The notes under the pieces: model-generated | Told to the model about the DNA's origin: nothing | The model's input: only the letters and a program-made list of their open reading frames with translations | Database searches by the model: none | Shown: one piece after another, positions 1 to 38,923 of the stretch | Layout of the letters: each line of letters opens with the position of its first letter | Numbering within the stretch: position 1 is the stretch's first letter | Made by a program: the position numbers and the translations under genes | Source of the DNA: a virus | UHGV virus genome: UHGV-0153024 | Reading direction: 5' to 3' (one strand) | DNA: 38,923 nucleotides

Positions 1-49
1 TTAGCAAGGTTGTGTACATTTGTACACAATTGCAGAGAGAGGAAATGAC

Positions 50-586
50 ATGCGTCGCGCTAACGATCCGCAACGGCGAGAAAAAATTATCCAGGCCACG
101 CTGGAGGCGGTGAAACTTTACGGAATACATGCTGTTACGCACCGCAAAATTGCTACCCTTGCCGGGGTACCGTTGGGATCGATGACCTACTATTTTTCAG
201 GAATTGATGAGTTGTTGCTGGAGGCGTTCAGCAGTTTTACTGAGATTATGTCCCGGCAATATCAGGCATTTTTTAGCGATGTTAGTGATGCTCAAGGCGC
301 ATGCCAGGCTATCACCGATATGATCTACAGCTCACAGGTTGCAACGCCGGATAATATGGAGCTGATGTACCAGCTCTACGCGCTGGCTAGCCGAAAACCG
401 CTATTAAAAACGGTAATGCAAAACTGGATGCAGCGCAGTCAGCAAACGCTCGAACAATGGTTTGAACCCGGAACCGCCCGCGCGCTTGATGCGTTTATTG
501 AGGGGATGACGCTGCATTTTGTCACCGACCGTAAGCCGCTATCGCGCGAGGAGATTTTGAGGATGGTTGAGAGGGTTGCAGGGTAG
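50..586 (+). CDS. rcdA: TetR-family transcriptional regulator RcdA (YbjK)
   Basis: Track ORF 20..586; TetR-type N-terminal HTH ([33 protein letters not shown]). Start placed at internal Met (MRRANDPQ) giving 178 aa. Recognised from memory as E. coli YbjK/RcdA, consistent with ybjL-ybjM-grxA at the other end of the window. Confidence 0.8.
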
Positions 587-605
587 TAGATAAGTTTTAG
601 ATAAC

Positions 606-631
606 AAAAAACCCATTTATGTAAATGGGTT
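606..631 (-). terminator. Stem-loop with T-tract on the minus strand (ACCCATTTA-TG-TAAATGGGT)
   Basis: Perfect 9-bp inverted repeat at 611-630, followed on the minus strand by TTTTTGTT (A-run 606-610 on plus strand). Lies in host DNA just outside attL; may act bidirectionally for rcdA. Confidence 0.4.
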
Positions 632-708
632 AATGGAAACAATAAGTTAGAGTAAAAACAATAAGTTGGGTTGGTGGTCAGTGGTGGTTATTACGGGGTA
701 ATGCCAAC

Positions 709-730
709 CGCTGCCGCCACTTTGTCGCCA
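709..730. repeat. attL core (CGCTGCCGCCACTTTGTCGCCA)
   Basis: Matches 36019-36040 (CGCTGCCGCCATTTTGTCGCCA) at 21 of 22 positions; flanks diverge on both sides; positioned exactly at the expected prophage boundaries. Confidence 0.6.
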
Positions 731-736
731 CTTGTT

Positions 737-1006
737 TTACCTTAGACGCCATGGGCCCCTATCTTCAATCTGTTCGACTAACCCCTCCTCTTCTAGTTCA
801 CGCAATAGTGCAACAACCCAATATTGTTGGTTCGAACTTGTTGCTTTCCGTTTTTCTCCCCAATCGAGGCCGCTTAGACGAAATACCTCAGCTTGCTTAA
901 CGCCGTTGCCGTTTTTTTGGGCATCTGGGTGAGTTTTAAGTACGGATAAAGCCAATTCTTTGGCTCTGTTGCGCAATTCCGCTCCCTGATGCTGAAACTT
1001 ATTCAT
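737..1006 (-). CDS. Hypothetical small protein (89 aa) between attL and int
   Basis: Track ORF; GGAG 8 nt upstream of the ATG on the minus strand; function not recognised. Confidence 0.5.
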   Translation of the reverse strand: MNKFQHQGAELRNRAKELALSVLKTHPDAQKNGNGVKQAEVFRLSGLDWGEKRKATSSNQQYWVVALLRELEEEGLVEQIEDRGPWRLR

Positions 1007-1064
1007 TGATAGTGCTCCAAAAAAAAAAAAAGAATATTAGCTCAACAGGGCAAAATACGCATTT

Positions 1065-2096
1065 TCAAAAACTTGCTATTGATGTTGGTAGTGTTGCCAG
1101 CGGATTAAACCGTAGTGCAGTTTCCAGGTGATCCGGTGCCAGATGTGCGTAACGCATAGTCATTTTTATATCGTGATGCCCGAGAATTTTTTGTAAGGCC
1201 AGGATATTTCCACCCGACATCATGAAGTGCGCCGCAAACGTATGGCGCAGAACGTGTGTCAGTTGACCGCGAGGGAGCACGATAGACGTTTTTTCCATCA
1301 CGGATAAAAATTGAAAATAGCAGTCTGTAAAGAAATTGAACCCATCAAGCGCCATGATCTCTTCGTAAAGCTCTTTACTGATAGGGATGCTTCTGTTTTT
1401 CTTCCCCTTCGTTCTTACAAAGGTAATTCGGTATTTGGTCACCTGTGAGCGGGTAAGATTTACGGCTTCACGCCAACGTGCGCCTGTGCTTAAGCATATC
1501 TTAACTACCAGTGCCAGAATTGGGTCCTGACGTTTGCAATCAGCCAGCAATTCAACAATCTGCTCATGGGTAAGCCATGCCATCTCTTTTTCTGCAATGG
1601 TGAATTTTCGCATGTTCTCCAGTGGGTTCGGATACGACCATTCGCCCAGGCGGGATAGTTCGCTAAAAACACTACTTAGATAGCTTTGCTCCAGGTTAAT
1701 GGTGACCGGGCTTGCTCCTTTCTTCCATTTCTCGCTGAAGTAGATCTCACCTGTCAGGCGTTTATCTCGATAGTGGGCAAACATTTTAGATGTGAGATCA
1801 GTTGCAAGGGGATTGCCCAGAGCGTCAACCATCAGCAGCAATTTGTCATAGACATGCTGCCCAGCAGTCAGTGATTTACCATGTAGTTTGAACCATAGCT
1901 CAACCACGTCTTTCAGTGTTCGACGATCTACTGATTCACCCAGCCAGGGCTTTGCTTCGGTTTCTTCCATCGTGTGACGCTCAAAAGCCAGAGCTTCGCC
2001 TTTGGTGGCGAATTGTTTACGCACACGACGCCCACTTCGTCCGGCGGGGTAACATTCGCAAAGCCATTTCCCTGTGGTGAGTTTTCGTACTGCCAT
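1065..2096 (-). CDS. int: Tyrosine integrase (phage integrase family)
   Basis: 343-aa ORF; C-terminal catalytic region with R...HxxR...Y pattern (LTHVLRHTFAAHF, HHDIKMTMRYAHLAPDH); at the prophage end next to att, as in P2. Confidence 0.9.
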   Translation of the reverse strand: MAVRKLTTGKWLCECYPAGRSGRRVRKQFATKGEALAFERHTMEETEAKPWLGESVDRRTLKDVVELWFKLHGKSLTAGQHVYDKLLLMVDALGNPLATDLTSKMFAHYRDKRLTGEIYFSEKWKKGASPVTINLEQSYLSSVFSELSRLGEWSYPNPLENMRKFTIAEKEMAWLTHEQIVELLADCKRQDPILALVVKICLSTGARWREAVNLTRSQVTKYRITFVRTKGKKNRSIPISKELYEEIMALDGFNFFTDCYFQFLSVMEKTSIVLPRGQLTHVLRHTFAAHFMMSGGNILALQKILGHHDIKMTMRYAHLAPDHLETALRFNPLATLPTSIASF

Positions 2097-2101
2097 AAAA
2101 A

Positions 2102-2121
2102 AGCCCTCATGTCAGAGGGCT
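2102..2121 (-). terminator. GC-rich hairpin (AGCCCTC-loop-GAGGGCT) with short T-run, ending 5 nt before the int start codon
   Basis: 7-bp stem; on the minus strand it is followed by TTTTT and then the int ATG (2096-2094). A second hairpin (2152-2177, ATGTATGG/CCATACAT) and the palindrome TGACCAGTGGTCA (2139-2151) lie between it and the stop of the upstream membrane-protein gene. Confidence 0.45.
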
Positions 2122-2176
2122 AAATTAAACTGTATGTTTGACCAGTGGTCAATGTATGGTTTGTGAAATCCATACA

Positions 2177-2707
2177 TTACCTTAATTTATCAAGCTCTCG
2201 TTTATTTCTTTTATCATGTATATCATTAAGAAATAATATATTACTAGCAATGATACTAAATAACGCTATTATTTGTAGATATACTAATAACGCTGTGATA
2301 AAAAATCCAAACTTGCAGAACACGTGCTTATGCAAGGAAATGAAATCCAGATTTGAAAATATAGGTTTCGTTAAATTTATTATAACAATAGAAAATATTA
2401 CAATAGCTGAAATTATAATGGTTTTCACTATCAGCGTAATTCGCTCAATATCTTTTTCTGTTTCCTTATGATAGTTTATACTAGTTATTGTTGATGGCTT
2501 TACAATTGAACTTACAGCTGCAGGGTAAATATATGCAAGCCAAATACCTGCAATAGTGAAGATCATTGCAGAAATGTTTTGCAAGGTAGATAAAATATCT
2601 TTTATATCTGCATACGTATATTTGTCTCCGAACAAATAAGCAATAGCTATAATTGTTAGGAGAAAACATATGTGCAAAATTTTAGGTTTTATAATCATAC
2701 TATGCAC
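2177..2707 (-). CDS. Small integral membrane protein (176 aa, about four predicted TM helices); candidate RexB-like effector
   Basis: Four hydrophobic segments (ILHICFLLTIIAIAYLF; AMIFTIAGIWLAYIYPAAV; ITLIVKTIIISAIVIFSIVIINL; FGFFITALLVYLQIIALFSIIASNILFL); very AT-rich; start overlaps the upstream 400-aa gene by 8 nt. Confidence 0.6.
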   Translation of the reverse strand: MHSMIIKPKILHICFLLTIIAIAYLFGDKYTYADIKDILSTLQNISAMIFTIAGIWLAYIYPAAVSSIVKPSTITSINYHKETEKDIERITLIVKTIIISAIVIFSIVIINLTKPIFSNLDFISLHKHVFCKFGFFITALLVYLQIIALFSIIASNILFLNDIHDKRNKRELDKLR

Positions 2708-3902
2708 CTATTTTATGAATCTGCACTGCTGTATCATTATCAGCTTCTGGTTGTTCTATTATATCTTCATTTTTAAAACAATTCACCAAATCATTTCTAT
2801 GAGCTTTTACCACACTCATTAAATATGAAGAAGAGTAATGTTTGTTTCTGTTAGAAAGGTCAACGTGAATTTCATGGCGATAAACATATTCATCTAACCA
2901 AGTAGTTGAACCATTTTTCCCATTTATTTTGAATCCGATGCGTGCGTGATCATTCCCTACATTCTCATTGTTGTTTTCTGTATCTTCTGAAATAGGATTG
3001 TGGTTTTCTATATATTCATCGATGAGTTTAGTGAACTCTTCAGGCGTAGGCGTTCCTTCGACTAATAATTCAACGCGATGTTTTTTTGATAAAATAGGAG
3101 AGCTTCTTGAGAAAACATCTCCAACTGCATCAAATAACTTCTGCCATTTTTCCCGTGTATCAGGTATGTTTGTTTCTATTACGTCATGGTAAACAATGTG
3201 AGTGATTTTTTTACACAGTTCTTCTATGTTTGCTCCACTCGTGATCATCCTTGTTTGTTTAGTCTGTACTTTAAAAACTAAACTTTCATCATCACCTTGA
3301 GAAAAAAGAACACGTTTGTAATGAACGTCTTCAGGTGAGTCATTACGAGGACGAGTCATATCTATGACTTTTTTATTAGGATGCTCCATCCTAAAGTCAA
3401 CGTATGCTTTAATATAATGACAGAAAAGATCTGTATCCGTATTAGAACTTGGGAATCGTATGGATGCAATTTTGTTATATTCTGGAATTACCCAATAGTA
3501 GCAAGGTACGCCCCAGATATATTTACCGCCACCTTGAGTATCAGAGGCGGATACAACATTATCTGAAGTGCCGTCAATCTTACTTTCAGCATCTATACCT
3601 TGAATATTTCCAGAGTTATCACCAAGCGTTTTCCAGATAACAAATAGATAATCTCCTGTCGTACTGTCATATGAAATATTTTTACAGTATGCTTTTGTTC
3701 TTCTATTATTATCCTTTCCCCATGGAACAGATTGTTCAACTGTTCTTGAACAGATCCAGCTATGTAAGTTACACAGAACATGGGATAAGTTCTTTTCGAC
3801 TAATTCCGGCGATTTGCCTTGTCGTATTTTATAAAGGCCAAACATTTCTAAATCAAAAAATGTTATAATGCCGCGTTCAGTTTTAAAGTTGGTTTTACTC
3901 AT
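2700..3902 (-). CDS. Hypothetical protein (400 aa), first gene of the repressor-linked cargo operon
   Basis: Long AT-rich ORF directly downstream of, and co-oriented with, the CI-like repressor; purine-rich RBS (GAAGAGAAG) upstream of the ATG; no recognisable catalytic motif by eye. Confidence 0.65.
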   Translation of the reverse strand: MSKTNFKTERGIITFFDLEMFGLYKIRQGKSPELVEKNLSHVLCNLHSWICSRTVEQSVPWGKDNNRRTKAYCKNISYDSTTGDYLFVIWKTLGDNSGNIQGIDAESKIDGTSDNVVSASDTQGGGKYIWGVPCYYWVIPEYNKIASIRFPSSNTDTDLFCHYIKAYVDFRMEHPNKKVIDMTRPRNDSPEDVHYKRVLFSQGDDESLVFKVQTKQTRMITSGANIEELCKKITHIVYHDVIETNIPDTREKWQKLFDAVGDVFSRSSPILSKKHRVELLVEGTPTPEEFTKLIDEYIENHNPISEDTENNNENVGNDHARIGFKINGKNGSTTWLDEYVYRHEIHVDLSNRNKHYSSSYLMSVVKAHRNDLVNCFKNEDIIEQPEADNDTAVQIHKIGA

Positions 3903-3982
3903 TGTTATTGCTTCTCTTCACCTTTTAAATCTTTCGCTTAATATAATCACTTCTATTAGAATGACATTTGTTGAATGTCACT

Positions 3983-4864
3983 TTAATTCGAAATGATTGT
4001 GCTTCTTATGCATGCAACTACCTCGATATCAGAAAATGCACATTCAAAGTAAGTTTCTTTACTTCTGATATTTATCATACCTTTAGGTAGCCTAGTAATT
4101 TGTCTGACGGAATAGGTTCCATCAATATTAATTAACCAGTATCCATCTAATACATCAGAAAATTTCTGATCACAGATGTATGCCACTAAACCATCCTGAA
4201 CGACAATTGGTGCTGAAAGATTAGCGGGTAAAAATGACGAATCGAAAATATATGAGCCACTCTCAACCATTTTGCCTGCATTGAGATGAAATTTAGGCAG
4301 TTCTTTTACCGATGTTGTGAGAGCATTGTGCTCGCTGCCTTGTCCAGTGGCTAGCCATAAAAGAGAATTTCCTGTTTCCAACGAACATTTTATGATCCAA
4401 TCAGCCGGGAATGTGTCTCGCAAATATCTATTTGCCATAGTGCTTTTAGATACATTCAGATGGTCGGCAAGTTCTTGTCTTGTTTTAAAGCCATACGCTT
4501 TCATTAGCCTGTCTATTGCATCACGTCCGCCTGAGTCAAAATTCAGATCGTTCCCAATTGGGGACTTCAGGGTGGTGGCTTGGGAAACGTGCTGAACCTT
4601 TGATGCAGTTGCCTTTGACATGACCGGAGCCTCAGTACTCTGAGGGAATGGTACGCCTTTTCCGAATGAGAGCCACTCGATAGATGCACCCGTTTCAATT
4701 GCACACTGAATTACCCAGTCAGCAGGAAATACGTCACGCATCCAGCGCGTGCCCATAGTGCTTGCAGATACGTTGAACTGTTCGCACAGAGCTTGCCTTG
4801 TCTTGAATCCATACGCTTCAAGCATGCGCGTTATGACTGCTTGTCCTCCGTTTTTGAAATTCAT
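3983..4864 (-). CDS. CI-like immunity repressor with tandem-duplicated N-terminal DNA-binding domain
   Basis: 293 aa; two similar ~60-aa segments (MLEAYGFKTRQALCEQFNVSASTMGTRWMRDVFPADWVIQCAIETGASIEWL and LMKAYGFKTRQELADHLNVSKSTMANRYLRDTFPADWIIKCSLETGNSLLWL) resembling the phage 186 CI-type HTH; divergent from the Apl/Cox-like gene. Confidence 0.75.
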   Translation of the reverse strand: MNFKNGGQAVITRMLEAYGFKTRQALCEQFNVSASTMGTRWMRDVFPADWVIQCAIETGASIEWLSFGKGVPFPQSTEAPVMSKATASKVQHVSQATTLKSPIGNDLNFDSGGRDAIDRLMKAYGFKTRQELADHLNVSKSTMANRYLRDTFPADWIIKCSLETGNSLLWLATGQGSEHNALTTSVKELPKFHLNAGKMVESGSYIFDSSFLPANLSAPIVVQDGLVAYICDQKFSDVLDGYWLINIDGTYSVRQITRLPKGMINIRSKETYFECAFSDIEVVACIRSTIISN

Positions 4865-4890
4865 TTATTACGCCTTTGAGTAATTTTTGG

Positions 4891-4919
4891 TTGACACTTC
4901 TCAAATGAAGAATTAGTGT
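4891..4919 (+). promoter_or_regulatory. Candidate rightward early promoter (TTGACA-17 nt-TAGTGT) in the cI/apl intergenic region
   Basis: Perfect -35 hexamer TTGACA at 4891-4896, 17-nt spacer, weak -10 TAGTGT at 4914-4919, about 70 nt upstream of the Apl/Cox-like start. Confidence 0.4.
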
Positions 4920-4989
4920 GTGCGAAAGTGAACTGAACAGGATTAATCACCAGTTACCACACATCTTGTTAAACGAGGAATCTTGCATC

Positions 4990-5211
4990 ATGGCTCCACA
5001 TATTTCAATCACCTTAGCTGTCCCATCTGTTTCTATTGAGAAATACAGTGAACTGACTGGGTTATCTATCGATACTATCAATGACATGCTGGCTGATGGA
5101 CGCCTTATTCGCCATCGTCTCCGTAAAGATAAAAAGCGAGAAAAGGTAATGATCAATATCGCAGCAATGACCGTTGATGCGCTCTCTGAATGCAATTTGA
5201 GTATTAACTAG
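4990..5211 (+). CDS. Apl/Cox-like excisionase / transcriptional regulator
   Basis: 73-aa ORF (internal start in track ORF 4918..5211), divergent from CI, as cox is in P2 and apl in 186. Confidence 0.55.
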   Translation: MAPHISITLAVPSVSIEKYSELTGLSIDTINDMLADGRLIRHRLRKDKKREKVMINIAAMTVDALSECNLSIN

Positions 5212-5243
5212 TTCCATTTTGGGATACATCAGGGGTATCGACT

Positions 5244-5753
5244 ATGTTTGATTACCAAGTTTCCAAACATCCACATTTTGATGAAGCCTGTCGAGTATTC
5301 GCACTGCGCCACAACCTGGTGCAACTGGCAGAACGTGCAGGCATGAATGTGCAGATTCTGCGGAACAAGCTGAACCCAGCTCAACCTCATTTATTAACCG
5401 CACCAGATATCTGGCTACTTACCGATCTGACTGAAGATTCAACGCTGGTAGACGGTTTTCTGGCACAGATTCATTGTCTGCCATGTGTACCGATTAATGA
5501 GGTGGCAAAAGAGAAACTGCCACATTACGTCATGAGTGCAACCGCAGAGATCGGGCGTGTTGCTGCAGGTGCGGTATCTGGCGATGTAAAAACCAGTGCA
5601 GGCCGTCGCGAAGCTATCAGCAGCATTAACTCTGTAACACGACTGATGGCGTTGGCCGCTGTTTCATTGCAGGCCCGTTTACAGGCTAACCCTGCGATGG
5701 CGAGTGCAGTTGATACCGTGACTGGCCTCGGTGCTTCATTTGGTTTGCTGTGA
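5244..5753 (+). CDS. cII: Phage regulatory protein CII (186 CII-like)
   Basis: 169 aa, the same length as phage 186 CII, and strongly reminiscent of it from memory ([11 protein letters not shown]...[25 protein letters not shown]). Confidence 0.7.
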
Positions 5754-5760
5754 GGTGCTT

Positions 5761-6057
5761 ATGCTGACGAAAGAACCATCATTTGCATCGCTGCTGGTAA
5801 AACAAAGCCCGGCAATGCACTACGGTCACGGCTGGATCACGGGTGAGGATGGAAAACGCTGGCATCCATGTCATTCACAAGATGAATTGCTGTCTGAATT
5901 GACCACGAGGAAACGGAGAAAGTCCAAATGTATGCGGCAGAAAGTGAAGTGGTTTATCAGTTTCGTTACAGAGGGGAGAGTTATTCAGTACCTGAAGATG
6001 ATTTGCTCTGTTGCTATCCGTCATTGTCGGGCGATGGCAGTTACTTTTTCACGTTAA
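5761..6057 (+). CDS. Hypothetical early protein (uncertain)
   Basis: ATG at 5761 preceded by GAGGTG; overlaps the next ORF by about 130 nt in another frame. Confidence 0.3.
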   Translation: MLTKEPSFASLLVKQSPAMHYGHGWITGEDGKRWHPCHSQDELLSELTTRKRRKSKCMRQKVKWFISFVTEGRVIQYLKMICSVAIRHCRAMAVTFSR

Positions 6058-6152
6058 AGGATGGGACGTTTTTACGGGGAGAGCAGGTTAAAGAGACGAT
6101 ACGAAAAAATGTATCTCCTCTTGAACGTTACCGTAAGAACAAAGAACGATAG
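5928..6152 (+). CDS. Hypothetical early protein (74 aa)
   Basis: ATG preceded by GGAGAAAG at good spacing; plausible amino-acid composition. Confidence 0.45.
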   Translation: MYAAESEVVYQFRYRGESYSVPEDDLLCCYPSLSGDGSYFFTLKDGTFLRGEQVKETIRKNVSPLERYRKNKER

Positions 6153-6174
6153 CTGCGTTTGGGGGATATGAAGT

Positions 6175-6516
6175 ATGGCAATTAATGGCGCTGCAGCAAC
6201 TGTTCCATTAAGCCCCGGTGAACGCCTGAATGGACTTAATCATATCGCGGAGTTAAGGGCGAAAGTTTTTGGCCTTAATATTGAGTCAGAGCTTGAGCGG
6301 TTTATTAAAGATATGCGTGATCCACGGGATATTAATAGCGAGCAAAATAAACGGGCACTGGCTGCCATATTCTTTATGGCAAAAATTCCAGCTGAACGTC
6401 ATAGCATCAGCATTAATGAGCTGACCACTGACGAAAAGCGGGAGTTGATTAAAGCAATGAATCATTTTCGTGCAGTGGTGAGCTTATTTCCCAGACGGTT
6501 AACCATGCCGAATTAA
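6175..6516 (+). CDS. Hypothetical early protein (113 aa)
   Basis: Track ORF in the early operon; function not recognised. Confidence 0.55.
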   Translation: MAINGAAATVPLSPGERLNGLNHIAELRAKVFGLNIESELERFIKDMRDPRDINSEQNKRALAAIFFMAKIPAERHSISINELTTDEKRELIKAMNHFRAVVSLFPRRLTMPN

Positions 6517-6577
6517 CCAACTAATGAAATTAATGGCGTAAACCCGCCGGGCATCCCTTTATCTAAATTCAGGAGAA

Positions 6578-6817
6578 TTGATTATGCATAATATTGAAAC
6601 CCTCACGACTAAAACCGGACCGGATGATGCAGGGCTTAATATTTTACTGACAGAGGCCCGTCTGGAAGAACGCCGGGCAAGGGCTGAAGCAATGGCAGCT
6701 CGCCTTGATAGCCTGGCGTGTCATATCACATCCCGCCAACTAAACCACGTCGAAGCGGCAGAACTGTTGCGTGTAACTGCTGAAGCAATCCAGAACGAAG
6801 CGCAGGAGATCCACTAA
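6578..6817 (+). CDS. Hypothetical early protein (79 aa)
   Basis: Track ORF; AGGAG upstream of the ATG; stop overlaps the next start. Confidence 0.5.
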   Translation: MIMHNIETLTTKTGPDDAGLNILLTEARLEERRARAEAMAARLDSLACHITSRQLNHVEAAELLRVTAEAIQNEAQEIH

Positions 6818-7044
6818 TGGCTGATGCAATGGATCTCGTACAGCAGCGCGTTGAAGAAGAACTCCAGCGCCATATTCGTGCTGCCCGTGCCAAAACACCG
6901 GGCGTGTCTCGCGTGCTTTGTATTGAATGTGAAGCGCCAATTCCGCCAGCACGACGCCGTGCCATTCCGGGTGTGCAGCTTTGCATTACCTGCCAGGAAA
7001 TCGCAGAACTGAAAGGCAAACATTACAACGGAGGTGCTGTATGA
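6817..7044 (+). CDS. TraR/DksA-family C4 zinc-finger protein
   Basis: 75 aa with CxxC-N17-CxxC ([26 protein letters not shown]). Confidence 0.7.
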
Positions 7045-7343
7045 CAAGGGCAGTGCGTATCCATCAATTAAAAATTGCACCTAAGTATTTCAACGCTGTG
7101 GTTGCAGGTCAAAAGACGGCTGAACTTCGTAAAGACGATCGTGGCTATAAAGTTGGTGATGTTCTTTCTCTTTGTGAATGGAAGCATGGCGTATTTACGG
7201 GTAAGGAATGGGCCGCTGTTATCTCTCATGTGCTTCCTGTTAATGACGTCATGGCAGTTTCAGAACAATGGGTGATGCTATCAATTCGCCCATTAACCCC
7301 ATTAGAAGCTTTAGGATATGTTATTGCAGGAGGTGCTGTATGA
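7041..7343 (+). CDS. ASCH/DUF3850-like small protein
   Basis: ATG at 7041 (start overlaps the TraR-like stop); 100 aa. Confidence 0.55.
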
Positions 7344-8197
7344 GCACCATCCTGAAATGGGCGGGTAATAAAACCGCCATTATGTCCGAACTGAAAAAAT
7401 ACCTTCCTGCTGGCCCGCGACTGGTTGAACCTTTCGCGGGTTCTTGTGCTGTGATGATGGCGACGGATTACCCCAGCTATCTGGTTGCGGATATTAATCC
7501 TGATTTAATCAACCTCTATAAAAAGATTGCCGCTGATTGCGAAGCGTTTATATCTCGTGCCAGAGTTTTATTTGAGGAAGCAAACAGTGAGCTGGCTTAT
7601 TACAACATAAGACAGGAGTTTAATTACTCAACTGAAATTACTGATTTCATGAAGGCGATATATTTCCTGTATCTCAATCGTCACGGTTACCGTGGTTTAT
7701 GTCGCTATAACAAGAGCGGGCATTTCAACATTCCCTACGGTAATTATAAAAATCCGTATTTCCCTGAAAAAGAAATTCGCGCATTTGCAGAGAAAGCCCC
7801 GCGGGCAACGTTTATCTGCGCCAGCTTTGATGAAACGCTGGCGATGTTGAAGGCGGGGGATGTGGTGTATTGCGATCCGCCTTATGACGGTACGTTTTCC
7901 GGCTATCACACTGATGGTTTCACTGAAGATGACCAGTATCACCTGGCATCCGTTCTTGAACATCGATCATCTGAAGGTCATCCGGTCATTGTTTCTAACA
8001 GTGACACATCCCTGATTCGTTCGCTGTATCGCAATTTCACTCACCACTACATCAAGGCAAAACGCAGCATCGGCGTGTCGGCTGGCGAGAGTAAATCTGC
8101 AACAGAAATCATTGCTGTTTCCGGGGCGCGCTGCTGGATGGGATTTGATCCTTCGCGTGGCGTGGATAGTTCTGCTGTGTACGAGGTGCGTGTATGA
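7340..8197 (+). CDS. DNA adenine methyltransferase (Dam-like, N6-adenine)
   Basis: SAM-binding motif (EPFAGSCAV) and catalytic DPPY motif (VYCDPPYDG); start [11 protein letters not shown]. Confidence 0.85.
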
Positions 8198-10608
8198 GTC
8201 ATGCCGATATGAGCGACTCTAGCGGCTTTAACGAGGCCGCTGCAGCATTTTCATGGAACGGCCCGAAAAAGGCCATAAACCCTTATCTGGACCCGGCGGA
8301 AGTTGCGCCGGTTTCTGCGCTTTCAAACCTGATCACTCTGTATGCTGCCGATAACGAGCAGGAACAGCTGCGCCGCGAGGAATTGAGTGAACAGGTCTGG
8401 GAGCGTTATTTCTTTAATGAATCCCGTGATCCTGTCCAGCGCGAAATGGAGCAGGATAAGCTCATTAGTCGGGCAAAGCTGGCGCATGAGCAGCAGCGTT
8501 TTAACCCGGACATGGTCATTCTGGCGGACGTCAGCGCCCAGCCCACCCACATCAGCAAGCCGCTGATGCAACGTATCGAATACTTCAGCAGCCTGGGGAG
8601 GCCAAAGGCTTATTCCCGCTATTTGCGTGAGACGATTAAGCCATGTCTGGAGCGACTGGATTGTGTACGCGACAGTCAGCTATCTACTTCTTTCCGTTTT
8701 ATGGCAAGCCATCAAGGGCTGGAGGGCCTGCTGATCCTGCCTGAAATGAGTCAGGATCAGGTGAAACGCCTGTCTACTCTTGTCGCTGCGCATATGAGTA
8801 TGTGTCTTGATGCCGCTTGTGGTGATTTGTACGCCACCGATGATGTTAAGCCAGAAGAAATCCGCAAGACATGGGAAAAGGTGGCAGCAGAAACCCTGCG
8901 ACTGGATGTCATCCCGCCTGCGTTTGAGCAACTCCGCCGGAAAAGAAACCGCCGTAAACCCGTGCCCTATGAACTCATTCCGGGTTCGCTGGCGCGTATG
9001 TTGTGCGCCGATTGGTGGTATCGGAAATTATGGAAGATGCGTTGCGAATGGCGGGAAGAGCAGTTGCGTGCTGTCTGCCTTGTCAGCAAAAAAGCATCTC
9101 CCTATGTCAGCTATGAAGCCGTGTTGCATAAACGTGAGCAGCGCCGTAAGTCGCTGGAGTTTTTCCGTTCTCATGAACTGGTGAACGAAGACGGCGACAC
9201 GCTGGACATGGAGGATGTGGTAAACGCCAGCAGCAGCAACCCTGCGCATCGCCGCAATGAGATGATGGCCTGTGTTAAAGGTCTGGAGCTTATCGCGGAA
9301 ATGCGCGGTGACTGCGCCGTTTTCTACACCATCACCTGTCCGTCACGTTTCCATTCCACGCTAAATAACGGCAGGCCCAACCCGACCTGGACAAATGCGA
9401 CGGTAAGACAAAGCAGCGATTATCTGGTCGGTATGTTTGCTGCATTTCGTAAGGCGATGCACAAAGCCGGGTTGCGCTGGTATGGCGTGCGGGTGGCTGA
9501 GCCGCATCACGACGGCACAGTTCACTGGCACCTGTTGTGTTTCATGCGCAAAAAAGACCGCCGCGCCATTACTGCATTGTTGCGTAAGTTTGCTATCCGT
9601 GAAGACCGCGAGGAGCTGGGCAATAACACGGGGCCGCGCTTTAAGTCTGAGCTGATTAACCCGCGCAAAGGAACGCCGACAAGCTACATAGCGAAATACA
9701 TCAGTAAGAACATTGACGGGCGTGGTCTGGCTGGCGAGATCAGCAAGGAAACGGGTAAATCTCTGCGTGATAACGCTGAATACGTGAACGCCTGGGCGTC
9801 TTTGCATCGTGTTCAGCAATTCCGCTTCTTTGGCATTCCGGGGCGTCAGGCTTACCGTGAACTGCGATTGCTGGCTGGTCAGGCGTCAAGGCAACAGGGG
9901 GACAAAAAAGCAGGTGCGCCGGTACTGGATAACCCGCGCCTTGATGCCATCTTGGCTGCTGCTGATGCTGGTTGTTTTGCCACCTACATCATGAAGCAGG
10001 GCGGCGTACTGGTTCCCCGTAAATATCACCTCATCAGAACCGCTTATGAAATCAACGAAGAGCCGACCGCCTATGGCGATCACGGCATTCGTATTTATGG
10101 CATCTGGTCACCCATTGCAGAGGGCAAGATCTGCACTCATGCAGTGAAGTGGAAAATGGTTCGTAAAGCCGTTGACGTTCAGGAGGCGGCAGCCGACCAG
10201 GGCGCTTGCGCCCCTTGGACTCGTGGCAATAACTGTCCCCTTGCTGAAAATTTGAACCAACAGGAGAAAGATAAATCAGCTGATGGGGACCCCAGAACGG
10301 ACATTACCAGCATGGATGACAAGGAGTTGCACGATTACCTGCACAGTATGAACAAAAAAGAGCGCCGGGAACTGGCTGCAAGGTTACGCCTGGTGAAACC
10401 GAAACGGCGTAAAGACTACAAACAGCGAATTACAGACCATCAGCGACTGCAGCTCGTCTATGAGCTGAAGTCCAGAGGATTTGATGGTAGCGAGAAAGAG
10501 GTCGATTTACTCCTTCGCGGCGGCAGTATTCCGTCAGGAGCAGGCTTGCGTATCTTCTATCGGAACCAGTGTTTGCGGGAAGATGATAAGTGGCGGAACC
10601 TGTATTAA
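8194..10608 (+). CDS. A: Replication initiation protein A (rolling-circle endonuclease, P2 gpA-like)
   Basis: 804 aa; HUH-type motif ([12 protein letters not shown]); position after the early region as in P2. Confidence 0.9.
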
Positions 10609-10700
10609 TTACGCGGATTAACAATTCGTGCTCTTAATAATACCAGGCATATCAGGCTGATGAACGTAAAAAAACGTTTTACATCAGTAAGATTATTATA

Positions 10701-10720
10701 TACTGTAAATATAAACAGTG
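10701..10720. promoter_or_regulatory. LexA (SOS) box TACTGTAAATATAAACAGTG
   Basis: Fits the CTGT-N8-ACAG consensus (CTGT 10703-10706, ACAG 10715-10718); about 45 nt upstream of the small ORF that precedes the DinI-like gene. Confidence 0.6.
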
Positions 10721-10761
10721 GTTATACATACAGCATTTCTTGTGGTGTCATAGGAGGAAAG

Positions 10762-10950
10762 ATGCAGGACTATTTTTTGGAGTCTTTGAAGCTCCAGCGC
10801 ATTGATTTTTTTCTTAAGCTTGTAGCGGCTAGTGAGTGTAGTGATGAAGAGAAGGGGCTGGCTCTGCAGTGGGTTTCTGAACTAACAGATGAACTCATGG
10901 CAAAAATCAGAACCCACGAATACAACCGCTCAATGGATGTCATCAGCTGA
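10762..10950 (+). CDS. Small SOS-regulated protein (62 aa), candidate Tum-like antirepressor
   Basis: Strong RBS (AGGAGG) 6 nt before the ATG; immediately downstream of the LexA box; context resembles the 186 tum operon. Confidence 0.5.
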   Translation: MQDYFLESLKLQRIDFFLKLVAASECSDEEKGLALQWVSELTDELMAKIRTHEYNRSMDVIS

Positions 10951-10960
10951 GGTGACTTTT

Positions 10961-11194
10961 ATGCGCATTGAAATAATGATCGATAAAGAGCAGAAGATTA
11001 GCCAGTCTACCCTGGACGCCCTTGAATCCGAGCTTTACCGCAATCTGTGCCCCCTGTATCCCAAAACGGTAATTCGCATTCGCAAAGGTAGCTCTAACGG
11101 TGTGGAACTAACCGGACTGCAACTGGACGAAGAAAGGAAGCAAGTGATGAAAATTATGCAGAAGGTGTGGGAAGACGACAGCTGGCTGCATTAA
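10961..11194 (+). CDS. DinI-family protein
   Basis: 77 aa, MRIEIMIDKEQ...ELYRNLCPLYP...KIMQKVWEDDSWL, resembling DinI (MRIEVTIAK...ETWESADDWF) from memory; RBS GAGGTGA. Confidence 0.7.
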   Translation: MRIEIMIDKEQKISQSTLDALESELYRNLCPLYPKTVIRIRKGSSNGVELTGLQLDEERKQVMKIMQKVWEDDSWLH

Positions 11195-11481
11195 GAAACG
11201 TTGCCCCCAAGAGGATTCATTCTGATGGGGGACTATTTTGGGCAACGAGTGAAACGAGGCGTTAGGTGGACGGCCATTTTGATAAGTGATCGTCCGCTTT
11301 TTGTTCTGAGTTCAAGCGATGGATTTAACACACTGGTTGAAGCAGAAGTATCTAAGTTCAATTTATATTATTTGAAGGGCACTGGTCTGATGTAGTACGA
11401 TTTTTGCCGGAGATGGCATGTTCTATATTGATCTCATCCATATAATGATTGGTATTATTAGCTTAGTTTAAAGAGGATTGA

Positions 11482-13059
11482 ATGGATATCAACTATGTTG
11501 TTTCAAAAATGGGGTTCGTAGATGATCTTATTAATGCAGGTTCATTTGATTCTGCCTATAAAAATGTAAAGGATATTCTTAACGGTATCGATGAGATAAA
11601 TACAATCAAAGAAAATAGAATAATTATATTATCTAATTTGGCCGGAAATCTTATTGATATCGGAAATTTTAGTAATGTAAAAAATATAGCGGAGGAAGGC
11701 TTAAATATCTTTATAAACAATAAAAATGAATTTCTGACTATAATGAAAGAATCTTTATATTACTATAACTTGGCAAATGGAATGAGCGCAGTTCTTGATT
11801 TTAATCCTAATGACAATGCAGATATTGATAGTTTCATTAAGCTGAATGATGTAAAAAATAATTACTGGAAAGCGTTTAAACTTTCACAAGAAGATGGATG
11901 GGTGCCCCCTGATTTAATAGTTAATCTAGCTAATGTATTAAAAAAACAATATCGTATATCTGAATCAATGGATTATTATGAACAAGCAATATCTATTGAT
12001 AACTCAATTCCTCAGGCGTGGGTAAACAGATCTGAGGCATTAGAATTGCTTAATGAATTATCTACAACATATACATATAAAATGATTAAAGAAGTTATTC
12101 GAGGTTATGAGTGTGCAATAAAGTCAGGGAAATGTTTTCCTTCATGGAAGATTGCTCTTCAAAGAAAAATAAAGTACAACGAAAGTATATTGAGTGAATC
12201 ATGTGTATATGGCATAGAGGATATAAGTACAGATGAAAGGCTCACGCAGGAGGAGTATGATACTTTATCAAACTACCAGAGGTTTTGTATAGATAATAAT
12301 CTAATGTTGTCTGATCATTCGCTATATTGCAATTGTTATGCGTCATCTAAAGATAATATAACTATTGCGACCACCGAGGAAGGTGTGTTTGGTGATTTTA
12401 TAGTGCCAATGGAAATGGTGTTAAATAGACTTAAAGCTGAGTATTCCTTAGCACGAAAAATGTTTTTTGAATATAAGGTTGATAGTGAGTTTTTTGATGA
12501 GGATTCGGAGGTATGTTATTCTGAATTGTATAATGGAGAAATATTGTATGAAAATGTTGAGAAGTTAAGGGTTGCATTTAGAGCTTGCTTTGGTATCTTG
12601 GATAAAATAGCAGTTGCTCTGTGTCAATTATTTGATTTAAAACCAGATAGAGGACATATATACTTTCATAACTTCTGGCGGATTAGTGATGAAAAAAGAA
12701 AGCTTAAAATAAACAAAATAAATAATAAAGGATTGCTGGGTTTGTTTAGTATTGCTATGGATTTGAATGATAAAAATGGTGAGCTTGCTTTTTTTAAAGA
12801 ATGGAGGAATGATTTAGAACATAAACTGTTAGTTATTCACGAGAAAGACATGTTAGTTGATTTATATAATTCTTATGGATTTTTTGATGAGATGAGGTTT
12901 ATTGAGAAAGAAAAGTTTGAGAAACAGCTCTTACAACTCATGAAAATTGTGAGATCAGCCGTTATTCTTTTTGTGTTTACCATACGTATAGAGGGGAAAA
13001 AAAGTATTCCTAAAGATATGTTGACCATTAAAAATACCATCGAGAGAAAAGTATTGTAG
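11482..13059 (+). CDS. Orphan 525-aa protein with N-terminal TPR-like repeats and C-terminal HEPN-like Rx4H motif; candidate anti-phage defence gene
   Basis: AT-rich island in the A-cos hotspot; TATAAT at 11441-11446; RBS AGAGGA 5 nt before the ATG; helical-repeat N-terminus (YYEQAISIDNSIPQAWVNRSEALELL); motif W-R-N-D-L-E-H at codons 441-447 (nt 12802-12822); own terminator. Confidence 0.8.
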   Translation: MDINYVVSKMGFVDDLINAGSFDSAYKNVKDILNGIDEINTIKENRIIILSNLAGNLIDIGNFSNVKNIAEEGLNIFINNKNEFLTIMKESLYYYNLANGMSAVLDFNPNDNADIDSFIKLNDVKNNYWKAFKLSQEDGWVPPDLIVNLANVLKKQYRISESMDYYEQAISIDNSIPQAWVNRSEALELLNELSTTYTYKMIKEVIRGYECAIKSGKCFPSWKIALQRKIKYNESILSESCVYGIEDISTDERLTQEEYDTLSNYQRFCIDNNLMLSDHSLYCNCYASSKDNITIATTEEGVFGDFIVPMEMVLNRLKAEYSLARKMFFEYKVDSEFFDEDSEVCYSELYNGEILYENVEKLRVAFRACFGILDKIAVALCQLFDLKPDRGHIYFHNFWRISDEKRKLKINKINNKGLLGLFSIAMDLNDKNGELAFFKEWRNDLEHKLLVIHEKDMLVDLYNSYGFFDEMRFIEKEKFEKQLLQLMKIVRSAVILFVFTIRIEGKKSIPKDMLTIKNTIERKVL

Positions 13060-13063
13060 TATA

Positions 13064-13098
13064 GTTTCATCGAGCGATGAAACGGTCTGTTTTTCTTT
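13064..13098 (+). terminator. Rho-independent terminator of the 525-aa gene
   Basis: Perfect 9-bp stem GTTTCATCG/CGATGAAAC with 2-nt loop (13064-13083) followed by a T-rich run (13090-13098), 5 nt after the stop codon. Confidence 0.6.
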
Positions 13099-13381
13099 AT
13101 AGTTTTGTCATAAAAAAGAGATTTCCTGCTTAAAATTTGGCTATTACAGAGCAACTATGTATGTTCCTCGCTCACAGTAGAGCTTCATCTTTGTAAGTCT
13201 GTATGTTTCGTTTTTCAAGTGGTCATTCAGATACGGACTTTCACTTCTCTTAGACAGTGCATGACTATGCTGCATGAAATCGCATGATCGTTTAAGGATC
13301 GTTTTTGCTAAGGCTCGCCAGAACTAGCGGGCTTTTACGTAGAACATGCAGGTGCATGAAAACCACTACATAAAGCGGGCA

Positions 13382-13400
13382 GGCGTGGCGGGGATACGAG
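13382..13400. other. Candidate cos site (GGCGTGGCGGGGATACGAG)
   Basis: GC-rich 19-mer between the hotspot and portal gene Q, where P2/186 cos lies; first 13 nt match my recollection of the 186 cohesive end (GGCGTGGCGGGGA...). Recollection-based. Confidence 0.35.
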
Positions 13401-13485
13401 CGCGCGCAACGGGGTAAAATGGCCAAAATCCGGCGCAGCCTCTGGCCCGCTGGCAGCCTCATTTTGCGTAGGGGGAAAATGTCAG

Positions 13486-13524
13486 GACAAAAAGAAACGC
13501 CCCGCAGAATGCTGCTGGGGCGTT
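13486..13524 (-). terminator. Rho-independent terminator downstream of Q (minus strand)
   Basis: Stem AACGCCCC/GGGGCGTT (13496-13503 / 13517-13524), followed on the minus strand by TTCTTTTTGT. Confidence 0.5.
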
Positions 13525-13559
13525 GTGAGAATTGGTCAGTTATTGATGTTGTGAGTATG

Positions 13560-14609
13560 TCAGCCTCGTTTGCTCTTAAGTCCTAAGTCATAGGTTTCAA
13601 AACGGATCACCTCTTCACCCAGCCAGTTGTTAAGCTCCTGCAGTCGCTTTTGCAGTGGCATCAGCTCATTGCGGACGAAAACACGGCTCGCCTTTTCCAC
13701 ATCACCGAAGCCGCCAGTGTTGTTGGGAATGATACCCATCATTTGCGGCGGTACGCGGTGTGCCGCCATCATGTCGTCCCGACTCACGTTCTTGATGTTC
13801 AGAAATTCATCCTTCGCCGCGACTTCCGACAACGGGATGATCTGAAGCCCGTCCTTTTTGCCGTTAGGCGAGTACATAAACAGGTTACGGAAGTTACCAG
13901 GACCTTTGGCACTTTTCATTGCGTTGCGGAGGTTGTTCACATCCTCCTGGTTCTGCGCGGCGTCGGTCATGTACATGATGAAGCCCGCATGGCTGCCGTT
14001 AATGTAATACTTCCGGCGGAACAGCGTGGCGGACTCGTTGAGCAGGGCGGATGGAATGGCAGAAAGGTAACCTGGCAGACCATAAATCTCCTGGTTGATA
14101 TCCGGCTCCATCAGGTGGAAGACGTTACCTTTTGTGAACTGATACGGCTGTGTCGTCAGGCTGTATTGCACAAACCAGTATGTTTCAAGGTCAAGCCCGC
14201 GCCGGGTGTATTTTGCCAGTGCAGGCTCCAGCGAAATAACTTCACCGAAACGGTTCGTGCGCTTCTCCAGGTAGCCGTTACCAAAAACCAGATAGTCCTG
14301 CACAAAACGGGTAAATGCCTGCTGACTGAGAAGACGATGCGGAATATAGGTACTGCTGATAATGTCACGCTTAACACTGATGGGGGAGCTGTGATGCACA
14401 GCGGCGCGGAAGGTGCGCGCCAGTCCGTCAAAGCTGACGGGCGGCTCATACCAGCGATCTGTCTGTACGCATTCCACATAGTCCAGCAGTTCGCGGCGGT
14501 CAAGTACTGGAACGGGATCACCGAAGCTGAATGCTTCGGCTGAAGTCTGGCTTTTATGCTGAATCTGGTTCGTCGACGCAGCGCGGTTCTTCTTACTCTT
14601 TCCCATCAA
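13560..14609 (-). CDS. Q: Portal protein (P2 gpQ-like)
   Basis: 349 aa; position and orientation as P2 Q, divergent from O; overlaps P by 4 nt. Confidence 0.85.
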   Translation of the reverse strand: MMGKSKKNRAASTNQIQHKSQTSAEAFSFGDPVPVLDRRELLDYVECVQTDRWYEPPVSFDGLARTFRAAVHHSSPISVKRDIISSTYIPHRLLSQQAFTRFVQDYLVFGNGYLEKRTNRFGEVISLEPALAKYTRRGLDLETYWFVQYSLTTQPYQFTKGNVFHLMEPDINQEIYGLPGYLSAIPSALLNESATLFRRKYYINGSHAGFIMYMTDAAQNQEDVNNLRNAMKSAKGPGNFRNLFMYSPNGKKDGLQIIPLSEVAAKDEFLNIKNVSRDDMMAAHRVPPQMMGIIPNNTGGFGDVEKASRVFVRNELMPLQKRLQELNNWLGEEVIRFETYDLGLKSKRG

Positions 14610-16372
14610 AAAATCTCCACAATATTGCTGGTATTGGCGGACTCGCCCTGCAGCGGTTCGTTGAACAGTGCGTGCATTGTTGCCCAGGCCAGATCGGCGT
14701 GGCTGGCTTCTTCGCTGCGGCTGGCTTCATAGGTCGGGCGGTTGCCGCTGGCGGTGGTTGCGCGACGGATTGCCATGAATGACTGCGCAATGTCGGTGTG
14801 TCCGGCGTCAAACTCCAGACGGCGGTGGCTGATAATGTCGTAGGCCTTGAGTACCAGGGCATTTTTAACATTGGGGTTATAGACAAACTCCCGGACGGCA
14901 GGAAAGAACGCTTTCACGTTCTCATAAACCCCGTGACCAACGCCGGTCGAGTCGATACCGATATACGTAACGTTGTACTGTTCGGTGAGTTTTTTGATGG
15001 CGTCAGCCTGGGCGCGGAAGTCCATCCCGCGCCACTGGTGACGCTCAAGAATGCGGAACTTACCACCCGGCACGGCTGGCGGAGCCACCACCACGCATCC
15101 GGCACTATCGCCGTTCTGCGTACCTTTTGCCGGGTCATAACCGATCCACACTTCGCGCCAGCCAAACGGGCGCAGCGCCAGTGCATGAAAGTCGGTCCAG
15201 ACTTCCCAGCTGTCCACCATGCACGCCTGCAGCTCGCTGAGCGGGAACACGGATGCGAGATCGTCCACGAACTCACACATCAGCAGGTTCTGGTATTCGT
15301 CCGGGCTGTACTCCATGCGCAACTGGTCGAGGTCGAACAGGTTACAGCCGCCGCGCACCGCATCTTCCACGGTGACTATCTGGCGGTATTGCCCGTCTGC
15401 GCACAGCAGGCCGGGGGCCAGATTGCTGTGGGACAGGTCGATGTCCACCTTGTCAGCTTTGTTGCGCCCACGGTTGAACAGCGCACCGGACCAGAACGGA
15501 TAAGCACTGTGGGTCAGACTGGATGGTGTGGAAAAATAGGTCTGCCGCCATTTCTTGTGAATAGCCATACCGGAAGCCACTTTGCGTAGCTCCTGAAATT
15601 TCGGTATCCAGAAATATTCATCCAGATACAGGTTGCCGTGATAACTCTGGGCCGTGCGGGCATTGGTGCCGAGGAAGTAAAGCGTGGCCCCGTTAGGAAG
15701 CACCATCGGATCGCCTTTCAGCTCCACCTCCACTTCTTTGGCGAAGTCGATGATGTACTGCTTAAAGACGTGGGCCTGTGCCTTACTGGCGGAAAGGAAA
15801 ATCTGGTTACGCCCGGTAAGCAGGGCGTCAATCAGGGCTTCACGGGCAAAGTAAAAGGTCGCGCCGATCTGGCGTGACTTCAGCAGGTTGCGGATGCGGT
15901 TGGTTTTTCCGGCTTCCCACCAGTGGCGCTGGTAGTTGAACATGGAGGAATGGAAGATTTCTTCCAGCTTCTCAATCTGTTCATCGGTGAAAACATTCTT
16001 TTCCGGCTGACGGCGCGGGCCTTTGTTGCGGTTGGCGACGTTTGGGTTTAAGTCGGCTTCGTTGCCGCCATTGTTAAACTTGCCGATCCGCGCGTGGCGT
16101 TCCGACTGGCGCGCCAGCAGGTCAATCTCTTTGAAATCTTTCCCTTCTTTGTGCTCCTTCATAATGAGCTGGCAGTAGCGTGCGGCGGTGGTGAGCTGCA
16201 TCTGATCCAGCGGCCCATAGTCACCCCACTTGTCGCGTTTTTTCCAGCTGTGAACGGTTGCAACTTTCTCGCCCAGCATTTCAGCAATGCGGGCTACGCG
16301 GTATCCCTGAAAGTACAGCAGCATGGCCTGCCGACGGGGATCGAGATCTGCGGGTGTCAGTGTGGTGTTCAT
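14606..16372 (-). CDS. P: Terminase large subunit (ATPase; P2 gpP-like)
   Basis: 588 aa (P2 gpP about 590 aa); upstream of Q on the same strand. Confidence 0.9.
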   Translation of the reverse strand: MNTTLTPADLDPRRQAMLLYFQGYRVARIAEMLGEKVATVHSWKKRDKWGDYGPLDQMQLTTAARYCQLIMKEHKEGKDFKEIDLLARQSERHARIGKFNNGGNEADLNPNVANRNKGPRRQPEKNVFTDEQIEKLEEIFHSSMFNYQRHWWEAGKTNRIRNLLKSRQIGATFYFAREALIDALLTGRNQIFLSASKAQAHVFKQYIIDFAKEVEVELKGDPMVLPNGATLYFLGTNARTAQSYHGNLYLDEYFWIPKFQELRKVASGMAIHKKWRQTYFSTPSSLTHSAYPFWSGALFNRGRNKADKVDIDLSHSNLAPGLLCADGQYRQIVTVEDAVRGGCNLFDLDQLRMEYSPDEYQNLLMCEFVDDLASVFPLSELQACMVDSWEVWTDFHALALRPFGWREVWIGYDPAKGTQNGDSAGCVVVAPPAVPGGKFRILERHQWRGMDFRAQADAIKKLTEQYNVTYIGIDSTGVGHGVYENVKAFFPAVREFVYNPNVKNALVLKAYDIISHRRLEFDAGHTDIAQSFMAIRRATTASGNRPTYEASRSEEASHADLAWATMHALFNEPLQGESANTSNIVEIF

Positions 16373-16417
16373 GGCACAAACCTACAGCCTTGAATGAAGG
16401 CTTTCCCCGCCTGCGGT

Positions 16418-16437
16418 TTGTGTGGTTGTCGGTACAA
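16418..16437. promoter_or_regulatory. Late-promoter activator dyad TGT-N12-ACA (TTGTGTGGTTGTCGGTACAA) in the divergent P/O region
   Basis: TGT at 16419-16421, ACA at 16434-16436; shares TTGTGTG...GGTACAA with the site upstream of FI; P2 late promoters carry TGT-N12-ACA Ogr sites. Confidence 0.45.
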
Positions 16438-16514
16438 ATACCGCGCATTGTTTCACTGCCCCCATCACCGCAACCATAAGGCTCCAGTAAGTTTTTTCTA
16501 ACGGAGCACGGCTC

Positions 16515-17348
16515 ATGACAGTGAAAGCAAAGCGTTTTCGCATCGGGGTGGAAGGTGCCACCACCGACGGACGCGAAATCCAGCGTGAATGGCTGGAACA
16601 GATGGCAGCCAGCTACAACCCGGCGGTGTATACCGCGCTGATTAACCTTGAGCACATCAAGTCTTATCTGCCGGACAGCACTTTTAACCGCTACGGCAAG
16701 GTGACGGCGCTGTTTGCTGAAGAAATCACGGAAGGTCCGCTGGCAGGCAAGATGGCACTGTATGCCGACGTTGAGCCAACGGAGTCCCTGGTGGAACTGG
16801 TGAAAAAAGGCCAGAAATTATTCACCTCTATGGAAGTCAGCCCTAAGTTCGCTGATACGGGCAAAGCCTACCTGGTTGGACTGGCCGCCACTGATGATCC
16901 AGCCAGTCTGGGTACGGAAATGCTGACATTCAGCGCCAGTGCAGCCCATAACCCGCTGGCAAACCGCAAGCAGAATCCCGCGAATCTTTTTACCGCTGCA
17001 GAGGAAACAGTGATCGAACTGGAAGAAGTCCAGGACGAAAAACCATCCCTGTTTGCCCGTGTCACGGCGCTGTTCACCAAAAAAGAGCAGTCCGATGATG
17101 CCCGGTTCTCTGATGTGCATAAGGCCGTGGAGCTGGTCGCCACTGAGCAGCAAAACCTGAGTGCGTGCACCGAAAAATCCCTGTCTGAACAGGAAGAACG
17201 CCTGTCTGAGCTGGAGACAGCCCTGCAGGCACAGTTGACCGCCTTTAACGAACTGGTGGACAAGCTGAGCCATGAAGACAGCCGCCAGGACTACCGCCAG
17301 CGTGCAACAGGCGGTAACGCCCCCGCTGACACTCTGACCAATTGCTGA
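16515..17348 (+). CDS. O: Capsid scaffolding protein (P2 gpO-like)
   Basis: 277 aa; first gene of the rightward capsid operon. Confidence 0.85.
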   Translation: MTVKAKRFRIGVEGATTDGREIQREWLEQMAASYNPAVYTALINLEHIKSYLPDSTFNRYGKVTALFAEEITEGPLAGKMALYADVEPTESLVELVKKGQKLFTSMEVSPKFADTGKAYLVGLAATDDPASLGTEMLTFSASAAHNPLANRKQNPANLFTAAEETVIELEEVQDEKPSLFARVTALFTKKEQSDDARFSDVHKAVELVATEQQNLSACTEKSLSEQEERLSELETALQAQLTAFNELVDKLSHEDSRQDYRQRATGGNAPADTLTNC

Positions 17349-17364
17349 TGGAGCACAAAACCTG

Positions 17365-18423
17365 ATGAAGAAGAATACCCGCTTTGCTTTTAACGCTTAC
17401 CTGCAGCAGCTGGCGCGTCTGAACGGTGTGGCAGTTGAAGAACTGTCCAGCAAGTTCACCGTGGAGCCGTCTGTACAGCAGACGCTGGAAGACCAGATCC
17501 AGCAGTCCGCCGCTTTCCTGACGCTGATTAACGTCACGCCAGTGACTGAGCAGTCCGGTCAGCTGCTGGGGTTGGGTGTTGGTAGCACCATTGCCGGAAC
17601 CACTGACACCACCGCGAAAGAGCGTGAACCTGTCGATCCTACGCTGATGGTCGATGTGGAATACAAATGCGAGCAGACCAACTTTGACACGGTGCTGACC
17701 TACGCGAAGCTGGACCTGTGGGCGAAATTTCAGGATTTCCAGGTGCGTATCCGTGACGCCATCGTGAAACGTCAGGCACTGGACCGCATCATGATCGGCT
17801 TTAACGGCGTGAAGCGTGCGAAAACCTCCAACCGTAGTGAAAACCCGCTGCTGCAGGATGTGAACAAAGGCTGGCTGCAGAAAATCCGTGAGGATGCACC
17901 GGATCACGTCATGGGCAGCACCACCACAGGCGGTGAAACCACACCGGGCGCGGTGAAAGTCGGTAAAGGTGGCGAATATGCCAACCTGGACGCCGTGGTG
18001 ATGGATGCCGTCAATGAGCTTATCGACGTGGTCTACCAGGACGATGACGATCTGGTGGTGATTTGCGGTCGTGAACTGTTGTCTGACAAGTATTTCCCAC
18101 TGGTCAACAAAGAGCAGGAAAACAGTGAAAAACTCGCTGCCGATATGATCATCAGTCAGAAACGCATGGGTGGCCTGCAGGCCGTGCGTGCGCCGTTCTT
18201 CCCGCCGAATGCGCTGCTGATCACCCGTCTGGATAACCTGTCCATCTACTGGCAGGAAGACACCCGCCGCCGTTCAGTTATCGACAACCCGAAACGTGAC
18301 CGGATTGAAAATTTTGAATCCGTTAACGAAGCCTACGTGGTTGAGGACTACCGCTGCGCCGCACTGGTGGAAAACATCCAGATTGGCGACTTCAGCGCCG
18401 CCGCAGCAGAAACCGGAGCGTAA
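17365..18423 (+). CDS. N: Major capsid protein (P2 gpN-like)
   Basis: 352 aa; strong resemblance to P2 N from memory (TRFAFNAYL..., FTVEPSVQQTL, NPLLQDV...GWLQK, VNKEQENSEKLAADMIISQKR). Confidence 0.9.
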   Translation: MKKNTRFAFNAYLQQLARLNGVAVEELSSKFTVEPSVQQTLEDQIQQSAAFLTLINVTPVTEQSGQLLGLGVGSTIAGTTDTTAKEREPVDPTLMVDVEYKCEQTNFDTVLTYAKLDLWAKFQDFQVRIRDAIVKRQALDRIMIGFNGVKRAKTSNRSENPLLQDVNKGWLQKIREDAPDHVMGSTTTGGETTPGAVKVGKGGEYANLDAVVMDAVNELIDVVYQDDDDLVVICGRELLSDKYFPLVNKEQENSEKLAADMIISQKRMGGLQAVRAPFFPPNALLITRLDNLSIYWQEDTRRRSVIDNPKRDRIENFESVNEAYVVEDYRCAALVENIQIGDFSAAAAETGA

Positions 18424-18426
18424 TCC

Positions 18427-19077
18427 ATGAGCCTGAGTCCCGCACGGCAGCATCGCCTGCGCGTTCAGGCTGAACAGGTCGCCCGCGAGGGCGGCAGTGT
18501 TCGCCACGCATCGGGCTATGACCTGATGCTGCTGCAACTGGCGGAAGACCGCCGCCGTCTCAAGGGCGTTCAGTCCACGGTCAAAAAAGCGGAAATCAAG
18601 GTGGAGCTGCTGCCGAAGTACGCCGCCTGGGCAGAGGGGGTCCTGGCTGCCGGAGGCGCTCAACAGGATGACGTGCTGATGTACGTGATGCTGTGGCGCA
18701 TTGATGCCGGAGATTATGCTGGGGCGCTGGAGATCGGGCGTCACGCCCTGCGTCATGGCTGGGTGATGCCGTTGGGTAACCGCAACGTGCAGACCGTGCT
18801 GGCAGAGGAAATGGCAGACGCGGCGCAGAGCGCAATGCTTGCCGCCACCGGCTTTGATGCTGATCTGTTGCTGCAGACGCTGGAGCTGACAGACGGTCTG
18901 GATATGCCGGACCAGTCACGGGCACGTCTGCATAAAGCGATTGGCGCTGTCCTGAGTGAAAGCAATCCGGCTTCCGCCCTTAATCATCTCAACCATGCGT
19001 TACAGCTCGATCCCCGCTGTGGCGTGAAAAAAGACAAACAGCAGCTGGAGCGCAGACTGCGCAATGACAGCCGCTGA
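18427..19077 (+). CDS. M: Terminase small (endonuclease) subunit (P2 gpM-like)
   Basis: 216 aa; follows N as in P2. Confidence 0.8.
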   Translation: MSLSPARQHRLRVQAEQVAREGGSVRHASGYDLMLLQLAEDRRRLKGVQSTVKKAEIKVELLPKYAAWAEGVLAAGGAQQDDVLMYVMLWRIDAGDYAGALEIGRHALRHGWVMPLGNRNVQTVLAEEMADAAQSAMLAATGFDADLLLQTLELTDGLDMPDQSRARLHKAIGAVLSESNPASALNHLNHALQLDPRCGVKKDKQQLERRLRNDSR

Positions 19078-19172
19078 CAGAACGTGCCCCCGCGCACGGG
19101 CGGCACGGGGTGGCGAAAGGCACTGCCACATCAAAACCCCGTCCACCGCCCTTTATTTCAGGAGAAAGCAGC

Positions 19173-19637
19173 ATGAAGTTTGTTGCGCCAGAACAGGCAC
19201 CGGAACAGGCGGAAATCATCAGAAATACACCGTTCTGGCCTGATGTGGACCTGTCGGAGTTTCGCAGCGTGATGCGCACTGACGGCACGGTGACGCAGCC
19301 GCGTTTAAAGCAGGTTGCGCTGTCGGCAATTTCGGAGGTCAACGCAGAGCTGTATGAGTTTCGCAGACGCCAGCAGATGCTGGGGTATGCCTCGCTGGCA
19401 GAGGTTCCGGCGGAACAGCTGGACGGCAAAAGTGAGCGCATTCAGCACTATTTCAACGCGGTTTACTGCTGGGCACGCGCCATGCTCAACGAACGTTACC
19501 AGGACTATGACGCCACGGCGTCCGGTGTGAAGCGGGGCGAGGAACTGGCGGAAGCAAGCGGTGATTTGTGGCGTGACGCCCGCTGGGCCATCAGCCGGGT
19601 GCAGGATGCGCCGCACTGCACAGTGGAGCTTATCTGA
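19173..19637 (+). CDS. L: Head completion/stabilisation protein (P2 gpL-like)
   Basis: Start at MKFVAPEQ with GGAG upstream; track ORF 19110..19637 carries an N-terminal extension. Confidence 0.75.
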   Translation: MKFVAPEQAPEQAEIIRNTPFWPDVDLSEFRSVMRTDGTVTQPRLKQVALSAISEVNAELYEFRRRQQMLGYASLAEVPAEQLDGKSERIQHYFNAVYCWARAMLNERYQDYDATASGVKRGEELAEASGDLWRDARWAISRVQDAPHCTVELI

Positions 19638-19840
19638 TGAAAGTGCTTGCGCATCAGTATGACACGGTGGACGCGCTTTGCTGGCGTCATTACGGGCGCA
19701 CGCAGGGTGTCACGGAGCAGGTACTGAAGGCAAATCCGGGGCTTGCCGAATACGGCCCCTTTTTACCTCACGGGCTGCAGGTGGAGTTGCCGGACATTCC
19801 GACCACCACCACCGTGCAGACCGTCCAGCTATGGGACTGA
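19637..19840 (+). CDS. X: Tail protein X (P2 gpX-like)
   Basis: 67 aa, the same length as P2 X. Confidence 0.75.
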   Translation: MKVLAHQYDTVDALCWRHYGRTQGVTEQVLKANPGLAEYGPFLPHGLQVELPDIPTTTTVQTVQLWD

Positions 19841-19843
19841 ATT

Positions 19844-20059
19844 ATGACGCTTGAGCGAATCAGCGCCTTTATCACGTATTGCATCGCCGTCGTGCTGGCC
19901 TGGCTGGGCGATTTGTCCATCAAGGATGCCTCAACGCTGGGCGGCCTGATGATTGGTGTGCTGATGCTGGCTATCAACTGGTACTACAAACACAAAGCCT
20001 ACCAGCTTCTGCGCGACGGGCAGATCTCGCGGGAGGACTATGAATCCATCAATCGTTAA
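19844..20059 (+). CDS. Holin (two-TM, pinholin-like)
   Basis: 71 aa with two hydrophobic helices (ISAFITYCIAVVLAWLG; LGGLMIGVLMLAINWYY); immediately upstream of the endolysin. Confidence 0.65.
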   Translation: MTLERISAFITYCIAVVLAWLGDLSIKDASTLGGLMIGVLMLAINWYYKHKAYQLLRDGQISREDYESINR

Positions 20060-20552
20060 ACGCTGCCTTGTCGGGGCCGTGCTGGCTATTGCTGCCACGC
20101 TGCCGGGTTTTCAGCAGCTTCACACCTCCGTGGAAGGGCTGAAACTGATTACCGATTACGAAGGTTGTCGTCTGCAGCCGTATCAGTGCAGCGCGGGTGT
20201 CTGGACCGACGGCATTGGTAATACGTCGGGCGTCATTCCCGGCAAAACCATTACGGAGCGACAGGCAGCAGAAGGGCTGATCTCCAACGTGCTGCGTGTG
20301 GAGCGGGCGCTGGAAAGGTGTGTGAAGCAACAGCCGCCGCAGAAGGTGTATGACGCTGTGGTGTCGTTTGCCTTCAACGTGGGTACGGGCAATGCCTGCA
20401 GTTCCACACTGGTGAAATTGCTCAATCAGCGGCGCTGGGCGGATGCGTGCCGACAGTTACCGCGCTGGGTTTATGTGAAAGGTGTGTTTAATCAGGGGCT
20501 GGATAACCGCCGTGCGCGGGAGATGGCCTGGTGTTTACAGGGAGCAAACTGA
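20040..20552 (+). CDS. Endolysin, lysozyme with N-terminal signal-anchor-release (SAR) segment
   Basis: Hydrophobic N-terminus (VKRCLVGAVLAIAATLPG), then lysozyme motifs resembling phage P21 R from memory (AGVWTDGIGNT; FAFNVGTGNACSSTLVKLLNQ; CRQLPRWVY). Confidence 0.8.
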   Translation: MNPSIVKRCLVGAVLAIAATLPGFQQLHTSVEGLKLITDYEGCRLQPYQCSAGVWTDGIGNTSGVIPGKTITERQAAEGLISNVLRVERALERCVKQQPPQKVYDAVVSFAFNVGTGNACSSTLVKLLNQRRWADACRQLPRWVYVKGVFNQGLDNRRAREMAWCLQGAN

Positions 20553-20553
20553 A

Positions 20554-20931
20554 ATGAAAAAGAAATTAATCAGCGGGCTGTTTCTGATGTTATGGATGGC
20601 GCTGTTAATTGCAGCAATGGTGTATCCGCAGGGGATTTTTCCGGTACTGGCAGCGTCCGGCGTTTGGGTAGCCTGTTTACTGACATGGGCGGTAATTCCG
20701 GTAGCACTGGCTGCGTTAATTAAGAATGGCTCGCTCTGGCAGGAGTTGAGGGCATCTTTGCTGAAGACCATTACCCGAAAAGAAAACGTATTTATCAGCT
20801 GGGTGATGCGATTGCTGATTGTCGTAAGTCTCGCCTGGACGGGGTGGGCTATTACCCTGGTCTTTTATCTACTGACCGTTATTGCCTTCTGGATCACCCG
20901 TAATCAGATGGCGCAACAGGTAGCAGCATGA
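20554..20931 (+). CDS. Lysis accessory membrane protein (P2 LysA-like)
   Basis: Start at MKKKLISG; several TM helices; position as P2 lysA. Confidence 0.55.
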   Translation: MKKKLISGLFLMLWMALLIAAMVYPQGIFPVLAASGVWVACLLTWAVIPVALAALIKNGSLWQELRASLLKTITRKENVFISWVMRLLIVVSLAWTGWAITLVFYLLTVIAFWITRNQMAQQVAA

Positions 20932-21356
20932 ACCGGTTGCTGCTGGTTGTGCTGGCGTTATTACTGGCGGCGCTGGGCTGGCAGACGTGGCGGCTGGCTG
21001 ATGCCAGCCAGACCATCAGCACGCAGGCAGACGAGCTGCAGAGCAAAAGTCAGGCACTGGCAAAGAGCAACAGCCAGCTTATCAGCCTGTCCATTCTGAC
21101 TGAAACTAATAACCGGGAGCAGGCGCGGCTCTATGCCGAAGCAGAACAGACCAGCGCACAGCTGAGACAACGACAACGCCGGATCGAGGAACTGAAACGT
21201 GAGAACGAGGATTTACGGCGCTGGGCTGATACTCCTTTGCCTGCTGACATTATCCGGCTGCGGGAACGTCCGGCACTCACCGGAGGTGCAGCTTACCGTC
21301 AGTGGTTGTCCGCGAGTGACACCGTGTCGGCTGGATCAGACAGCGCCGCGCACTAA
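20928..21356 (+). CDS. Inner-membrane spanin (Rz-like; P2 LysB-like)
   Basis: N-terminal TM (LLLVVLALLLAALGW) followed by a coiled-coil-like region. Confidence 0.65.
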   Translation: MNRLLLVVLALLLAALGWQTWRLADASQTISTQADELQSKSQALAKSNSQLISLSILTETNNREQARLYAEAEQTSAQLRQRQRRIEELKRENEDLRRWADTPLPADIIRLRERPALTGGAAYRQWLSASDTVSAGSDSAAH

Positions 21357-21489
21357 CGGTGATCTGAACGCATTGCTGGATGAAACGGAGGCCGCCTGGG
21401 CGGTCTGTGCAGACAAAGTGGACATGATTATTGCGTGTCAGGAGCGAAACAGTGAACAAACCACAATCCCTGCGCCACGCCCTCAATAA
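21199..21489 (+). CDS. Outer-membrane lipoprotein spanin (Rz1-like; P2 LysC-like), start nested in LysB
   Basis: Lipoprotein signal with lipobox (LLCLLTLSGCGN); begins in the +1 frame inside LysB and extends past it. Confidence 0.6.
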   Translation: MRTRIYGAGLILLCLLTLSGCGNVRHSPEVQLTVSGCPRVTPCRLDQTAPRTNGDLNALLDETEAAWAVCADKVDMIIACQERNSEQTTIPAPRPQ

Positions 21490-21883
21490 AGCGGTGCCTT
21501 ATGTCCGCAATAACCCGGACAAACTGCATCTGTTTGTGGATAACGGTTCGCTGGTTGCCACGGGGGCCAGCTCCATGTCATGGGAGTACCGCTACACCCT
21601 GAACGTGGTGATTGAGGATTTCAGCGGCGACCAGAATCTGCTGATGGCCCCGGTTTTGCTGTGGCTGCGGGATAACCAGCCCGATGCCATCAATAACCCG
21701 GCGTTACGGGAAAAGCTATTCACCTTTGAGGTGGATATTCTGCGCAACGATGTCTGTGATATCAGCCTTAACCTGCAACTGACGGAGCGTGTGCTGGTCA
21801 GCACTGACGGCAGTGTGTCGAACGTTGAAGCGGTAGCGGAACCTGATGAACCTGAAGAAATGTGGACGGTGAAACGTGGCTGA
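21452..21883 (+). CDS. R: Tail completion protein R (P2 gpR-like)
   Basis: GTG start 7 nt after GGAG gives a P2 R-like N-terminus (NKPQSLRHAL vs LKPDSLRRAL); shared motifs LHLFVDNGS, YRYTLNVV. Confidence 0.8.
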   Translation: MNKPQSLRHALNKAVPYVRNNPDKLHLFVDNGSLVATGASSMSWEYRYTLNVVIEDFSGDQNLLMAPVLLWLRDNQPDAINNPALREKLFTFEVDILRNDVCDISLNLQLTERVLVSTDGSVSNVEAVAEPDEPEEMWTVKRG

Positions 21884-22322
21884 ACTGCAGAAGGTGGACC
21901 ACTGGATGAGTGCATTATTGGCGAATCTGGAGCCAGCCGCAAGAAGCCGCATGATGCGCCAGCTGGCGCAGGAACTGCGCCGGACACAGCAGCAAAATAT
22001 CAGAATGCAGCGCAATCCAGATGGCAGCAGTTATGAACCGCGACGGGTAACAGCACGCAGTAAAAAAGGCCGTATCAAACGTCAGATGTTTGCAAAGCTG
22101 CGCACCACAAAATACCTGAAAACTTCCGCCAGCGCCGACTCTGCCAGCGTGCAGTTTGAAGGCAAGGTACAGCGCATTGCCCGTGTTCATCACTACGGCT
22201 TACGTGATCGCGTCAGCCGCAAAGGACCGGAGGTCCGTTACGCAGAGCGTCGCCTTCTGGGTGTAAATGATGATGTTGAGGCAATGACCCGCGACATGAT
22301 TCTGCAATGGCTGGCGGGGTGA
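21876..22322 (+). CDS. S: Tail completion protein S (P2 gpS-like)
   Basis: 148 aa; follows R. Confidence 0.8.
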   Translation: MAELQKVDHWMSALLANLEPAARSRMMRQLAQELRRTQQQNIRMQRNPDGSSYEPRRVTARSKKGRIKRQMFAKLRTTKYLKTSASADSASVQFEGKVQRIARVHHYGLRDRVSRKGPEVRYAERRLLGVNDDVEAMTRDMILQWLAG

Positions 22323-22325
22323 TTT

Positions 22326-22345
22326 TTGTATCAGCACTGATACAA
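22326..22345. promoter_or_regulatory. Late-promoter activator dyad upstream of V (TTGTATCAG-CA-CTGATACAA)
   Basis: Perfect 9-bp arms; TGT 22327-22329, ACA 22342-22344; 46 nt before the V start codon. Confidence 0.5.
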
Positions 22346-22390
22346 GTTGCAGCACTGCCGCCTTTCTTCCCCTGATGGCAACCTTTCCCT

Positions 22391-22969
22391 ATGAACGCAC
22401 AATTAACCGAAATCATGCGCCTTATCACCAACCTGATCCGCACTGGGGTAGTCACCGAAGTGGACAGGACAAACTGGCTTTGCCGGGTGAAAACGGGCGA
22501 CCTTGAAACCAACTGGATCAGCTGGCTGACGCTGCGTGCCGGGAATGCCCGGACATGGTGGCGACCATCGGAAGGTGAGCAGGTGGTGCTGCTGAGTATG
22601 GGCGGTAATCTGGAAACAGCTTTTGCGCTGCCCGCCATCTATTCGAATCAGTTCGCACCACCGTCGACGTCGGCGGACGCCTGCGTGACAGAACATCCTG
22701 ACGGTGGCTGGTTTGAATACGAACCTGCCACCGGGCGCTGGTATGTCAGGGGCATCAAATCCATGGTCATTGAGGCTGCCGATAACATCACCCTGAAAAC
22801 CAGTGAGTTTGTGCTGGAGGCTGAGTGCACGCGTATTAACAGCGAAGTGGTGGTCAATGGTGGCGTTACTCAGGGCGGCGGAGCGATGAGTTCTAACGGG
22901 ATCGTGGTTGATGCGCATCAGCATACTGGCGTCCTGAAAGGCGGCGATGCAACCGGAGGCCCGGTATGA
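22391..22969 (+). CDS. V: Baseplate spike/assembly protein V (P2 gpV-like)
   Basis: 192 aa; resemblance to P2 V (IRTG..., RTWW.PS.GEQV, DTAF.LP.IYS). Confidence 0.85.
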   Translation: MNAQLTEIMRLITNLIRTGVVTEVDRTNWLCRVKTGDLETNWISWLTLRAGNARTWWRPSEGEQVVLLSMGGNLETAFALPAIYSNQFAPPSTSADACVTEHPDGGWFEYEPATGRWYVRGIKSMVIEAADNITLKTSEFVLEAECTRINSEVVVNGGVTQGGGAMSSNGIVVDAHQHTGVLKGGDATGGPV

Positions 22970-23325
22970 CGCTTTATAGCGGGATGAACAATACCAGCGG
23001 TAAAGCCATTACTGATATTGACCATCTGCGCCAGTCGGTGCGGGACATTTTGCTGACGCCGCAGGGTAGCCGCATTGCCCGTCGGGAATATGGTTCCCTG
23101 CTGTCGGCACTGATAGACCAGCCACAAAATCCGGCATTACGCCTGCAGGTCATGTCGGCAGTGTATGTGGCGCTGAGTCGCTGGGAGCCACGGCTGACGC
23201 TGGATTCCATCACCATTAACAGCAATTTTGACGGTTCAATGGTGGTGGAGCTGACCGGGCGGCGTAATAACGGTGTGCCTGTTTCCCTTTCCGTATCAAC
23301 AGGAGCAGAGAATGGCAGTGATTGA
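22966..23325 (+). CDS. W: Baseplate protein W (P2 gpW-like)
   Basis: 119 aa; position between V and J. Confidence 0.8.
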   Translation: MTLYSGMNNTSGKAITDIDHLRQSVRDILLTPQGSRIARREYGSLLSALIDQPQNPALRLQVMSAVYVALSRWEPRLTLDSITINSNFDGSMVVELTGRRNNGVPVSLSVSTGAENGSD

Positions 23326-24220
23326 CCTTTCGCAGTTGCCTGCGCCGCAGATTGTGGATGTGCCGGACTTTGAGACGCTGCTTGCCGAACGCAAGGCCGA
23401 ATTTGTTGCGCTTCATCCGAAAGATGAGCAGGAAGCAGTGATCCGCACGCTGGAACTGGAATCTGAACCCGTCACCAAATTGCTTCAGGAGAACGCTTAC
23501 CGTGAGTTGCTTCTGCGCCAGCGCATTAACGAAGCCGCGCATGCTGTGATGGTGGCTTACGCGATGGGCGGCGATCTTGACCAGCTCGCTGCCAACTACA
23601 ACGTGAAACGCCTGACGGTGACGCCTGCTGATAATGACGCTGTGCCACCCGTTGCGGCTGTGATGGAAAGCGATGAAGCGTTACGCCTGCGTGTGCCTGC
23701 GGCTTTTGAAGGGCTTTCGGTTGCGGGGCCAACCGCAGCTTATGAATTTCATGCCCGAAGCGCCGACGGTCGGGTGGCGGATGCCAGTGCAACCAGCCCG
23801 GCACCTGCAGAGGTGGTGCTTACGGTCCTAAGCCGTGAAGGCGACGGAACAGCAGAAAAAGACCTGCTGGACGTGGTGGAAAAAGCTCTGAACAGTGAGA
23901 ACGTTCGCCCGGTGGCTGACCGTCTGACGGTTCGCAGCGCAGAAATCATCCCGTATCGCGTGGAAGCCACCATTTTTCTCTATCCGGGGCCGGAAGCAGA
24001 GCCGGTAATGGCAGCGGCAAAAGCCAGCCTGCAGAAATACATCGCCAGTCAGACGCGGCTTGGTAGGGATATTCGCCGTAGCGCCATCTTTGCCGCCCTG
24101 CATGTTGAGGGTGTGCAGCGTGTGGAGCTGGCTTCGCCGCTGGCGGATGTGGTTTTGAACAAAACGCAGGCGGCATCATGTACGGAGTGGAGCGTGACCA
24201 ACGGGGGAACGGATGAATAG
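23312..24220 (+). CDS. J: Baseplate protein J (P2 gpJ-like)
   Basis: Start at MAVIDLSQL with AGGAG upstream gives 302 aa, the same as P2 J. Confidence 0.85.
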   Translation: MAVIDLSQLPAPQIVDVPDFETLLAERKAEFVALHPKDEQEAVIRTLELESEPVTKLLQENAYRELLLRQRINEAAHAVMVAYAMGGDLDQLAANYNVKRLTVTPADNDAVPPVAAVMESDEALRLRVPAAFEGLSVAGPTAAYEFHARSADGRVADASATSPAPAEVVLTVLSREGDGTAEKDLLDVVEKALNSENVRPVADRLTVRSAEIIPYRVEATIFLYPGPEAEPVMAAAKASLQKYIASQTRLGRDIRRSAIFAALHVEGVQRVELASPLADVVLNKTQAASCTEWSVTNGGTDE

Positions 24221-24818
24221 TCTGCTGCCATCGGGGTCAACTTCACTGGAGCGCCGACTGGCGCAAACGTGCAGCGGGATTTCTGATCTGCAGGTGCCGC
24301 TTCGTGACTTGTGGAATCCGGCAACCTGTCCGGTCAGTTTCCTGCCTTATCTCGCCTGGGCGTTCTCTGTGGATCGCTGGGACGAGGGTTGGACAGAAAG
24401 CGTCAAGCGCCAGGTGGTGAAGGATGCTTTTTATATTCATCAGCATAAAGGGACCGCCAGTGCCGTGCGGCGGGTGGTGGAGCCGTTCGGATTCCTGATC
24501 CGCATTATTGAGTGGTGGCAGACCGGAGAAACACCGGGCACGTTTCGCCTGGATATCGGCGTGCAGGACCAGGGCATCACTGAAGATACCTATCTGGAAC
24601 TTGAGCGACTGATAAGCGATGCCAAACCATGTAGCCGCCACATGATCGGCATGTCCATCAATCTGCAGACCAGCGGCCCGCATTGGGTGGGAGCCGCCAG
24701 CTATCTTGGCGAAGAAATCACGATCTATCCGTATATCAACGAAACGATTATTTCTGGTGGCACCGCGCATGAAGGCGGGGCGGTCCATGTTATTGACACA
24801 ATGAGAGTGAATCCATGA
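24213..24818 (+). CDS. I: Baseplate protein I (P2 gpI-like)
   Basis: 201 aa; between J and H. Confidence 0.8.
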   Translation: MNSLLPSGSTSLERRLAQTCSGISDLQVPLRDLWNPATCPVSFLPYLAWAFSVDRWDEGWTESVKRQVVKDAFYIHQHKGTASAVRRVVEPFGFLIRIIEWWQTGETPGTFRLDIGVQDQGITEDTYLELERLISDAKPCSRHMIGMSINLQTSGPHWVGAASYLGEEITIYPYINETIISGGTAHEGGAVHVIDTMRVNP

Positions 24819-25876
24819 GCACAAAATTTTATACCCTGCTGACGGATATTGGCGCGGCGAAACTTGCCAGCGCCCCCGCGCTCGGTGTGCCGCTAAAAAT
24901 TACCCATATGGCGGTGGGCGATGGCGGTGGAGTATTGCCAACGCCGGACGCAAAGCAGACGGCACTGGTAAATGAGAAACGCCGGGCTGCGCTGAATATG
25001 CTTTATATCGACCCGCAGAACAGCAGCCAGATTATTGCCGAACAGGTGATCCCTGAAAACGAGGGCGGTTGGTGGATACGTGAAGTGGGCTTGTTTGATG
25101 AGTCCGGGGCATTGATTGCCGTGGGCAACTGCCCGGAAAGCTATAAGCCGCAACTGGCTGAAGGTAGCGGGCGCACTCAGACCGTGCGCATGGTGCTGAT
25201 TACCAGCAGCACGGACAATATCACCCTGAAAATCGACCCTGCTGTAGTGCTGGCAACCCGCAAGTATGTGGATGACAAGGCACTGGAGCTGAAGGTTTAC
25301 GCGGATGATCAGATGGCAAAACATCTTGCCGCACCGGACCCGCATTCACAGTACGCGCCAAAAGCCAGCCCGACATTTACCGGAACCCCCAAAGCGCCAA
25401 CGCCAGCGGCGGGGAATAATACCACGCAGGTTGCGACCACTGCGTTTGTACAGGCGGCACTGACGGCCCTTATTAATGGTGCGCCAGCCACGCTGGACAC
25501 GCTGAAAGAAATAGCCGCAGCCATTAACAATGATCCGAATTTCAGTACCACCATTAACAATGCGCTGGCACTAAAAGCACCGTTGTCGAGTCCGGCACTC
25601 ACCGGAACGCCAACAGCCCCCACGGCGGCGCAGTCGGTCAACAATACACAGATTGCCACTACGGCTTTTGTGAAATCGGCGATTGCAGGAATGGTGGGTT
25701 CTGCACCTGCTGCACTGGATACACTGAACGAACTGGCGGCGGCACTGGGGAATGATCCGAACTTTGCCACGACAATGCTTAATGCGCTGGCAGGTAAACA
25801 ACCGCTGGACAATACGCTTACCAATTTGAGTGGAAAGGATGTAGCTGGTCTTCTCACATACCTTGCTTTAAGATGA
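24815..25876 (+). CDS. H: Tail fibre protein H, N-terminal (constant) part only, 353 aa
   Basis: Strong resemblance to the first ~350 aa of P2 H (AAKLA, MAVGDGGG, ESYKP.LAEGSGR.QT.RMV, DTLNELAAALGNDPNFATTM.NALAGKQP) but terminates after LTYLALR; P2 H is about 670 aa. Confidence 0.8.
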   Translation: MSTKFYTLLTDIGAAKLASAPALGVPLKITHMAVGDGGGVLPTPDAKQTALVNEKRRAALNMLYIDPQNSSQIIAEQVIPENEGGWWIREVGLFDESGALIAVGNCPESYKPQLAEGSGRTQTVRMVLITSSTDNITLKIDPAVVLATRKYVDDKALELKVYADDQMAKHLAAPDPHSQYAPKASPTFTGTPKAPTPAAGNNTTQVATTAFVQAALTALINGAPATLDTLKEIAAAINNDPNFSTTINNALALKAPLSSPALTGTPTAPTAAQSVNNTQIATTAFVKSAIAGMVGSAPAALDTLNELAAALGNDPNFATTMLNALAGKQPLDNTLTNLSGKDVAGLLTYLALR

Positions 25877-25965
25877 GAGTAGTAAACCCCTGTCCCGACG
25901 CCATGATACTATCGACTCATGACTCCTGAGTGTGTACCATTAACACAAAAAAATTGAGGTACATA

Positions 25966-27048
25966 ATGAAAAAAGTATTGATAGTTAGCTTGGTGGGCAT
26001 CGGAGATCACTTATTATCACGAGTATTCATGAAATCACTCCGCGATGATGAAAAATATAAGCACGCTAAATTCACCTTGCTTGGCAACACTGCATTCAAA
26101 GATTTTTCTCTCAAGTTTGATATGAATATATTTAATCATTTCATTTGGGTTGATTGTAATAAGGTTACTCCTTATGTGCAAACCAAAGAGAGCACATATA
26201 CTAAGATTAAAAATAAAGCCATCAGGTTTTACATCAGAAATTTAATTAAGCACTCAAATTTCGATGAGATTATAGTTCCAGATTGGTGGGGTGCGTCAAC
26301 TACTTTGCGTGTTACTCCATTTATCTCTAGTGTGAGGGATAGAGCCATCATCAATGGTATGAATATACCTGACCATCAAAGGGAGTTTTTTGGCTATTCC
26401 ACAAAGCCGGATATTGATTTTTCAAAGCATGTCCTGGATATGAATAAAGAGTTTTTCTCTGAGATTATACCATTTCCTAAATTCGAAGTTGAAATTCCAC
26501 TAAAAAATAAAAATAAAGACAGTGGCAAGATTGATATTTGCATTTCACTGGGAGCCTCTGCGCCTTTTAAAAAATACCCTGTATTACAATTAGCAAATGT
26601 AATAAACAGCATATCATCTTCATACAATGCCAATTTTAAAATCATTGGCTCCAATGATGAAATTTCAGATTACAATGTTCTTATTGAGCATATCGATAAC
26701 AAGGATATTGTAGCAGGTTTTGTTGGAAGGACTACATTATCTGAGTCGTGCGATATTGTTCTTTCATCTGAACTTTTGATTGCAAACGACACAGGCATGT
26801 TCCATGTTGGTGCTCTGGCAGGGATTAAAACTGTTTGTATTTCGAATGGTACTGGTTTGCATGCATTTGTGCCATACCCTGAGGAATTTTCGAACTGTAT
26901 TACGGTTTTCCCACCAGAGATACAAAACAAGGTAGGCACAAAAGATTTTATAAATGCACATGGCTGGTCTGGCTCAGCAATTCCGATGTCGAATATATCA
27001 CCAGACGATGTTCTTGCGGCTTGTTATAAATTGCTAAATAAAAAATAG
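25966..27048 (+). CDS. Glycosyltransferase family 9 (heptosyltransferase-like)
   Basis: GT9-type motifs: N-terminal KVLIVSLVGIGDHLL (cf. WaaC ILIVKTSSMGDVLH), central GASAPFKKYP, C-terminal ELLIANDTGMFHVGALAGIKTV (cf. VSVDTGLSHLTAALDRP); AT-rich; RBS GAGGT 5 nt before the ATG. Confidence 0.7.
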   Translation: MKKVLIVSLVGIGDHLLSRVFMKSLRDDEKYKHAKFTLLGNTAFKDFSLKFDMNIFNHFIWVDCNKVTPYVQTKESTYTKIKNKAIRFYIRNLIKHSNFDEIIVPDWWGASTTLRVTPFISSVRDRAIINGMNIPDHQREFFGYSTKPDIDFSKHVLDMNKEFFSEIIPFPKFEVEIPLKNKNKDSGKIDICISLGASAPFKKYPVLQLANVINSISSSYNANFKIIGSNDEISDYNVLIEHIDNKDIVAGFVGRTTLSESCDIVLSSELLIANDTGMFHVGALAGIKTVCISNGTGLHAFVPYPEEFSNCITVFPPEIQNKVGTKDFINAHGWSGSAIPMSNISPDDVLAACYKLLNKK

Positions 27049-27058
27049 ATGAAGTAAT

Positions 27059-27454
27059 TCAAGCTGGCTTTTCCGGCCAGCTAATCTCTGCATTAGTGTT
27101 AGCGTCAATCCTGCTCAGCAATACCCGGTATTGCTTCCACAATGGCAGCGCTACGGTTTCTGCATCTGTCGCCATACTCAAATCAACAGCATCCTGTAAA
27201 ACGCTAATCTGTTGTGTCGCCTCACTCATCAGTGCGTTTTTTGTAGCCAGATTATTGGCTATTTTCTGCTGTTTTGCTGCCTCAAGTTCTTTATTAGTTG
27301 GCGGTGGCGCACTAAAAACATCGTTATCGTAATGCCAGCCGATACCAACACCATCGGTAGAGAGAATGGCACTTGCTGATTCAGGCCACTCTGACTCGCC
27401 ATCCCAGATAACAATATTTTCTACGATACCATTTTTGATAATTGCATAGTTCAT
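27059..27454 (-). CDS. Tail fibre assembly protein (Tfa-like chaperone)
   Basis: C-terminus LPLWKQYRVLLSRIDANTNAEISWPEKPA matches the conserved Tfa C-terminal motif (cf. lambda Tfa ...[22 protein letters not shown]...). Confidence 0.7.
   Translation of the reverse strand: MNYAIIKNGIVENIVIWDGESEWPESASAILSTDGVGIGWHYDNDVFSAPPPTNKELEAAKQQKIANNLATKNALMSEATQQISVLQDAVDLSMATDAETVALPLWKQYRVLLSRIDANTNAEISWPEKPA
27062..27082. terminator. Hairpin (AGCTGGC-loop-GCCAGCT) between the convergent GT9 and Tfa genes
   Basis: 7-bp stem with loop TTTTCCG, 14 nt after the GT9 stop and abutting the Tfa stop; candidate bidirectional terminator. Confidence 0.4.
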
Positions 27455-28135
27455 TTACGCATACTCCAAAATAATAATCACGCCAGCATTGCCCGGGTTG
27501 CCGTTGACATTCTGCGCCCCACCACTGGTTGCAGCGCCATTACCACCAGCACCATACCCACCAGGGCCAGAAATAAAGCTGCCGCCGCCAAGACCGGAAC
27601 CTACAGTCCCTCCGACTGCTGTTGGGGTTGCCATCACACCGGGTAGCCCGGCGTACCCGTTGCACAAAAGGGCACCCACGGTCGAAGTGCCACCCTGACC
27701 GCCCATGCCACATGACGCAGAGGAACCTGACGCGGTGCAGCCGTTGCCTGGCTGGCCTCCACCTGCTGAGAGATAAGAGCCAAAAGTCGTCGTGCCGCCC
27801 TGTGTACCATTGGTTATCGTCGACGCAATACCGCCATTACCACCCGCACCAATCGTGACAAGCACGGTTGATATCGCAGACAGGTTAAAGAGACCGCGTG
27901 CCATTCCACCGCCACCACCACCGCCACCCGCTGCGTTATAGTTTCCTGTGGAAGTTGCCCAGCCGCCGCCCCCACCGCCCCCAATAGCGATGACATCCGC
28001 GAACATTGCTCCGGGAGTTTTGGTGTAAGTGCCAGACGTCTTGATTATCTGCATGCCAATCAGACGACCGACTGCGCCGTTATTTACTAAACCAACGTTT
28101 ATGAAAATGCAGAGATAACGGCTAACTGGCATCAT
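27455..28135 (-). CDS. Glycine-rich tail fibre distal (receptor-binding) segment, inverted relative to H
   Basis: 226 aa with long poly-Gly/Gly-rich repeats; directly upstream of the co-oriented Tfa; adjacent to the DNA invertase, as stfE-tfaE-pinE in e14 and the Mu G segment. Confidence 0.65.
   Translation of the reverse strand: MMPVSRYLCIFINVGLVNNGAVGRLIGMQIIKTSGTYTKTPGAMFADVIAIGGGGGGGWATSTGNYNAAGGGGGGGGMARGLFNLSAISTVLVTIGAGGNGGIASTITNGTQGGTTTFGSYLSAGGGQPGNGCTASGSSASCGMGGQGGTSTVGALLCNGYAGLPGVMATPTAVGGTVGSGLGGGSFISGPGGYGAGGNGAATSGGAQNVNGNPGNAGVIIILEYA
28080..28107. other. Candidate Hin/Gin-type recombination (crossover) site
   Basis: TTATTTACTAAACCAACGTTTATGAAAA has the AAACC-NN-xGTTT core and flanks resembling hix/gix sites; lies 50 nt upstream of the invertase gene, inside the 5' end of the inverted fibre ORF. 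Confidence 0.35.
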
Positions 28136-28156
28136 CTCCGGTTTTTATTCAGGGGG

Positions 28157-28729
28157 ATGATCATGCTTATTGGCTATGTACGCGTGTCAACAAATGACCA
28201 GAACACCGATTTGCAACGCAATGCACTGAACTGTGCGGGATGTGAGCGGATTTTTGAGGATAAAATCAGTGGCACCAAGTCCGACAGACCGGGGCTGAAA
28301 AAGCTGCTCAGGACACTATCGGCAGGAGACACGCTGGTTGTCTGGAAGCTGGACAGACTGGGGCGCAGTATGCGGCATCTTGTTACGCTGATAGAAGAGA
28401 TGCGCCAGCGTGGCGTGAATTTCCGAAGCCTGACTGACAGTATTGATACCAGCACCCCAATGGGCCGTTTCTTTTTTCATGTCATGGGTGCCCTGGCTGA
28501 AATGGAACGCGAACTGATAGTTGAACGTACCAGGGCGGGGCTGGCTGCAGCTCGTGCTAAAGGCAGAGTAGGTGGACGCCGTCCTAAGTTGACCAGCGAA
28601 CAGTGGGCACAGATTGGGCGTTTACTCGAGGCCGGAGAATCAAGACAGCGTATTGCACTGATTTTTGATGTAGGCGTTTCTACCATTTATCGAAAATTTC
28701 CGGCAAATAAGAACAATAAATCTCCCTGA
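28157..28729 (+). CDS. Serine DNA invertase (Hin/Gin/Pin/Cin family)
   Basis: 190 aa; N-terminal catalytic motif MLIGYVRVSTNDQNTDLQ (active-site Ser), conserved core, C-terminal HTH (VSTIYRKF). Confidence 0.9.
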   Translation: MIMLIGYVRVSTNDQNTDLQRNALNCAGCERIFEDKISGTKSDRPGLKKLLRTLSAGDTLVVWKLDRLGRSMRHLVTLIEEMRQRGVNFRSLTDSIDTSTPMGRFFFHVMGALAEMERELIVERTRAGLAAARAKGRVGGRRPKLTSEQWAQIGRLLEAGESRQRIALIFDVGVSTIYRKFPANKNNKSP

Positions 28730-28776
28730 ATCAGCTTTATTTTGATTATCCCTGAAAGCAGACAAATACCGTCATT

Positions 28777-28796
28777 TTGTGTGAATAACGGTACAA
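28777..28796. promoter_or_regulatory. Late-promoter activator dyad upstream of FI (TTGTGTGAATAACGGTACAA)
   Basis: TGT 28778-28780, 12 nt, ACA 28793-28795; about 85 nt upstream of the FI start; near-identical arms to the P/O site. Confidence 0.45.
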
Positions 28797-28871
28797 CTGC
28801 GCTTAGCTGTTTGTCAGGCACAATCACTTCAACATAGGGCGAAGCCTAATCCAATCAGGAGGTTCGCCACT

Positions 28872-30044
28872 ATGGCTCAGGATTACCACCACGGGGTGCG
28901 CGTTGTTGAAGTCAACGAAGGCACCCGAACCATTACCACGGTGAGCACCGCCATCGTGGGTATGGTCTGCACGGGCGATGATGCCGATGCAAAAATGTTT
29001 CCTCTTAATAAACCCGTGCTGATCACTGATGTGCTGACTGCCAGCGGTAAAGCGGGTGAGTCAGGCACGCTGGCTCGTTCGCTGGATGCCATCGCTGACC
29101 AGGCAAAACCCGTGACCGTTGTTGTGCGTGTGCCGCAGGGTGAAACGGAAGAAGAAACCACGACCAATATCATCGGAGCAGTGACCGCTGAAGGTAAAAA
29201 AACAGGCATGAAAGCCCTGTTATCTGCCCAGTCACAGCTCGGCGTTAAACCGCGCATTCTCGGCGTGCCAGGTCACGACACGAAGGCGGTAGCTACTGAG
29301 TTGCTGAGCGTGGCGCAAAGCCTGCGTGGATTTGCTTACCTGTCAGCGTATGGTTGCAAGACAGTGCAGGAAGCAATCACTTACCGTGAAAACTTCAGTC
29401 AGCGTGAAGGAATGCTGATCTGGCCCGACTTTACTGGCTGGGACACGGTGCTGAATGCCGAAGCAACGGCTTATGCCACCGCCCGTGCGCTTGGTCTGCG
29501 CGCCAAAATTGACGAGCAGACCGGATGGCACAAAAGCCTGTCCAACGTGGGCGTTAACGGTGTCACCGGAATTTCTGCTGATGTGTTCTGGGATCTGCAG
29601 GACCCGGCAACCGATGCGGGACTGCTGAACCAGAACGACGTCACCACCCTTATCCGCAAAGACGGTTTTCGCTTCTGGGGTTCCCGCTGCCTGAGTGATG
29701 ACCCGCTCTTTGCCTTCGAAAACTACACCCGCACGGCGCAGGTGCTGACGGACACGATGGCAGAAGCGCACATGTGGGCGGTGGATAAACCGCTGAATCC
29801 GTCGCTGGCCCGCGACATTATCGAGGGTATCCGCGCCAAAATGCGCAGCCTGGTCAGTCAGGGCTATCTCATTGGTGGTGATTGCTGGCTGGATGAGTCG
29901 GTGAACGACAAAGACACGCTGAAAGCCGGAAAACTCACCATCGACTACGACTACACGCCAGTGCCGCCACTTGAAAACCTGATGCTGCGTCAGCGCATCA
30001 CCGATCAGTACCTGGTGAATTTCTCCAGCCAGGTCAGCGCGTAA
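28872..30044 (+). CDS. FI: Tail sheath protein (P2 gpFI-like)
   Basis: 390 aa (P2 FI about 396 aa); RBS AGGAGG upstream. Confidence 0.9.
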
Positions 30045-30053
30045 GGGGACAAC

Positions 30054-30569
30054 ATGGCTTTACCACGCAAATTAAAACACCTGAACCTGTTTAATGACGG
30101 GAACAACTGGCAGGGGATCGTTGAGTCGCTGACGCTGCCGAAATTTACCCGCAAATATGAGAAGTATCGCGGCGGCGGAATGCCGGGTGCAGTGGATGTG
30201 GATCTGGGGCTGGATGACGGCGCACTGGATACGGAATTTTCCATTGGTGGTACTGAACTGCTGCTGTTTAAGCAGATGGGCAAAGCCACGGTGGATGGTA
30301 TCCAGTTGCGCTTTACCGGCTCTATCCAGCGTGACGATACCGGGGAAGTGCAGGCCGTGGAGCTTGTGGTGCGTGGACGTCACAAAGAAGTGGATTCCGG
30401 CGAGTGGAAGACGGGCGAAAGCAACACCACCAAAGTGACCAGTACCAACAGCTACGCGAAGCTGACTATAAATGGTGAGGTGCTCTATGAAGTGGACCTT
30501 ATCAACATGGTGGAAATTGTGGACGGTGTGGACCTGATGGAAGCGCACCGCAACGCCCTCGGCCTCTGA
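30054..30569 (+). CDS. FII: Tail tube protein (P2 gpFII-like)
   Basis: 171 aa; follows the sheath gene. Confidence 0.9.
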   Translation: MALPRKLKHLNLFNDGNNWQGIVESLTLPKFTRKYEKYRGGGMPGAVDVDLGLDDGALDTEFSIGGTELLLFKQMGKATVDGIQLRFTGSIQRDDTGEVQAVELVVRGRHKEVDSGEWKTGESNTTKVTSTNSYAKLTINGEVLYEVDLINMVEIVDGVDLMEAHRNALGL

Positions 30570-30623
30570 TGTATCTGAACGGCGCGGGATACCGCGCCAG
30601 AACCCAATTTACAGGACAGCAAA

Positions 30624-30926
30624 ATGAGCGATAAGCAGACTGAAAAGACTATTCAACTGGATACCCCCATCAAGCGCGGTAAAACAGAAATCACCGAAAT
30701 TGTGCTGCGTAAACCGCAGTCCGGTGCGCTGCGCGGTACACGCCTGCAGGCCATTATGGATATGGATGTGAACGCGATGATGACCGTGATCCCCCGCATC
30801 TCCAGTCCGGCACTGACTGCACAGGAAATTGCAGAGATGGACCCGGCAGATCTCACTGCCATGTCGGTTGAGGTTGTCACTTTTTTGTTGAAGAAGTCGG
30901 TGCTTGCCGGTTTACCGACAGCCTGA
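30624..30926 (+). CDS. E: Tail assembly chaperone E (P2 gpE-like)
   Basis: 100 aa; ends shortly after a TTTTTTG slippery heptamer. Confidence 0.8.
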   Translation: MSDKQTEKTIQLDTPIKRGKTEITEIVLRKPQSGALRGTRLQAIMDMDVNAMMTVIPRISSPALTAQEIAEMDPADLTAMSVEVVTFLLKKSVLAGLPTA

Positions 30927-31060
30927 CGGTTGACGATCTGGTGGCTGATATCGCCACCATCTTTCACTGGCCGCCATCCGTTACTGACGTTATGCCGCTG
31001 ACCGAAGTGCTGGAATGGCGGTATAAAGCGATTCAGAGAAGCGGGGCCAACGATGAGTGA
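30624..31060 (+). CDS. Tail assembly chaperone E+E' produced by -1 programmed frameshift at TTTTTTG (30881-30887)
   Basis: The -1 frame stays open from the slippery site to a TGA at 31058-31060, overlapping the T start (extension VEEVGACRFTDSL...RSGANDE), as in the P2 E/E' and lambda G/GT arrangement. Confidence 0.6.
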
Positions 31061-34000
31061 TAATAACCTGCGCCTGCAGGTCATTCTTAATGCGGTTGAC
31101 AAACTCACCCGCCCATTCCGTGCTGCACAGGCCAGTTCGAAAGAGCTGGCTGGCGCAATCAGAAACTCCCGTGACGCATTAAAGCAACTCAATCAGGCGG
31201 GTAACAGCCTGGAAAAATTTCGCAAGCTGCAGGCCGATAACAAAAAGTTAGGCGACAGGCTGAACTATGCCAGACAGAAGGCAAATTTGCTTAGTTCTGA
31301 GCTGGAAGCGATGGAACAACCATCACAACGGCACCTTGTGGCTTTAGGTCGGCAAACGCTGGCAGTCCAACGCCTGGAAGAACAACAAAAATATTTGCAG
31401 AAGCAAACGGCGCTTGTGCGTGCAGAACTGTACCGGGCGGGAATTTCTGCGAAAGATGATGCGGGAGCAACTGCCCGTTTAGCCCGTGAAACATCACGTT
31501 ATAACCAGGAATTGTCGAAACAGGAGGCGCGGCTGAAGCGACTGGGGGAAGCTCAGCGCAGGATGAATGCAGCGCGTGCCAGTTATGCCCGTTCGCTGGA
31601 GGTGCGCGATCGCATCGCAGGAGCTGGAGCCACTACCACGGCTGCAGGGCTGGCAATGGGCGCGCCAGTGATGGCGGCAGTAAAAAGCTATACCAGCATG
31701 GAAGATGCCATGAAAGGTGTGGCAAAGCAGGTCAATGGTCTGCGTGACGATAATGGCAACCGCACTGCACGTTTTTATGAAATGCAGGATGCCATCAAGG
31801 CTGCCAGTGAACAGTTGCCGATGGAAAACGGTGCGGTGGACTTCGCTGCACTGGTTGAAGGTGGTGCGCGTATGAACGTCGCAAACCCTGACGACAGCTG
31901 GGAAGACCAGAAACGTGACCTGCTGGCCTTCGCCAGTACGGCAGCAAAGGCGGCAACAGCCTTTGAGCTGCCAGCGGATGAACTGTCAGAAAGTCTGGGG
32001 AAAATCGCCCAGCTCTACAAAATACCTACCCGCAATATTGAACAGCTCGGCGATGCGCTGAACTATCTGGATGATAACGCCATGTCGAAAGGGGCGGACA
32101 TCATCGATGTGATGCAACGTCTGGGCGGTGTGGCTGACCGTCTGGATTATCGTAAAGCGGCGGCACTGGGTTCCACCTTCCTGACTCTGGGTGCTGCGCC
32201 GGAGGTTGCAGCCAGTGCAGCAAACGCGATGGTGCGTGAATTGTCCATTGCCACCATGCAAAGCAAGAGTTTCTTTGAAGGGATGAATCTGCTGAAACTC
32301 AATCCTGAAGTGATTGAAAAGCAGATGACGAAGGATGCGATGGGAACTATCCAGCGCGTACTGGAGAAGGTGAACGCACTGCCGCAGGATAAACGTCTGT
32401 CTGCCATGACCATGTTGTTTGGTAAAGAGTTTGGCGATGACGCGGCGAAACTGGCAAACAACCTGCCGGAACTGCAGCGCCAGCTAAAACTGACAGCGGG
32501 CAATGATGCGCTCGGCTCCATGCAGAAAGAATCCGACATTAACAAGGACTCACTTTCTGCGCAGTGGTTGCTGGTCAAAACCGGAGCGCAGAACACCTTC
32601 AGCAGCCTGGGCGAAACGCTGCGCCAGCCGCTGATGGATATTCTGTACACAGTGAAAAGCATCACGGGGGCGTTGCGCCGCTGGGTGGAAGCTAACCCGG
32701 AACTGACAGGCACACTGATGAAAGTAGCCGCTGTGGTGGCTGCGGTTACCGTAGGCCTCGGAACCTTAGCGGTGGCGCTGGCTGCAGTGCTGGGGCCGCT
32801 GGCAGTGATCCGTCTGGGATTCTCTGTGCTGGGTATCAAAACGTTACCTTCCGTTACGGCAGCAGTAACCCGAACCCGCAGCGCGTTGTCCTGGCTGGCT
32901 GGCGCTCCACTGGCACTGCTGCGACGCGGGCTTGCTTCATCGGGCAACGCCGCAGGTTTACTTACTGCGCCGTTGTCGTCTTTGCGCCGCACGGCATCAC
33001 TGACGGGAAATGTCCTGAAAACGGTAGCAGGTGCGCCGGTTGCACTTTTGCGGTCTGGATTATCCGGGTTACGTGCGGTTGCTGTGATGTTTATGAATCC
33101 ACTGGCAGCACTACGCGGTGGACTGGCTGCCGCAGGCGCGGTGCTGCGTGTGTTGGCATCCGGTCCGCTGGCGATGCTGCGCGTTGCCCTGTATGCCGTA
33201 TCTGGTCTGTTAGGTGCTCTGCTCAGTCCGATAGGTCTTGTGGTTACTGCACTGGCGGGCGTGGCGCTGGTTGTCTGGAAATACTGGCAACCCATCACCG
33301 CATTTCTCGGTGGCGTGGTGGAAGGATTCAAAGCGGCGGCAGGTCCCATCAGTGCTGCATTCGAACCGCTTAAGCCCGTGTTCCAGTGGATTGGCGACAA
33401 AGTACAGGCGCTGTGGGGCTGGTTTACTGATCTGCTGACGCCCGTTAAGTCGACCTCTGCCGAACTGCAGAGTGCAGCGGCAATGGGGCGGCGATTCGGG
33501 GAGGCACTGGCGGAAGGGCTGAATATGGTCATGCATCCGCTGGACTCCCTGAAATCCGGAGTTTCCTGGTTGCTGGAGAAACTCGGCATTGTCAGTAAAG
33601 AGGCCGCAAAGGCAAAACTACCGGAAAGCGTGACGCGTCAGCAACCTGCGACGGTGAATGCAGACGGTAAAGTGATGATGCCATCGGGTGATTTTCCGTC
33701 ATGGGGATATGGCTTTGCGGGTATGTATGACAGCGGCGGCTATATCCCGCGCGGGCAGTTTGGCATCGTCGGTGAAAACGGGCCGGAAATTGTTAACGGC
33801 CCGGCAAACGTGACCAGCCGGAGAAATACAGCTGCACTGGCTGCCGTTGTCGCCGGAATGATGGGCGTTGCTGCCGCGCCAGCAGAGCTTCCACCGTTGC
33901 ATCCTTTGGCGCTTCCCGCGAAAGGCGGTGAAGCGATGGTGAGTCGTGCAGCTACTGTGCCGCCCATTTACCGGATTGAAGCACCGACGCAGATCATCAT

Positions 34001-34130
34001 CCAGACACAGCCAGGACAAAGTGCGCAGGATATTGCGCGGGAGGTGGCCCGCCAGCTTGATGAACGTGAACGCAGGTTGAAGGCAAAAGCCAGGAGTAAC
34101 TACAGCGATCAGGGGGGATACGACGCATGA
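31053..34130 (+). CDS. T: Tail tape measure protein (P2 gpT-like)
   Basis: 1025 aa; N-terminal coiled-coil region; internal repeats of P(L/V)A(L/M)LRxGL; position after E/E'. Confidence 0.9.
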   Translation: MSDNNLRLQVILNAVDKLTRPFRAAQASSKELAGAIRNSRDALKQLNQAGNSLEKFRKLQADNKKLGDRLNYARQKANLLSSELEAMEQPSQRHLVALGRQTLAVQRLEEQQKYLQKQTALVRAELYRAGISAKDDAGATARLARETSRYNQELSKQEARLKRLGEAQRRMNAARASYARSLEVRDRIAGAGATTTAAGLAMGAPVMAAVKSYTSMEDAMKGVAKQVNGLRDDNGNRTARFYEMQDAIKAASEQLPMENGAVDFAALVEGGARMNVANPDDSWEDQKRDLLAFASTAAKAATAFELPADELSESLGKIAQLYKIPTRNIEQLGDALNYLDDNAMSKGADIIDVMQRLGGVADRLDYRKAAALGSTFLTLGAAPEVAASAANAMVRELSIATMQSKSFFEGMNLLKLNPEVIEKQMTKDAMGTIQRVLEKVNALPQDKRLSAMTMLFGKEFGDDAAKLANNLPELQRQLKLTAGNDALGSMQKESDINKDSLSAQWLLVKTGAQNTFSSLGETLRQPLMDILYTVKSITGALRRWVEANPELTGTLMKVAAVVAAVTVGLGTLAVALAAVLGPLAVIRLGFSVLGIKTLPSVTAAVTRTRSALSWLAGAPLALLRRGLASSGNAAGLLTAPLSSLRRTASLTGNVLKTVAGAPVALLRSGLSGLRAVAVMFMNPLAALRGGLAAAGAVLRVLASGPLAMLRVALYAVSGLLGALLSPIGLVVTALAGVALVVWKYWQPITAFLGGVVEGFKAAAGPISAAFEPLKPVFQWIGDKVQALWGWFTDLLTPVKSTSAELQSAAAMGRRFGEALAEGLNMVMHPLDSLKSGVSWLLEKLGIVSKEAAKAKLPESVTRQQPATVNADGKVMMPSGDFPSWGYGFAGMYDSGGYIPRGQFGIVGENGPEIVNGPANVTSRRNTAALAAVVAGMMGVAAAPAELPPLHPLALPAKGGEAMVSRAATVPPIYRIEAPTQIIIQTQPGQSAQDIAREVARQLDERERRLKAKARSNYSDQGGYDA

Positions 34131-34612
34131 TGATGGTGCTGGGATTGTACGTGTTTATGCTGCGCACCGTGCCGTATCAGGAACTGCAGTATCAACGCAG
34201 CTGGCGACATGCGGCTAACAGCCGGGTAAATCGTCGTCCGTCCACGCAGTTTCTGGGACCGGACAACGACATGCTGACGCTTTCCGGTGTTCTTATGCCG
34301 GAGATAACAGGCGGCAGGCTGTCGTTGCTGGCACTTGAGCAGATGGCAGAACAGGGGAAAGCATGGCCCCTGATTGAAGGCAGCGGCACGATTTACGGCA
34401 TGTATGTGATTGAGGGACTGAATCAGACTAAAACGGAGTTTTTCCGCGACGGTATGCCGCGCCGGATTGAGTTCACCCTGTCGCTCAAACGGGTGGATGA
34501 ATCTCTGTCCGATATGTTCGGTGATCTCAGTACGCAGCTGAATAATCTGCAGGACACGGCAACATCTGCATTAAGCGATATCAGTAAAACGGTGGGAGGG
34601 CTGCTGTCGTGA
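34127..34612 (+). CDS. U: Tail protein U (P2 gpU-like)
   Basis: 161 aa; follows T. Confidence 0.85.
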   Translation: MMMVLGLYVFMLRTVPYQELQYQRSWRHAANSRVNRRPSTQFLGPDNDMLTLSGVLMPEITGGRLSLLALEQMAEQGKAWPLIEGSGTIYGMYVIEGLNQTKTEFFRDGMPRRIEFTLSLKRVDESLSDMFGDLSTQLNNLQDTATSALSDISKTVGGLLS

Positions 34613-35709
34613 ATTTCAGCTCTGAACTGCTTAACAAAGGCAACAAAACTCCCGCATTCAGCATCAGTATTGAGGGCAGGGATATCGCTACTGTGCTGGA
34701 TAACCGCCTGATGAGTCTGACGCTGACGGACAATCGGGGATTTGAAGCGGACCAGCTTGATCTGGAGCTGGACGACGCCGACGGAAAAATCGTGCTGCCG
34801 CGCCGTGGTGCGGTCATTACGCTGGCGCTGGGGTGGAAGGGGCAGCCGCTTTTCCCGAAAGGGGCATTCACGGTGGACGAGATTGAACACACTGGCGCAC
34901 CGGACCGCCTGACTATCCGGGCGCGAAGTGCTGATTTTCGTGAAACGCTGAATACCCGCCGTGAAAAATCGTGGCACAAGACCACCGTTGGGGAAGTGGT
35001 GAAGGAAATATCTGCGCGGCACAAACTGAAGATGGCATTGGGTGAAGACCTGTCGGATAAACCCGTGGAGCATATAGACCAGACCAATGAGAGTGACGGC
35101 AGTTTTCTGATGCGGCTGGCGCGCCAGTACGGTGCTATTGCGTCGGTGAAAAATGGCAATCTGTTATTCATCCGGCAGGGACAGGGTAAAAGCGCCAGCG
35201 GTAAACCACTACCGGTTATCACTATCACACGTAAGGACGGCGACAGTCACCGCTTTACCCTGGCAGATCGCGGAGCCTACACGGGCGTAATTGCCAGCTG
35301 GTTGCATACCCGCGAACCCGCGAAGAAAGAAAGCACCACGGTGAAGCGTAAGCGCAGGACTAAGAAGCAGAAGAAAGAGCCGGAAGCGAAGCAGGGCGAT
35401 TACCTGGTGGGTACGGATGAAAACGTGCTGGTACTTAATCGCACTTATGCCAACCGGAGCAACGCCGAACGAGCGGCGAAAATGCAGTGGGAACGCCTGC
35501 AACGCGGCGTTGCGTCATTCTCGTTACAACTGGCGGAAGGGCGGGCAGATCTCTACACGGAAATGCCAGTGAAAGTCAGTGGCTTTAAACAGCCGATAGA
35601 TGATGCGGAATGGACCATTACGACTCTGACACATACCGTAAGCCCGGATAATGGTTTTACGACCAGTTTGGAGCTTGAAGTGAGGATTGATGATTTCGAA
35701 ATGGAATGA
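34609..35709 (+). CDS. D: Tail protein D (P2 gpD-like)
   Basis: 366 aa; last structural gene before ogr. Confidence 0.85.
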   Translation: MNFSSELLNKGNKTPAFSISIEGRDIATVLDNRLMSLTLTDNRGFEADQLDLELDDADGKIVLPRRGAVITLALGWKGQPLFPKGAFTVDEIEHTGAPDRLTIRARSADFRETLNTRREKSWHKTTVGEVVKEISARHKLKMALGEDLSDKPVEHIDQTNESDGSFLMRLARQYGAIASVKNGNLLFIRQGQGKSASGKPLPVITITRKDGDSHRFTLADRGAYTGVIASWLHTREPAKKESTTVKRKRRTKKQKKEPEAKQGDYLVGTDENVLVLNRTYANRSNAERAAKMQWERLQRGVASFSLQLAEGRADLYTEMPVKVSGFKQPIDDAEWTITTLTHTVSPDNGFTTSLELEVRIDDFEME

Positions 35710-35799
35710 TTCTTCGCAATGGAGAACTTTTAAGTTTGCAAAATGGAATAATGCGGTATCATTATTGTGAATTTGGCAAAAATGGGGAGAACTCGAAAA

Positions 35800-36018
35800 A
35801 TGATGATTTGCCCACTGTGTGGAAGTGCCGCCCATACTCGCAGCAGTTTTCAGGTATCTTCATTGACCAAAGAGCGTTACAACCAGTGCCAGAACATTAA
35901 CTGCAGCCATACTTTTGTTACCCATGAAACTTTTGTTCGTTCGATTGCAACGCCAAAAGAGTCAAATCCGGTTCAGCCGCATCCAATGAAATCAGGACAA
36001 GTGGCGCTCTCTCTTTGA
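35800..36018 (+). CDS. ogr: Late gene transcriptional activator Ogr (zinc-finger; 186 B-like)
   Basis: 72 aa starting MMICPLCGSAAHTRS with CxxC...CxxxxC zinc-binding pattern, closely resembling P2 Ogr from memory (MFHCPLCQHAAHARTS...KERYHQCQNVNCSATF); RBS GGGGAGA; abuts attR. Confidence 0.8.
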   Translation: MMICPLCGSAAHTRSSFQVSSLTKERYNQCQNINCSHTFVTHETFVRSIATPKESNPVQPHPMKSGQVALSL

Positions 36019-36040
36019 CGCTGCCGCCATTTTGTCGCCA
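36019..36040. repeat. attR core (CGCTGCCGCCATTTTGTCGCCA)
   Basis: 21 of 22 identity with 709-730; begins 1 nt after the ogr stop codon. Confidence 0.6.
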
Positions 36041-36094
36041 TCGTTAAAAAACAGTGCTTCTAACATCATGATTTTAAAAAGCTTAAATTTCAGG

Positions 36095-36141
36095 CAACAA
36101 AAAACCCATCAACCTTGAACCGAAATGGCGGGGTTGATGGG
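36095..36141 (-). terminator. Rho-independent terminator on the minus strand (CCCATCAACC-loop-GGTTGATGGG)
   Basis: 10-bp stem (36105-36114 / 36132-36141) followed on the minus strand by TTTTTTGTTG; downstream of ybjL. Confidence 0.45.
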
Positions 36142-36253
36142 CTCCACAAAATGGGGACATCAAAGAAAAGCAGTGGCACTAATTAAGACTGATGCCCTGC
36201 GGAAAAGTTCTGCGGTTGTGCAAAAAAATTTCATTTTCAGGGCAACTTCAGTT

Positions 36254-37939
36254 TTATCCTAATCCTGGCCATACCATGACGATGATTGTCCCTGCCAGCG
36301 TCAGCAGGACGTTGGCGATTGCGTAGGTGCCCGCATAGCCCAGCGCAGGGATGTTACTGCGAGCTGTATCACTGATGATCTCCATTGCCGGCGCGCAGGT
36401 GCGTGCGCCCATCATTGCGCCGAACAACAGTGCGCGGTTCATTCGCAATACATAAGCACCGAACAAGAAACAGATAACCACGGGCACAAGACTGACAATT
36501 AATCCGGCAATCAACATCTGACCGCCAATCGCGCCCAGGCCGTTATTAATACCGCTACCGGCGCTCAGACCAACGCCTGCCATAAACACCATCAAGCCGA
36601 ACTCTTTCACCATGCTTAATGCACCTTGCGGAATGTAACCGAAGGTCGGGTGGTTAGCACGCATAAAGCCCAGCATAATTCCGGCGAATAACAACCCGGC
36701 AGCGTTCCCCATGCCGAAACTGAATGTGCTGAACTGGAAGGTGATCATCCCGATCATCAGCCCAATAACAAAGAAGGCGCAAAATGCCAGCAGGTCAGTG
36801 ACCTGGCTGTGAATCGAGATAAAGCCGATGCGATCGGCGATGGTTTTTACGCGACGGGCATCACCGCTGACTTGTAAAACGTCACCTTTGTTAAGCACGA
36901 CGTTGTCATCTATCGGCATCTCAATCTGGCTACGAATGACGCGGTTAAGGAAGCAACCGTGATCGGTCAACTTCAGTTGTGCGAGACGTTTACCTACAGC
37001 GTTATGGTTTTTAACGACCACTTCTTCAGTGACGATACGCATGTCGAGAAGGTCACGATCGAAAACTTCTTTACCGTTACGGAAGCTGGGATCGAGTCGG
37101 GCATGGGCGTCGGGATAGCCTACCAACGCTATTTCATCGCCCATTTGTAGCACGGCATCACCGTCTGGATTTGCCAGAATCCCGTTACGTCGAATACGTT
37201 CAATGTAGCAGCCGGTTTGTCGATAAATACCCAGTTCACGCAGATTTTTGCCGTCGGTCCAGGCCACCAGCTCCGGGCCGACGCGATAGGCGCGGATCAC
37301 CGGTAAATAAACCTTACGGTTGGCATCAGTGTCCAGGCCACGTTCGCGGGCGATTTGCTGGGCGCTGGTCTGTAAGTCCTGATGCTGCAATTTCGGCAAG
37401 TAACGCGCACCAACAATCAAACTCACCAGACCGATTAAATAGGTTAAGGCATACCCGAGGCTCAGATTATCCAGTGCCAGTGAGAGCTGCCTGCTTTCCA
37501 TGCCGAAATGACGCAGTGTATCGCCAGCACCGACCAGAACCGGTGTCGACGTCATAGAGCCTGCTAACATACCGGCCGTCAGGCCAATATCCCAGCCAAA
37601 CAGCTTACCTAACCCTAAGGCGATCACCAGCGCACTGCCAACCATCACCAGTGCTAACATTAGGTAATTTTTCCCATCGCGAAAAAAAATGGAAAAAAAG
37701 TTCGGTCCGGCTTCGACCCCGACGCAGAAAATAAACAGCATAAAGCCAAGATTAAGCGCATCGGTGTTAATGCTGAAATGTTGTTGGCCTAATAACAGCG
37801 ATACGACTAAAACGCCAATGGAATTACCCAGTTGGATCGAACCAAGTCGTAACTTTCCGAGACATAGCCCAAGCGCGAGGACCACAAATAATAACAGAAT
37901 GTAATTCCCATTTAACAATTCGGCGACGTTTATATTCAC
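36254..37939 (-). CDS. ybjL: Putative transport protein YbjL (AAE-family, duplicated membrane domains with central TrkA-C-like domains)
   Basis: 561 aa, multi-TM at both ends; recognised from memory as E. coli YbjL. Confidence 0.85.
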
Positions 37940-38208
37940 GGAGGCTAACTTCTTGTTTACTAGTAAGCTGTTGAAAGAAATGGTAATTTACGATAATGTT
38001 TTTTACCAGAATTCAGGGCGCAGATTCATTCAGCGCACCTAAACGATAGTAAAGTAACAATATATTTTACTAGTGTAATCACATTAGGTATCAACGGCTA
38101 TATGAATTGCGTTGGCCTATATTAGCATGGAATGCGAAGCGGCTTTATCTTACTGAACGCCACACTGGCGAAAAATGTGTTCGATAGACGCAGTGTCAGG
38201 AGGAACGA

Positions 38209-38586
38209 GTGAAACATAAACAACGTTGGGCGGGGGCAATCTGCTGTTTTGTCCTCTTCATTGTGGTGTGCCTTTTTCTGGCGACGCACATGAAAGGCGC
38301 TTTTCGGGCTGCCGGGCATCCTGAAATCGGCTTGCTATTTTTCATTCTTCCTGGAGCAGTTGCCAGTTTCTTTTCACAGCGTAGAGAAGTCCTGAAACCT
38401 CTATTTGGCGCAATGCTGGCGGCACCCTGTTCAATGCTCATTATGCGGCTGTTTTTTTCACCGACGCGCTCATTCTGGCAAGAGCTGGCATGGTTACTAA
38501 GCGCGGTGTTCTGGTGTGCGCTGGGGGCACTGTGTTTCTTATTTATCAGTAGTTTGTTTAAACCACAGCACAGAAAAAATCAGTAA
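38209..38586 (+). CDS. ybjM: Inner membrane protein YbjM
   Basis: 125 aa with about four hydrophobic helices; position between ybjL and grxA as in E. coli. Confidence 0.75.
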   Translation: MKHKQRWAGAICCFVLFIVVCLFLATHMKGAFRAAGHPEIGLLFFILPGAVASFFSQRREVLKPLFGAMLAAPCSMLIMRLFFSPTRSFWQELAWLLSAVFWCALGALCFLFISSLFKPQHRKNQ

Positions 38587-38605
38587 AGCCCTCAACGCGA
38601 GGGCT
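38587..38605. terminator. Hairpin (AGCCCTC-AACGC-GAGGGCT) between convergent ybjM and grxA
   Basis: 7-bp GC-rich stem directly after the ybjM stop; on the minus strand it is followed by a T-rich run, so it likely also terminates grxA. Confidence 0.5.
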
Positions 38606-38615
38606 TGTCAGACGA

Positions 38616-38873
38616 TCAGGCGTCCAGATTTTCTTTCACCCATGCAGCAAAATCGGTATAGCCGCCGATATGTTGCTGATCGACAAAAATCTGCGGCACG
38701 GTTTCTACGGGTTTACCTGCCTTTTGTTGTAGATCTTCTTTAGTGATCCCTTCCGCACGAATATCTACATACTGATACTGAAAATCATCGCGTTCATTGC
38801 TCAATTTCTCAGCCAGATCTTTTGCACGCACACAGTAAGGGCAACCCGAACGACCAAAAATAACGGTTTGCAT
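38616..38873 (-). CDS. grxA: Glutaredoxin 1
   Basis: 85 aa from internal Met (MQTVIFGRSGCPYCVRAK...) with CPYC active site; recognised as E. coli GrxA. Confidence 0.9.
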   Translation of the reverse strand: MQTVIFGRSGCPYCVRAKDLAEKLSNERDDFQYQYVDIRAEGITKEDLQQKAGKPVETVPQIFVDQQHIGGYTDFAAWVKENLDA

Positions 38874-38923
38874 TATTTCTCTCCTCATAGATTTATGCCT
38901 GTAATGATCACGCTAAAATGTAT

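Follow-up and report, generated by a model that had tools for sequence, protein, structure and literature searches.

[quoted passage not shown] The window, that is, the whole 38,923-nt stretch of DNA analysed (UHGV virus genome UHGV-0153024), carries a 186-like E. coli prophage integrated beside rcdA. We regard the two-gene cassette as belonging to an already catalogued candidate family, plausibly a Rex-type defence module, and not as a new kind of system.

The cI-int interval and its cargo

The interval and its two edges comprise the following features, in window coordinates:

1065-2096, minus strand: int, tyrosine integrase of 343 aa (Pfam Int_N and Phage_integrase; RefSeq annotation), the other edge of the slot
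2102-2121, minus strand: G+C-rich hairpin with a 7-bp stem (five G-C pairs) followed by a T-run, adjoining the int ATG (terminator-like site by fold)
2151-2178, minus strand: hairpin over the stop codon of gene B, 9-bp stem and 10-nt loop (fold)
2177-2698, minus strand: gene B, four-TM inner-membrane protein of 173 aa (176 aa if read from GTG 2707), PDC-M18B (PADLOC, hydropathy, AF2)
2700-3902, minus strand: gene A, soluble 400-aa protein, PDC-M18A, with a predicted RexA/RdgC-like fold (PADLOC, predicted model)
3903-3982, minus strand: cI-A intergenic spacer of 80 nt, with an AU-rich hairpin and a weak promoter-like match (sequence)
3983-4864, minus strand: CI-type immunity repressor of 293 aa, duplicated N-terminal HTH and CI C-terminal domain (Pfam, RefSeq)

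The listing of open reading frames gives cI, A, B and int, all on the minus strand, in agreement with the initial annotation of a same-strand pair directly downstream of a CI-like repressor. The repressor gene, which opens the lysogenic operon and lies just upstream of the cassette, encodes a protein that matches Phage_CI_repr twice (4.6e-59) and Phage_CI_C (1.2e-25) in Pfam, and the product of the identical RefSeq locus is named "phage repressor protein CI". The strong AT-richness claimed for the island is also evident, with a GC content of 0.28-0.38 over about 2100-4200, whereas the flanks have about 0.44-0.54. Reference genomes bear out the earlier statement that P2 and 186 have no genes between C/cI and int: in phage 186 cI and int abut, and in P2 a gene-free gap of 115 nt separates C from int. 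In sibling prophages the same slot is filled by PD-Lambda-1 (3e-120), HEC-01 (2e-209) or the candidate KAP NTPase PDC-S20. Because the slot is empty in 186 and P2 and other cassettes occupy it in the siblings, the A-B pair is exchangeable cargo, acquired as had been proposed. Two papers on P2 hotspots cover the A-Q (tin/old) and Z/fun loci only; the present comparison points to the interval between cI and int in 186-like phages as a third cargo slot holding validated defence systems. That the cassette sits in slots which elsewhere hold such systems was counted in favour of a defence reading.

The island had been described as closed by tandem hairpins. Both hairpins exist (2178-2151 and 2121-2102), and the 101-nt region that contains them folds at -29.4 kcal/mol (z = -4.3 vs shuffles), but the closing role does not hold. 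Sibling prophages whose cargo is entirely different conserve the sequence between about 2165 and the int ATG, and with it the 2102-2121 hairpin. This hairpin, whose 3' arm (GAGGGCT) holds the likely int Shine-Dalgarno, is kept in five E. coli-type prophages whatever they carry, and Enterobacter and Pectobacterium have counterparts at the corresponding position. The 2151-2178 hairpin sits where cargo meets backbone; prophages that carry other cargo have it at the corresponding position, but its arms vary. Since they are conserved in siblings with different cargo, the hairpins belong to an int-leader backbone and not to the end of an island. Conservation irrespective of cargo rules out the 2102-2121 hairpin as such an end; this hairpin is part of the backbone, as an int-leader element or a terminator, and not of the cargo.

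Upstream of A, the spacer hairpin (stem 3982-3974 / 3968-3960) lacks a T-run, and the spacer folds no more stably than shuffles (z -0.44). The weak promoter-like match lies at 3967-3940; we dropped such matches as evidence, the scanned region having fewer of them than shuffles. The equivalent cI-A gap is only 47 nt in Pectobacterium and 23 nt in Enterobacter, which argues for read-through from cI into A. In phage 186, pL and pE drive the cI-int lysogenic operon, and A and B would likewise be expressed in the lysogen, made constitutively by read-through from the cI promoter. With respect to transcription, the strong hairpin with its T-run after B and the length of the gap before A were counted against our preferred explanation.

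Tight translational coupling of A and B, as first suggested, is likely; the 8-nt overlap that accompanied this suggestion is probably absent. Such an overlap follows from a GTG start at 2707, whereas an ATG at 2698 begins one base past the stop codon of A (TAGtATG) and is preceded by AGGTG. RefSeq starts B at this ATG at the identical locus, and the Enterobacter homolog has a similar junction (TAGcATG). ATG 2698 is thus the most likely start, and the 176 aa originally given for B less probable than 173. The four TM helices, on the other hand, stand: hydropathy finds TM-like segments at about 1-26, 42-63, 83-117 and 125-161, and in the AF2 model (pLDDT 81) four long helices pack into a bundle.

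The PDC-M18 family and its genomic contexts

The initial annotation recognised no motif in either protein, and with respect to Pfam and NCBIfam this was correct: neither A nor B has a meaningful match there, and no enzymatic or classic toxin domain was found. In PADLOC, by contrast, the family is known. A matches PDC-M18A (best PDLC04494, E 2.1e-36, positions 7-336 of the 339 in the profile), as do five more PDC-M18A models, and B, adjoining A on the same strand, matches PDC-M18B (PDLC04500, E 5.1e-24), so that by the PADLOC check the pair belongs to the candidate PDC-M18. PDC systems are putative defence candidates that came to light inside BREX, DISARM or type I RM loci. PDC-M18 is also system #4 of the P4 hotspot, represented by pFR81 of E. 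coli IAI75, a P4-satellite hotspot system labelled "RexA + 4TM" (Rousset et al. 2022). Over their full lengths, A and B are 28% (E 3e-49) and 37% (E 7e-34) identical to the first and second pFR81 proteins, and in both systems the two genes come in the same order with a tight junction. Their locations differ, being the cos-proximal hotspot of a P4 satellite for pFR81 and the cI-int slot of a 186-like prophage here. The present pair forms a distinct branch, with 62-70% identity only to copies in Enterobacter, Pectobacterium and Pantoea prophages. Despite the "RexA" label, the pFR81 protein itself has no RexA match in Pfam. pFR81 appears only in Table S2B, among the "additional tested systems" and outside the validated list; its panel comprised eight coliphages (lambda, T4, P1, 186cIts, T7, CLB_P2, LF82_P8 and AL505_P2), and it was not validated (Rousset et al. 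2022).

The family counts 498 clusters at 50% identity, none of them from P. putida by cluster name. The two genes co-occur strictly over a wide divergence. A B homolog directly follows A in all eight distant genomic contexts (E 1e-8 to 1e-99) and in 17 of the 17 IMG/VR loci that reach past the end of A, an eighteenth stopping inside A. In three cultured phages, too, B comes directly after A. Megablast of the cassette itself against cultured phage genomes returned no match. Placement behind immunity repressors is recurrent and involves two unrelated repressor families: a 186-type CI is followed by A and then B in E. coli, Enterobacter, Pectobacterium and a Vibrio phage, and an S24/LexA-type CI in another phage group. 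In Pseudomonas phage Ps59 the pair shares the strand of the repressor, and in the Vibrio phage a Septu system is its neighbour. Copies with no adjacent repressor occur in P4-like satellite hotspots, in a tail-gene cluster and in a Providencia phage, between antiterminator Q and the lysis genes.

This placement bears on another explanation, in which the pair mainly serves the lysis-lysogeny switch or the maintenance of the prophage itself, A binding DNA, CI or Apl so as to bias the switch and B modulating this effect, or shielding phage proteins from proteolysis as RexB does. Besides the repeated position right behind repressors, it has a precedent in lambda RexA, which modulates the switch, interacts with CI and Cro, and stabilises the lytic state independently of RexB; it is also in keeping with the occurrence of the cassette and the present cI allele in the same 12 E. 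coli genomes, and with the lack of a defence phenotype for the pFR81 homolog. Yet closely related CI alleles carry other cargo, and the repressor-free copies, together with those embedded in BREX, DISARM or RM loci, reveal a portability that argues against a module tied to one switch. We consider a primary role in the switch distinctly unlikely.

The pFR81 phage panel could also be reconciled with an addiction or toxin-antitoxin-like moron, either B being toxic and A restraining it or the reverse, or with host-physiology cargo unrelated to phages. A tightly coupled, mobile, AT-rich pair would suit such cargo, and roles are reversed in the Rex-like system of mycobacteriophage Butters (gp30/gp31), where the membrane protein sequesters a toxic soluble protein. 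However, the family keeps defence-type company throughout (P4- and P2-like hotspots, BREX/RM embedding, Septu in the Vibrio phage) and, as noted, lacks enzymatic or classic toxin domains; we hold this explanation to be very improbable.

Relation to RexA, RexB and RdgC

The architecture of the locus had been likened to lambda cI-rexA-rexB, and the parallel is upheld by a predicted RexA-like fold in A, a four-TM partner and repressor linkage, though not by sequence homology to RexA or RexB. A has no TM-like segment by hydropathy, in line with its description as soluble. Its model resembles RexA in fold: the RdgC-like arrangement typical of RexA, in which a dimerisation domain splits a globular beta-sheet domain in two, is predicted for A as well. 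This model was built from 18 sequences and reaches a moderate pLDDT of 71, with 40-80 in the middle and C-terminal parts. Foldseek gave no match for it in the PDB, and the family profile HMM retrieved from PDB sequences only spurious L28 or EF-hand matches. Across 102 family members only W, Y, G, P, T and F residues are conserved, which indicates that the family has no catalytic signature. The predicted fold is also that of RdgC, which scored lower than RexA; moreover, RdgC is the product of a single housekeeping gene without membrane partner or prophage context, and A has both.

At the sequence level, A has no match at E <= 1 to the RexA family in Pfam (PF15969) or PADLOC, where lambda RexA and RexB, as controls, match their models at 9e-110 and 8.6e-61. 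Aligned with hhalign to lambda RexA, to a 25-member RexA family and to pFR86, shallow and deep A-family profiles were never significant. Alignments of the A family to the RexA family were always co-linear, with a probability of at most 1.8% and E values of 0.03-0.3 (P about 0.03-0.2 at best, even with Neff about 6). As a control, the "RexAB-like" pFR86 gives an alignment to the RexA family with a probability of 68% (E 5e-5), and the A family is therefore more remote from RexA than is pFR86. A is also some 120 residues longer than lambda RexA (400 vs 279 aa), and the repressor is of the 186 type (Phage_CI_repr/CI_C) here but of the S24 type in lambda. Gene order is alike: as in lambda, the pair lies downstream of the immunity repressor and on its strand, and the sensor-type protein is directly followed by a small four-TM protein. 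B has no RexB match in PADLOC, hhalign gives 0.09% probability, and the B-family HMM misses RexB; the hydropathy method used for B finds four hydrophobic segments in lambda RexB as well. Four-helix membrane proteins are generic, which was counted against a Rex reading of B. The Foldseek search of the B model against BFVD gave no significant match, and a 165-aa protein of Mycobacterium phage Sbash (rank 23, E 1.7) was discounted.

In lambda, RexA dimerises and binds DNA non-specifically, and RexA-RexB leads to energetic collapse and the exclusion of T4 rII. Other Rex-like pairs are RexABpp of P. putida prophage P1 (PP_5643/PP_5644) and those of actinophages Sbash (gp30/31) and CarolAnn (gp44/43), for which experiments support a role in defence, binding to DNA and membrane damage that depends on RexB; by the count of a recent paper, five Rex-like systems have been described so far. 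RexApp matches RexA strongly in HHpred (98%), whereas the A family stays below significance in hhalign, suggesting that RexApp is nearer to RexA.

A candidate Rex-type module

Overall, we lean, by somewhat more than even odds, towards a two-component module of a divergent Rex type, which a 186-like prophage carries as exchangeable cargo within its lysogenic cI-int operon. In such a module A would be a non-enzymatic cytoplasmic sensor of RexA/RdgC-like fold, probably dimeric, with DNA or a phage nucleoprotein complex as its ligand. Upon infection by another phage, A would sense a cue and activate B, the four-TM inner-membrane effector, which would compromise membrane energetics or integrity, so that the infected cell stops growing and the infection is aborted. 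Expression in the lysogen, dimerisation and DNA binding by A, signalling from A to B, the membrane effect and the defence phenotype itself are inferred. The properties of B could also be read as superinfection exclusion at the envelope, B blocking DNA entry or a membrane step of incoming phages, with A as a cytoplasmic cofactor and without abortive arrest. A small, polytopic protein with a polar, highly conserved second helix would fit this, and so would its site, the lysogenic operon of a prophage being typical of Sie-type genes and the slot a defence hotspot. Known Sie proteins, however, are usually single small membrane proteins, and the strictly co-conserved soluble partner of 340-415 aa, with its predicted RexA fold, points to intracellular sensing; we give exclusion at the envelope very little weight.

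The pair in itself is expected prophage cargo and unsurprising. Its interest lies elsewhere, as the trigger and effector mechanisms of Rex-like systems are still unclear after 70 years, and this family is now linked to RexA by predicted fold and to 186-type and S24-type repressors by repeated synteny. A bolder reading, which we think unlikely, is that PDC-M18 represents a large unrecognised branch of a Rex superfamily, whose RexA-fold sensor would, like lambda RexA, play a dual role, triggering the effector on superinfection and providing CI/Apl-type feedback on the switch. It would span about 500 clusters, from Enterobacterales to Vibrio, Pseudomonas, Chromohalobacter and beyond, and the dual role would account for unrelated temperate phages wiring the pair right behind their repressors. 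On this view, Rex-type systems would be accessories of lysogenic operons that are both old and common, rather than the handful of cases described so far. If functional, the cassette would extend the Rex paradigm to phages far outside the lambdoid and actinophage groups, and would bring the tractable genetics of E. coli and phage 186 to bear on what RexA-fold sensors detect.

Layout of the cI-int interval

In the cI-int interval of this prophage lie two genes, encoding a 400-aa protein (A) and a small membrane protein (B), arranged with their neighbors as follows.

1065-2096, minus strand: int, tyrosine integrase of 343 aa (ORF listing; Pfam)
2121-2102, minus strand: hairpin with T-run (sequence and fold)
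2178-2151, minus strand: hairpin 3' of B (sequence and fold)
2177-2707, minus strand: small hydrophobic ORF, B (ORF listing)
2700-3902, minus strand: A, 400 aa (ORF listing)
3983-4864, minus strand: CI repressor of the 186/P2 type, 293 aa (Pfam: two tandem Phage_CI_repr HTH domains and Phage_CI_C)

The same-strand order repressor-A-B-int described in the initial annotation is upheld by ORFs and Pfam domains, as is the AT-rich island (GC 0.28-0.38 across ~2100-4200 vs 0.44-0.54 in the flanks); the claims of about four TM helices in the small protein and of a soluble 400-aa partner agree with four hydrophobic segments in B and none in A. Neither P2 nor 186 was known to carry a gene here, and cI directly adjoins int in 186, while the 115-nt C-int gap of P2 is gene-free. 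Layout, AT-richness, hairpins, and the empty 186/P2 interval thus confirm the observation. Conversely, the proposed 8-nt A/B overlap, which depends on a GTG at 2707, is probably not the true junction: we prefer the ATG at 2698, one base past the A stop (TAGtATG), given the upstream AGGTG, the RefSeq annotation of an identical locus, where B begins at this ATG (173 aa), and the same junction in an Enterobacter homolog (TAGcATG).

The tandem hairpins exist, the region 3' of B folding far more stably than shuffled sequence (z = -4.3), but their proposed role in closing the cargo island is rejected: sibling prophages with wholly different cargo keep the stretch between ~2165 and the start codon of int, 2102-2121 hairpin included, and Enterobacter and Pectobacterium relatives show a hairpin at the equivalent position, with the int Shine-Dalgarno in its 3' arm. 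Both hairpins belong to the int leader or backbone. Within the leader (2097-2165), a perfect palindrome, TTGACCAcTGGTCAA (2152-2138), precedes a G+C hairpin; the likely int Shine-Dalgarno lies in the 3' arm of this hairpin (GAGGGCT), and the T-run after it directly adjoins the int ATG. TTGACC-N18-TAAATT is readable as a possible int promoter. The leader could act on lysogenic-operon transcripts, as a terminator or attenuator, or could mask translation of int.

The window is a prophage of the 186-like type (Peduoviridae), integrated beside rcdA; to the right of cI it carries genes for replication endonuclease and Dam methylase as well as apl/cox-like, cII, and fil genes. The cassette recurs at >=99.6% identity in 12 of the 5,426 complete E. 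coli genomes, each time with the same cI allele, and in five IMG/VR contigs. CI itself varies in size: 293 aa with tandem HTH domains here, 187-199 aa in Enterobacter and Pectobacterium relatives with the same cassette, and 292-312 aa, or a tandem cI gene pair (E2348/69), in other E. coli prophages; 186 cI spans only 579 nt. Between rcdA and int, an 89-aa ORF (737-1006, minus strand) lies where phage 186 has Orf69, downstream of int; the annotation of strain JNE151685 includes it, whereas RefSeq omits it in strain 64 and gives that strain an int of 350 aa rather than 343 aa, which indicates mosaicism at the attachment-site end. A second AT-rich island (10889-13059, GC 0.32-0.36), after the replication endonuclease gene at the classic P2 tin/old hotspot, encodes a DinI-like protein (10889-11194) and a 525-aa TPR + HEPN_LA2681 protein (11482-13059), the latter with no strong PADLOC match. 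In a third (25930-27048, GC 0.36), the encoded product of 372 aa weakly matches glycosyltransferase family 9 (heptosyltransferase; E 3e-7) and could be an LPS-modifying moron.

Family membership and likeness to RexA and RexB

The PADLOC search suggested initially places both proteins in the candidate PDC-M18 (A with PDC-M18A, 2.1e-36; B with PDC-M18B, 5.1e-24); both also match PHROGs of unknown function. Phage defence candidates of this kind were identified as genes lying inside BREX, DISARM, or type I RM loci. According to the Domainator paper, PDC-M18 is the same as system #4 in the P4-satellite hotspot (Rousset et al. 2022), listed in Table S2B of that study as pFR81, "RexA + 4TM", from E. 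coli IAI75. Full-length alignments link A to the pFR81 protein (28% identity, E 3e-49) and B to its partner (37% identity, E 7e-34). Since Table S2B holds "additional tested systems" and Table S2A the validated ones, pFR81 was not validated. It was challenged in MG1655, from a low-copy plasmid, with lambda, T4, P1, 186cIts, T7, CLB_P2, LF82_P8, and AL505_P2, a small panel that, according to its authors, probably underestimates activity; given this, and because the phenotype classically ascribed to Rex is seen with T4 rII mutants, the negative result is weak evidence. The pair thus joins a candidate family that is already catalogued but of unproven function; its mobile-element slot here is another one, the cI-int interval of a 186-like prophage rather than the P4-satellite hotspot.

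By sequence, A is not RexA-like. Neither A nor the pFR81 protein matched the Pfam RexA family (PF15969) or the PADLOC RexA model, while lambda RexA and RexB matched their own PADLOC models (9e-110 and 8.6e-61). Profiles of the A family, built from 18 and then from 100-146 sequences (the latter out of 498 clusters reached at E <= 1e-3 when 1.84 billion representatives were searched), gave, at all depths, hhalign probabilities of <=1.8% (P ~0.03-0.3) against a RexA family alignment of 25 sequences; as a control, pFR86, the other system of Rousset ("RexAB-like"), aligned to that family with 68% probability (E 5e-5). The best alignments of A were always co-linear, joining A 235-383 with RexA 150-277, or near full length at low mact, a hint rather than evidence.

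By predicted structure, on the other hand, A is RexA-like. Its AF2 model (pLDDT 71, pTM 0.66; N-terminal half 85-94) starts with an N-terminal sheet, continues through an inserted domain of sheet plus helices, and then returns before ending in a long C-terminal helix, in agreement with the published RexA topology. The structure predictions and Foldseek searches proposed for both proteins yielded no PDB hit for A and no significant BFVD match for B; further fold matches of the A model were Iml3 (6.5), RdgC (6.2), Chl4 (5.9), and CENP-N (5.2-5.6). Among 102 family members, conservation is confined to positions with G, W, Y, P, T, or F, which argues against an enzyme. The model of B (pLDDT 81) consists of four long bundled helices, the second extremely conserved and partly polar (STLQNISxMIFTIxGIWLAYIYP). 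As profile comparison revealed no similarity to RexB, and given the BFVD result, its likeness to RexB is limited to four TM segments, small size, and position. A rival reading of such a pair is superinfection exclusion at the level of the envelope.

Genomic contexts of the pair

A B homolog lies directly 3' of A in eight distant genomic contexts (E 1e-8 to 1e-99), in three cultured phages, and in 17 of 18 IMG/VR loci, that is, in all that reach past the end of A, the remaining one (L043) ending inside it. The order 186-type CI-A-B-int occurs in E. coli, Enterobacter hormaechei (CI-A gap 23 nt), Pectobacterium (47 nt), and IMG/VR contigs, and 186-type CI-A-B in a Vibrio phage, adjoining a Septu system. 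In another phage group a lambda-CI type repressor (HTH_3 + Peptidase_S24) precedes A and B; in Pseudomonas phage Ps59 the pair lies two genes past the repressor, on the same strand. Repressor-free contexts include a P4-like satellite hotspot, a cluster of tail genes immediately 5' of the tape-measure gene, and, in a Providencia phage, the interval between antiterminator Q and lysis genes. Given this constant adjacency in varied contexts, the two genes form a mobile, autonomous module that recurs behind immunity repressors. A further alternative is a moron of the toxin-antitoxin kind, perhaps with roles reversed as in phage Butters.

Within one phage group with identical B and near-identical A, the pair directly follows an S24-type CI in four loci (L037-L039, L042), and in two (L040, 5992-7675; L041) lies among the tail genes, immediately 5' of a tape-measure-like gene of 976 aa, which shows recent relocation within related phages. 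In Vibrio phage 10N.222.45.E8_PE002 (L048, 1821-6002), Septu (PtuA/PtuB) follows immediately on the opposite strand, so that, with CI-A-B, a small cluster of defence genes occupies the repressor-proximal end of this P2-like phage.

A Rex-type reading and the cI-int slot

A single lysogenic operon, transcribed from pL and pE, covers cI and int in phage 186, and A-B sits inside the corresponding unit. One rival reading is that the pair acts in the prophage's own switch, a role that RexA has. The best-supported reading, held with moderate confidence, is that the lysogenic operon expresses A-B as a sensor-effector module of the Rex type. On the model of lambda RexAB and P. putida RexABpp, A would be a dimeric sensor binding DNA or nucleoprotein; upon infection it would activate B, which would impair membrane energetics or integrity and so arrest the infected cell. 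Beyond the RexA-like predicted fold of A and its coupled four-TM partner, we infer these steps. The Rex parallel drawn initially holds for architecture and predicted fold, and the pair is a real observation, Rex-like in these respects.

The slot was compared with those of other prophages or phages (L numbers).

2097-3982: slot of the window
L002 6082-7533, L003 6087-7604, L004 6088-7065: slots compared with it
L013 6095-7771, L015 1851-2900, L024 2691-4438, L025 2422-4127: further slot comparisons

Sibling 186-like slots hold a PD-Lambda-1 homolog (3e-120; DUF4041 + T5orf172 domains), HEC-01 (ABC ATPase + partner; 2e-209), KAP NTPases matching candidate PDC-S20, and several further unknowns (at least three cassettes); PD-Lambda-1 came from experimental selection for defence systems and HEC-01 from a guilt-by-embedding study. 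Two papers on P2 hotspots (Rousset 2022; Vassallo 2022) describe only the A-Q (tin/old) and Z/fun loci. Overall, in 186-like Peduoviridae the interval between cI and int acts as a hotspot for cargo.

Follow-up and report, generated by a model that had tools for sequence, protein, structure and literature searches.

What does a phage repressor gain from carrying two DNA-binding heads, where did the additional head come from, and which sites on the DNA does each head read? These questions are raised by the cI gene in a 38,923-nucleotide stretch of viral DNA (UHGV virus genome UHGV-0153024; the whole stretch is hereafter called the window). The encoded protein serves a 186-like (Peduoviridae) E. 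coli prophage as its immunity repressor. CI of phage 186 is a well-studied alternative to the lambda switch: its C-terminal domain dimerises and builds a 14-mer wheel, by which DNA is wrapped and looped. To our knowledge, all work on this wheel concerns a protein with one head. A first-pass annotation of the window, made from the letters alone, had described a CI-like protein with an internally duplicated DNA-binding domain, and had proposed that a tandem duplication would change both operator geometry and immunity specificity.

The open reading frame list gives the gene as exactly 3983-4864 on the minus strand, encoding 293 amino acids. Pfam places PF07022 (Phage_CI_repr) in two stretches, with an E value of 4.6e-59 for the whole protein, and PF16452 (Phage_CI_C) at residues 189-285 (E = 1.2e-25), and a domain HMM locates the two heads at residues 1-72 and 107-178. 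When the N-terminal part is aligned with the remainder by BLASTP, 39 of 70 positions are identical (56%) with no gaps (E = 1e-32), an alignment that reproduces the consensus written out in the first-pass annotation. The AlphaFold2 model of the single chain has two confident five-helix bundles at residues 7-67 and 113-173 (pLDDT about 82-92), a beta-rich C-terminal domain at 186-291, and a disordered segment at 76-106 (pLDDT below 50). Two related tandem HTH domains followed by a distinct C-terminal domain are therefore borne out by Pfam, the domain HMM and AlphaFold2 alike, and the modules follow in the order head 1, flexible 34-residue linker, head 2 and 186-type C-terminal domain.

On the minus strand, head 1 (c1; residues 1-72) is encoded by positions 4649-4864, begins with MNFKNGG, carries the helix SASTMGTRWMRD and is modelled at a pLDDT of about 88. 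The linker (residues 73-106) occupies 4547-4648, and head 2 (c2; residues 107-178; pLDDT about 82-89), with the recognition helix SKSTMANRYLRD, occupies 4331-4546. The inter-domain link and the C-terminal oligomerisation domain (residues 179-293) are encoded by 3983-4330. This last domain superposes on the wheel domain of 186 CI (2fkd_A) with a TM score of 0.93 and an rmsd of 1.2 Å (Foldseek E = 2.6e-11), and 186 CI (2FJR), whose HTH domain likewise belongs to the PF07022 family, is matched at E = 2.8e-27 by sequence and at E = 3e-18 by fold. LexA C-terminal domains show only a remote fold likeness (E = 7e-6 and weaker, TM about 0.3-0.6), and Pfam found no Peptidase_S24 domain in the window CI at E values up to 1. 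The first-pass annotation was correct in recalling 186 CI as a single-headed protein of about 190 residues: it has one head and 192 amino acids, whereas the window CI has two heads and 293. The identity between the two proteins is about 28%, and 186 CI aligns only to residues 114-284.

A frame or assembly artefact, which the first-pass annotation had allowed for, is excluded by the recurrence of the gene. The lineage is carried by 31 complete E. coli genomes (12 at 99.5% identity or more and 19 diverged), and the same gene is found in IMG/VR viral contigs. The architecture is also widespread. Among the 120 best homologue clusters, 46 (~38%) are two-headed, as are 20 GenBank records of Klebsiella phages, all of them annotated just as ‘repressor protein CI’. 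The possibility that this is simply the standard architecture of a known repressor family is to that extent realised. However, we found no description of a two-head 186-type CI, in either form, in the literature searched, and the only departures named in a 2011 comparison of P2-like switches are lengthened linkers or lengthened C-terminal domains (PMC3448106). Proteins with 4-7 matching stretches in the representative search (P0199, P0223, P0234 and P0247) were discarded as multi-head CI candidates, being really TPR/CHAT proteins or other HTH arrays.

The majority of these two-head repressors form a separate, older clade. Its members, which include the CI proteins of Klebsiella phage 4LV2017 (Elveevirus), ST437-OXA245phi4.2 and many enterobacterial prophages, resemble the window protein in having a head, a hydrophilic linker of ~35 residues, a second head and PF16452, and these phages share the window's apl-cII backbone and pB region. 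Yet their CI proteins are only 42-48% identical overall to that of the window. Their head 1 forms a clade of its own with the helix SQSTMANRYARD and a 19-residue leader, MSTxKxTFRH, and is 50-61% identical to head 1 of the window. In addition, pR and the cI start codon overlap in these phages, ATGTCAAC lying over the pR -35, and such an overlap is also found in the single-head lineage B described below. By start, helix, identity and bootstrap values, head 1 of the window falls outside this main two-head clade, and the comparisons indicate that the two-head architecture originated at least twice.

Where, then, did the two heads come from? Head 1 shares 81-86% identity with the heads of the single-head repressors P0100 and P0116, compared with about 54-56% identity to its own head 2, while for head 2 the identity to the heads of 197/198-residue single-head CI proteins is 72-78%. 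In a neighbour-joining tree of heads, head 1 grouped with a single-head clade (lineage A) in 497 of 500 bootstraps and with its own head 2, as expected for self-duplication, in none; a clade uniting all head 1 domains, including those of the main two-head clade, was likewise recovered in 0 of 500. Furthermore, residues 97-293 are 73% identical to the whole of the 198-residue single-head P0005, from its residue 2 to its C-terminus. Because head 1 pairs with P0100 and P0116, residues 97-293 pair with P0005, and the bootstraps stand at 497 against 0, the gene is, by sequence comparison, a fusion of two immunity lineages, A and B. Of the proposed internal duplication, the two homologous tandem segments remain, but not their origin by duplication within the gene.

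The surrounding DNA divides in the same manner. Positions 4645-5319 are 71-72% identical at the nucleotide level to the lineage-A switch, whereas 4976-5800 and 3983-4500 are 88.6% and 75% identical, respectively, to lineage-B phage 813R9. Lineage A, represented by ESSI-2-like E. coli prophages with a 206-residue CI (P0116 and P0100), has a switch to which head 1 and the adjoining pR-pL region are related. The head of this CI is 84-86% identical to head 1, and its pR-pL region is collinear with that of the window, including the -35 and the three-site layout. However, its C-terminal domain is only about 38-40% identical to that of the window, and its prophage layout differs in having ogr after the portal gene. 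Lineage B, the KP12/813R9 type, is represented by a complete repressor from residue 97 on, together with apl, cII and fil. The 198-residue CI of vB_EcoM-813R9 and KP12 is 73% identical over its full length to residues 97-293, the apl-cII-fil segment is 86-89% identical at the nucleotide level, and the operator motif of these phages is found in the window as a palindrome inside the cI gene. In contrast to the window, these phages lack head 1, the pR -35 and the cI start codon overlap in them, and their operators lie at -45 and +14, positions that fall inside coding sequence in the window.

Two related loci (L043 and L081) have two complete cI genes in tandem, and the fusion could have arisen from such a pair via loss of the C-terminal domain of the first gene. 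The linker is probably where the two genes were joined and where the second gene once had its 5' end. An in-frame ATG (Met82; 4619-4621, minus strand), located from the codon listing, forms part of ATGTCAA, a signature that marks the start codon in cI genes of lineage B and of the main clade, and a GAGG sequence at 4627-4630 is located 8 nt upstream. The ATGTCAAC start seen at Met82 is also present in L001, L012 and others. This ATG is kept in the variant L010, but L008/P0003 has lost it together with the GAGG. It is probably, judging from the signature, the ancestral start of the second gene. Only this signature and the palindrome are recognizable in the linker as traces of lineage B. The notion that the linker as a whole is a translated former operator region was rejected, since aligning it locally with the sequence that precedes lineage-B cI gave a score of 29, where shuffles reached a maximum of 28.

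The genetic setting is that of phage 186, in which cI likewise precedes int and faces apl-cII-fil, and in which a Tum/DinI-like SOS module is also present. In the window, cI heads a leftward lysogenic operon ending in the integrase gene (1065-2096, minus strand; an open reading frame with nucleotide similarity to 186 int), an int-cI order that is repeated in related loci, and faces a rightward apl-cII-fil operon, the promoters being inferred. The first gene of this lytic operon (4990-5211, plus strand, in frame with the open reading frame 4918-5211) encodes a 73-residue Apl/Cox-like protein that is homologous to the annotated Cox/Apl of 813R9, KP12 and Fels-2 and has no Pfam match. The cII gene (5244-5753, plus strand), a ‘phage regulatory CII family protein’ in RefSeq, is 71% identical to 186 cII at the nucleotide level. 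Further downstream there is a LexA box at 10703, with a small separate open reading frame upstream of a reading frame (10889-11194) that resembles DinI and the C-terminal part of Tum, with 41% identity to Tum residues 71-145. In 186-type systems, SOS induction depends on a LexA-controlled antirepressor, Tum, and not on cleavage of CI by itself, and these two reading frames are candidates for such a role towards the window CI.

Among three variants of the window's lineage, dN/dS is 0.014-0.017 for head 1, 0.04-0.15 for head 2 and 0.38-0.71 for the linker, and both heads have values far under those of the linker and the C-terminal domain. Divergence among the variants starts near codon 75, their synonymous sites have diverged by 0.3-0.5, and their C-terminal domains differ widely, having diverged to saturation. 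Even so, the recognition-helix segments STMGTRWMRD and KSTMANRYLRD are invariant. These ratios indicate that both heads are maintained by strong purifying selection, and across the two-head family the head-2 helices are as conserved as the helices of working single-head repressors. We are highly confident that the protein has this architecture, that it is chimeric in origin and that selection acts on both heads.

Candidate targets for head 1 are found in the pR region (4867-4933), which was located by homology to the lineage-A switch. A consensus promoter scan called neither pR nor pL, and the pR hexamers, a -35 of TTGACA at 4891-4896 and a weak -10 of TAGTGT at 4914-4919, were instead assigned by homology. 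Three putative operators, ATTACGCCTTTGAGTAAT (4867-4884), CTTCTCAAATGAAGAAT (4897-4913) and GTGTGCGAAAGTGAAC (4918-4933), were picked out by visual inspection, guided by the pR annotated in 186; 186-type systems have three operators over pR, along with distal sites about 300 bp away. Their spacing of about 29.5 and 20.5 bp, as judged by eye, is the same in single-head relatives, and so the altered operator geometry suggested by the first-pass annotation is not in evidence at pR; a changed immunity specificity is plausible. The sites are poorer palindromes than those of the lineage-A prophages, and the operator arms differ as well (CTTTCCA against TTCTTCA/CTTCTCA). The pR region is almost unchanged in the three variants, and head 1 and pR-pL have been inherited together, near-identical, alongside diverged C-terminal domains. 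In the main two-head clade, too, a conserved head 1 helix accompanies conserved pR sites, whereas head 2 varies.

The best candidate target for head 2 lies within the gene itself. A 16-bp palindrome, GTCCCCAATTGGGAAC, at 4550-4565 resembles the lineage-B operator and is a candidate distal site of the FL type. It fits the motif GTMCCCAAWTGGGRAC without a mismatch, the sole match in 38.9 kb, and 100 shuffles gave 0 matches. It is identical at 15 of 16 positions to the pR operator of the single-head phages L041 and L044, and by homology it occupies the place of their +14 site. About 336 bp separate its centre from the pR -35; for FL in 186 the distance is about 294 bp. In single-head lineage-B phages, GTMCCCAAWTGGGRAC occurs only at -45 and +14 of cI, and among two-head genes it is confined to the leader of head 2 and to those with a head-2 helix of the ...ANRY... 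type. Because the encoded segment is predicted to be disordered, the conservation of its P-I-G/E-N motif is more readily accounted for by the DNA sequence than by the protein. Nevertheless, the palindrome has 2 mismatches in each of two sister variants, and it may be a mere relic inherited with the leader of head 2.

Elsewhere in the switch, lineage-B-type sites (with up to 3 mismatches) are absent at pR, FR and pB of the window, which leaves head 2 with one strong candidate target only. An element at the FR position, GTTCCATTTTGGGATAC (5211-5227, where apl ends), can be aligned with the FR operator annotated in 186 and overlaps the pE region, but its status as an operator is ambiguous. The 186 FR-position element (TCCCAAAATGGAAC), taken from 70 loci, tracks the apl-cII backbone rather than head type. 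We therefore rejected covariation of the FR site with the head: single-head phages with the LATRYMRD helix have TTTCAGAATCGAAC, whereas two-head phages whose head 2 carries that helix have TCCCAAAATGGAAC. Phages that differ greatly in repressor and immunity type have a pB region 96-97% identical to that of the window. The pB region was likewise dropped as a reason for the retention of head 2, as it has no lineage-B motif with up to 3 mismatches and its half-site likeness is seen only by eye. Nor can specificity be read from the recognition helix alone, given that Fels-2 and Kp4845-2 share SKSTMANRYLRD with head 2 and have unrelated operators.

How might such a protein work? In phage 186, CI binds the pR sites as well as distal FL/FR and pB sites of a differing sequence class (PMC3675496). 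One head thus reads two classes of operator in 186, whereas the window CI offers two heads of different ancestry. A laboratory hybrid in which the N-terminal domain of lambda CI is carried on the 186 C-terminal domain is a functional looping repressor (PMC8053113; PDB 7JVT), so the 186 scaffold accepts other heads, although in that construct the head was replaced rather than added. We propose that the C-terminal domains of the window CI would assemble in the manner known from 186, so that the heads are presented in two rings. Held by a long tether, head 1 would read the three pR operators that were co-inherited with it, and head 2 would read lineage-B-type sites, of which the clearest is the intragenic palindrome about 340 bp from pR. 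This palindrome would then play the part that the distal FL site has in 186, strengthening repression of pR and tuning pL by looping, and the two operator classes served by one head in 186 would here be served by two dedicated heads. Immunity to superinfecting phages of both lineages could follow as a side effect. We assign a probability of roughly 45% to this reading as a whole, comprising the architecture, the chimeric origin and the division of labour, and regard the assignment of each head to its sites, on its own, as somewhat more tentative.

Other explanations share some of this evidence. Head 2 might chiefly bind the operators of a second, heteroimmune group of phages, with the prophage's own switch needing head 1 only. 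The descent of the heads from two different immunity lineages fits this proposal, as do the likeness of head 2 to heads whose pR operator is GTMCCCAAWTGGGRAC, the ability of lineage-B phages to infect E. coli (813R9) and the lack of a lineage-B site at the window's own pR. It would leave unexplained why a perfect lineage-B palindrome is retained inside the gene, and why nearly all two-head repressors keep head 2 beside the C-terminal domain and the backbone apl-cII-pB. Moreover, cross-immunity to lineage A is doubtful, because head 1 differs from the lineage-A heads at the first helix residue and the pR sites differ too. We consider a repressor devoted to double immunity unlikely, though the proposal is compatible with a division of labour between the heads and does not exclude it. 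A somewhat smaller chance attaches to one head, either 2 or 1, being a non-binding remnant that serves as a spacer or folding partner in an ordinary single-specificity 186-type CI. The solitary strong head-2-type site in the window would suit this view, as would a fusion that was a recent, tolerated accident, and in the 186 crystal structure the heads do pack against one another in a non-binding way (PMC3675496). The low dN/dS of both heads with their invariant helices, the family-wide conservation of the head-2 helices and the repeated origin of a widespread architecture all argue against a mere remnant.

Two further possibilities concern how the gene is read and how it was made. Initiation at Met82 would yield a 212-residue single-head protein that could form mixed wheels with the 293-residue form. 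The ATG within its ATGTCAA signature, the GAGG at a distance of 8 nt and the conservation in L010 would be in keeping with two isoforms. However, the loss of both elements in L008/P0003 means that this start is not required in the lineage, and we think that a second isoform is improbable. Least credible to us is tandem duplication of the DNA-binding domain in place, which would give four heads of the same ancestry per dimer and thereby higher avidity or an altered half-site spacing. The homology of the two segments is what such an event would produce, and an old internal duplication is possible for the main two-head clade, because its head 1 begins directly after the ATGTCAAC start and its head-2 leader resembles a single-head N-terminus. 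For the window gene, duplication is opposed by the closer likeness of each head to another single-head lineage (86% and 78% against 54%), by the failure of its heads to group in any bootstrap, and by pR site spacing that matches single-head relatives.

Extending the division of labour to the whole family is more speculative. It is possible, although we would not expect it, that natural two-headed 186-family repressors are dual-specificity proteins that have evolved repeatedly, each an oligomerising scaffold on which two different heads share the task of the lone head of 186 CI, and in which the distal head reads the immunity-defining pR operators and the proximal head reads a second class of site that includes its own gene. 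In the window, this arrangement would have come from a tandem heteroimmune fusion, with possible double immunity as a result.

The window gene is a clean natural experiment on this matter, for each head has a single-head relative with a recognizable operator motif. Given these identifiable relatives and motifs, the question of which head binds what is directly testable. If head 2 proves to be inert, then the finding amounts to no more than a mosaic repressor of the usual sort. Should both heads bind DNA, however, the gene would illustrate how recombination between heteroimmune prophages can create new immunity types while leaving the rest of the genome's control intact, and how a repressor can widen superinfection immunity. 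Such proteins would also provide synthetic biology with a natural template for looping repressors of multiple specificity.

The repressor gene cI (3983-4864, minus strand) encodes 293 amino acids, as the first-pass annotation had described, and we find that its product carries two DNA-binding domains. Pfam places two stretches in the phage CI repressor HTH family (PF07022, whole-protein E 4.6e-59) and residues 189-285 in the CI C-terminal domain family (PF16452), and a small HMM made from both copies locates the N-terminal and second HTH domains, here called head 1 and head 2, at residues 1-72 and 107-178. The tandem pattern noted earlier was reproduced by BLASTP, in which residues 1-95 align without gaps to the rest of the protein (39/70 identities, 56%, E 1e-32). 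AlphaFold2, given an alignment of 36 two-head homologues, predicts (mean pLDDT 80.4) a five-helix bundle at each of 7-67 and 113-173, disorder from 76 to 106 (pLDDT <50), and a domain rich in beta structure at 186-291; the last, together with the PF16452 match, bears out the distinct C-terminal part. The top Foldseek match of the model is 186 CI (2fjr, E 3e-18), and the predicted C-terminal domain shares the fold of the domain that forms the wheel in 186 (2fkd; TM 0.93, rmsd 1.2 Å on superposition). By sequence, only residues 114-284 can be aligned with 186 CI, which has one head in 192 residues, in agreement with the first-pass annotation (a single DNA-binding domain, about 190 residues); the window protein has two in 293.

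The gene is not a frame or assembly artefact. It is present at >=99.5% identity in 12 complete Escherichia coli genomes and with 87-89% nucleotide identity in 19 others, making 31 of 5,426, and IMG/VR viral contigs also contain window-type cI. Among the best 120 homologue clusters, 46 are two-headed (290-330 aa) and 74 one-headed (179-235 aa), the former, where a source is named, coming from E. coli, Salmonella, Klebsiella, Citrobacter, Enterobacter, Kosakonia and Edwardsiella. In GenBank phage records, two-head CI occurs in 20 Klebsiella prophage entries (4LV2017-like and ST437-OXA245phi4.2-like), and phages 186, Fels-2, SopEPhi, RE2010 and ESSI-2 have the one-head form. When head 2 alone was searched against 1.84 billion cluster representatives, 223 proteins were recovered, and roughly thirty of the best 150 have two matched stretches; those with four to seven stretches, considered as multi-head CI, proved to be unrelated proteins. 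The objection that this is the standard architecture of a known family is partly right. The design is recurrent and annotated in databases, but only under a generic name (source-named two-head clusters among the best 120 are labelled 'phage repressor protein CI' or similar), and our literature search found no paper describing or testing a two-head 186-type CI. The window protein is thus a real feature that databases know generically.

The first-pass annotation had proposed that the DNA-binding domain was duplicated internally. Yet the closest relative of each head is not the other head, with which it has only 54-56% identity. Head 1 shares 84-86% identity with the head of the 206-aa single-head repressors P0116 and P0100 from ESSI-2-like E. 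coli prophages (lineage A). Residues 97-293 correspond at 73% identity to the whole of P0005 (lineage B), a single-head repressor of 198 aa, from its residue 2 to the C-terminus. In a neighbour-joining tree of 42 heads with 500 bootstraps, head 1 groups with P0100/P0116 in 497 replicates, and in none with its own head 2 or with head 1 of other two-head proteins. The two-head form in this lineage therefore arose by fusion and not by duplication. DNA alignments give 71-72% identity between window 4645-5319 and the switch of the P0116/P0100 prophages, and 88.6% (4976-5800; apl, cII, fil) and 75% (3983-4500) to phage 813R9, whose CI is of the P0005 type. Given also that the P0116 prophage is ESSI-2-like with a different genome layout, the window is a KP12/813R9/4LV2017-type backbone that received a foreign pR-pL segment and a foreign head. 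P0116 itself was found in one of the 5,426 E. coli genomes (LR-51, NZ_AP027550.1 1370865-1400329), so its head is commoner in fused form (31 genomes); in that prophage ogr directly follows the portal gene and is not at the att end.

An in-frame ATG (Met82, 4619-4621) remains in the linker within ATGTCAA, the start-codon signature of cI in lineage B and in the main clade of other two-head repressors (e.g. Klebsiella phage 4LV2017), where it overlaps the pR -35. GAGG lies 8 nt upstream (4619-4630, minus strand), and initiation there could, judging from sequence, yield a 212-aa single-head isoform; the ATG is kept in the same-lineage variant L010 and lost in another, L008. In two IMG/VR contigs, L043 (2312-3855) and L081, a complete cI gene of 189 aa (one head, PF07022 plus PF16452) is followed 50 nt on by a second complete one of 307 aa (two heads), both on one strand and downstream of apl. 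A deletion there could yield such a fusion, and the arrangement may represent a precursor of head-adding fusions or a two-repressor prophage. The remaining two-head proteins form a separate group (303/500 bootstraps for monophyly), with head 1 helix SQSTMANRYARD and a 19-aa leader, and the two-head design must consequently have arisen at least twice.

Selection acts on both heads. Between the window and its two diverged variants L010 (P0002) and L008 (P0003), dN/dS is 0.014-0.017 for head 1 (13-15 synonymous versus 1 non-synonymous changes) and 0.04-0.15 for head 2, versus 0.38-0.71 for the linker and 0.36-0.47 for the C-terminal domain, where synonymous sites are saturated against L008. Among the three, neither head varies in its recognition-helix segment. 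Head 1 and pR-pL are near-identical and the C-terminal domains widely different, which indicates mosaic exchange around a conserved module of pR-pL plus head 1.

A change in operator geometry, also anticipated earlier, is not seen at pR, since the candidate sites picked by eye (4867-4884, 4897-4913 and 4918-4933, centres 29.5 and 20.5 bp apart) have the spacing of lineage-A single-head prophages and of the main two-head clade. In that clade, conservation extends jointly to the pR sites and the head 1 helix but not to head 2, a pattern that supports the pairing of head 1 with pR. In the window lineage, the pR-pL spacer is missing 11 bp that lineage-A prophages L003 and L006 possess (window 4934-4945, next to the first pR site towards pL), and the absent segment contains one TGGAAAG half-site of the lineage-A arrangement. 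No lineage-B site is found at the window pR. In single-head lineage-B phages, a palindrome of 16 bp with the consensus GTMCCCAAWTGGGRAC is found at -45 of cI, covering pR +1, and as a less perfect copy at +14, with no further copy in about 6 kb. Its sole match in the 38.9-kb window has zero mismatches, lies at 4550-4565 within codons 100-105 (KSPIGN), homologous in position to the +14 site, and agrees with the pR operator of L041/L044-type phages at 15 of its 16 positions; no shuffled window sequence gave a match. Sister variants have two mismatches. Main-clade genes whose head 2 helix reads ...ANRY... have a 2-3-mismatch copy at +341/+350, and those with ...ATRY... have none, as in single-head ATRY phages. 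Conservation for the DNA rather than the protein is favoured because the segment is predicted to be disordered, but shared descent alone could also produce this distribution.

Helix identity does not predict operators. The CI proteins of Fels-2 and Kp4845-2 share helix SKSTMANRYLRD exactly with window head 2, but their cI-region motifs (Fels-2, L098 31760-31960; Kp4845-2, L094) are quite different repeats, such as CAATATTTGATAC twice in Kp4845-2, so specificity in this family must depend on residues beyond the helix.

The layout of this 186-like P2-family prophage agrees with that of phage 186: int (1065-2096, minus), cI, an apl/cox-like gene (4990-5211, plus), cII (5244-5753, plus) followed by fil, and a B/ogr homologue (35800-36018). 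In 186, three CI sites lie over pR and two at pB, with distal FL inside cI about 290 bp away and FR at the apl end, the distal sites (ATTCAC-N5-GTGAAT) being of another sequence class than those at pR (annotated record; PMC3675496). The distance to the pR -35 is about 336 bp from the centre of the window palindrome and about 294 bp from FL in 186; an element at the FR position does not covary with head type. The pB region is common to phages of differing immunity types. Upstream of B/ogr, 35714-35799 is 96-97% identical in KP12, 4LV2017 and Kp4845-2 despite their different repressors, and has GCAA(A)ATGG(A/G)GAAC repeats where 186 has its pB sites. Between cI and int, two overlapping genes (2177-3902, minus; 400 and 176 aa) match PDC-M18, a candidate defence system in PADLOC (PDC-M18A E 2e-36, PDC-M18B E 5e-24). 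The cargo at this spot differs in related prophages: L010 has an AAA_15/AAA_21 ATPase together with DUF4276, 813R9/KP12 have a 'chromosome segregation ATPase', and L008 has two unannotated ORFs. The lysogenic operon thus seems to contain a variable defence hotspot here. Within 10660-11194, a LexA box (CTGTAAATATAAACAG, at 10703) is followed by two ORFs, one small and one DinI-like, the latter sharing 41% identity with the C-terminal half of 186 Tum. In 186, Tum is one protein; here its N-terminal part seems to lie in an ORF of its own or in one that overlaps. Fels-2 likewise has its DinI-family gene annotated separately.

The analysis establishes the domain structure of this 186-type immunity repressor, its chimeric origin and the selection on both heads. 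We further infer that the two heads of different ancestry would both work on one C-terminal scaffold, which may assemble as a wheel. An engineered hybrid with a lambda head on the 186 scaffold is functional and loops DNA (PMC8053113; 7jvt), so this scaffold tolerates foreign heads. Head 1, on a tether of roughly 34 residues, would read the co-acquired pR operators, and head 2 would read lineage-B-type DNA, with the intragenic palindrome serving as the distal, FL-like site. As by-products, this arrangement might also give cross-immunity against lineage-B phages and allow promoters of the backbone to be controlled.

Follow-up and report, generated by a model that had tools for sequence, protein, structure and literature searches.

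A probable LexA-controlled operon for a Tum-type antirepressor and a DinI-like protein in a P2-family prophage of Escherichia coli

The region that follows replication gene A in the viral genome UHGV-0153024 is very probably an SOS operon of a 186/Fels-2-type, P2-family prophage of Escherichia coli, in which LexA represses two adjacent genes for the antirepressor TumA and the DinI-like protein TumB. The whole stretch of DNA that was analysed, 38,923 nucleotides in length, is called the window in this article, and its relevant features are collected in Table 1. In the lysogen, LexA would occupy an operator lying over the −10 element and the start site of a promoter that resembles p95 of phage 186, and tumA-tumB would thereby be silent. 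This operator would consist of box 1, probably together with the weak box 2 that overlaps it, as in the promoters of colicin genes. Upon DNA damage, RecA would become active, LexA would cleave itself, and tumA-tumB would be transcribed. TumA would then bind the 186-family repressor CI, which is predicted to possess no autocleavage domain of its own, and block its binding to the CI operator so that the early lytic promoter is released. TumB is considered as an accessory whose probable role is to modulate RecA and the SOS signal, and not to act on CI. The module region is 96–98% identical to the split tum locus of the phages Fels-2 and DuoHS, near-identical loci whose function has been demonstrated genetically, and thus the biology of the locus is already known from these phages. 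A previous sequence-only reading of this DNA named elements that all hold, but it missed that the locus is a characterised one, that the operator is double, and that the CI of the window is unlike those of the tested phages.

Table 1. Features of the tum module and of related loci in the window. HI, heterology index, on an approximate scale.
Feature	Position	Strand	Evidence or remark
LexA-like box upstream of int, CACTGGTCAAACATACAGTT (minus-strand reading); tentative second SOS node	2128–2147	.	HI 7.7, second best in the window
cI, 186-family immunity repressor, presumed target of TumA	3983–4864	−	Tandem duplicated HTH domain
cII, 186 CP76 family	5244–5753	+	PF06892, E 6e-41; 97.6% identical to DuoHS CII
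Replication gene A, 804 aa; 5' neighbour of the module	8194–10608	+	PF05840, E 1.8e-127
−35-like hexamer TTTACA of the putative tum promoter	10678–10683	+	Invariant in 7 diverged relatives; counterpart of TTCACA in 186 p95
LexA box 1, TACTGTAAATATAAACAGTG	10701–10720	.	HI 4.46, 20-mer match, conservation
−10-like hexamer TACTGT	10701–10706	+	First six bases of LexA box 1, 17 nt past the −35
LexA box 2 (weak, candidate), CAGTGGTTATACATACAGCA	10716–10735	.	HI 10.1; 5-bp overlap with box 1
Shine-Dalgarno sequence AGGAGG of tumA	10752–10757	+	4 nt 5' of ATG 10762; invariant in the alignment
tumA, 62-aa acidic two-helix protein, predicted CI antirepressor	10762–10950	+	Near-identity to DuoHS and Fels-2 genes; profiles
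tumB, 77-aa DinI-family protein	10961–11194	+	PF06183, 79.4 bits (cut-off 24.2), E 2.5e-22

A 700-bp region is 96–97% identical to the corresponding DNA of many Peduoviridae, including Fels-2 and phages of Klebsiella and E. coli, and two relatives have already been characterised at this locus. The first is DuoHS of E. coli HS. Like DuoHS, the prophage of the window resides at the rcdA/ybjL site; its Int is 100% identical, its box 1 is identical, and its TumA and TumB are identical at 61 of 62 and 76 of 77 residues to ECHS_RS04495 and ECHS_RS04500, respectively. The structural and replication genes are 89–100% identical between the two, and all essential DuoHS genes are found at full length in the window within this same range; since they are all intact, the prophage looks competent. 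Apart from CI, which is discussed below, the differences lie in the distal tail fibre and in the cargo: PDC-M18 is located between int and cI of the window, and HEPN_LA2681-TPR follows tumB at the place where DuoHS has two hypothetical genes. ECHS_RS04495 is the 62-aa gene directly 3' of gene A in DuoHS, and in-frame deletion of this gene alone (“tum”) abolishes both the lysis and the virion formation that are induced by mitomycin C; lexA(Ind-), encoding a non-cleavable LexA, abolishes them as well (PMC12055606). The expectation that the prophage is probably SOS-inducible like 186, which had been put forward from the sequence, is therefore supported by a nearly identical module that is required for the SOS induction of DuoHS.

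The second relative is Fels-2, from the host genus Salmonella. Its module shares approximately 96% DNA identity and an identical box 1 with the window, and its two open reading frames are STM2728 (annotated as hypothetical; 61/62 identical to TumA) and STM2726.1 (DinI family, “similar to TumB of PsP3”; 76/77 identical to TumB). In Fels-2, as in PsP3, a stop codon divides tum into two genes, of which the upstream one has the antirepressor activity in PsP3 (Lemire et al., 2011, PMC3121763). A LexA-dependent lethal phenotype has been attributed to the Fels-2 prophage (as cited in PMC3121763 and PMC12626290), and PMC12626290 summarises the work of Bunny, Liu and Roth (2002) as showing that Fels-2 was missing from all lexA-null isolates that survived. 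Unlike the window, Fels-2 possesses a different Int type whose gene abuts cI, and there is no LexA box 5' of its int gene.

The repressor on which TumA would act departs from those of the tested phages. CI consists of two PF07022 (Phage_CI_repr) domains and one PF16452 (Phage_CI_C) domain, and no peptidase S24 (LexA-like) domain was found in it. Autocleavage of the lambda type was rejected on these grounds, namely that CI is devoid of the S24 domain and that its C-terminus is Phage_CI_C. Both the 186-like CII and the long CI that had been recognized in the sequence are borne out by PF06892 and by this domain composition; similarly, an antirepressor route instead of repressor cleavage, as suggested at that time, is in agreement with the missing S24 domain, with the homology of TumA to the N-terminus of Tum and with the effect of the tum deletion in DuoHS. 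The identity of the window CI is 49% to the CI of DuoHS, 46% to the CI of Fels-2 (210 aa, single HTH), and 30% to the CI of 186, and its closest relative is a 198-aa type with 73% identity. The extra N-terminal HTH that makes up the duplication in the window is absent from the CIs of DuoHS and Fels-2, the two tested phages that carry this TumA. Such differences favour a reading in which the module is intact and LexA-regulated, while TumA fails on a CI whose HTH is duplicated and which belongs to another immunity type; in that case SOS induction of the prophage would be poor or absent, or the action of TumA would be confined to co-resident relatives, in trans. We surveyed the pairing of TumA and CI in 80 IMG/VR loci that encode a 100% identical 62-aa TumA. 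The exact CI of the window was not found among these 80 loci, which again speaks for such a failure, yet the CIs that accompany the identical TumA fall into about 18 clusters at 80% identity, mostly 35–65% identical between clusters, and these comprise single-HTH proteins of 152–214 aa together with eight double-HTH types of 307–318 aa. DuoHS and Fels-2 both depend on LexA/Tum although their CI types share just 38% identity, and PsP3 likewise combines a double-HTH CI with a split tum. Among the domains of the CIs, the HTH domains are the better conserved, with 52–78% identity to those of the window versus 29–80% for the C-terminal domains. TumA itself is 100% identical in E. coli and Klebsiella records and 61/62 identical in Salmonella Fels-2. 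An unchanged TumA next to CIs of such diversity suggests a generalist binding to a surface that the CIs have in common, which supports its action on the CI of the window, and we regard the failure of TumA on this CI as unlikely. Given the divergence from the DuoHS CI and the duplicated HTH, we infer the activity of TumA on the window CI by extrapolation from DuoHS and Fels-2.

TumA is an acidic protein with a net charge of about −5 by residue count, and its AlphaFold2 model is a two-helix hairpin with pLDDT of 89. It is named “hypothetical protein” in RefSeq, has no family in Pfam and NCBIfam, and has no relative in the PDB by sequence. Its gene lies directly after replication gene A, with a LexA box on its 5' side and with a 186-family CI lacking an autocleavage domain in the same genome. 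Because neither 186 Tum nor PsP3 TumA was matched by TumA in direct BLASTP, the homology has to be argued by PHROG profiles, by hhalign, and by a bridging protein of the ESSI-2 type. Residues 1–70 of 186 Tum match phrog_698, the family of the window TumA, at 5.9e-6 with a colinear alignment at 6–44, and the window TumA matches phrog_1993, the family of 186 and PsP3, at 2e-3; a third family, phrog_8554, is matched by both 186 Tum(1–70) and the window TumA (2.4e-8 and 3.4e-12). Alignment by hhalign places residues 5–43 of TumA on residues 5–43 of 186 Tum with an E-value of 3e-4 at a probability of only 39%. The TumA of Cronobacter ESSI-2 forms the bridge, with an E-value of 8e-8 to the window TumA and 1e-6 to 186 Tum; BLASTP of the ESSI2_ev015 homologue against 186 Tum was negative. 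Profiles and this transitive link together indicate remote homology between TumA and the N-terminal half of 186 Tum, the half with the antirepressor function.

TumB begins at ATG 10961, eleven bases past the end of tumA at 10950, and thus a DinI-family gene does follow the small open reading frame as originally described. Along its full length the protein can be aligned to E. coli DinI (PDB 1GHH) with an E-value of 8e-6; it is 41% identical to residues 71–146 of 186 Tum, being the counterpart of the C-terminal, DinI-like half of that protein, and it scores 41.3 bits against NCBIfam NF007893, the E. coli DinI equivalog, below the cut-off of 111. By these models TumB is a member of the DinI family and not a DinI equivalog. 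No convincing intrinsic terminator was found past tumB, where the fold of 11185–11260 has a z value of −0.44. A bona fide DinI-family protein next to a hypothetical protein that has neither a Pfam nor an NCBIfam family, and a 186 record stating that truncated DinI-like Tum “modulates SOS induction”, are what one would expect of a moron, a host-directed SOS modulator in which the DinI-like protein tunes RecA, the small open reading frame is unrelated, and induction takes another route. That the cassette is of this kind is very improbable, as DuoHS is no longer induced once only the 62-aa gene is deleted in frame, and as TumA shares homology with that half of Tum which acts as the antirepressor. 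Furthermore, phages of the ESSI-2 type keep the LexA box and tumA and have no DinI gene, which fits TumA as the effector, and a CI without a self-cleavage domain requires another trigger.

The tumA-tumB operon can also be compared with other known systems. In phage 186, the LexA-controlled p95-tum is located after gene A, the equivalent position as noted in the sequence-only reading, and as in the window a LexA box covers a TACTGT −10, the C-terminal part of the product is DinI-like, and the antirepressor works on a non-cleavable 186-family CI. Work on 186 p95-tum is reportedly due to Lamont in 1989, Brumby in 1996 and Shearwin in 1998. On the other hand, 186 has both halves fused in one 146-aa Tum, from which internal starts also give the DinI-like piece; its box is single and stronger (HI 1.9), its N-terminal half is only remotely similar, and orf97 is found downstream. 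PsP3 resembles the window in its split tumA/tumB after gene A behind a LexA box and in a CI with two HTH domains, and its tumA is annotated as “similar to 5' end of 186 tum; UV induction of prophage”, followed by tumB as the next gene. Its TumA, however, belongs to phrog_1993 and has no pairwise BLAST similarity to the TumA of the window, and its LexA box is single and lies only 20 nt from the start codon. A more distant parallel is provided by the dinI-antirepressor operons of Gifsy-1/2/3, encoding GfoA and GftA (Lemire et al., 2011, PMC3121763). These also consist of a LexA-controlled DinI homologue and a small antirepressor that inactivates a non-cleavable repressor, and antirepressors of the Gifsy prophages show cross-talk in trans between prophages; unlike in the window, dinI comes first in the reversed gene order, the antirepressors and repressors come from unrelated families, and these phages belong to the lambdoid group. 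P2 itself has no tum and a different repressor, the 99-aa C, and its right-end region yielded no LexA-like box (best HI 16.3), in line with the earlier statement that the prophage differs from P2 in this respect.

Box 1 was evaluated both by consensus matching and by a heterology-index (HI) matrix, for which we assembled 25 E. coli SOS boxes ourselves instead of taking the published matrix, so that its scale is approximate. The CTGT-N8-ACAG core is exact at 10703–10718. This bare core occurs once in the window against 0.48 expected occurrences, and 38 of 100 shuffled windows contain at least one copy; thus the minimal motif alone carries no significance. The full 20-mer is significant: with three mismatches to TACTGTATATATATACAGTA, it matches the consensus at 17 of 20 positions, which was reached by none of 100 shuffles. 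Its HI of 4.46 makes it the top LexA-like site of the window, the best value in 500 shuffled windows being 6.88, and on this approximate scale it falls inside the range of 2.3–11.9 (median 7.2) covered by the 25 boxes. The excellent operator match that had been pointed out at this place is therefore correct to the base. The sequence of box 1 is unchanged in Fels-2, in DuoHS, and in 66 of the 80 IMG/VR loci. In all ten relatives examined (Fels-2, DuoHS, 186, PsP3, SopEPhi, two Klebsiella phages, Yersinia MLG42, ESSI2_ev015 and Cronobacter ESSI-2), a LexA-like box with HI of 0.9–6.0 is positioned 18–76 nt 5' of the start codon, while the flanks diverge. An alignment of seven diverged relatives shows a series of invariant blocks 5' of tumA, namely TTTACA, TATACTGTA 15 nt further on, (A/C)CAGTGG, TACAGT, and the Shine-Dalgarno sequence, and the positions between the blocks differ. 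Although the core alone is expected at the above frequency and the region is AT-rich, it is extremely unlikely that box 1 is a fortuitous intergenic palindrome left unbound by LexA, considering the 20-mer match and an HI beyond all shuffles, its retention at the same position in ten diverged relatives, its near-identity to known colicin operators, and the block that lexA(Ind-) imposes on the induction of DuoHS, which carries the same box 1 (PMC12055606). LexA would accordingly be expected to bind the copy in the window.

The promoter of the operon is placed by analogy with the annotation of 186 p95. The arrangement TTTACA-17-TACTGT overlaps box 1, and the layout is the same as that of the annotated 186 p95 (TTCACA, 18-nt spacer, TACTGT), including the overlap of the −10 with the LexA box; a p95-like promoter at this position would be the source of the transcript. 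A generic sigma-70 promoter scan of the window did not call the tum promoter, because its −10 fits the consensus at just three of six positions, as it does in 186. The strong ribosome binding site of the small open reading frame, together with the box just 5' of it, was correctly identified from the sequence. An alternative 96-aa form of the tumA frame starting at 10660 was rejected, as the operator would fall within its coding region and relatives differ in this stretch by indels that are not multiples of three.

Immediately after box 1, the window contains a candidate second box. The two boxes, starting at 10701 and 10716, are offset by 15 bp and share a common CAGTG at their junction. Box 2 has a G where LexA boxes nearly always show C. 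Its arms, CAGTGG and TACAGT, are invariant across the seven diverged phages and its spacer differs. By contrast, only one box is present in 186, PsP3 and the ESSI-2 group, where the next-best HI is above 21. When the 39-nt operator in its Fels-2 version was compared with plasmids, 1181 of them matched at 85–95% identity, and where inspected, the matches lie approximately 43 nt 5' of the genes for colicin E1 (cea), a colicin E3-like protein and pesticin (pst). In alignment, the promoters of cea, the colicin E3-like gene and pst have the same 15-bp offset between box 1 and box 2 with the common CAGTG, and box 2 of Fels-2 is identical to box 2 of colE1, from which box 2 of the window differs at three positions. 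Double overlapping SOS boxes of colicin promoters were reported by Lu and Chak (1996), as cited in PMC2994835, and in the account given in that paper, two LexA dimers on double SOS boxes bring about tight repression of a gene that is lethal when expressed (PMC2994835). The operator of the window is thus probably a colicin-type double overlapping SOS box, in which box 2 may take part in LexA binding. The position relative to the promoter is different: in colicin promoters the boxes lie 3' of a separate −10, whereas in the window the interval is 11 nt shorter, so that box 1 sits on the −10. By inference from the colicin case, the tum promoter of the Felsduovirus type would use the colicin solution to obtain tight repression and late firing. 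A literal text search of the literature for the box-2 sequence found no paper.

The second best LexA-like site of the window is located 31 nt 5' of int, within the 17-nt spacer of a promoter-like pair, TTGACC at 2152–2147 and TTTAAT at 2129–2124. On the minus strand, TTTAAT is followed by a hairpin and T-run at 2121–2102 and then by the int ATG at 2096. In every fetched locus of this Int type, defined by 95–100% N-terminal identity and amounting to about 45 loci, a box is present at int with HI of 2.9–7.7; the arms of these boxes are conserved, the spacers differ, and the DNA farther 5' is unrelated. The box is absent in loci with Int types of Fels-2, 186 or PsP3. Among the fetched loci the window copy is the weakest version (HI 7.7 versus 4.4 in DuoHS), and in DuoHS the corresponding site around the box, TTGACA-17-AAAAAT, was called by the promoter scan. 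In about 1100 E. coli genomes, the mutual homology stops just beyond this element. Our search of the literature for a LexA-controlled prophage int promoter, or for an account of this int-upstream element, found no paper. The site may represent an SOS-controlled int promoter.

Taken as a pair, a generalist TumA and a prophage wired to SOS at two nodes, the double operator of tumAB and the int promoter, form a proposal that we hold to be possible but somewhat less than probable. If TumA is a generalist, a single Felsduovirus-like prophage could act in trans to induce relatives of different immunity in the same cell. If there are two nodes, the double operator on tumAB would mean tight and late firing, and the LexA-controlled int promoter would supply integrase for excision. 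The practical gain is one of annotation, since the antirepressor carries the RefSeq label “hypothetical protein” and is covered by no model in Pfam or NCBIfam. The same module is found in 1125 of 5426 complete E. coli genomes, about a fifth, and the prediction is that these prophages and that of the window would be induced by DNA-damaging agents. Mitomycin C and trimethoprim were used in the Phollow study (PMC12055606). DNA-damaging agents include several antibiotics, and the prediction thus bears on phage-mediated gene transfer and on host lysis. The double operator, the association of one TumA with many CIs, and the SOS box at int are modest additions that would refine the view of induction timing and cross-talk in the P2 family.

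The 62-aa predicted CI antirepressor TumA (10762-10950) is 100% identical across 80 IMG/VR loci (L006-L085) as well as in Klebsiella and E. coli phages, and the protein of the Salmonella phage Fels-2 matches it at 61 of 62 residues. The CI repressors linked to this identical TumA in the same 80 loci fall into about 18 clusters that are only 35–65% identical, and thus the antirepressor stays invariant while the repressor diversifies. The two HTH copies of the window CI (residues about 1–75 and 106–180) share 56% identity, and this duplicated architecture is found again in PsP3 CI and in eight CI types of 307–318 aa. The TumA family has no model in Pfam or NCBIfam, and RefSeq labels it as "hypothetical protein"; a few records use the name "levan regulatory protein". 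Many database entries start TumA at upstream ATGs, giving proteins of 84–106 aa (10660-10950), so that the LexA operator would fall within the ORF. Two further Peduoviridae, ESSI2_ev015 and Cronobacter ESSI-2, still have a TumA-like ORF preceded by a strong LexA box; in the latter phage this ORF carries no annotation. Neither phage has a DinI-like gene, and the genes that follow the ORF lie on the opposite strand.

Coordinates of the features (in the window unless another locus is named)
Feature	Position	Strand	Remarks
int	1065-2096	minus	
Terminator-like hairpin + T-run	2121-2102	minus	after LexA-like box, immediately before int ATG
LexA-like box	2128-2147	minus	upstream of int; HI 7.7 (approximate scale)
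PDC-M18 subunit B	2177-2707	minus	PADLOC match, E 5e-24
PDC-M18 subunit A	2700-3902	minus	PADLOC match, E 2e-36
CI repressor	3983-4864	minus	186-type HTH domain in tandem duplication, then C-terminal domain
525-aa protein gene	11482-13059	plus	downstream of tumB; low GC (27–34%)
LexA box + TumA-like ORF	ESSI2_ev015 (L090) 658-913		after gene A
LexA box + TumA-like ORF	Cronobacter ESSI-2 (L091) 661-898		after gene A

A LexA-like box is also found in front of int, within the spacer of a promoter-like TTGACC-17-TTTAAT (region 2102-2177, minus strand), and the two elements together may form an SOS-controlled int promoter. The box is kept in all fetched loci with the same Int type, with a variable spacer and a heterology index (HI) of 2.9–7.7 on an approximate scale, while the Fels-2, 186 and PsP3 int types among the fetched loci lack it. 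The counterpart of the promoter-like site in the E. coli HS prophage DuoHS reads TTGACA-17-AAAAAT. No description of such an element upstream of int was found in the literature searched. The putative promoter is bordered at its -35-like hexamer by an inverted repeat, ATGTATGG ... CCATACAT (2152-2177). Repeats of a similar kind (ATGTAT..ATACAT) occur again in related loci with otherwise unrelated upstream DNA.

Between int and cI (2177-3902), two low-GC ORFs (30–37%) without Pfam or NCBIfam match correspond to the PADLOC candidate defence system PDC-M18, whereas a 63-aa ORF is all that DuoHS carries there. The sole structural segment that diverges from DuoHS is the distal tail-fibre and tail-fibre-assembly region (25324-28800). 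Here only the first 165 aa of H match, and G, which is encoded on the opposite strand, shows 34% identity; this pattern suggests that a host-range cassette was exchanged or that the segment is invertible.

The gene downstream of tumB, the DinI-family gene, is probably defence cargo: its product combines TPR repeats with an LA2681-like HEPN domain at the C-terminus (PF18733, E 2.5e-38). The position of this gene is occupied by orf97 in 186 and by different cargo in DuoHS and Fels-2. Since no clear terminator was found between tumB and this gene, it is possible that SOS induction would extend to the HEPN/TPR cargo as well.

Follow-up and report, generated by a model that had tools for sequence, protein, structure and literature searches.

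A single-gene, AT-rich island lies in the A-cos slot of a P2-like prophage

The window, that is, the whole stretch of 38,923 nucleotides that we analyzed (UHGV virus genome UHGV-0153024), is a P2-like prophage. On its plus strand, an open reading frame at positions 11482 to 13059 encodes a 525-aa protein in which a TPR part is joined to an HEPN domain of the LA2681 family (Pfam PF18733). The gene is located downstream of the replication endonuclease gene A (8194 to 10608) and a DinI-like gene, and upstream of cos and the portal gene, which lies on the minus strand (13560 to 14609). Because a P2-type cos core, GGCGTGGCGGGGATACGAG, is found at positions 13382 to 13400 on the plus strand, the gene occupies the slot between A and cos, the position of tin and old in P2. 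The cos motif, which belongs to the context and lies outside the cargo, is also present in the P2-like clones of Rousset et al. (PMC9122126).

We compared this arrangement with those of related E. coli prophages. A query spanning the island (11200 to 13300) was 99.9% identical to E. coli H2. The RefSeq gene order in that strain is integrase, CI, CII, Dam methylase, replication endonuclease, a 62-aa open reading frame and the DinI-like gene, followed by the TPR-HEPN gene, portal, terminase, capsid and so on. Alignment with the P2-like prophage of E. coli C21 revealed the approximate boundaries of a variable cargo island (11335 to 13160), as homology was lost after about position 11335 and came back at about position 13160. 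At this site, the C21 prophage carries a different cargo, consisting of CdiI-like and RNase A-like genes. The earlier note on this DNA had placed the gene in the variable A-cos hotspot of P2, and the gene order, the cos core and the strain comparison bear this out. The slot between A and the portal gene is an experimentally supported defence hotspot (PMC9122126; PMC9519451).

The 525-aa gene is the sole gene of the approximately 1.8-kb island. Inside the island, we detected no second open reading frame of at least 60 aa other than those antisense to the coding sequence, no Rfam match (E ≤ 1) and no tandem repeats. Prophages with the same island are identical up to about position 13407; from there on their sequences differ, in a second cargo slot past cos. 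Among strains in which the island is at least 99.4% identical, this second slot holds a PIN-domain gene in H2 and M8, a KAP NTPase gene in AF5 and a small open reading frame in ECONIH5. All of these begin past cos (about 13407), and the slot is empty in the window. A two-gene system formed with the PIN-domain gene of H2 and M8 was considered and rejected, since that gene sits across cos in a separate slot. Moreover, it is swapped for the KAP NTPase gene or the small open reading frame in other strains and is absent here, all with an island that is at least 99.4% identical. Given that the island contains no second plausible open reading frame, Rfam match or repeat, and that the neighboring cargo sits past cos, we consider the gene to be a one-gene cassette. 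The island boundaries and its content thus support the view of the earlier note, which had described an autonomous single-gene moron.

The composition of the island differs from that of its surroundings. The GC content of the 525-aa open reading frame is 0.305 (GC3, 0.27), compared to 0.534 for replication gene A (GC3, 0.59) and 0.554 for the Q/P genes (portal/terminase). Along the sequence, GC ranges from 0.27 to 0.34 within the cargo island and from 0.52 to 0.55 outside. The AT-rich island described earlier between GC-rich flanks is therefore real (0.31 versus 0.53 to 0.55).

We then located the local signals around the gene, all on the plus strand. A Shine-Dalgarno sequence, AAGAGG (11471 to 11476), and a −10 box, TATAAT (11441 to 11446), were read directly from the sequence; the ATG follows the former by 5 nt. 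There is no convincing −35 element: no acceptable −35 hexamer precedes the TATAAT box, and a two-hexamer scan made no promoter call. The region contains 10 promoter-like sites, compared to 12.5 expected from shuffling, and thus no more than expected. For these reasons, the promoter at 11441 to 11446 is a plausible candidate. Upstream of the gene, a consensus scan found a weak terminator-like hairpin (11405 to 11418) with a 5-bp stem that includes three GC pairs; this putative insulator may separate the gene from the DinI-like operon. The same type of scan detected an intrinsic-terminator-like hairpin and T-run (13064 to 13093) starting 5 nt past the stop codon. The hairpin itself (13064 to 13083) has an 8-bp stem and a 4-nt loop and is followed by the tail GGTCTGTTTT. 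This terminator is near-identical in all island-carrying strains, with one stem mismatch. The TATAAT box, ribosome-binding site and terminator proposed earlier were all located, the −10 box being the one that comes with no usable partner.

The 525-aa protein falls squarely within the LA2681 HEPN family

A search against Pfam matched the protein to HEPN_LA2681 (PF18733) with 131.9 bits (E = 2.5e-38), far above the curated gathering threshold of 27 bits for this model. The match extends over aa 309 to 504 and covers profile positions 9 to 204 of 204. In the N-terminal half, Pfam TPR models gave sub-threshold matches at aa 145 to 193. In the HEPN survey of Anantharaman et al. (2013; PMC3710099), the LA2681 family is scored "Yes" for the Rx4-6H motif and is fused to TPR. 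Fusion to, or an operon with, TPR repeats is a trait of the family, and the 525-aa protein shows the fusion. We conclude that the protein belongs to the LA2681 family as a full member. The guess that the protein was "LA2681-like" had named exactly the family that was found.

The AlphaFold2 (AF2) model of the protein is all helical, with a pLDDT of 87 and a pTM of 0.89, and consists of a TPR part and an HEPN part. The first 240 residues (11482 to 12201) form an alpha-solenoid, a proposed sensor or regulatory domain, with the repeated 34-residue helix-turn-helix units of TPR proteins. The TPR-like N-terminal half claimed before thus corresponds to a solenoid of about 240 aa. Residues 307 to 507 (12400 to 13002), the proposed RNase effector, adopt the four-helix up-down bundle of HEPN domains. 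The closest structural matches are the HEPN-MNT toxins 8xdj, 5yep and 7ae2. A profile search of PDB sequences returned TPR matches only and no solved relative from the LA2681 family. Between the two domains lies a connector (aa 241 to 306; 12202 to 12399), which precedes the start of the Pfam model at aa 309 and is modelled with confidence. It contains invariant columns in an alignment of 37 sequences, among them H279-x3-C283-x-C285 and D291.

The predicted catalytic motif, an Rx4H with the sequence RNDLEH, extends from R442 to H447 and is encoded at exactly 12805 to 12822. R442, N443, E446 and H447 are invariant in the 37 homologues, down to 38% identity. Furthermore, E311, N315, R316, K318, E320, R325, R363 and D374 in the first two HEPN helices are among the invariant residues of the same alignment. 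The earlier proposal that R442...H447 represents the HEPN Rx4-6H signature was confirmed in its exact position, and the invariance, the HEPN fold and the Pfam match all agree with it.

Other resources gave little. PADLOC-DB v2.0.0 returned no system-specific match for the protein, only generic TPR (E = 1e-4) and Csx1/Csm6 (E = 0.06) hits, and NCBIfam and PHROGs contained no usable match. ApeA, Abi_2 (AbiD/AbiF) and other named HEPN Abi families were not matched in Pfam, PADLOC or NCBIfam. No NTPase family was found in the protein with Pfam, and no anti-defence family matched it.

The gene travels alone and is under purifying selection

We identified more than 180 homologues, nearly all of about 515 to 545 aa and aligned over 93 to 100% of the query at 38 to 85% identity. 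Full-length homologues occur across Proteobacteria. An exhaustive HMMER search over 1.84 billion cluster representatives recovered 121 clusters at E ≤ 1e-30, nearly all of which keep the TPR-HEPN architecture. At E ≤ 1e-10 the number rose to 380; most of the clusters are full length. Among complete E. coli genomes, the gene is present in 11 of 5,426, and the RefSeq annotation carries the family name in every case. The gene had been called an orphan; with this many homologues, membership in PF18733 and an annotation under that name, it is not. A tblastn search against 50,697 deposited phage genomes gave no match to the TPR-HEPN protein, so that the gene is seen only in prophages and islands.

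The homologues are found in diverse surroundings. The Cellvibrio homologue resides in an ICE-like element together with a relaxase, AbiEii/DUF6088, Fic, a HigBA-like pair and ArdA. The Pseudomonas copy adjoins a PAAR-Ntox44 toxin, an integrase and a transposase, while the Yersinia copy adjoins AbiEii and a satellite-like integrase/AlpA/primase module. In Vibrio, the gene is flanked by Mrr and a Cap4-like nuclease, and in Salmonella it adjoins antiterminator Q in a lambdoid prophage. A close homologue in Enterobacter is a lone insertion amid housekeeping genes, with no mobile or defence neighbors. Across the homologue loci examined, no conserved partner gene was found, and the neighbors differ from locus to locus. 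The TPR-HEPN gene travels alone among P2-like and lambdoid prophages, ICE-like islands and chromosomal sites.

The copies from E. coli, Yersinia, Salmonella and Enterobacter gave an overall dN/dS of 0.14 to 0.18, and the gene is under purifying selection. The TPR part evolves faster (dN/dS, 0.15 to 0.22) than the HEPN part (0.10 to 0.14) in the same four hosts' copies. A similar difference is seen in distant homologues, with 33% identity in the TPR part and 49% in the HEPN part. The GC content of the gene is 0.305 to 0.319 in all four hosts. Selection and composition are as expected for a gene that is functional, moves horizontally and has a recognition domain that evolves faster.

The family and the locus have been flagged in previous surveys

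Within the literature that we searched, LA2681 is named in the text of one paper, the HEPN survey (PMC3710099). The terms "PF18733," "LA2681 family" and "TPR-HEPN" occurred in none of the papers searched, and the same literature contained no experimental test, by biochemistry or phage resistance, of any LA2681-family protein. Nothing sets the 525-aa protein apart from the family, which is itself computationally defined.

Two surveys had nevertheless listed the gene or its family. In the visible portions of Tables S5A and S5B of Rousset et al. (2022; PMC9122126), "HEPN_LA2681" appears at least 21 times, mostly at P2 hotspot loci. System #100 of Table S5B, "HEPN_LA2681/RNPP_C," is counted there 33 times and annotated "1 TM; Likely a RNAse." Over the roughly 400 aa of its representative that are visible, we counted 2 differences from the 525-aa protein. 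As far as the visible sequence and table entries go, system #100 is essentially the same protein in the same P2 hotspot, listed and not cloned by those authors. The TPR-HEPN protein is absent from the cloned-protein tables of that study. Its annotation as a membrane protein ("1 TM") was rejected in our analysis; the hydrophobic stretch at aa 483 to 501 contains K and R, lies within the Pfam model and corresponds to the final core helix in the HEPN bundle. The second survey, DefensePredictor (Science 2026; PMC13092281), lists an E. coli protein of the LA2681 family (WP_244588239.1, 335 aa) as "Predicted novel defense gene" with a log-odds of about 9.1. The family name and the diagnostic peptides are absent from its cloned-protein tables. 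The earlier note had ranked the gene as its top candidate for an undescribed system. This status does not hold, given that the family has a name, that the P2-hotspot entry #100 is annotated "Likely a RNAse" and that DefensePredictor flags a family member. The TPR-HEPN protein belongs to a described family and is not a validated defence system.

Two further entries of Rousset et al. carry similar labels. The "HEPN-TPR" system pFR83 from the P4 hotspot (Table S2B) shares the domain labels, the single gene and the nature of hotspot cargo with our protein. However, its order is reversed: in the visible 399 aa, the HEPN motif is near aa 283 to 288 and the TPR part is C-terminal. BLASTP between this visible part and the TPR-HEPN protein gave E = 5.2, with no detectable similarity, and the visible part of pFR83 has no Pfam match. 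We therefore rejected the identity of the two proteins. PMC9122126 lists pFR83 in Table S2B (additional tested systems), apart from the validated ones in Table S2A; because the domain order is reversed and similarity is absent, this listing tells nothing about the TPR-HEPN protein. The "Putative HEPN" system pFR103 is a different protein and was likewise rejected.

The TPR-HEPN protein is a likely candidate for an abortive-infection-type function

The most probable reading, held with moderate confidence, is that the gene encodes a single-polypeptide sensor-effector immune protein, a moron of P2-like prophages that would guard the lysogen from other phages. We consider it a likely candidate anti-phage gene of the abortive-infection type. 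Our confidence is higher for the immune RNase and lower for the TPR domain as the sensor and for the RNA target.

HEPN enzymes cut RNA as dimers and independently of metal, by means of a composite Rx4-6H site (PMC3710099; PMC13092281). According to our model, two or more copies of the protein would pair their HEPN domains, and a composite RNase site would be built from R442 and H447. This site would be held inactive in the resting lysogen. Upon infection by a foreign phage, the TPR domain may bind an infection protein or peptide, or may be freed from an inhibitory contact. The activated HEPN RNase would then cleave cellular RNA, which could be tRNA anticodon loops, mRNA or rRNA. This cleavage would halt translation and abort the infection. 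Alternatively, the TPR domain could serve in oligomerization or autoinhibition instead of sensing. What the model says about the trigger, the RNA target and the oligomeric state is inferred.

The template for this mechanism comes from two prophage-encoded systems. HepS of Gifsy-1 in Salmonella (PMC13043305) is a single HEPN protein; a phage tail-tip protein switches it on allosterically, and it then cleaves tRNAs in their anticodon loops. Tha of S. aureus prophages is described as a tail-activated HEPN system (PMC11087260). Both are single-gene HEPN abortive-infection proteins that combine sensing and killing. A coupling of a TPR array, as the proposed phage sensor, to a killing effector is also seen in the Avs/AVAST and TIR-NLR STAND defences, which occupy the same P2 and P4 hotspots. 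In contrast to these, the TPR-HEPN protein has no STAND or P-loop NTPase domain in Pfam or in the structural model, and any activation would therefore be independent of nucleotide-driven oligomerization.

An unlikely alternative is that the gene is a selfish toxin or addiction module, in which the HEPN RNase is restrained by its own TPR domain or by an unrecognized prophage factor and stabilizes the prophage or the island. HEPN domains are the toxins of HEPN-MNT pairs, and the three closest structural matches given above are such toxins; in addition, homologues adjoin toxin-antitoxin modules in the Cellvibrio ICE-like element and the Salmonella lambdoid prophage. The HEPN-MNT toxins (SO_3166, corresponding to PDB 5yep; 8xdj; 7ae2), however, are proteins of about 130 aa that are neutralized by an adjacent MNT nucleotidyltransferase, whereas the protein studied here is a 525-aa fusion with TPR that has no partner gene and a sequence identity of 8 to 11% to them. 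No MNT gene or other second gene is present in the island, nor is there an RNA or repeat that would be a candidate for an RNA antitoxin. Furthermore, the gene arrives by itself in its unrelated contexts, which means that an antidote could only be intrinsic. Since toxin-antitoxin and abortive-infection functions overlap, addiction is only partly a rival of the immune function.

More unlikely still is a role in the prophage's own biology or in conflict between elements outside classical defence; for example, the protein might interfere with P4-like satellites, exclude superinfecting phages of the related P2-like type or act in counter-defence by degrading host immune RNAs. Phages and satellites do meet in conflict at the P2 and P4 hotspots (PMC9122126), and an RNase could in principle hit crRNA or signalling RNAs. 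Yet homologues that have nothing to do with P2 or P4 reside in lambdoid prophages, ICE-like islands and bare chromosomal sites, the P2-hotspot systems tested to date mostly act on unrelated phages and not on P2-like ones (PMC9122126), and a match to anti-defence families is absent. The least probable reading is a noncatalytic or housekeeping HEPN/TPR scaffold that binds a ligand or protein and is a passenger with no immune role. In its favor, catalysis has been lost, or nucleotides are bound, in many HEPN families (table in PMC3710099). On the other side, the two catalytic residues, R and H, and the polar N after R do not vary across the family (37 homologues), purifying selection is strong with the AT-rich composition retained in four host genera, and the gene recurs in hotspots and mobile elements.

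A single-gene HEPN defence of the abortive-infection type is an already known kind of system, and to regard the TPR-HEPN gene as a candidate for one is reasonable but unsurprising. If the gene does protect against phages, a compact one-gene TPR-HEPN system would join the validated defences and would provide a tractable model of a repeat-domain sensor that controls an HEPN RNase without an NTPase switch. As two published surveys had already flagged the gene or its family, confirmation would fill a gap and open no new field. The practical value is modest: few E. coli strains have the gene (11 of 5,426 complete genomes), and the family is small (about 120 clusters at E ≤ 1e-30).

More tentatively, and with considerable doubt on our part, the immune reading might be extended to the family as a whole. 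LA2681 TPR-HEPN proteins might form a distinct, NTPase-free class of single-chain receptors, in which the TPR domain would bind a phage protein or peptide directly and the connector, whose invariant H279-x3-C283-x-C285 is perhaps a zinc knuckle, would pass the signal on and license HEPN dimerization and RNA cleavage. If so, P2-like and lambdoid prophages and ICE-like elements would carry a minimal, self-sufficient cassette leading from a TPR sensor to an RNase.

Prophage ends and cargo slots

The left chromosomal flank of the prophage carries a TetR-family regulator (20-586), which is RcdA in strain H2, while an Asp-Al_Ex/TrkA_C permease and YbjM make up the right chromosomal flank (36254-38586). 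Since chromosomal genes are present at both ends, the entire prophage is contained in the window, and its insertion site is the rcdA-ybjL/ybjM region.

About 200 E. coli genomes matched only the flanks of the HEPN island. In the best 10 of these records, which include strain C21, a gene pair was found under the match on the opposite strand. The two genes are annotated as "contact-dependent growth inhibition system immunity protein" and "RNase A-like domain-containing protein"; in the C21 locus (L014), the pair spans positions 1754-2891.

Comparison of the prophages revealed a second variable slot located directly to the right of cos, before the portal gene (approximately 13407-13560). This slot is empty in the window. 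Among strains with an identical HEPN island, it is filled by a 354-aa PIN-domain gene in H2 and M8, by a 555-aa KAP P-loop NTPase in AF5, and by a 120-aa ORF in ECONIH5.

Two overlapping minus-strand ORFs, encoding 176 aa (2177..2707) and 400 aa (2700..3902), are flanked by the integrase on one side and the CI repressor on the other; their GC content is 0.29 to 0.36. Neither ORF had a match in Pfam or NCBIfam. The pair did match a candidate pair in PADLOC, PDC-M18B (5e-24) and PDC-M18A (2e-36). A KAP NTPase occupies the same position in E. coli H2 in place of the ORF pair, and thus this position (2177-3902 in the window) looks like a third cargo slot of the prophage. The two-gene system that it holds here is characterized less well than the HEPN gene.

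Connector of the HEPN protein and its copy in ECONIH5

The TPR and HEPN parts of the protein are linked by a connector (aa 241 to 306), which lies outside the Pfam model and was modelled with confidence in the predicted structure. Its H-x3-C-x-C motif, formed by H279, C283, and C285 (nt 12316-12336), is invariant among homologues, as are D291 and C369. This connector element could be a metal-binding site or a hinge.

The copy of the HEPN gene in E. coli ECONIH5 (3783-5324 of locus L004) is annotated as encoding 513 aa, compared to 525 aa in the window, and its match at the DNA level is shorter by 1 nt. A frameshift close to the 3' end probably changes the last HEPN helix, and for this reason the ECONIH5 copy may be decaying.

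Tail-fibre region

A resolvase/invertase gene on the plus strand (28157..28729) adjoins two tail-fibre ORFs of opposite orientation, namely, a tail-fibre-assembly ORF (27059..27454, minus strand) and a glycine-rich tail-fibre-tip ORF (27455..28135, minus strand). Judging from this arrangement, the region from 27059 to 28729 looks like a Gin/Cin-type invertible segment affecting host range.

Follow-up and report, generated by a model that had tools for sequence, protein, structure and literature searches.

The G segment of phage Mu with its invertase Gin, and likewise the C segment of P1 with Cin, are among the closest described counterparts of the locus reported here. The shared plan is a small serine invertase encoded directly downstream of the segment, 26-bp dyad sites with a 2-bp core, a left site within the fibre gene, so that a constant N-terminus is continued by a variable C-terminus and then a chaperone, and variable genes that point inward from the sites. 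In Mu, however, tip and chaperone are present twice (S/U and S'/U') and the host range alternates, whereas the locus here has one such pair, the other arm consisting of a 3-codon stub and a glycosyltransferase gene; the 34-bp perfect inverted repeats of Mu also contrast with the much less symmetrical sites here, whose inner half-sites are GCTTTAAGATGA and GGTTTAGTAAAT. The P segment of e14 with Pin employs the same invertase family, and PinQ-driven inversion there is a precedent for a prophage inversion that affects the phage sensitivity of the host cell (PMC12529663); e14, however, has two fibre arms, and the effect reported for it stems from the chimeric fibre StfE2, whereas the second arm here holds an enzyme gene. 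Canonical invertible segments of this prophage lineage, in Escherichia phage 500465-1 (Wadgaonvirus) and a prophage of E. coli CE0011b, share the constant part of H, the invertase and the outer half-sites at 98-99.8% DNA identity, but have tip and Tfa on both arms, identical inner half-sites (GGTTTGGGAGAA) and no cargo gene.

The slot itself is a known cargo hotspot of P2, between G and FI (PMC3573123; bioRxiv 10.1101/2024.10.15.618418). Cargo of P2 "moron position 2", or Z-fun, such as the acyltransferase neaT of the P2-like prophage in CFT073, is comparable (same sources): an envelope-related gene of low GC and rare phyletic occurrence, placed after the fibre-assembly gene and before the sheath gene FI and, like the cargo here in the ON state, oriented against the tail genes. 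The difference is that neaT has been described as fixed in place and lacking an invertase, whereas the present cargo is part of an invertible segment and inverts together with the tip. Glycosyltransferase genes also occur among the exchangeable or invertible fibre modules in the hypervariable fibre region of xenorhabdicin, a P2-like tailocin of Xenorhabdus, where a probable 4.6-kb inversion was described and LPS modification was proposed to give self-resistance against the receptor-binding domain that the locus encodes (bioRxiv 10.1101/2025.04.19.648921). That system belongs to another genus and to a tailocin, not a prophage, with other glycosyltransferase families and several fibre modules; its locus holds no invertase and its crossover is not defined at base resolution.

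The window, which is the whole 38,923-nucleotide stretch of virus genome UHGV-0153024 that we analysed, contains the following features:

24815-25876, plus strand: H in its OFF reading, an ORF of 353 aa with PF12571 at residues 1-150 only
25851-25876, no strand: left crossover site TTCTCACATACC TT GCTTTAAGATGA, core TT at 25863-25864, at the very end of H
25863-28095, no strand: invertible segment, 2233 bp with both 2-bp cores and 2229 bp between them
25904-25912, plus strand: possible extended -10 element for the GT9 gene (TGATACTAT), inside the segment, picked out only by eye
25966-27048, plus strand: GT9-family glycosyltransferase, 360 aa, 35.6% GC, PF01075
27059-27454, minus strand: Tfa, tail-fibre assembly chaperone, 131 aa, PF02413, PHROG tail-fibre-assembly families
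27455-28093, minus strand: glycine-rich distal fibre tip, variable, 212 aa, PF21722, PHROG tail-fibre families
28082-28107, no strand: right crossover site ATTTACTAAACC AA CGTTTATGAAAA, core AA at 28094-28095
28124-28153, plus strand: weak terminator-like hairpin and T-run, separating the segment from the invertase gene
28163-28729, plus strand: Gin/Pin-family serine DNA invertase, 188 aa, PF00239 and PF02796, catalytic motif YVRVSTNDQ

Judged from sequence, this is likely the tail-fibre region of a 186/P2-like prophage of E. coli with an active Gin/Pin-type inversion switch and a single fibre arm, a grading that covers the whole statement, including the role given to the GT9 gene. The recombination architecture taken by itself is close to certain, and the part on the role and regulation of GT9 has roughly even chances. 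The system most likely switches the fibre ON and OFF and has inside it a cargo gene that modifies surface glycans; the stretch as given is in the OFF orientation, with an incomplete fibre. All five ORFs described in the initial annotation are present and their family assignments hold, as does the placing of the invertase in the Hin/Gin family. The invertase ORF spans 28157-28729, with a start most likely at 28163 (MLIGYVRVS, as in Gin), and its product matches Mu Gin at 138 of 188 residues (73%; E=2e-92 to 3UJ3). The segment contains GT9 on one strand and Tfa and the tip on the other, with the invertase gene just outside.

The two sites were established by comparison with related genomes and not by self-similarity: when the left site is aligned with the right one in reverse complement, only 16 of 26 positions agree, a score equalled at four other places in the window, and by sequence alone the pairing would be indistinguishable from chance. 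Homology to related genomes breaks at query positions 1046-1049 (window 25860-25863) on the left, and that to ON-state genomes stops at window 28095-28107. The single crossover candidate proposed earlier, 28080-28107, is real and can be narrowed to the 26 bp given above, and its partner, not located at the time, is the left site, whose inner, "cargo-end" half-site contains the stop codon of H.

Related P2-like loci (n=12) fall into three with OFF junctions, TTCTCACATACC TT GCTTTAAGATGA and, where the contig extends to the right end, TTTTCWTAAACG TT GGTTTAGTAAAT, and nine with the reciprocal ON junctions, some of which differ by 1 nt in an outer half-site. Between the two groups the outer half-sites are fixed and the inner half-sites exchange at TT, and segment length is equal in both orientations (nine loci). 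Two prophage loci, L005 (ON) and L006 (OFF), show 100% identity across the 2229-bp segment and the 3 kb on either side of it (8.2 kb); only the orientation of the segment differs, so the switch has flipped recently. The invertase of the window shares 184 of 188 residues with that of this pair. An invertible segment, as first suggested, is thus found in nature in both orientations, with exactly reciprocal junctions.

As the initial annotation had it, H encodes the conserved N-terminal part of a P2-type fibre and then stops, as both the ORF and the PF12571 hit indicate. It consists of 349 constant residues followed by Leu-Ala-Leu-Arg-stop supplied by the crossover site; it has a GC content of 55% and up to the core is 99.8% identical to H of the canonical relatives. 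Inverting the segment in silico at the 2-bp cores creates an in-frame fusion of H and tip of 562 aa, which agrees with an annotated E. coli fibre at 547 of 562 positions, all 15 differences lying in the constant part; the tip equals the C-terminal portion of WP_254841574.1, a fibre of 562 aa (100% identity). E. coli genomes encode exactly this fused fibre, with precisely reciprocal junctions. The proposal that the fibre is incomplete here and needs inversion to become functional is supported by the fusion and by the two natural orientations. On the minus strand the open frame extends over 27455-28135, of which only 27455-28093 codes for the tip, the first 13 codons lying outside the segment. 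Among 50,697 phage records, no Tfa exceeds 41% identity to that of the window. Fibre trimerisation is aided by Tfa and begins at the C-terminal domain.

We propose that the invertase swaps strands at the cores of the two sites. In the ON state, the 349 constant residues are joined in frame to the glycine-rich tip, with Tfa following, giving the complete fibre; in the OFF state, H runs into the cargo-end half-site and terminates after Ala-Leu-Arg. A lysogen induced while OFF would be expected to release virions lacking the receptor-binding tip, which may cost them infectivity, and the switch may depend on Fis. The comparison with Mu G, P1 C and e14 P therefore stands for the invertible segment but not for alternation of host range, because the tip is encoded by one arm only. 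A point against our reading is that the phage gains nothing obvious from having the fibre switched off in some members of the population.

The place of the usual second tip and chaperone has been taken by the horizontally acquired, low-GC GT9 gene. It is foreign cargo in that arm, and the earlier remark that it is an unusual occupant holds. Canonical relatives with the same outer half-sites have two tip-plus-Tfa arms. Its ORF spans 25930-27048, with the start most likely at ATG 25966 (a GAGG ribosome-binding site; the RefSeq start in related genomes), and PF01075 scores 30.3 bits (cut-off 22). The AlphaFold model (pTM 0.78) shows a GT-B fold with 3TOV (GT9), WaaF and WaaC as best PDB matches, and the motifs GD and NDTGxxH align with 3TOV. 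Against the equivalogs for LPS heptosyltransferases I-III, it remains below all three cut-offs. Beyond its own cluster, the nearest homologues (24-31% identity) sit amid GT1, GT2, methyltransferase and pyruvyltransferase genes, and its closest relatives are located in cellular surface-polysaccharide gene clusters. GT9 may thus be a lysogenic-conversion gene whose target is probably LPS or another envelope glycan, possibly rendering the lysogen resistant to the tip on the opposite arm; we assume that it is probably transcribed from its own promoter in either orientation. An acyltransferase-3 gene (36.5% GC) takes the place of GT9, pointing the same way, in a sister cassette that shares the cargo-end half-site ahead of the cargo as well as tip and Tfa; inversion of this cassette likewise gives an in-frame fusion. 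The cassettes are found in P2-like and in Mu/e14-like prophages; the GT9 cassette also stands behind the constant part of StfP in a tail module of the Mu/e14 type, with the junction falling exactly on the core.

Other explanations need to be weighed against this ON/OFF reading. The 353-aa H could be a complete alternative fibre, so that the switch would still alternate two host ranges, and its intact ORF with a clean stop at the end of the crossover site agrees with this; we give the idea almost no credence, as the product has only the N-terminal domain and shaft repeats common to all relatives, the receptor-binding domain is absent and no chaperone lies in the same orientation. Moreover, in Mu/e14-like surroundings this stub leaves a frame of about 98 codons, annotated by NCBI as a truncated pseudogene, and in the account of North et al. 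cited in PMC9881135 the C-terminal domain, helped by Tfa, begins fibre trimerisation. It is also very unlikely that the switch of the window no longer inverts, with a truncated fibre frozen in place and the orientation differences dating from old events. The poor symmetry of the sites, a Fis enhancer that was looked for and could not be confirmed, and relatives that are clearly locked (the invertase of L008 is replaced by an IS3-family element, that of L010 truncated) would fit such a relic; against it, the invertase and the outer and inner half-sites are intact and each occurs unchanged in loci of opposite orientation, although the outer half-site pairing of the window recurs only in L004 and L008. 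The L005/L006 pair speaks against it too, and further Pin-type invertases, able to act in trans, are usual in E. coli (PMC12529663). The alternative of a locked or degenerate switch raised in the initial annotation is thus unsupported for this copy.

Two further alternatives concern GT9. That it glycosylates the fibre tip or another virion protein, like GT9-related protein heptosyltransferases, would suit the movement of tip, Tfa and GT9 as one 99.8%-conserved unit between unrelated prophage families, but we hold it to be quite improbable: the gene lies opposite to tip and Tfa and is antisense to the late transcript exactly when the tip is made, it is replaceable by an acyltransferase-3, a type usually associated with acetylation of O-antigen or glycans, its distant homologues sit in cellular polysaccharide clusters, and this tip also works where GT9 is absent, in fixed fibres and in canonical two-arm segments such as L037. 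Less remote, though still doubtful, is a switch with two outputs, in which the segment alternates tip and Tfa with an envelope-modifying cargo (GT9 or acyltransferase) that has no effective promoter and is transcribed only when facing the fibre operon (OFF), tying a phase-variable surface modification to fibre production. About 100-130 nt separate the cargo-end half-site from the start of either cargo gene, both genes point inward exactly like a tip gene, that half-site is kept across two unrelated cargo genes, and a promoter scan upstream of GT9 in both orientations found no acceptable sigma-70 site, nor is there a terminator between the H stop and GT9. Two strains with both cassettes have both cargo-facing, and Pin-driven inversion of prophage fibre DNA is known to alter host phenotype (PMC12529663). 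On the other side, P2-type late operons are silent in lysogens, which would limit expression to dying cells making tip-less virions, and the extended -10-like element lies within the segment; the ON layout of tip, Tfa and convergent cargo is the ordinary moron arrangement of the P2 hotspot, as for neaT (PMC3573123), and the cassettes probably descend from one ancestor, so that their shared gene orientation is not independent evidence. The hairpin before the invertase gene lies outside the segment and is hence present in both orientations; the same element occurs in an ON-state locus.

Gin-type inversion at defined cores toggles the tail-fibre gene H between a 562-aa fibre followed by its assembly chaperone Tfa (ON) and a 353-aa stub (OFF, the orientation in the window), and a family 9 glycosyltransferase gene, GT9, flips along with the fibre parts. 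The region belongs to the tail module of a complete 186/P2-like prophage, which further holds CII, replication and head genes, and tail genes up to D. The features to which we refer are the following:

1065-2096, integrase
3983-4864, CI-type repressor
24213-24818, gene I
24815-25876, H, 353 aa
25930-27048, GT9 ORF, probable start at 25966
27059-27454, minus strand, Tfa
27455-28135, minus strand, glycine-rich ORF
28157-28729, serine recombinase (invertase), probable start at 28163
28872-30044, sheath gene FI

The initial annotation described this arrangement correctly, as all of its elements are present as ORFs with domain matches. The fibre N-terminal domain PF12571 covers residues 1-150 of H, from which the distal domain is absent; the minus-strand ORF is a PF21722 glycine-rich domain with matches to PHROG tail-fibre families, that is, the fibre tip. 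GC content falls from about 55% in H (54.9%) to 33-37% across GT9 (35.6% for the gene), and is about 45% in tfa.

The case for inversion comes from related genomes. When the region was compared by megablast with 5,426 complete E. coli genomes, many prophages matched at the H and invertase flanks, and the middle part turned up in 5 genomes only, with homology breaking at window positions 25860-25863 and 28095-28107, both within the proposed crossover sites. Strains EC21Z-137, CT29 and NH-21 carry the same P2-like prophage with the segment reversed; here a 562-aa 'phage tail protein' is followed by Tfa, and GT9 lies on the other strand, adjoining the recombinase. In-silico inversion of 25863-28095 joins ...GLLTYL of H in frame to GLVNNGAVGRL... 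of the tip, and the 562-aa product is identical to WP_254841574.1 at 547 of 562 positions, with the differences all in the constant part; the in-frame fusion of H and tip that the initial annotation had put forward as a check on inversion is thus obtained. In all fetched loci (numbered L001 onwards), the OFF junctions read H-outer|GCTTTAAGATGA and invertase-outer|GGTTTAGTAAAT, and the ON junctions read H-outer|GGTTTAGTAAAT and invertase-outer|GCTTTAAGATGA. This means that the inner half-sites are exactly swapped at the TT core while the outer half-sites stay fixed in position, a pattern that marks conservative serine-recombinase exchange. For the commonest GT9 allele, 16 P2-like copies were ON and 5 OFF among the 24 contigs read, where similar places that were not displayed were assigned along with their representative. 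The closest pair, L005 (CP170318.1, ON) and L006 (CDRURL010000001.1, OFF), is 100% identical once orientation is normalised, over a 3-kb left flank, the 2229-bp segment and a 3-kb right flank. From the reciprocal junctions, this identity and the evidence of the other relatives, we conclude that the inversion switch is real and that this lineage has seen a very recent flip. Neither left junction was matched in an exact-pattern scan of JGI metagenome contigs. Contig ends near the cassette in draft assemblies were considered as a sign of mixed orientation and set aside, as repeated IS and invertase copies explain them equally well.

Din-family enzymes act on two inverted 26-bp imperfect dyads, in which 12-bp half-sites flank a 2-bp core. 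The right site, 28082-28107, reads ATTTACTAAACC-AA-CGTTTATGAAAA and has the gix/hix layout when compared with gix sites taken from the Mu genome (NC_000929). The crossover candidate proposed earlier at 28080-28107 is therefore real, given this layout and the break of homology with relatives within 28095-28107. A loose search for the central motif led to ATACCTTGCTTT at the extreme 3' end of H, and the left site, 25851-25876, reads TTCTCACATACC-TT-GCTTTAAGATGA, its final three bases being the H stop codon. With a TT core on the left and an AA core on the right, the two 26-bp sites are in inverted orientation and their cores match. The left site agrees with the reverse complement of the right site at 16 of 26 positions, a score tied by four other positions in the window; the similarity of the two sites is by itself not significant, so self-similarity cannot identify the left site, and this explains why the partner had been missed at first. 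Self-alignment, the approach suggested in the initial annotation, does return an inverted repeat by the right site, the best one being a perfect 14-nt match (CGGCGCAGTCGGTC) between 25626-25639 in the H shaft and 28066-28079, 15 nt inside the right core, but this is not the crossover partner: the two arms read it in different frames, the true breakpoint lies 224 nt further downstream, and relatives do not keep the repeat, several of them having a T-to-C change in the right copy (mutated in L001, L002, L007 and L009). It is probably due to chance.

The recombinase is Gin-like. Din-family invertases are serine recombinases of about 190 aa, in which the catalytic domain (Ser9/10) is N-terminal and a helix-turn-helix is C-terminal. 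The window enzyme matches PF00239 (E=6e-53) and PF02796, carries the catalytic YVRVSTNDQ motif, and can be aligned over its full length with Mu Gin (3UJ3; E=2e-92), with 138 of 188 residues identical; it is identical to the invertase of L005 and L006 at 184 of 188. In such systems Fis also binds a recombinational enhancer in cis, which as a rule lies towards the 5' end of the invertase gene; in the window gene an enhancer is putative. A single strict Fis-like 15-mer is centred at nt 78, a position kept with Mu gin, and no clear partner motif 48 bp away was found in the gene. The 5' 120 nt are more conserved than the remainder of the gene, which protein constraint could explain.

Two related loci have lost this enzyme. 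In E. coli NH-21 (L008, CP148034.1; locus positions 3638-4800), an IS3-family transposase gene stands in the invertase's place with no detectable invertase remnant, and this copy is presumably locked fibre-ON unless another Pin acts in trans. L010 (DAZCDO010000001.1; 2934-5000) is rearranged: the GT9 end abuts an outer half-site of a third type (CATTTTCAAAGG), next to a 140-aa ORF of unknown kind, a second invertase that is truncated (residues 1-101, 48% identical) and another tip and Tfa fragment, and the window-type invertase is reduced to its last 14 codons.

Gin/Pin-type fibre switches are textbook host-range alternators, and the region had been assigned to the Mu G/P1 C/e14 P type. What holds of this assignment is the recombination chemistry and the fibre layout, with the constant N-terminal part outside the segment and the variable C-terminal part and chaperone inside. 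The two tip-plus-chaperone sets of that type, which lie on opposite strands and are expressed one per orientation, are not both present. The window segment has one tip and one Tfa only, and its other arm consists of Ala-Leu-Arg-stop, then GT9. In the OFF orientation, H thus reads Tyr-Leu-Ala-Leu-Arg-stop through the cargo-end half-site, the inner half-site on the GT9 side, and has no co-oriented chaperone. In contrast, canonical relatives that have outer half-sites in common with the window (the Wadgaonvirus phage 500465-1 and a prophage of E. coli CE0011b) carry a tip plus Tfa on both arms, with identical inner half-sites GGTTTGGGAGAA. With a single tip set and an OFF arm that supplies none, the defining feature of a Mu G-type host-range alternator, two alternative tips, is missing; functionally the switch is a fibre ON/OFF switch, and the window is in the OFF state. 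Such fibres are known to fold C-terminus first with the help of their chaperone, and from this and the missing distal domain we infer that OFF virions have no functional fibre. As a separate observation, tips 96-99% identical to that of the window (in L024, L029, L036, L037 and L038) are followed by either of two Tfa types, one of 131 aa as at window 27059-27454 and one of 135 aa, which are mutually only 39% identical. This suggests that chaperone-tip pairing is looser than usually assumed, or dependent only on the conserved N-terminal WDG region.

The cargo gene encodes a glycosyltransferase of family 9. GT9 matches PF01075 with 30.3 bits (gathering cut-off 22, E=3e-7); its model has a GT-B two-Rossmann fold (pLDDT 72.5, pTM 0.78), the top solved Foldseek matches are 3TOV, WaaF 1PSW and WaaC 2H1H (E=1e-12 to 1e-15), and the N-terminal GD and C-terminal NDTGxxH motifs align with 3TOV. 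Scores against the LPS heptosyltransferase I/II/III equivalogs, 15-36 bits where the cut-offs are 135-569, do not support its equivalence to these enzymes. The protein is nearly an orphan, forming one 90%-identity cluster whose named members are all from E. coli; the next homologues are only 24-31% identical, and the three of them whose contigs were examined lie in polysaccharide clusters of cellular genomes, alongside GT1, GT2, methyltransferase and pyruvyltransferase genes. GT9 is present in 5 of 5426 complete E. coli genomes; neither GT9 nor the tip had a tblastn match among 50,697 phage records, and no known phage Tfa is more than 41% identical to that of the window. In the order I-H-[GT9, Tfa, tip]-invertase-FI, the slot lies between the fibre-assembly gene and the sheath gene FI. 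It corresponds to the P2 cargo hotspot between G and FI (Z/fun, 'moron position 2'), which holds, for example, the acyltransferase neaT in CFT073 and often invertases (PMC3573123; bioRxiv 10.1101/2024.10.15.618418), and GT9 has the atypical base composition and patchy distribution of hotspot-2 cargo.

We propose that GT9 would serve in lysogenic conversion by modifying LPS or some other envelope glycan, with expression from an assumed promoter of its own, and that it may protect the lysogen against the very tip encoded beside it. The main rival is a two-output switch, in which cargo expression would be confined to the orientation facing the fibre operon. A promoter scanner gave no acceptable promoter upstream of GT9 in either orientation, its sole match overlapping the start codon, and a scan found no terminator between H and GT9; with neither element returned, this rival stands. 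It is weakened by the silence of P2 late operons in lysogens and by the ON layout, which is how morons are ordinarily arranged. Read by eye, an extended -10-like TGATACTAT lies at 25904-25912, inside the segment. In its widest form, which we consider improbable, the two-output reading would make the GT9 cassette and the acyltransferase cassette described below a family of phase switches that either build the fibre or place an envelope-glycan enzyme behind the fibre gene, so that flipping couples infectious particles to a change of the cell surface; the altered surface may be the receptor of the other arm's tip, and in defective Mu/e14-like prophages such switches could have become domesticated, with phase-variable LPS modification serving phage defence or kin discrimination.

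The cassette as a unit, with GT9 as a lysogenic-conversion gene or otherwise, has a counterpart. A tip search led to a second, sister cassette of 2459 bp, with a tip 92-94% and a Tfa 82% identical to those of the window, and an acyltransferase-3 gene (381 aa, 36.5% GC) in GT9's slot and in the same orientation. Its cargo-end half-site, GCTTTAAGATGG, is near-identical to that of GT9. It occurs in the following contexts:

Citrobacter CP056251.1 (L021), Mu/e14-like tail module: ON, acyltransferase disrupted by IS1
E. coli Mu/e14-like modules: ON, cargo-end site lost
A different P2-like prophage, in E. coli TUM14664 (L039, NZ_CP135649.1 15208-24636) and 102651 (L040, NZ_CP189662.1 888169-897597): OFF

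In-silico inversion of the L039/L040 cassette gives an in-frame 488-aa fibre. TUM14664 and 102651 carry both cassettes in different prophages, both fibre-OFF; their GT9 cassette follows an StfP stub, to which it is joined exactly at the core, in a Mu/e14-like module beside rclABC. The GT9 segment (25863-28095) is 98.2-99.8% identical across P2-like prophages (L001-L009), against 94.7-96.8% in most pairs for the H/I and invertase/sheath flanks, and it is 99.8% identical in the Mu/e14-like context. A segment more conserved than its flanks, and so well kept in a different prophage family, indicates that whole cassettes have been exchanged horizontally, and recently, at the crossover sites. A search for the GT9 cassette in the ON state in a Mu/e14-like context followed the 309-aa fibres P0024 and P0026, which led to loci with a different Tfa and no GT9.

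The tip is also found in the fixed fibre of a third myovirus type without an invertase, and in a canonical two-arm segment opposite a gp53-like tip (L037); it is plausible that the two-arm form is the ancestral state. Among species-representative genomes, an alignment scan with the tip gave 600 pattern hits, none of which was confirmed, and one with Tfa gave only six distant loci, one of them (C. youngae) with a canonical two-arm segment.

Full-text literature searches turned up no Gin/Pin-type fibre segment reported to contain a GT9 or acyltransferase gene. The nearest reports are the work on Xenorhabdus P2-like tailocins, where self-protection was proposed for glycosyltransferases in the invertible fibre region (bioRxiv 10.1101/2025.04.19.648921), that on PinQ/e14, where inversion of a prophage fibre can alter the phage sensitivity of the host (PMC12529663), and surveys of programmed inversion that include tail fibres as targets (PMC9881135). 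The recombination system is textbook. The novelty lies in the architecture, one-armed and bearing cargo, which recurs with two different putative envelope-modifying enzymes and has moved between prophage families. Gin/Pin-type switches can lose one arm to cargo and become fibre ON/OFF switches, which move putative surface-modifying genes between unrelated prophage families by exchange exactly at the crossover sites. Annotation pipelines label such fibres as truncated or pseudogenes, and predictions of prophage completeness and host range misjudge them unless orientation is considered. The cassettes also offer a concrete test case for two ideas, that receptor-binding tips may travel with enzymes altering the matching receptor, and that a prophage invertase may render envelope modification or phage infectivity phase-variable.

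Some minor observations concern related fibres and other cargo. Two of the fixed third-myovirus fibres, with no nearby invertase, keep intact crossover-like sequences at the constant/variable junction (L024 at about 5431, L029 at about 5338), with outer half-sites of the P2-H or the StfP type; cassette exchange seems to have left its fossil traces here. The window also has two overlapping ORFs of 176 and 400 aa (2177-3902, minus strand) that separate the integrase from the CI repressor; neither matches Pfam, and they may be additional prophage cargo. The P2 A/Q cargo hotspot holds a candidate gene for anti-phage defence, 11482-13059 on the plus strand, whose 525-aa product matches TPR weakly and has an LA2681-like HEPN domain (PF18733) at its C-terminus.

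Follow-up and report, generated by a model that had tools for sequence, protein, structure and literature searches.

A predicted GT9-family glycosyltransferase gene in one arm of a Gin/Pin-type invertible tail-fibre segment of an Escherichia coli prophage

The 38,923-nucleotide virus genome UHGV-0153024, here called the window, is a P2/186-like Escherichia coli prophage whose tail-fibre gene H is governed by a DNA-inversion switch of the Gin/Pin type. A gene for a GT9-family glycosyltransferase has replaced one tip-and-chaperone arm of this switch, the replacement reaching as far as the crossover site. Textbooks treat invertible tail-fibre segments as switches of host range, and to our knowledge all those described carry just fibre tips and chaperones. 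A literature search returned no earlier description of the GT9 protein (WP_032277884.1), of heptosyltransferases in prophage tail loci, or of cargo in invertible segments. An enzyme gene in one arm means that the inversion machinery is able to carry non-structural cargo from one prophage to an unrelated one and to change its orientation. With moderate confidence, we prefer a reading that combines the switch architecture with an enzyme that would modify an envelope glycan and be expressed from weak signals of its own, the orientation seen in the window being a by-product.

The invertible segment (25865..28093) spans 2,229 bp between the cores of two crossover sites and contains the GT9 gene, the gene for the tail-fibre assembly chaperone Tfa and a Gly-rich fibre tip. 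A junction table and a half-site scan place the left 26-bp site, composed of the half-sites TTCTCACATACC and GCTTTAAGATGA around the core TT, at 25851..25876, and the right 26-bp site, composed of ATTTACTAAACC and CGTTTATGAAAA around the core AA and inverted relative to the left one, at 28082..28107. Scanned with the half-site consensus, the whole 38.9-kb window contains exactly two sites, starting at 25851 and 28082, both with the 12-2-12 arrangement and with matching 2-bp cores. The outer half of the left site belongs to H; the inner half, which holds the TGA of the H reading frame, moves with the GT9 gene. Canonical relatives read GGTTTAAGAGCA (GLRAS...) at this site, and the homology shared with other loci is lost at 25860-25870. 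In the junction table, the inner half-sites are constant and the outer half-sites are swapped, the exchange lying exactly at TT/AA. Next to the segment, an intact 188-aa serine DNA invertase of the Gin/Pin family (28163..28729, plus strand; PF00239 and PF02796) shares 74% identity over 183 aa with Mu Gin (3UJ3; E = 2e-92). This enzyme exchanges strands at the central TT/AA and thereby flips the 2.2-kb segment.

Prophages whose invertase proteins are identical include both orientations, as do complete genomes and many assemblies. In state A, that of the window, H is a 353-aa stub (24815..25876, plus strand; PF12571 Phage_tail_fib, E = 2e-64) made of the constant N-terminal part and four codons (ALR-stop) from the inner half of the crossover site, and the GT9 gene lies directly downstream in the late tail operon. 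In state B, seen in other strains, H includes the Gly-rich tip (562 aa) and is followed by its Tfa gene, and the GT9 gene points head-on at the tail operon and stands back to back with the invertase gene. In-silico inversion of the window lengthens H to the same 562 aa, the length annotated in CT29 and EC21Z-137, by an in-frame fusion of ...GLLTYL to GLVNNGAVG... of the tip. Compared with E. coli CT29, the window aligns in three pieces, with 25860-28095 reversed, and the in-silico inverted window is colinear with CT29 over 13,440 bp at 96.8%.

These results change how the locus is to be read. The earlier note had described H as truncated and the Tfa/tip module as inverted, with the GT9 gene inserted as a moron in the position of the P2 Z/fun region. 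The H stub is not degenerate, as its stop lies in the crossover site and flipping the segment yields a 562-aa H that exists in nature, and the seemingly stray module is part of the invertible segment. An account by decay, in which rearrangement truncated H and inverted Tfa and tip and the GT9 gene landed in the Z/fun hot spot, draws on positional description only. It is refuted by the precise reciprocal junctions at two 26-bp sites, the intact Gin-like invertase, the in-frame H upon inversion, the colinearity with CT29, the occurrence of both states among near-identical prophages, and the identical cassette in an e14/Mu-like element, and we regard it as extremely improbable. For predictions of inducible infectious particles from single assemblies, this means that a "truncated" H of this kind is no defect.

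The Tfa protein (27059..27454, minus strand; 131 aa; PF02413 Caudo_TAP, E = 4e-23) is the partner of the Gly-rich tip, the variable C-terminal part of H (27455..28093, minus strand; PF21722 Gly_rich_2; PHROG 863/6202), which is silent in the orientation of the window. Variation among copies of the segment is confined to this tip. A tblastn search with the tip against phage records returned nothing, possibly through low-complexity masking. In canonical relatives, the layout is H-Tfa / Tfa'-tip' / invertase, i.e., two arms of tip plus chaperone. A different functional tip and chaperone for each orientation was not found in the window, where state A provides the ALR-terminated stub with no chaperone downstream.

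With the Mu G/Gin, P1 C/Cin, and e14 P/Pin systems, the window shares the 26-bp inverted sites with a 2-bp core, a constant fibre N-terminus followed by a variable tip and then a chaperone, and an invertase gene just outside the segment. It differs from all three in that the second arm is a glycosyltransferase gene unfused to the fibre, that the fibre frame stops inside the crossover site, and that the switch is between a functional fibre and a stub and not between two host ranges. A natural fibre-ON/fibre-OFF polymorphism thus arises from switching the GT9 arm. Backbones of the P2-like and the e14/Mu-like kind can both accommodate the cassette: it also occurs in an e14/Mu-like prophage behind a 100-aa StfP stub, where in-silico inversion gives an in-frame fusion of 309 aa. 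It is therefore not tied to the P2 Z/fun locus, which lies between G and the sheath gene FI; the GT9 gene of the window lies between H and the tfa gene, and the sheath gene at 28872 is adjoined by the invertase gene, not by GT9. For PinQ and e14 StfE2, Pin-family inversion of a tail fibre has been reported to change host susceptibility to other phages at adsorption (PMC12529663). There the effector is a chimeric fibre made by inversion, whereas the candidate effector in the window is a separate enzyme gene.

The GT9 gene (25966..27048, plus strand) runs from an ATG at 25966 to a TAG at 27046-27048 and encodes a protein of 360 aa identical to WP_032277884.1; among 1000 base-shuffles of the ORF, the longest stop-free stretch was 164 codons. 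Its GC content is 0.356, compared with 0.552 for the constant part of H and 0.584 for the tip. The leader (25877..25965, plus strand) contains, besides weak promoter-like matches found by inspection and scans, a GAGG ribosome-binding site at 25956-25959, 6 nt upstream of the ATG. The gene is a horizontally acquired, intact, AT-rich gene with its own RBS, and in these respects, as in its position between the 353-aa H and the inverted Tfa/tip pair, the description in the earlier note holds. The hairpin that it placed after the stop codon is also present, at 27062..27082, between the convergent GT9 and tfa genes and overlapping the last tfa codons (GC-rich, 8-bp stem, -16.3 kcal/mol in a 61-nt context, z = -2.4). 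As a terminator it is unconvincing: it has no U-run, lies inside the tfa coding sequence and was missed by the terminator scan. The tail region around the GT9 gene has a GC content of about 55%.

Profile, predicted fold and aligned signature residues together place the protein in the GT9 family, in agreement with the original assignment. PF01075 is its sole Pfam match (30.4 bits against a cut-off of 22, residues 141-292). The AF2 model adopts a GT-B fold (pLDDT 80, pTM 0.83), and its nine best Foldseek matches in the PDB are all GT9 enzymes (TM 0.57-0.71), with 3TOV, WaaF (1PSW), and WaaC (2H1H/2GT1/6DFE) at the top; identity in the structural alignments to LPS heptosyltransferases is only 13-18%. 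Searched against structures, a profile of the subfamily matched 3TOV (5e-20), WaaF (2e-17), and WaaC (2e-8). In the alignment, D14, K202, E232, and DTGMFH correspond to WaaC D13, K192, E222, and D261-H266, so that the heptosyltransferase signature D(T/S)(G/A)xxH is kept as DTGMFH at 275-280. Roles have been described for WaaC D13, K192, E222, D261, and H266: D13, the Asp in the N-terminal GD motif, is catalytic, and K192 and E222 contact the heptose (PMC3559599; PMC5713226). The region 116-148 of the model, part of the N-domain that would bind the acceptor, has a pLDDT below 50.

The protein thus has the GT-B fold, PF01075, the G-D base, the Lys/Glu pair, and the D(T/S)(G/A)xxH motif in common with WaaC, WaaF, and WaaQ but is prophage-borne, encoded outside the waa locus, and member of a separate subfamily. 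Its best NCBIfam equivalog score is 35.8 bits against a cut-off of 134.6 (TIGR02195), and the remaining WaaC/WaaF/WaaQ models give 14-25 bits against cut-offs of 170-569, so far below that a role in the inner core cannot be assumed. The subfamily consists of proteins of ~385 aa, found mainly in Bacteroidota and Ignavibacteria and also in Leptospira, which often either are encoded in gene clusters for polysaccharides or carry a pyruvyl transferase or GT2 domain as a fusion. The nearest relatives, from distant phyla, are at most 30% identical, and the closest ones (27% identity) sit in polysaccharide gene clusters. At the positions of D-T and K in the GT9 protein, E-S and R prevail in the wider subfamily; this difference and the distant hosts of the relatives count against our preferred reading of the function. 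Distant relatives also adjoin DUF502 in Bacteroidota-like chromosomes, a context that is uninformative. For the GT9 protein itself, ADP-L,D-heptose from the host is the probable donor, since all residues known to matter in WaaC are kept.

Other classes of enzyme fit less well. A GtrABC/Oac serotype-conversion module does not match a soluble GT-B model with PF01075 as the only Pfam hit, and the PADLOC defence models include no family for the protein at E <= 0.001. The protein could also be a TibC/Aah-like protein heptosyltransferase that decorates the Gly-rich tip or another virion protein. The strict co-inheritance of GT9, tip and Tfa would suit such a function, as would a match of the subfamily profile to TibC (4RB4), but the latter is weak (E = 0.006), far weaker than those to 3TOV, WaaF, and WaaC, and TibC does not figure among the 50 best Foldseek matches of the model, so that neither search identifies the protein as a TibC/Aah autotransporter heptosyltransferase. 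Moreover, in state B the tip is made and GT9 is antisense to the late operon, with the converse in state A, and related modules hold membrane-bound O-antigen modifiers (GtrII, Acyl_transf_3) and no protein glycosylases. We consider virion glycosylation very unlikely.

The genes that follow related Gly-rich fibre/Tfa modules point to the envelope instead. Relatives of Tfa with 50-60% identity occur in prophages of Rahnella, Pantoea, Erwinia, and Enterobacter. After the related fibre/Tfa genes, Enterobacter has a convergent gene of the GtrII family, Pantoea an Acyl_transf_3 gene, and Rahnella GT4 and GT2 genes plus a pyruvyl transferase gene; in two of five distinct related contexts, the cargo is unrelated to glycans (umuDC, P63C). 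From GtrII, the acyltransferase and GT4/GT2 in the same slot, we infer that GT9 may likewise modify an envelope glycan, either converting the lysogen or masking a receptor. Its functional counterparts would be these conversion genes (GtrII, Acyl_transf_3/Oac-like, GT4/GT2), which share with it the slot after a Gly-rich fibre and Tfa, often in convergent orientation, an AT-rich composition, and the expected effect, a changed LPS or O-antigen receptor. They differ from it in that their products are membrane proteins with a periplasmic site of action or belong to other GT families, whereas GT9 is predicted to be soluble, and in that their loci are fixed and non-invertible, whereas GT9 lies inside an invertible segment. 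As a soluble cytoplasmic GT-B transferase, GT9 would probably add a sugar to an envelope glycan precursor, either LPS core or O-unit, and so alter the surface of the lysogen, resulting in lysogenic conversion or in a masked receptor for its own or other phages. If GT9 does modify LPS, E. coli lysogens would have, besides Gtr and Oac, a separate route to conversion that is cytoplasmic and of the core type.

How the gene is expressed bears on whether the switch controls it. Promoter scans gave no convincing sigma-70 promoter upstream of GT9, the matches being weak or implausible. In the leader, TCGACT-17-TACCAT (25912-25940) and an extended -10 TGaTACTAT (25904-25912) are consensus matches only, and the best match (10/12, the sole one at that score) overlaps the GT9 start codon. 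In our preferred reading, the gene is most likely transcribed from such weak signals travelling with it, and state A, with its fibre OFF, would arise as a by-product because the crossover site beside the cargo stays functional.

Alternatively, inversion could turn GT9 on and off, coupling fibre and surface modification in the same or the opposite sense, either through the late tail promoter in state A or through a fixed outward promoter by the invertase gene in state B. In Mu-type switches, the late transcript reads only the arm beside the constant part, and the terminator scan found nothing in the stretch that separates the H stop from GT9. The opening codons of the invertase gene contain, in antisense orientation, a candidate promoter (TTGACA-19-CATGAT) directed at whichever arm is adjacent to that gene, which in state B is GT9. 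That states A and B are both common in nature would agree with such control. The outward promoter, however, is a consensus match only, with a 19-nt spacer; late expression in state A would accompany fibre-less, presumably non-infectious particles and be of no use to the phage; and the glycan-modifying cargo of the other genera sits in fixed loci. We therefore rate a phase-variable enzyme as possible but unlikely. Distinctly doubtful is the bolder proposal of a repurposed Gin-type switch, by which a lysogen lineage would alternate between making infectious phage, with the fibre ON, and expressing a heptosyltransferase that modifies LPS, with the fibre OFF; GT9 would then be transcribed as part of the tail operon or by a fixed promoter, and the tip and a receptor-masking enzyme would form a portable cassette. 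Were it true, the choice between infecting and protecting would be heritable and reversible, and the E. coli surface would be phase-variable.

The distribution of the cassette is narrow. The three genes (GT9, Tfa and Gly-rich tip) occur in 5 of 5,426 complete E. coli genomes, and GT9 and the tip/Tfa pair are found in exactly the same five, i.e., always co-inherited. The exact GT9 sequence was found in 288 listed contigs and 442 index blocks; IMG/VR holds only two copies, both identical. A tblastn search of 50,697 phage records with the protein gave no match, PHROGs has no family for it, and the phage and plasmid collections yielded nothing useful, which bears out the earlier statement that GT9 genes are not standard phage cargo. 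Across 10 independent copies, the gene shows zero sequence differences, which precludes a test for purifying selection; the lack of diversity indicates, at the sequence level, recent spread and is silent on selection.

This pattern would also be expected of an inert passenger, foreign DNA that illegitimately replaced a dispensable arm, is silent (e.g., through H-NS) or lacks a substrate in E. coli, and persists by hitch-hiking with a successful tip/Tfa cassette. The copies without nucleotide differences, the rarity, the lack of a good promoter, and the remoteness of the nearest relatives are all compatible with it, as is the loss of the invertase in some lineages (L011 and L013) that are in the fibre-ON state. 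Against it stand a 360-codon ORF that is intact in every copy despite 36% GC, catalytic and signature residues that are all kept despite divergence at many other subfamily-conserved positions, the good RBS, the spread of the cassette into two unrelated prophage backbones, and the bona fide conversion enzymes in the analogous slots of relatives. On balance, a passenger seems quite improbable to us.

If GT9 does act on the envelope as we prefer to think, a receptor-binding protein would travel with an enzyme that alters its receptor, an idea that is testable via the strict linkage of GT9 and tip. Such a linkage matters for phage therapy, for serotyping and for the specificity of tailocins. A comparable arrangement has been described in the Xenorhabdus P2-like tailocin xbp1, whose hypervariable tail-fibre region contains glycosyltransferase and mannosyltransferase genes; a fragment of it appears inverted between strains, and the authors propose self-protection through LPS (bioRxiv 10.1101/2025.04.19.648921). 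What the two loci have in common is a tail module of the P2 type in which glycosyltransferase genes accompany those for the fibre. The differences are another genus, a tailocin and not a prophage, a locus without an invertase gene, and glycosyltransferases not stated to be GT9, for which we found no relationship to the GT9 of the window. Among about 45 IMG/VR segments that share the invertase-side crossover site, there was no other cargo besides fibre genes and IS elements; these segments contained tip/Tfa pairs, one IS3-type insertion, larger tips and assemblies of mixed orientation.

The earlier note had described the tail-fibre gene H as truncated and the Tfa/fibre-tip genes behind the GT9 gene as an inverted module. 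Our analysis shows that the two are faces of one inversion switch. The serine recombinase encoded at 28157/28163-28729 (Pfam Resolvase and HTH_7) shares 74% identity with Mu Gin. Two mutually inverted 26-bp Hin/Gin-type sites, at 25851 (TTCTCACATACC and GCTTTAAGATGA around a TT core) and at 28082 (ATTTACTAAACC and CGTTTATGAAAA around AA), were the sole matches in a half-site consensus scan of the 38.9-kb window. They bound an invertible segment (25865-28093) that carries the GT9 gene and, on the opposite strand, genes for a Tfa chaperone (27059-27454, Pfam Caudo_TAP) and a glycine-rich fibre tip (27455-28135, Pfam Gly_rich_2). In-silico inversion between the cores fused the 353-aa H stub in frame to the tip (...GLLTYL/GLVNNGAVG...), yielding a 562-aa protein. 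The window aligned to the prophage of E. coli CT29 in three pieces, with 25860-28095 reversed, whereas the in-silico inverted window aligned to that prophage colinearly for 13,440 bp (96.8% identity). Across a junction table of 15 loci, the inner half-sites always stayed with the segment and the outer half-sites changed partners precisely at the TT/AA core.

Both orientations, H stub followed by GT9 (state A, fibre OFF, as in the window) and H fused to the tip (state B, fibre ON), are present in complete genomes and draft assemblies. Among loci whose invertase protein is identical to that of the window, state B was found in L022 (and two similar places), L028, and L029, and state A in L023, L024, and L025 (one similar place each) and in L027. 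Since both states occur with an identical invertase, the "truncated" H represents the fibre-OFF face of a working switch, and decay of H, which the in-frame 562-aa product also contradicts, was rejected. By all tested features but one, the switch belongs to the Gin/Cin/Pin family, the exception being that only one orientation yields a fibre.

In three IMG/VR loci with canonical invertible segments (L094, L095, and L124), the assembly has duplicated arms and stretches of N and resembles that of a population mixed for segment orientation; these sequences provide indirect evidence that inversion is ongoing within samples. Of the places shown, two have no invertase or only a truncated one, with the segment locked fibre-ON. 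In E. coli NH-21 (L011, 3638-4800) an IS3-type transposase takes the place of the invertase, and in the rearranged locus L013 (3185-4859) a truncated 115-aa invertase is fused to other sequence. The latter also has an additional tip/Tfa pair and a 140-aa ORF adjoining GT9, and shares a different outer half-site, CATTTTCAAAGG, with L021.

Comparison with canonical relatives revealed what the enzyme gene replaced. The closely related P2-like prophages of AR_0085 and APEC E19025 encode H (Sc+Sv) and Tfa, then Tfa' and Sv' on the opposite strand, followed by the invertase. Their H-side site consists of TTCTCACATACC and GGTTTAAGAGCA around TT and reads on as GLRAS..., whereas the slightly diverged inner half-site of the GT9 arm, GCTTTAAGATGA, encodes A-L-R-stop. 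The fibre frame therefore ends within the recombination site, with no tip remnant. Thus GT9 is not a simple insertion, as first proposed, but occupies one tip+Tfa arm of the canonical segment, and it does not lie at the Z/fun position. In about 45 IMG/VR loci with the same invertase-side site, segments are mostly 1.1-2.0 kb (a few reach 2.6-3.7 kb), with a minimum GC of 0.40-0.46. The segments examined, longer ones included, held only tip/Tfa pairs, one IS3-type insertion, larger tips, and mixed-orientation assemblies, making the GT9 arm the sole non-fibre, non-IS cargo seen among them.

The GT9 ORF itself is as had been described. It runs from ATG 25966 to TAG 27046-27048 (360 aa), with a Shine-Dalgarno GAGG 6 nt upstream, and is not a chance product, because the longest stop-free stretch among 1000 shuffles of its bases was 164 codons. 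Its GC content is 0.356, compared with 0.552 for the constant part of H and 0.584 for the tip; this composition fits a horizontal acquisition. Gene callers differ on the start (window 25930-26029): a 339-aa call from M22 is used for cluster members P0009 and P0013 and in L022, and an upstream GTG would give a 372-aa form. The catalytic G13-D14 motif is kept only in the 360- and 372-aa forms, and among the alternatives only ATG 25966 has an RBS. The hairpin noted after the stop is present (27062-27082, -16.3 kcal/mol in context, z = -2.4) but does not qualify as a terminator: it lies within the final codons of the convergent tfa, lacks a U-run, and was not picked up by the terminator scan. As a marker of a transcription-unit boundary it is weak evidence.

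Profile, predicted fold, and signature residues all place the enzyme in GT9, as proposed. The protein matches Pfam Glyco_transf_9 at 30.4 bits (gathering score 22 bits), and its AlphaFold2 model, built with 44 relatives (pLDDT 80, pTM 0.83), has two Rossmann-like halves in a GT-B-type arrangement. The nine top PDB matches are all GT9 enzymes (TM 0.57-0.71), including 3TOV, WaaF 1PSW, and WaaC 2H1H/2GT1/6DFE. When aligned with WaaC, WaaF, and 3TOV, residues D14, K202, E232, and D275-T-G-M-F-H280 correspond to WaaC D13, K192, E222, and D261...H266, the catalytic and ADP-heptose-contacting residues and the D(T/S)(G/A)xxH heptosyltransferase signature (PMC3559599, PMC5713226). Orthology to the inner-core enzymes WaaC, WaaF, or WaaQ was rejected, as the NCBIfam equivalog models for heptosyltransferases I, II, and III scored 14-36 bits against cut-offs of 135-569. 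Identification as a TibC-like enzyme (similarity marginal) or as a Gtr/Oac-type conversion module was likewise rejected, and PADLOC did not call GT9 a defence protein.

PGAP names the protein "glycosyltransferase family 9 protein" (WP_032277884.1). Its cluster at the 90% level contains E. coli proteins only, an identical sequence being listed on 288 contigs and in 442 index blocks, and every relative outside the cluster shares at most 30% identity. The subfamily is large (1,941 representatives at E <= 1e-30, proteins of ~385 aa). Among species-representative genomes it occurs in Bacteroidota, Ignavibacteria, Leptospira, and one Spirochaetota MAG, and in no other Enterobacterales. The genes of the two nearest relatives are embedded in polysaccharide clusters, alongside GT2, GT4, methyltransferase, and pyruvyl-transferase genes, and some members are fused to pyruvyl-transferase or GT2 domains. 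The window enzyme departs from the subfamily consensus at many positions; most members carry E-S and R at the sites of its D-T and K. The combination of D-T with K is the pattern of classical L,D-heptosyltransferases. On two Bacteroidota-like contigs unrelated to each other (L002, 7356-9206; L003, 7440-9308), the gene of a distant subfamily homologue and one for a DUF502 membrane protein lie side by side in divergent orientation, a neighbourhood conserved between the contigs.

The cassette is mobile and rare. It also occurs in an e14/Mu-like prophage adjoining rclC (strains TUM14664 and 102651), preceded there by a 100-aa StfP stub; in-silico inversion of that copy gives an in-frame 309-aa fusion. 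Ten copies of the 2,229-bp segment (L001, L006-L009, L011, L013, L015, L020, and L021) were compared with the window. Each carries 5-40 differences, which fall within 27383-28067, all in the tip gene save one in tfa, and none in the 1.2 kb holding GT9 and its leader (25865-27058). Across these copies the tip is reshuffled and the enzyme gene frozen, a sequence pattern that points to one recent GT9 acquisition and to recombination as the source of tip diversity. Of the 5,426 complete E. coli genomes, an identical set of five has GT9 and has this tip/Tfa pair; 1,053 match some portion of the 1.6-kb query, the partial matches listed being confined to the conserved 3' terminus of the H constant part. 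The view that GT9 is unusual phage cargo held up: we found no homologue in 50,697 deposited phage genomes or in PHROGs and just two identical copies in IMG/VR.

No convincing GT9 promoter was found, the sole 10/12 sigma-70 match overlapping the start codon. The segment also contains weaker candidates, namely TCGACT-17-TACCAT (25912-25940) and an extended -10 (25904-25912). By consensus match only, a further candidate, TTGACA-19-CATGAT, with a perfect -35 and a 19-nt spacer, overlaps the initial invertase codons in antisense orientation (~28160-28200, minus strand). It faces the segment arm adjoining the invertase, i.e., the orphan tip and Tfa in the window and GT9 in the flipped state. There is no terminator between H and GT9 in state A, and the example of Mu G(+)/G(-) expression suggests that the late tail transcript should extend through GT9 in this orientation; in state B, the gene and the tail operon converge. 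State A would be a tolerated fibre-OFF by-product; a rival reading is that the switch truly controls GT9 as a phase-variable gene.

Comparative context provides the best functional clue. Tfa relatives at 50-60% identity occur in prophages of other Enterobacterales, where surface-glycan enzymes often fill the slot directly behind fibre+Tfa: an Acyl_transf_3 acyltransferase in Pantoea agglomerans (L130-L132), a GT4+GT2 protein plus a pyruvyl transferase in Rahnella perminowiae (L128-L129), and, after a Gly_rich_2 fibre, a convergent GtrII-family glucosyltransferase in Enterobacter roggenkampii (L134-L136). These three cases suggest that the slot adjoining the receptor-binding module serves generally as a cargo site for modifiers of surface glycans. 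In two further contexts it holds umuDC or a P63C protein. The Pantoea and Enterobacter elements are Mu-like prophages. Xenorhabdus P2-like tailocins carry glycosyltransferase genes in an invertible hypervariable tail-fibre fragment, for which the authors proposed LPS self-protection (bioRxiv 10.1101/2025.04.19.648921). Because of the shared slot and the Xenorhabdus parallel, envelope glycan modification is the most likely role of GT9. The enzyme would use host ADP-heptose to modify the LPS core or O-unit at the cytoplasmic face, leading to lysogenic conversion or receptor masking. Fibre or virion glycosylation is disfavoured, since tip and GT9 never run together in the direction of the late operon and resemblance to TibC is marginal. 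A rival to envelope modification is that GT9 is an inert passenger.

The switch architecture, a Gin-type tail-fibre switch with an enzyme as cargo arm, is solid and unusual. We found no prior description of an enzyme-carrying switch of this type and no literature record of WP_032277884.1, and two papers on P2 hot spots make no mention of glycosyltransferases or invertases. Candidate defence genes lie elsewhere in the window. The region from the integrase (1065-2096) to the 186-type CI repressor (3983-4864) includes two AT-rich ORFs of 176 and 400 aa (2177-3902, minus strand, 32-35% GC), which have no Pfam domains and hit PDC-M18 B and A, a candidate defence system in PADLOC (E = 5e-24 and 2e-36). 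At the P2 old/tin hot spot, flanked by replication gene A and the portal gene and where the window is richest in AT (28-33% GC), a 525-aa protein (11482-13059, plus strand) combines TPR repeats with a C-terminal LA2681-like HEPN domain (E = 2.5e-38) and is probably an anti-phage or abortive-infection effector.
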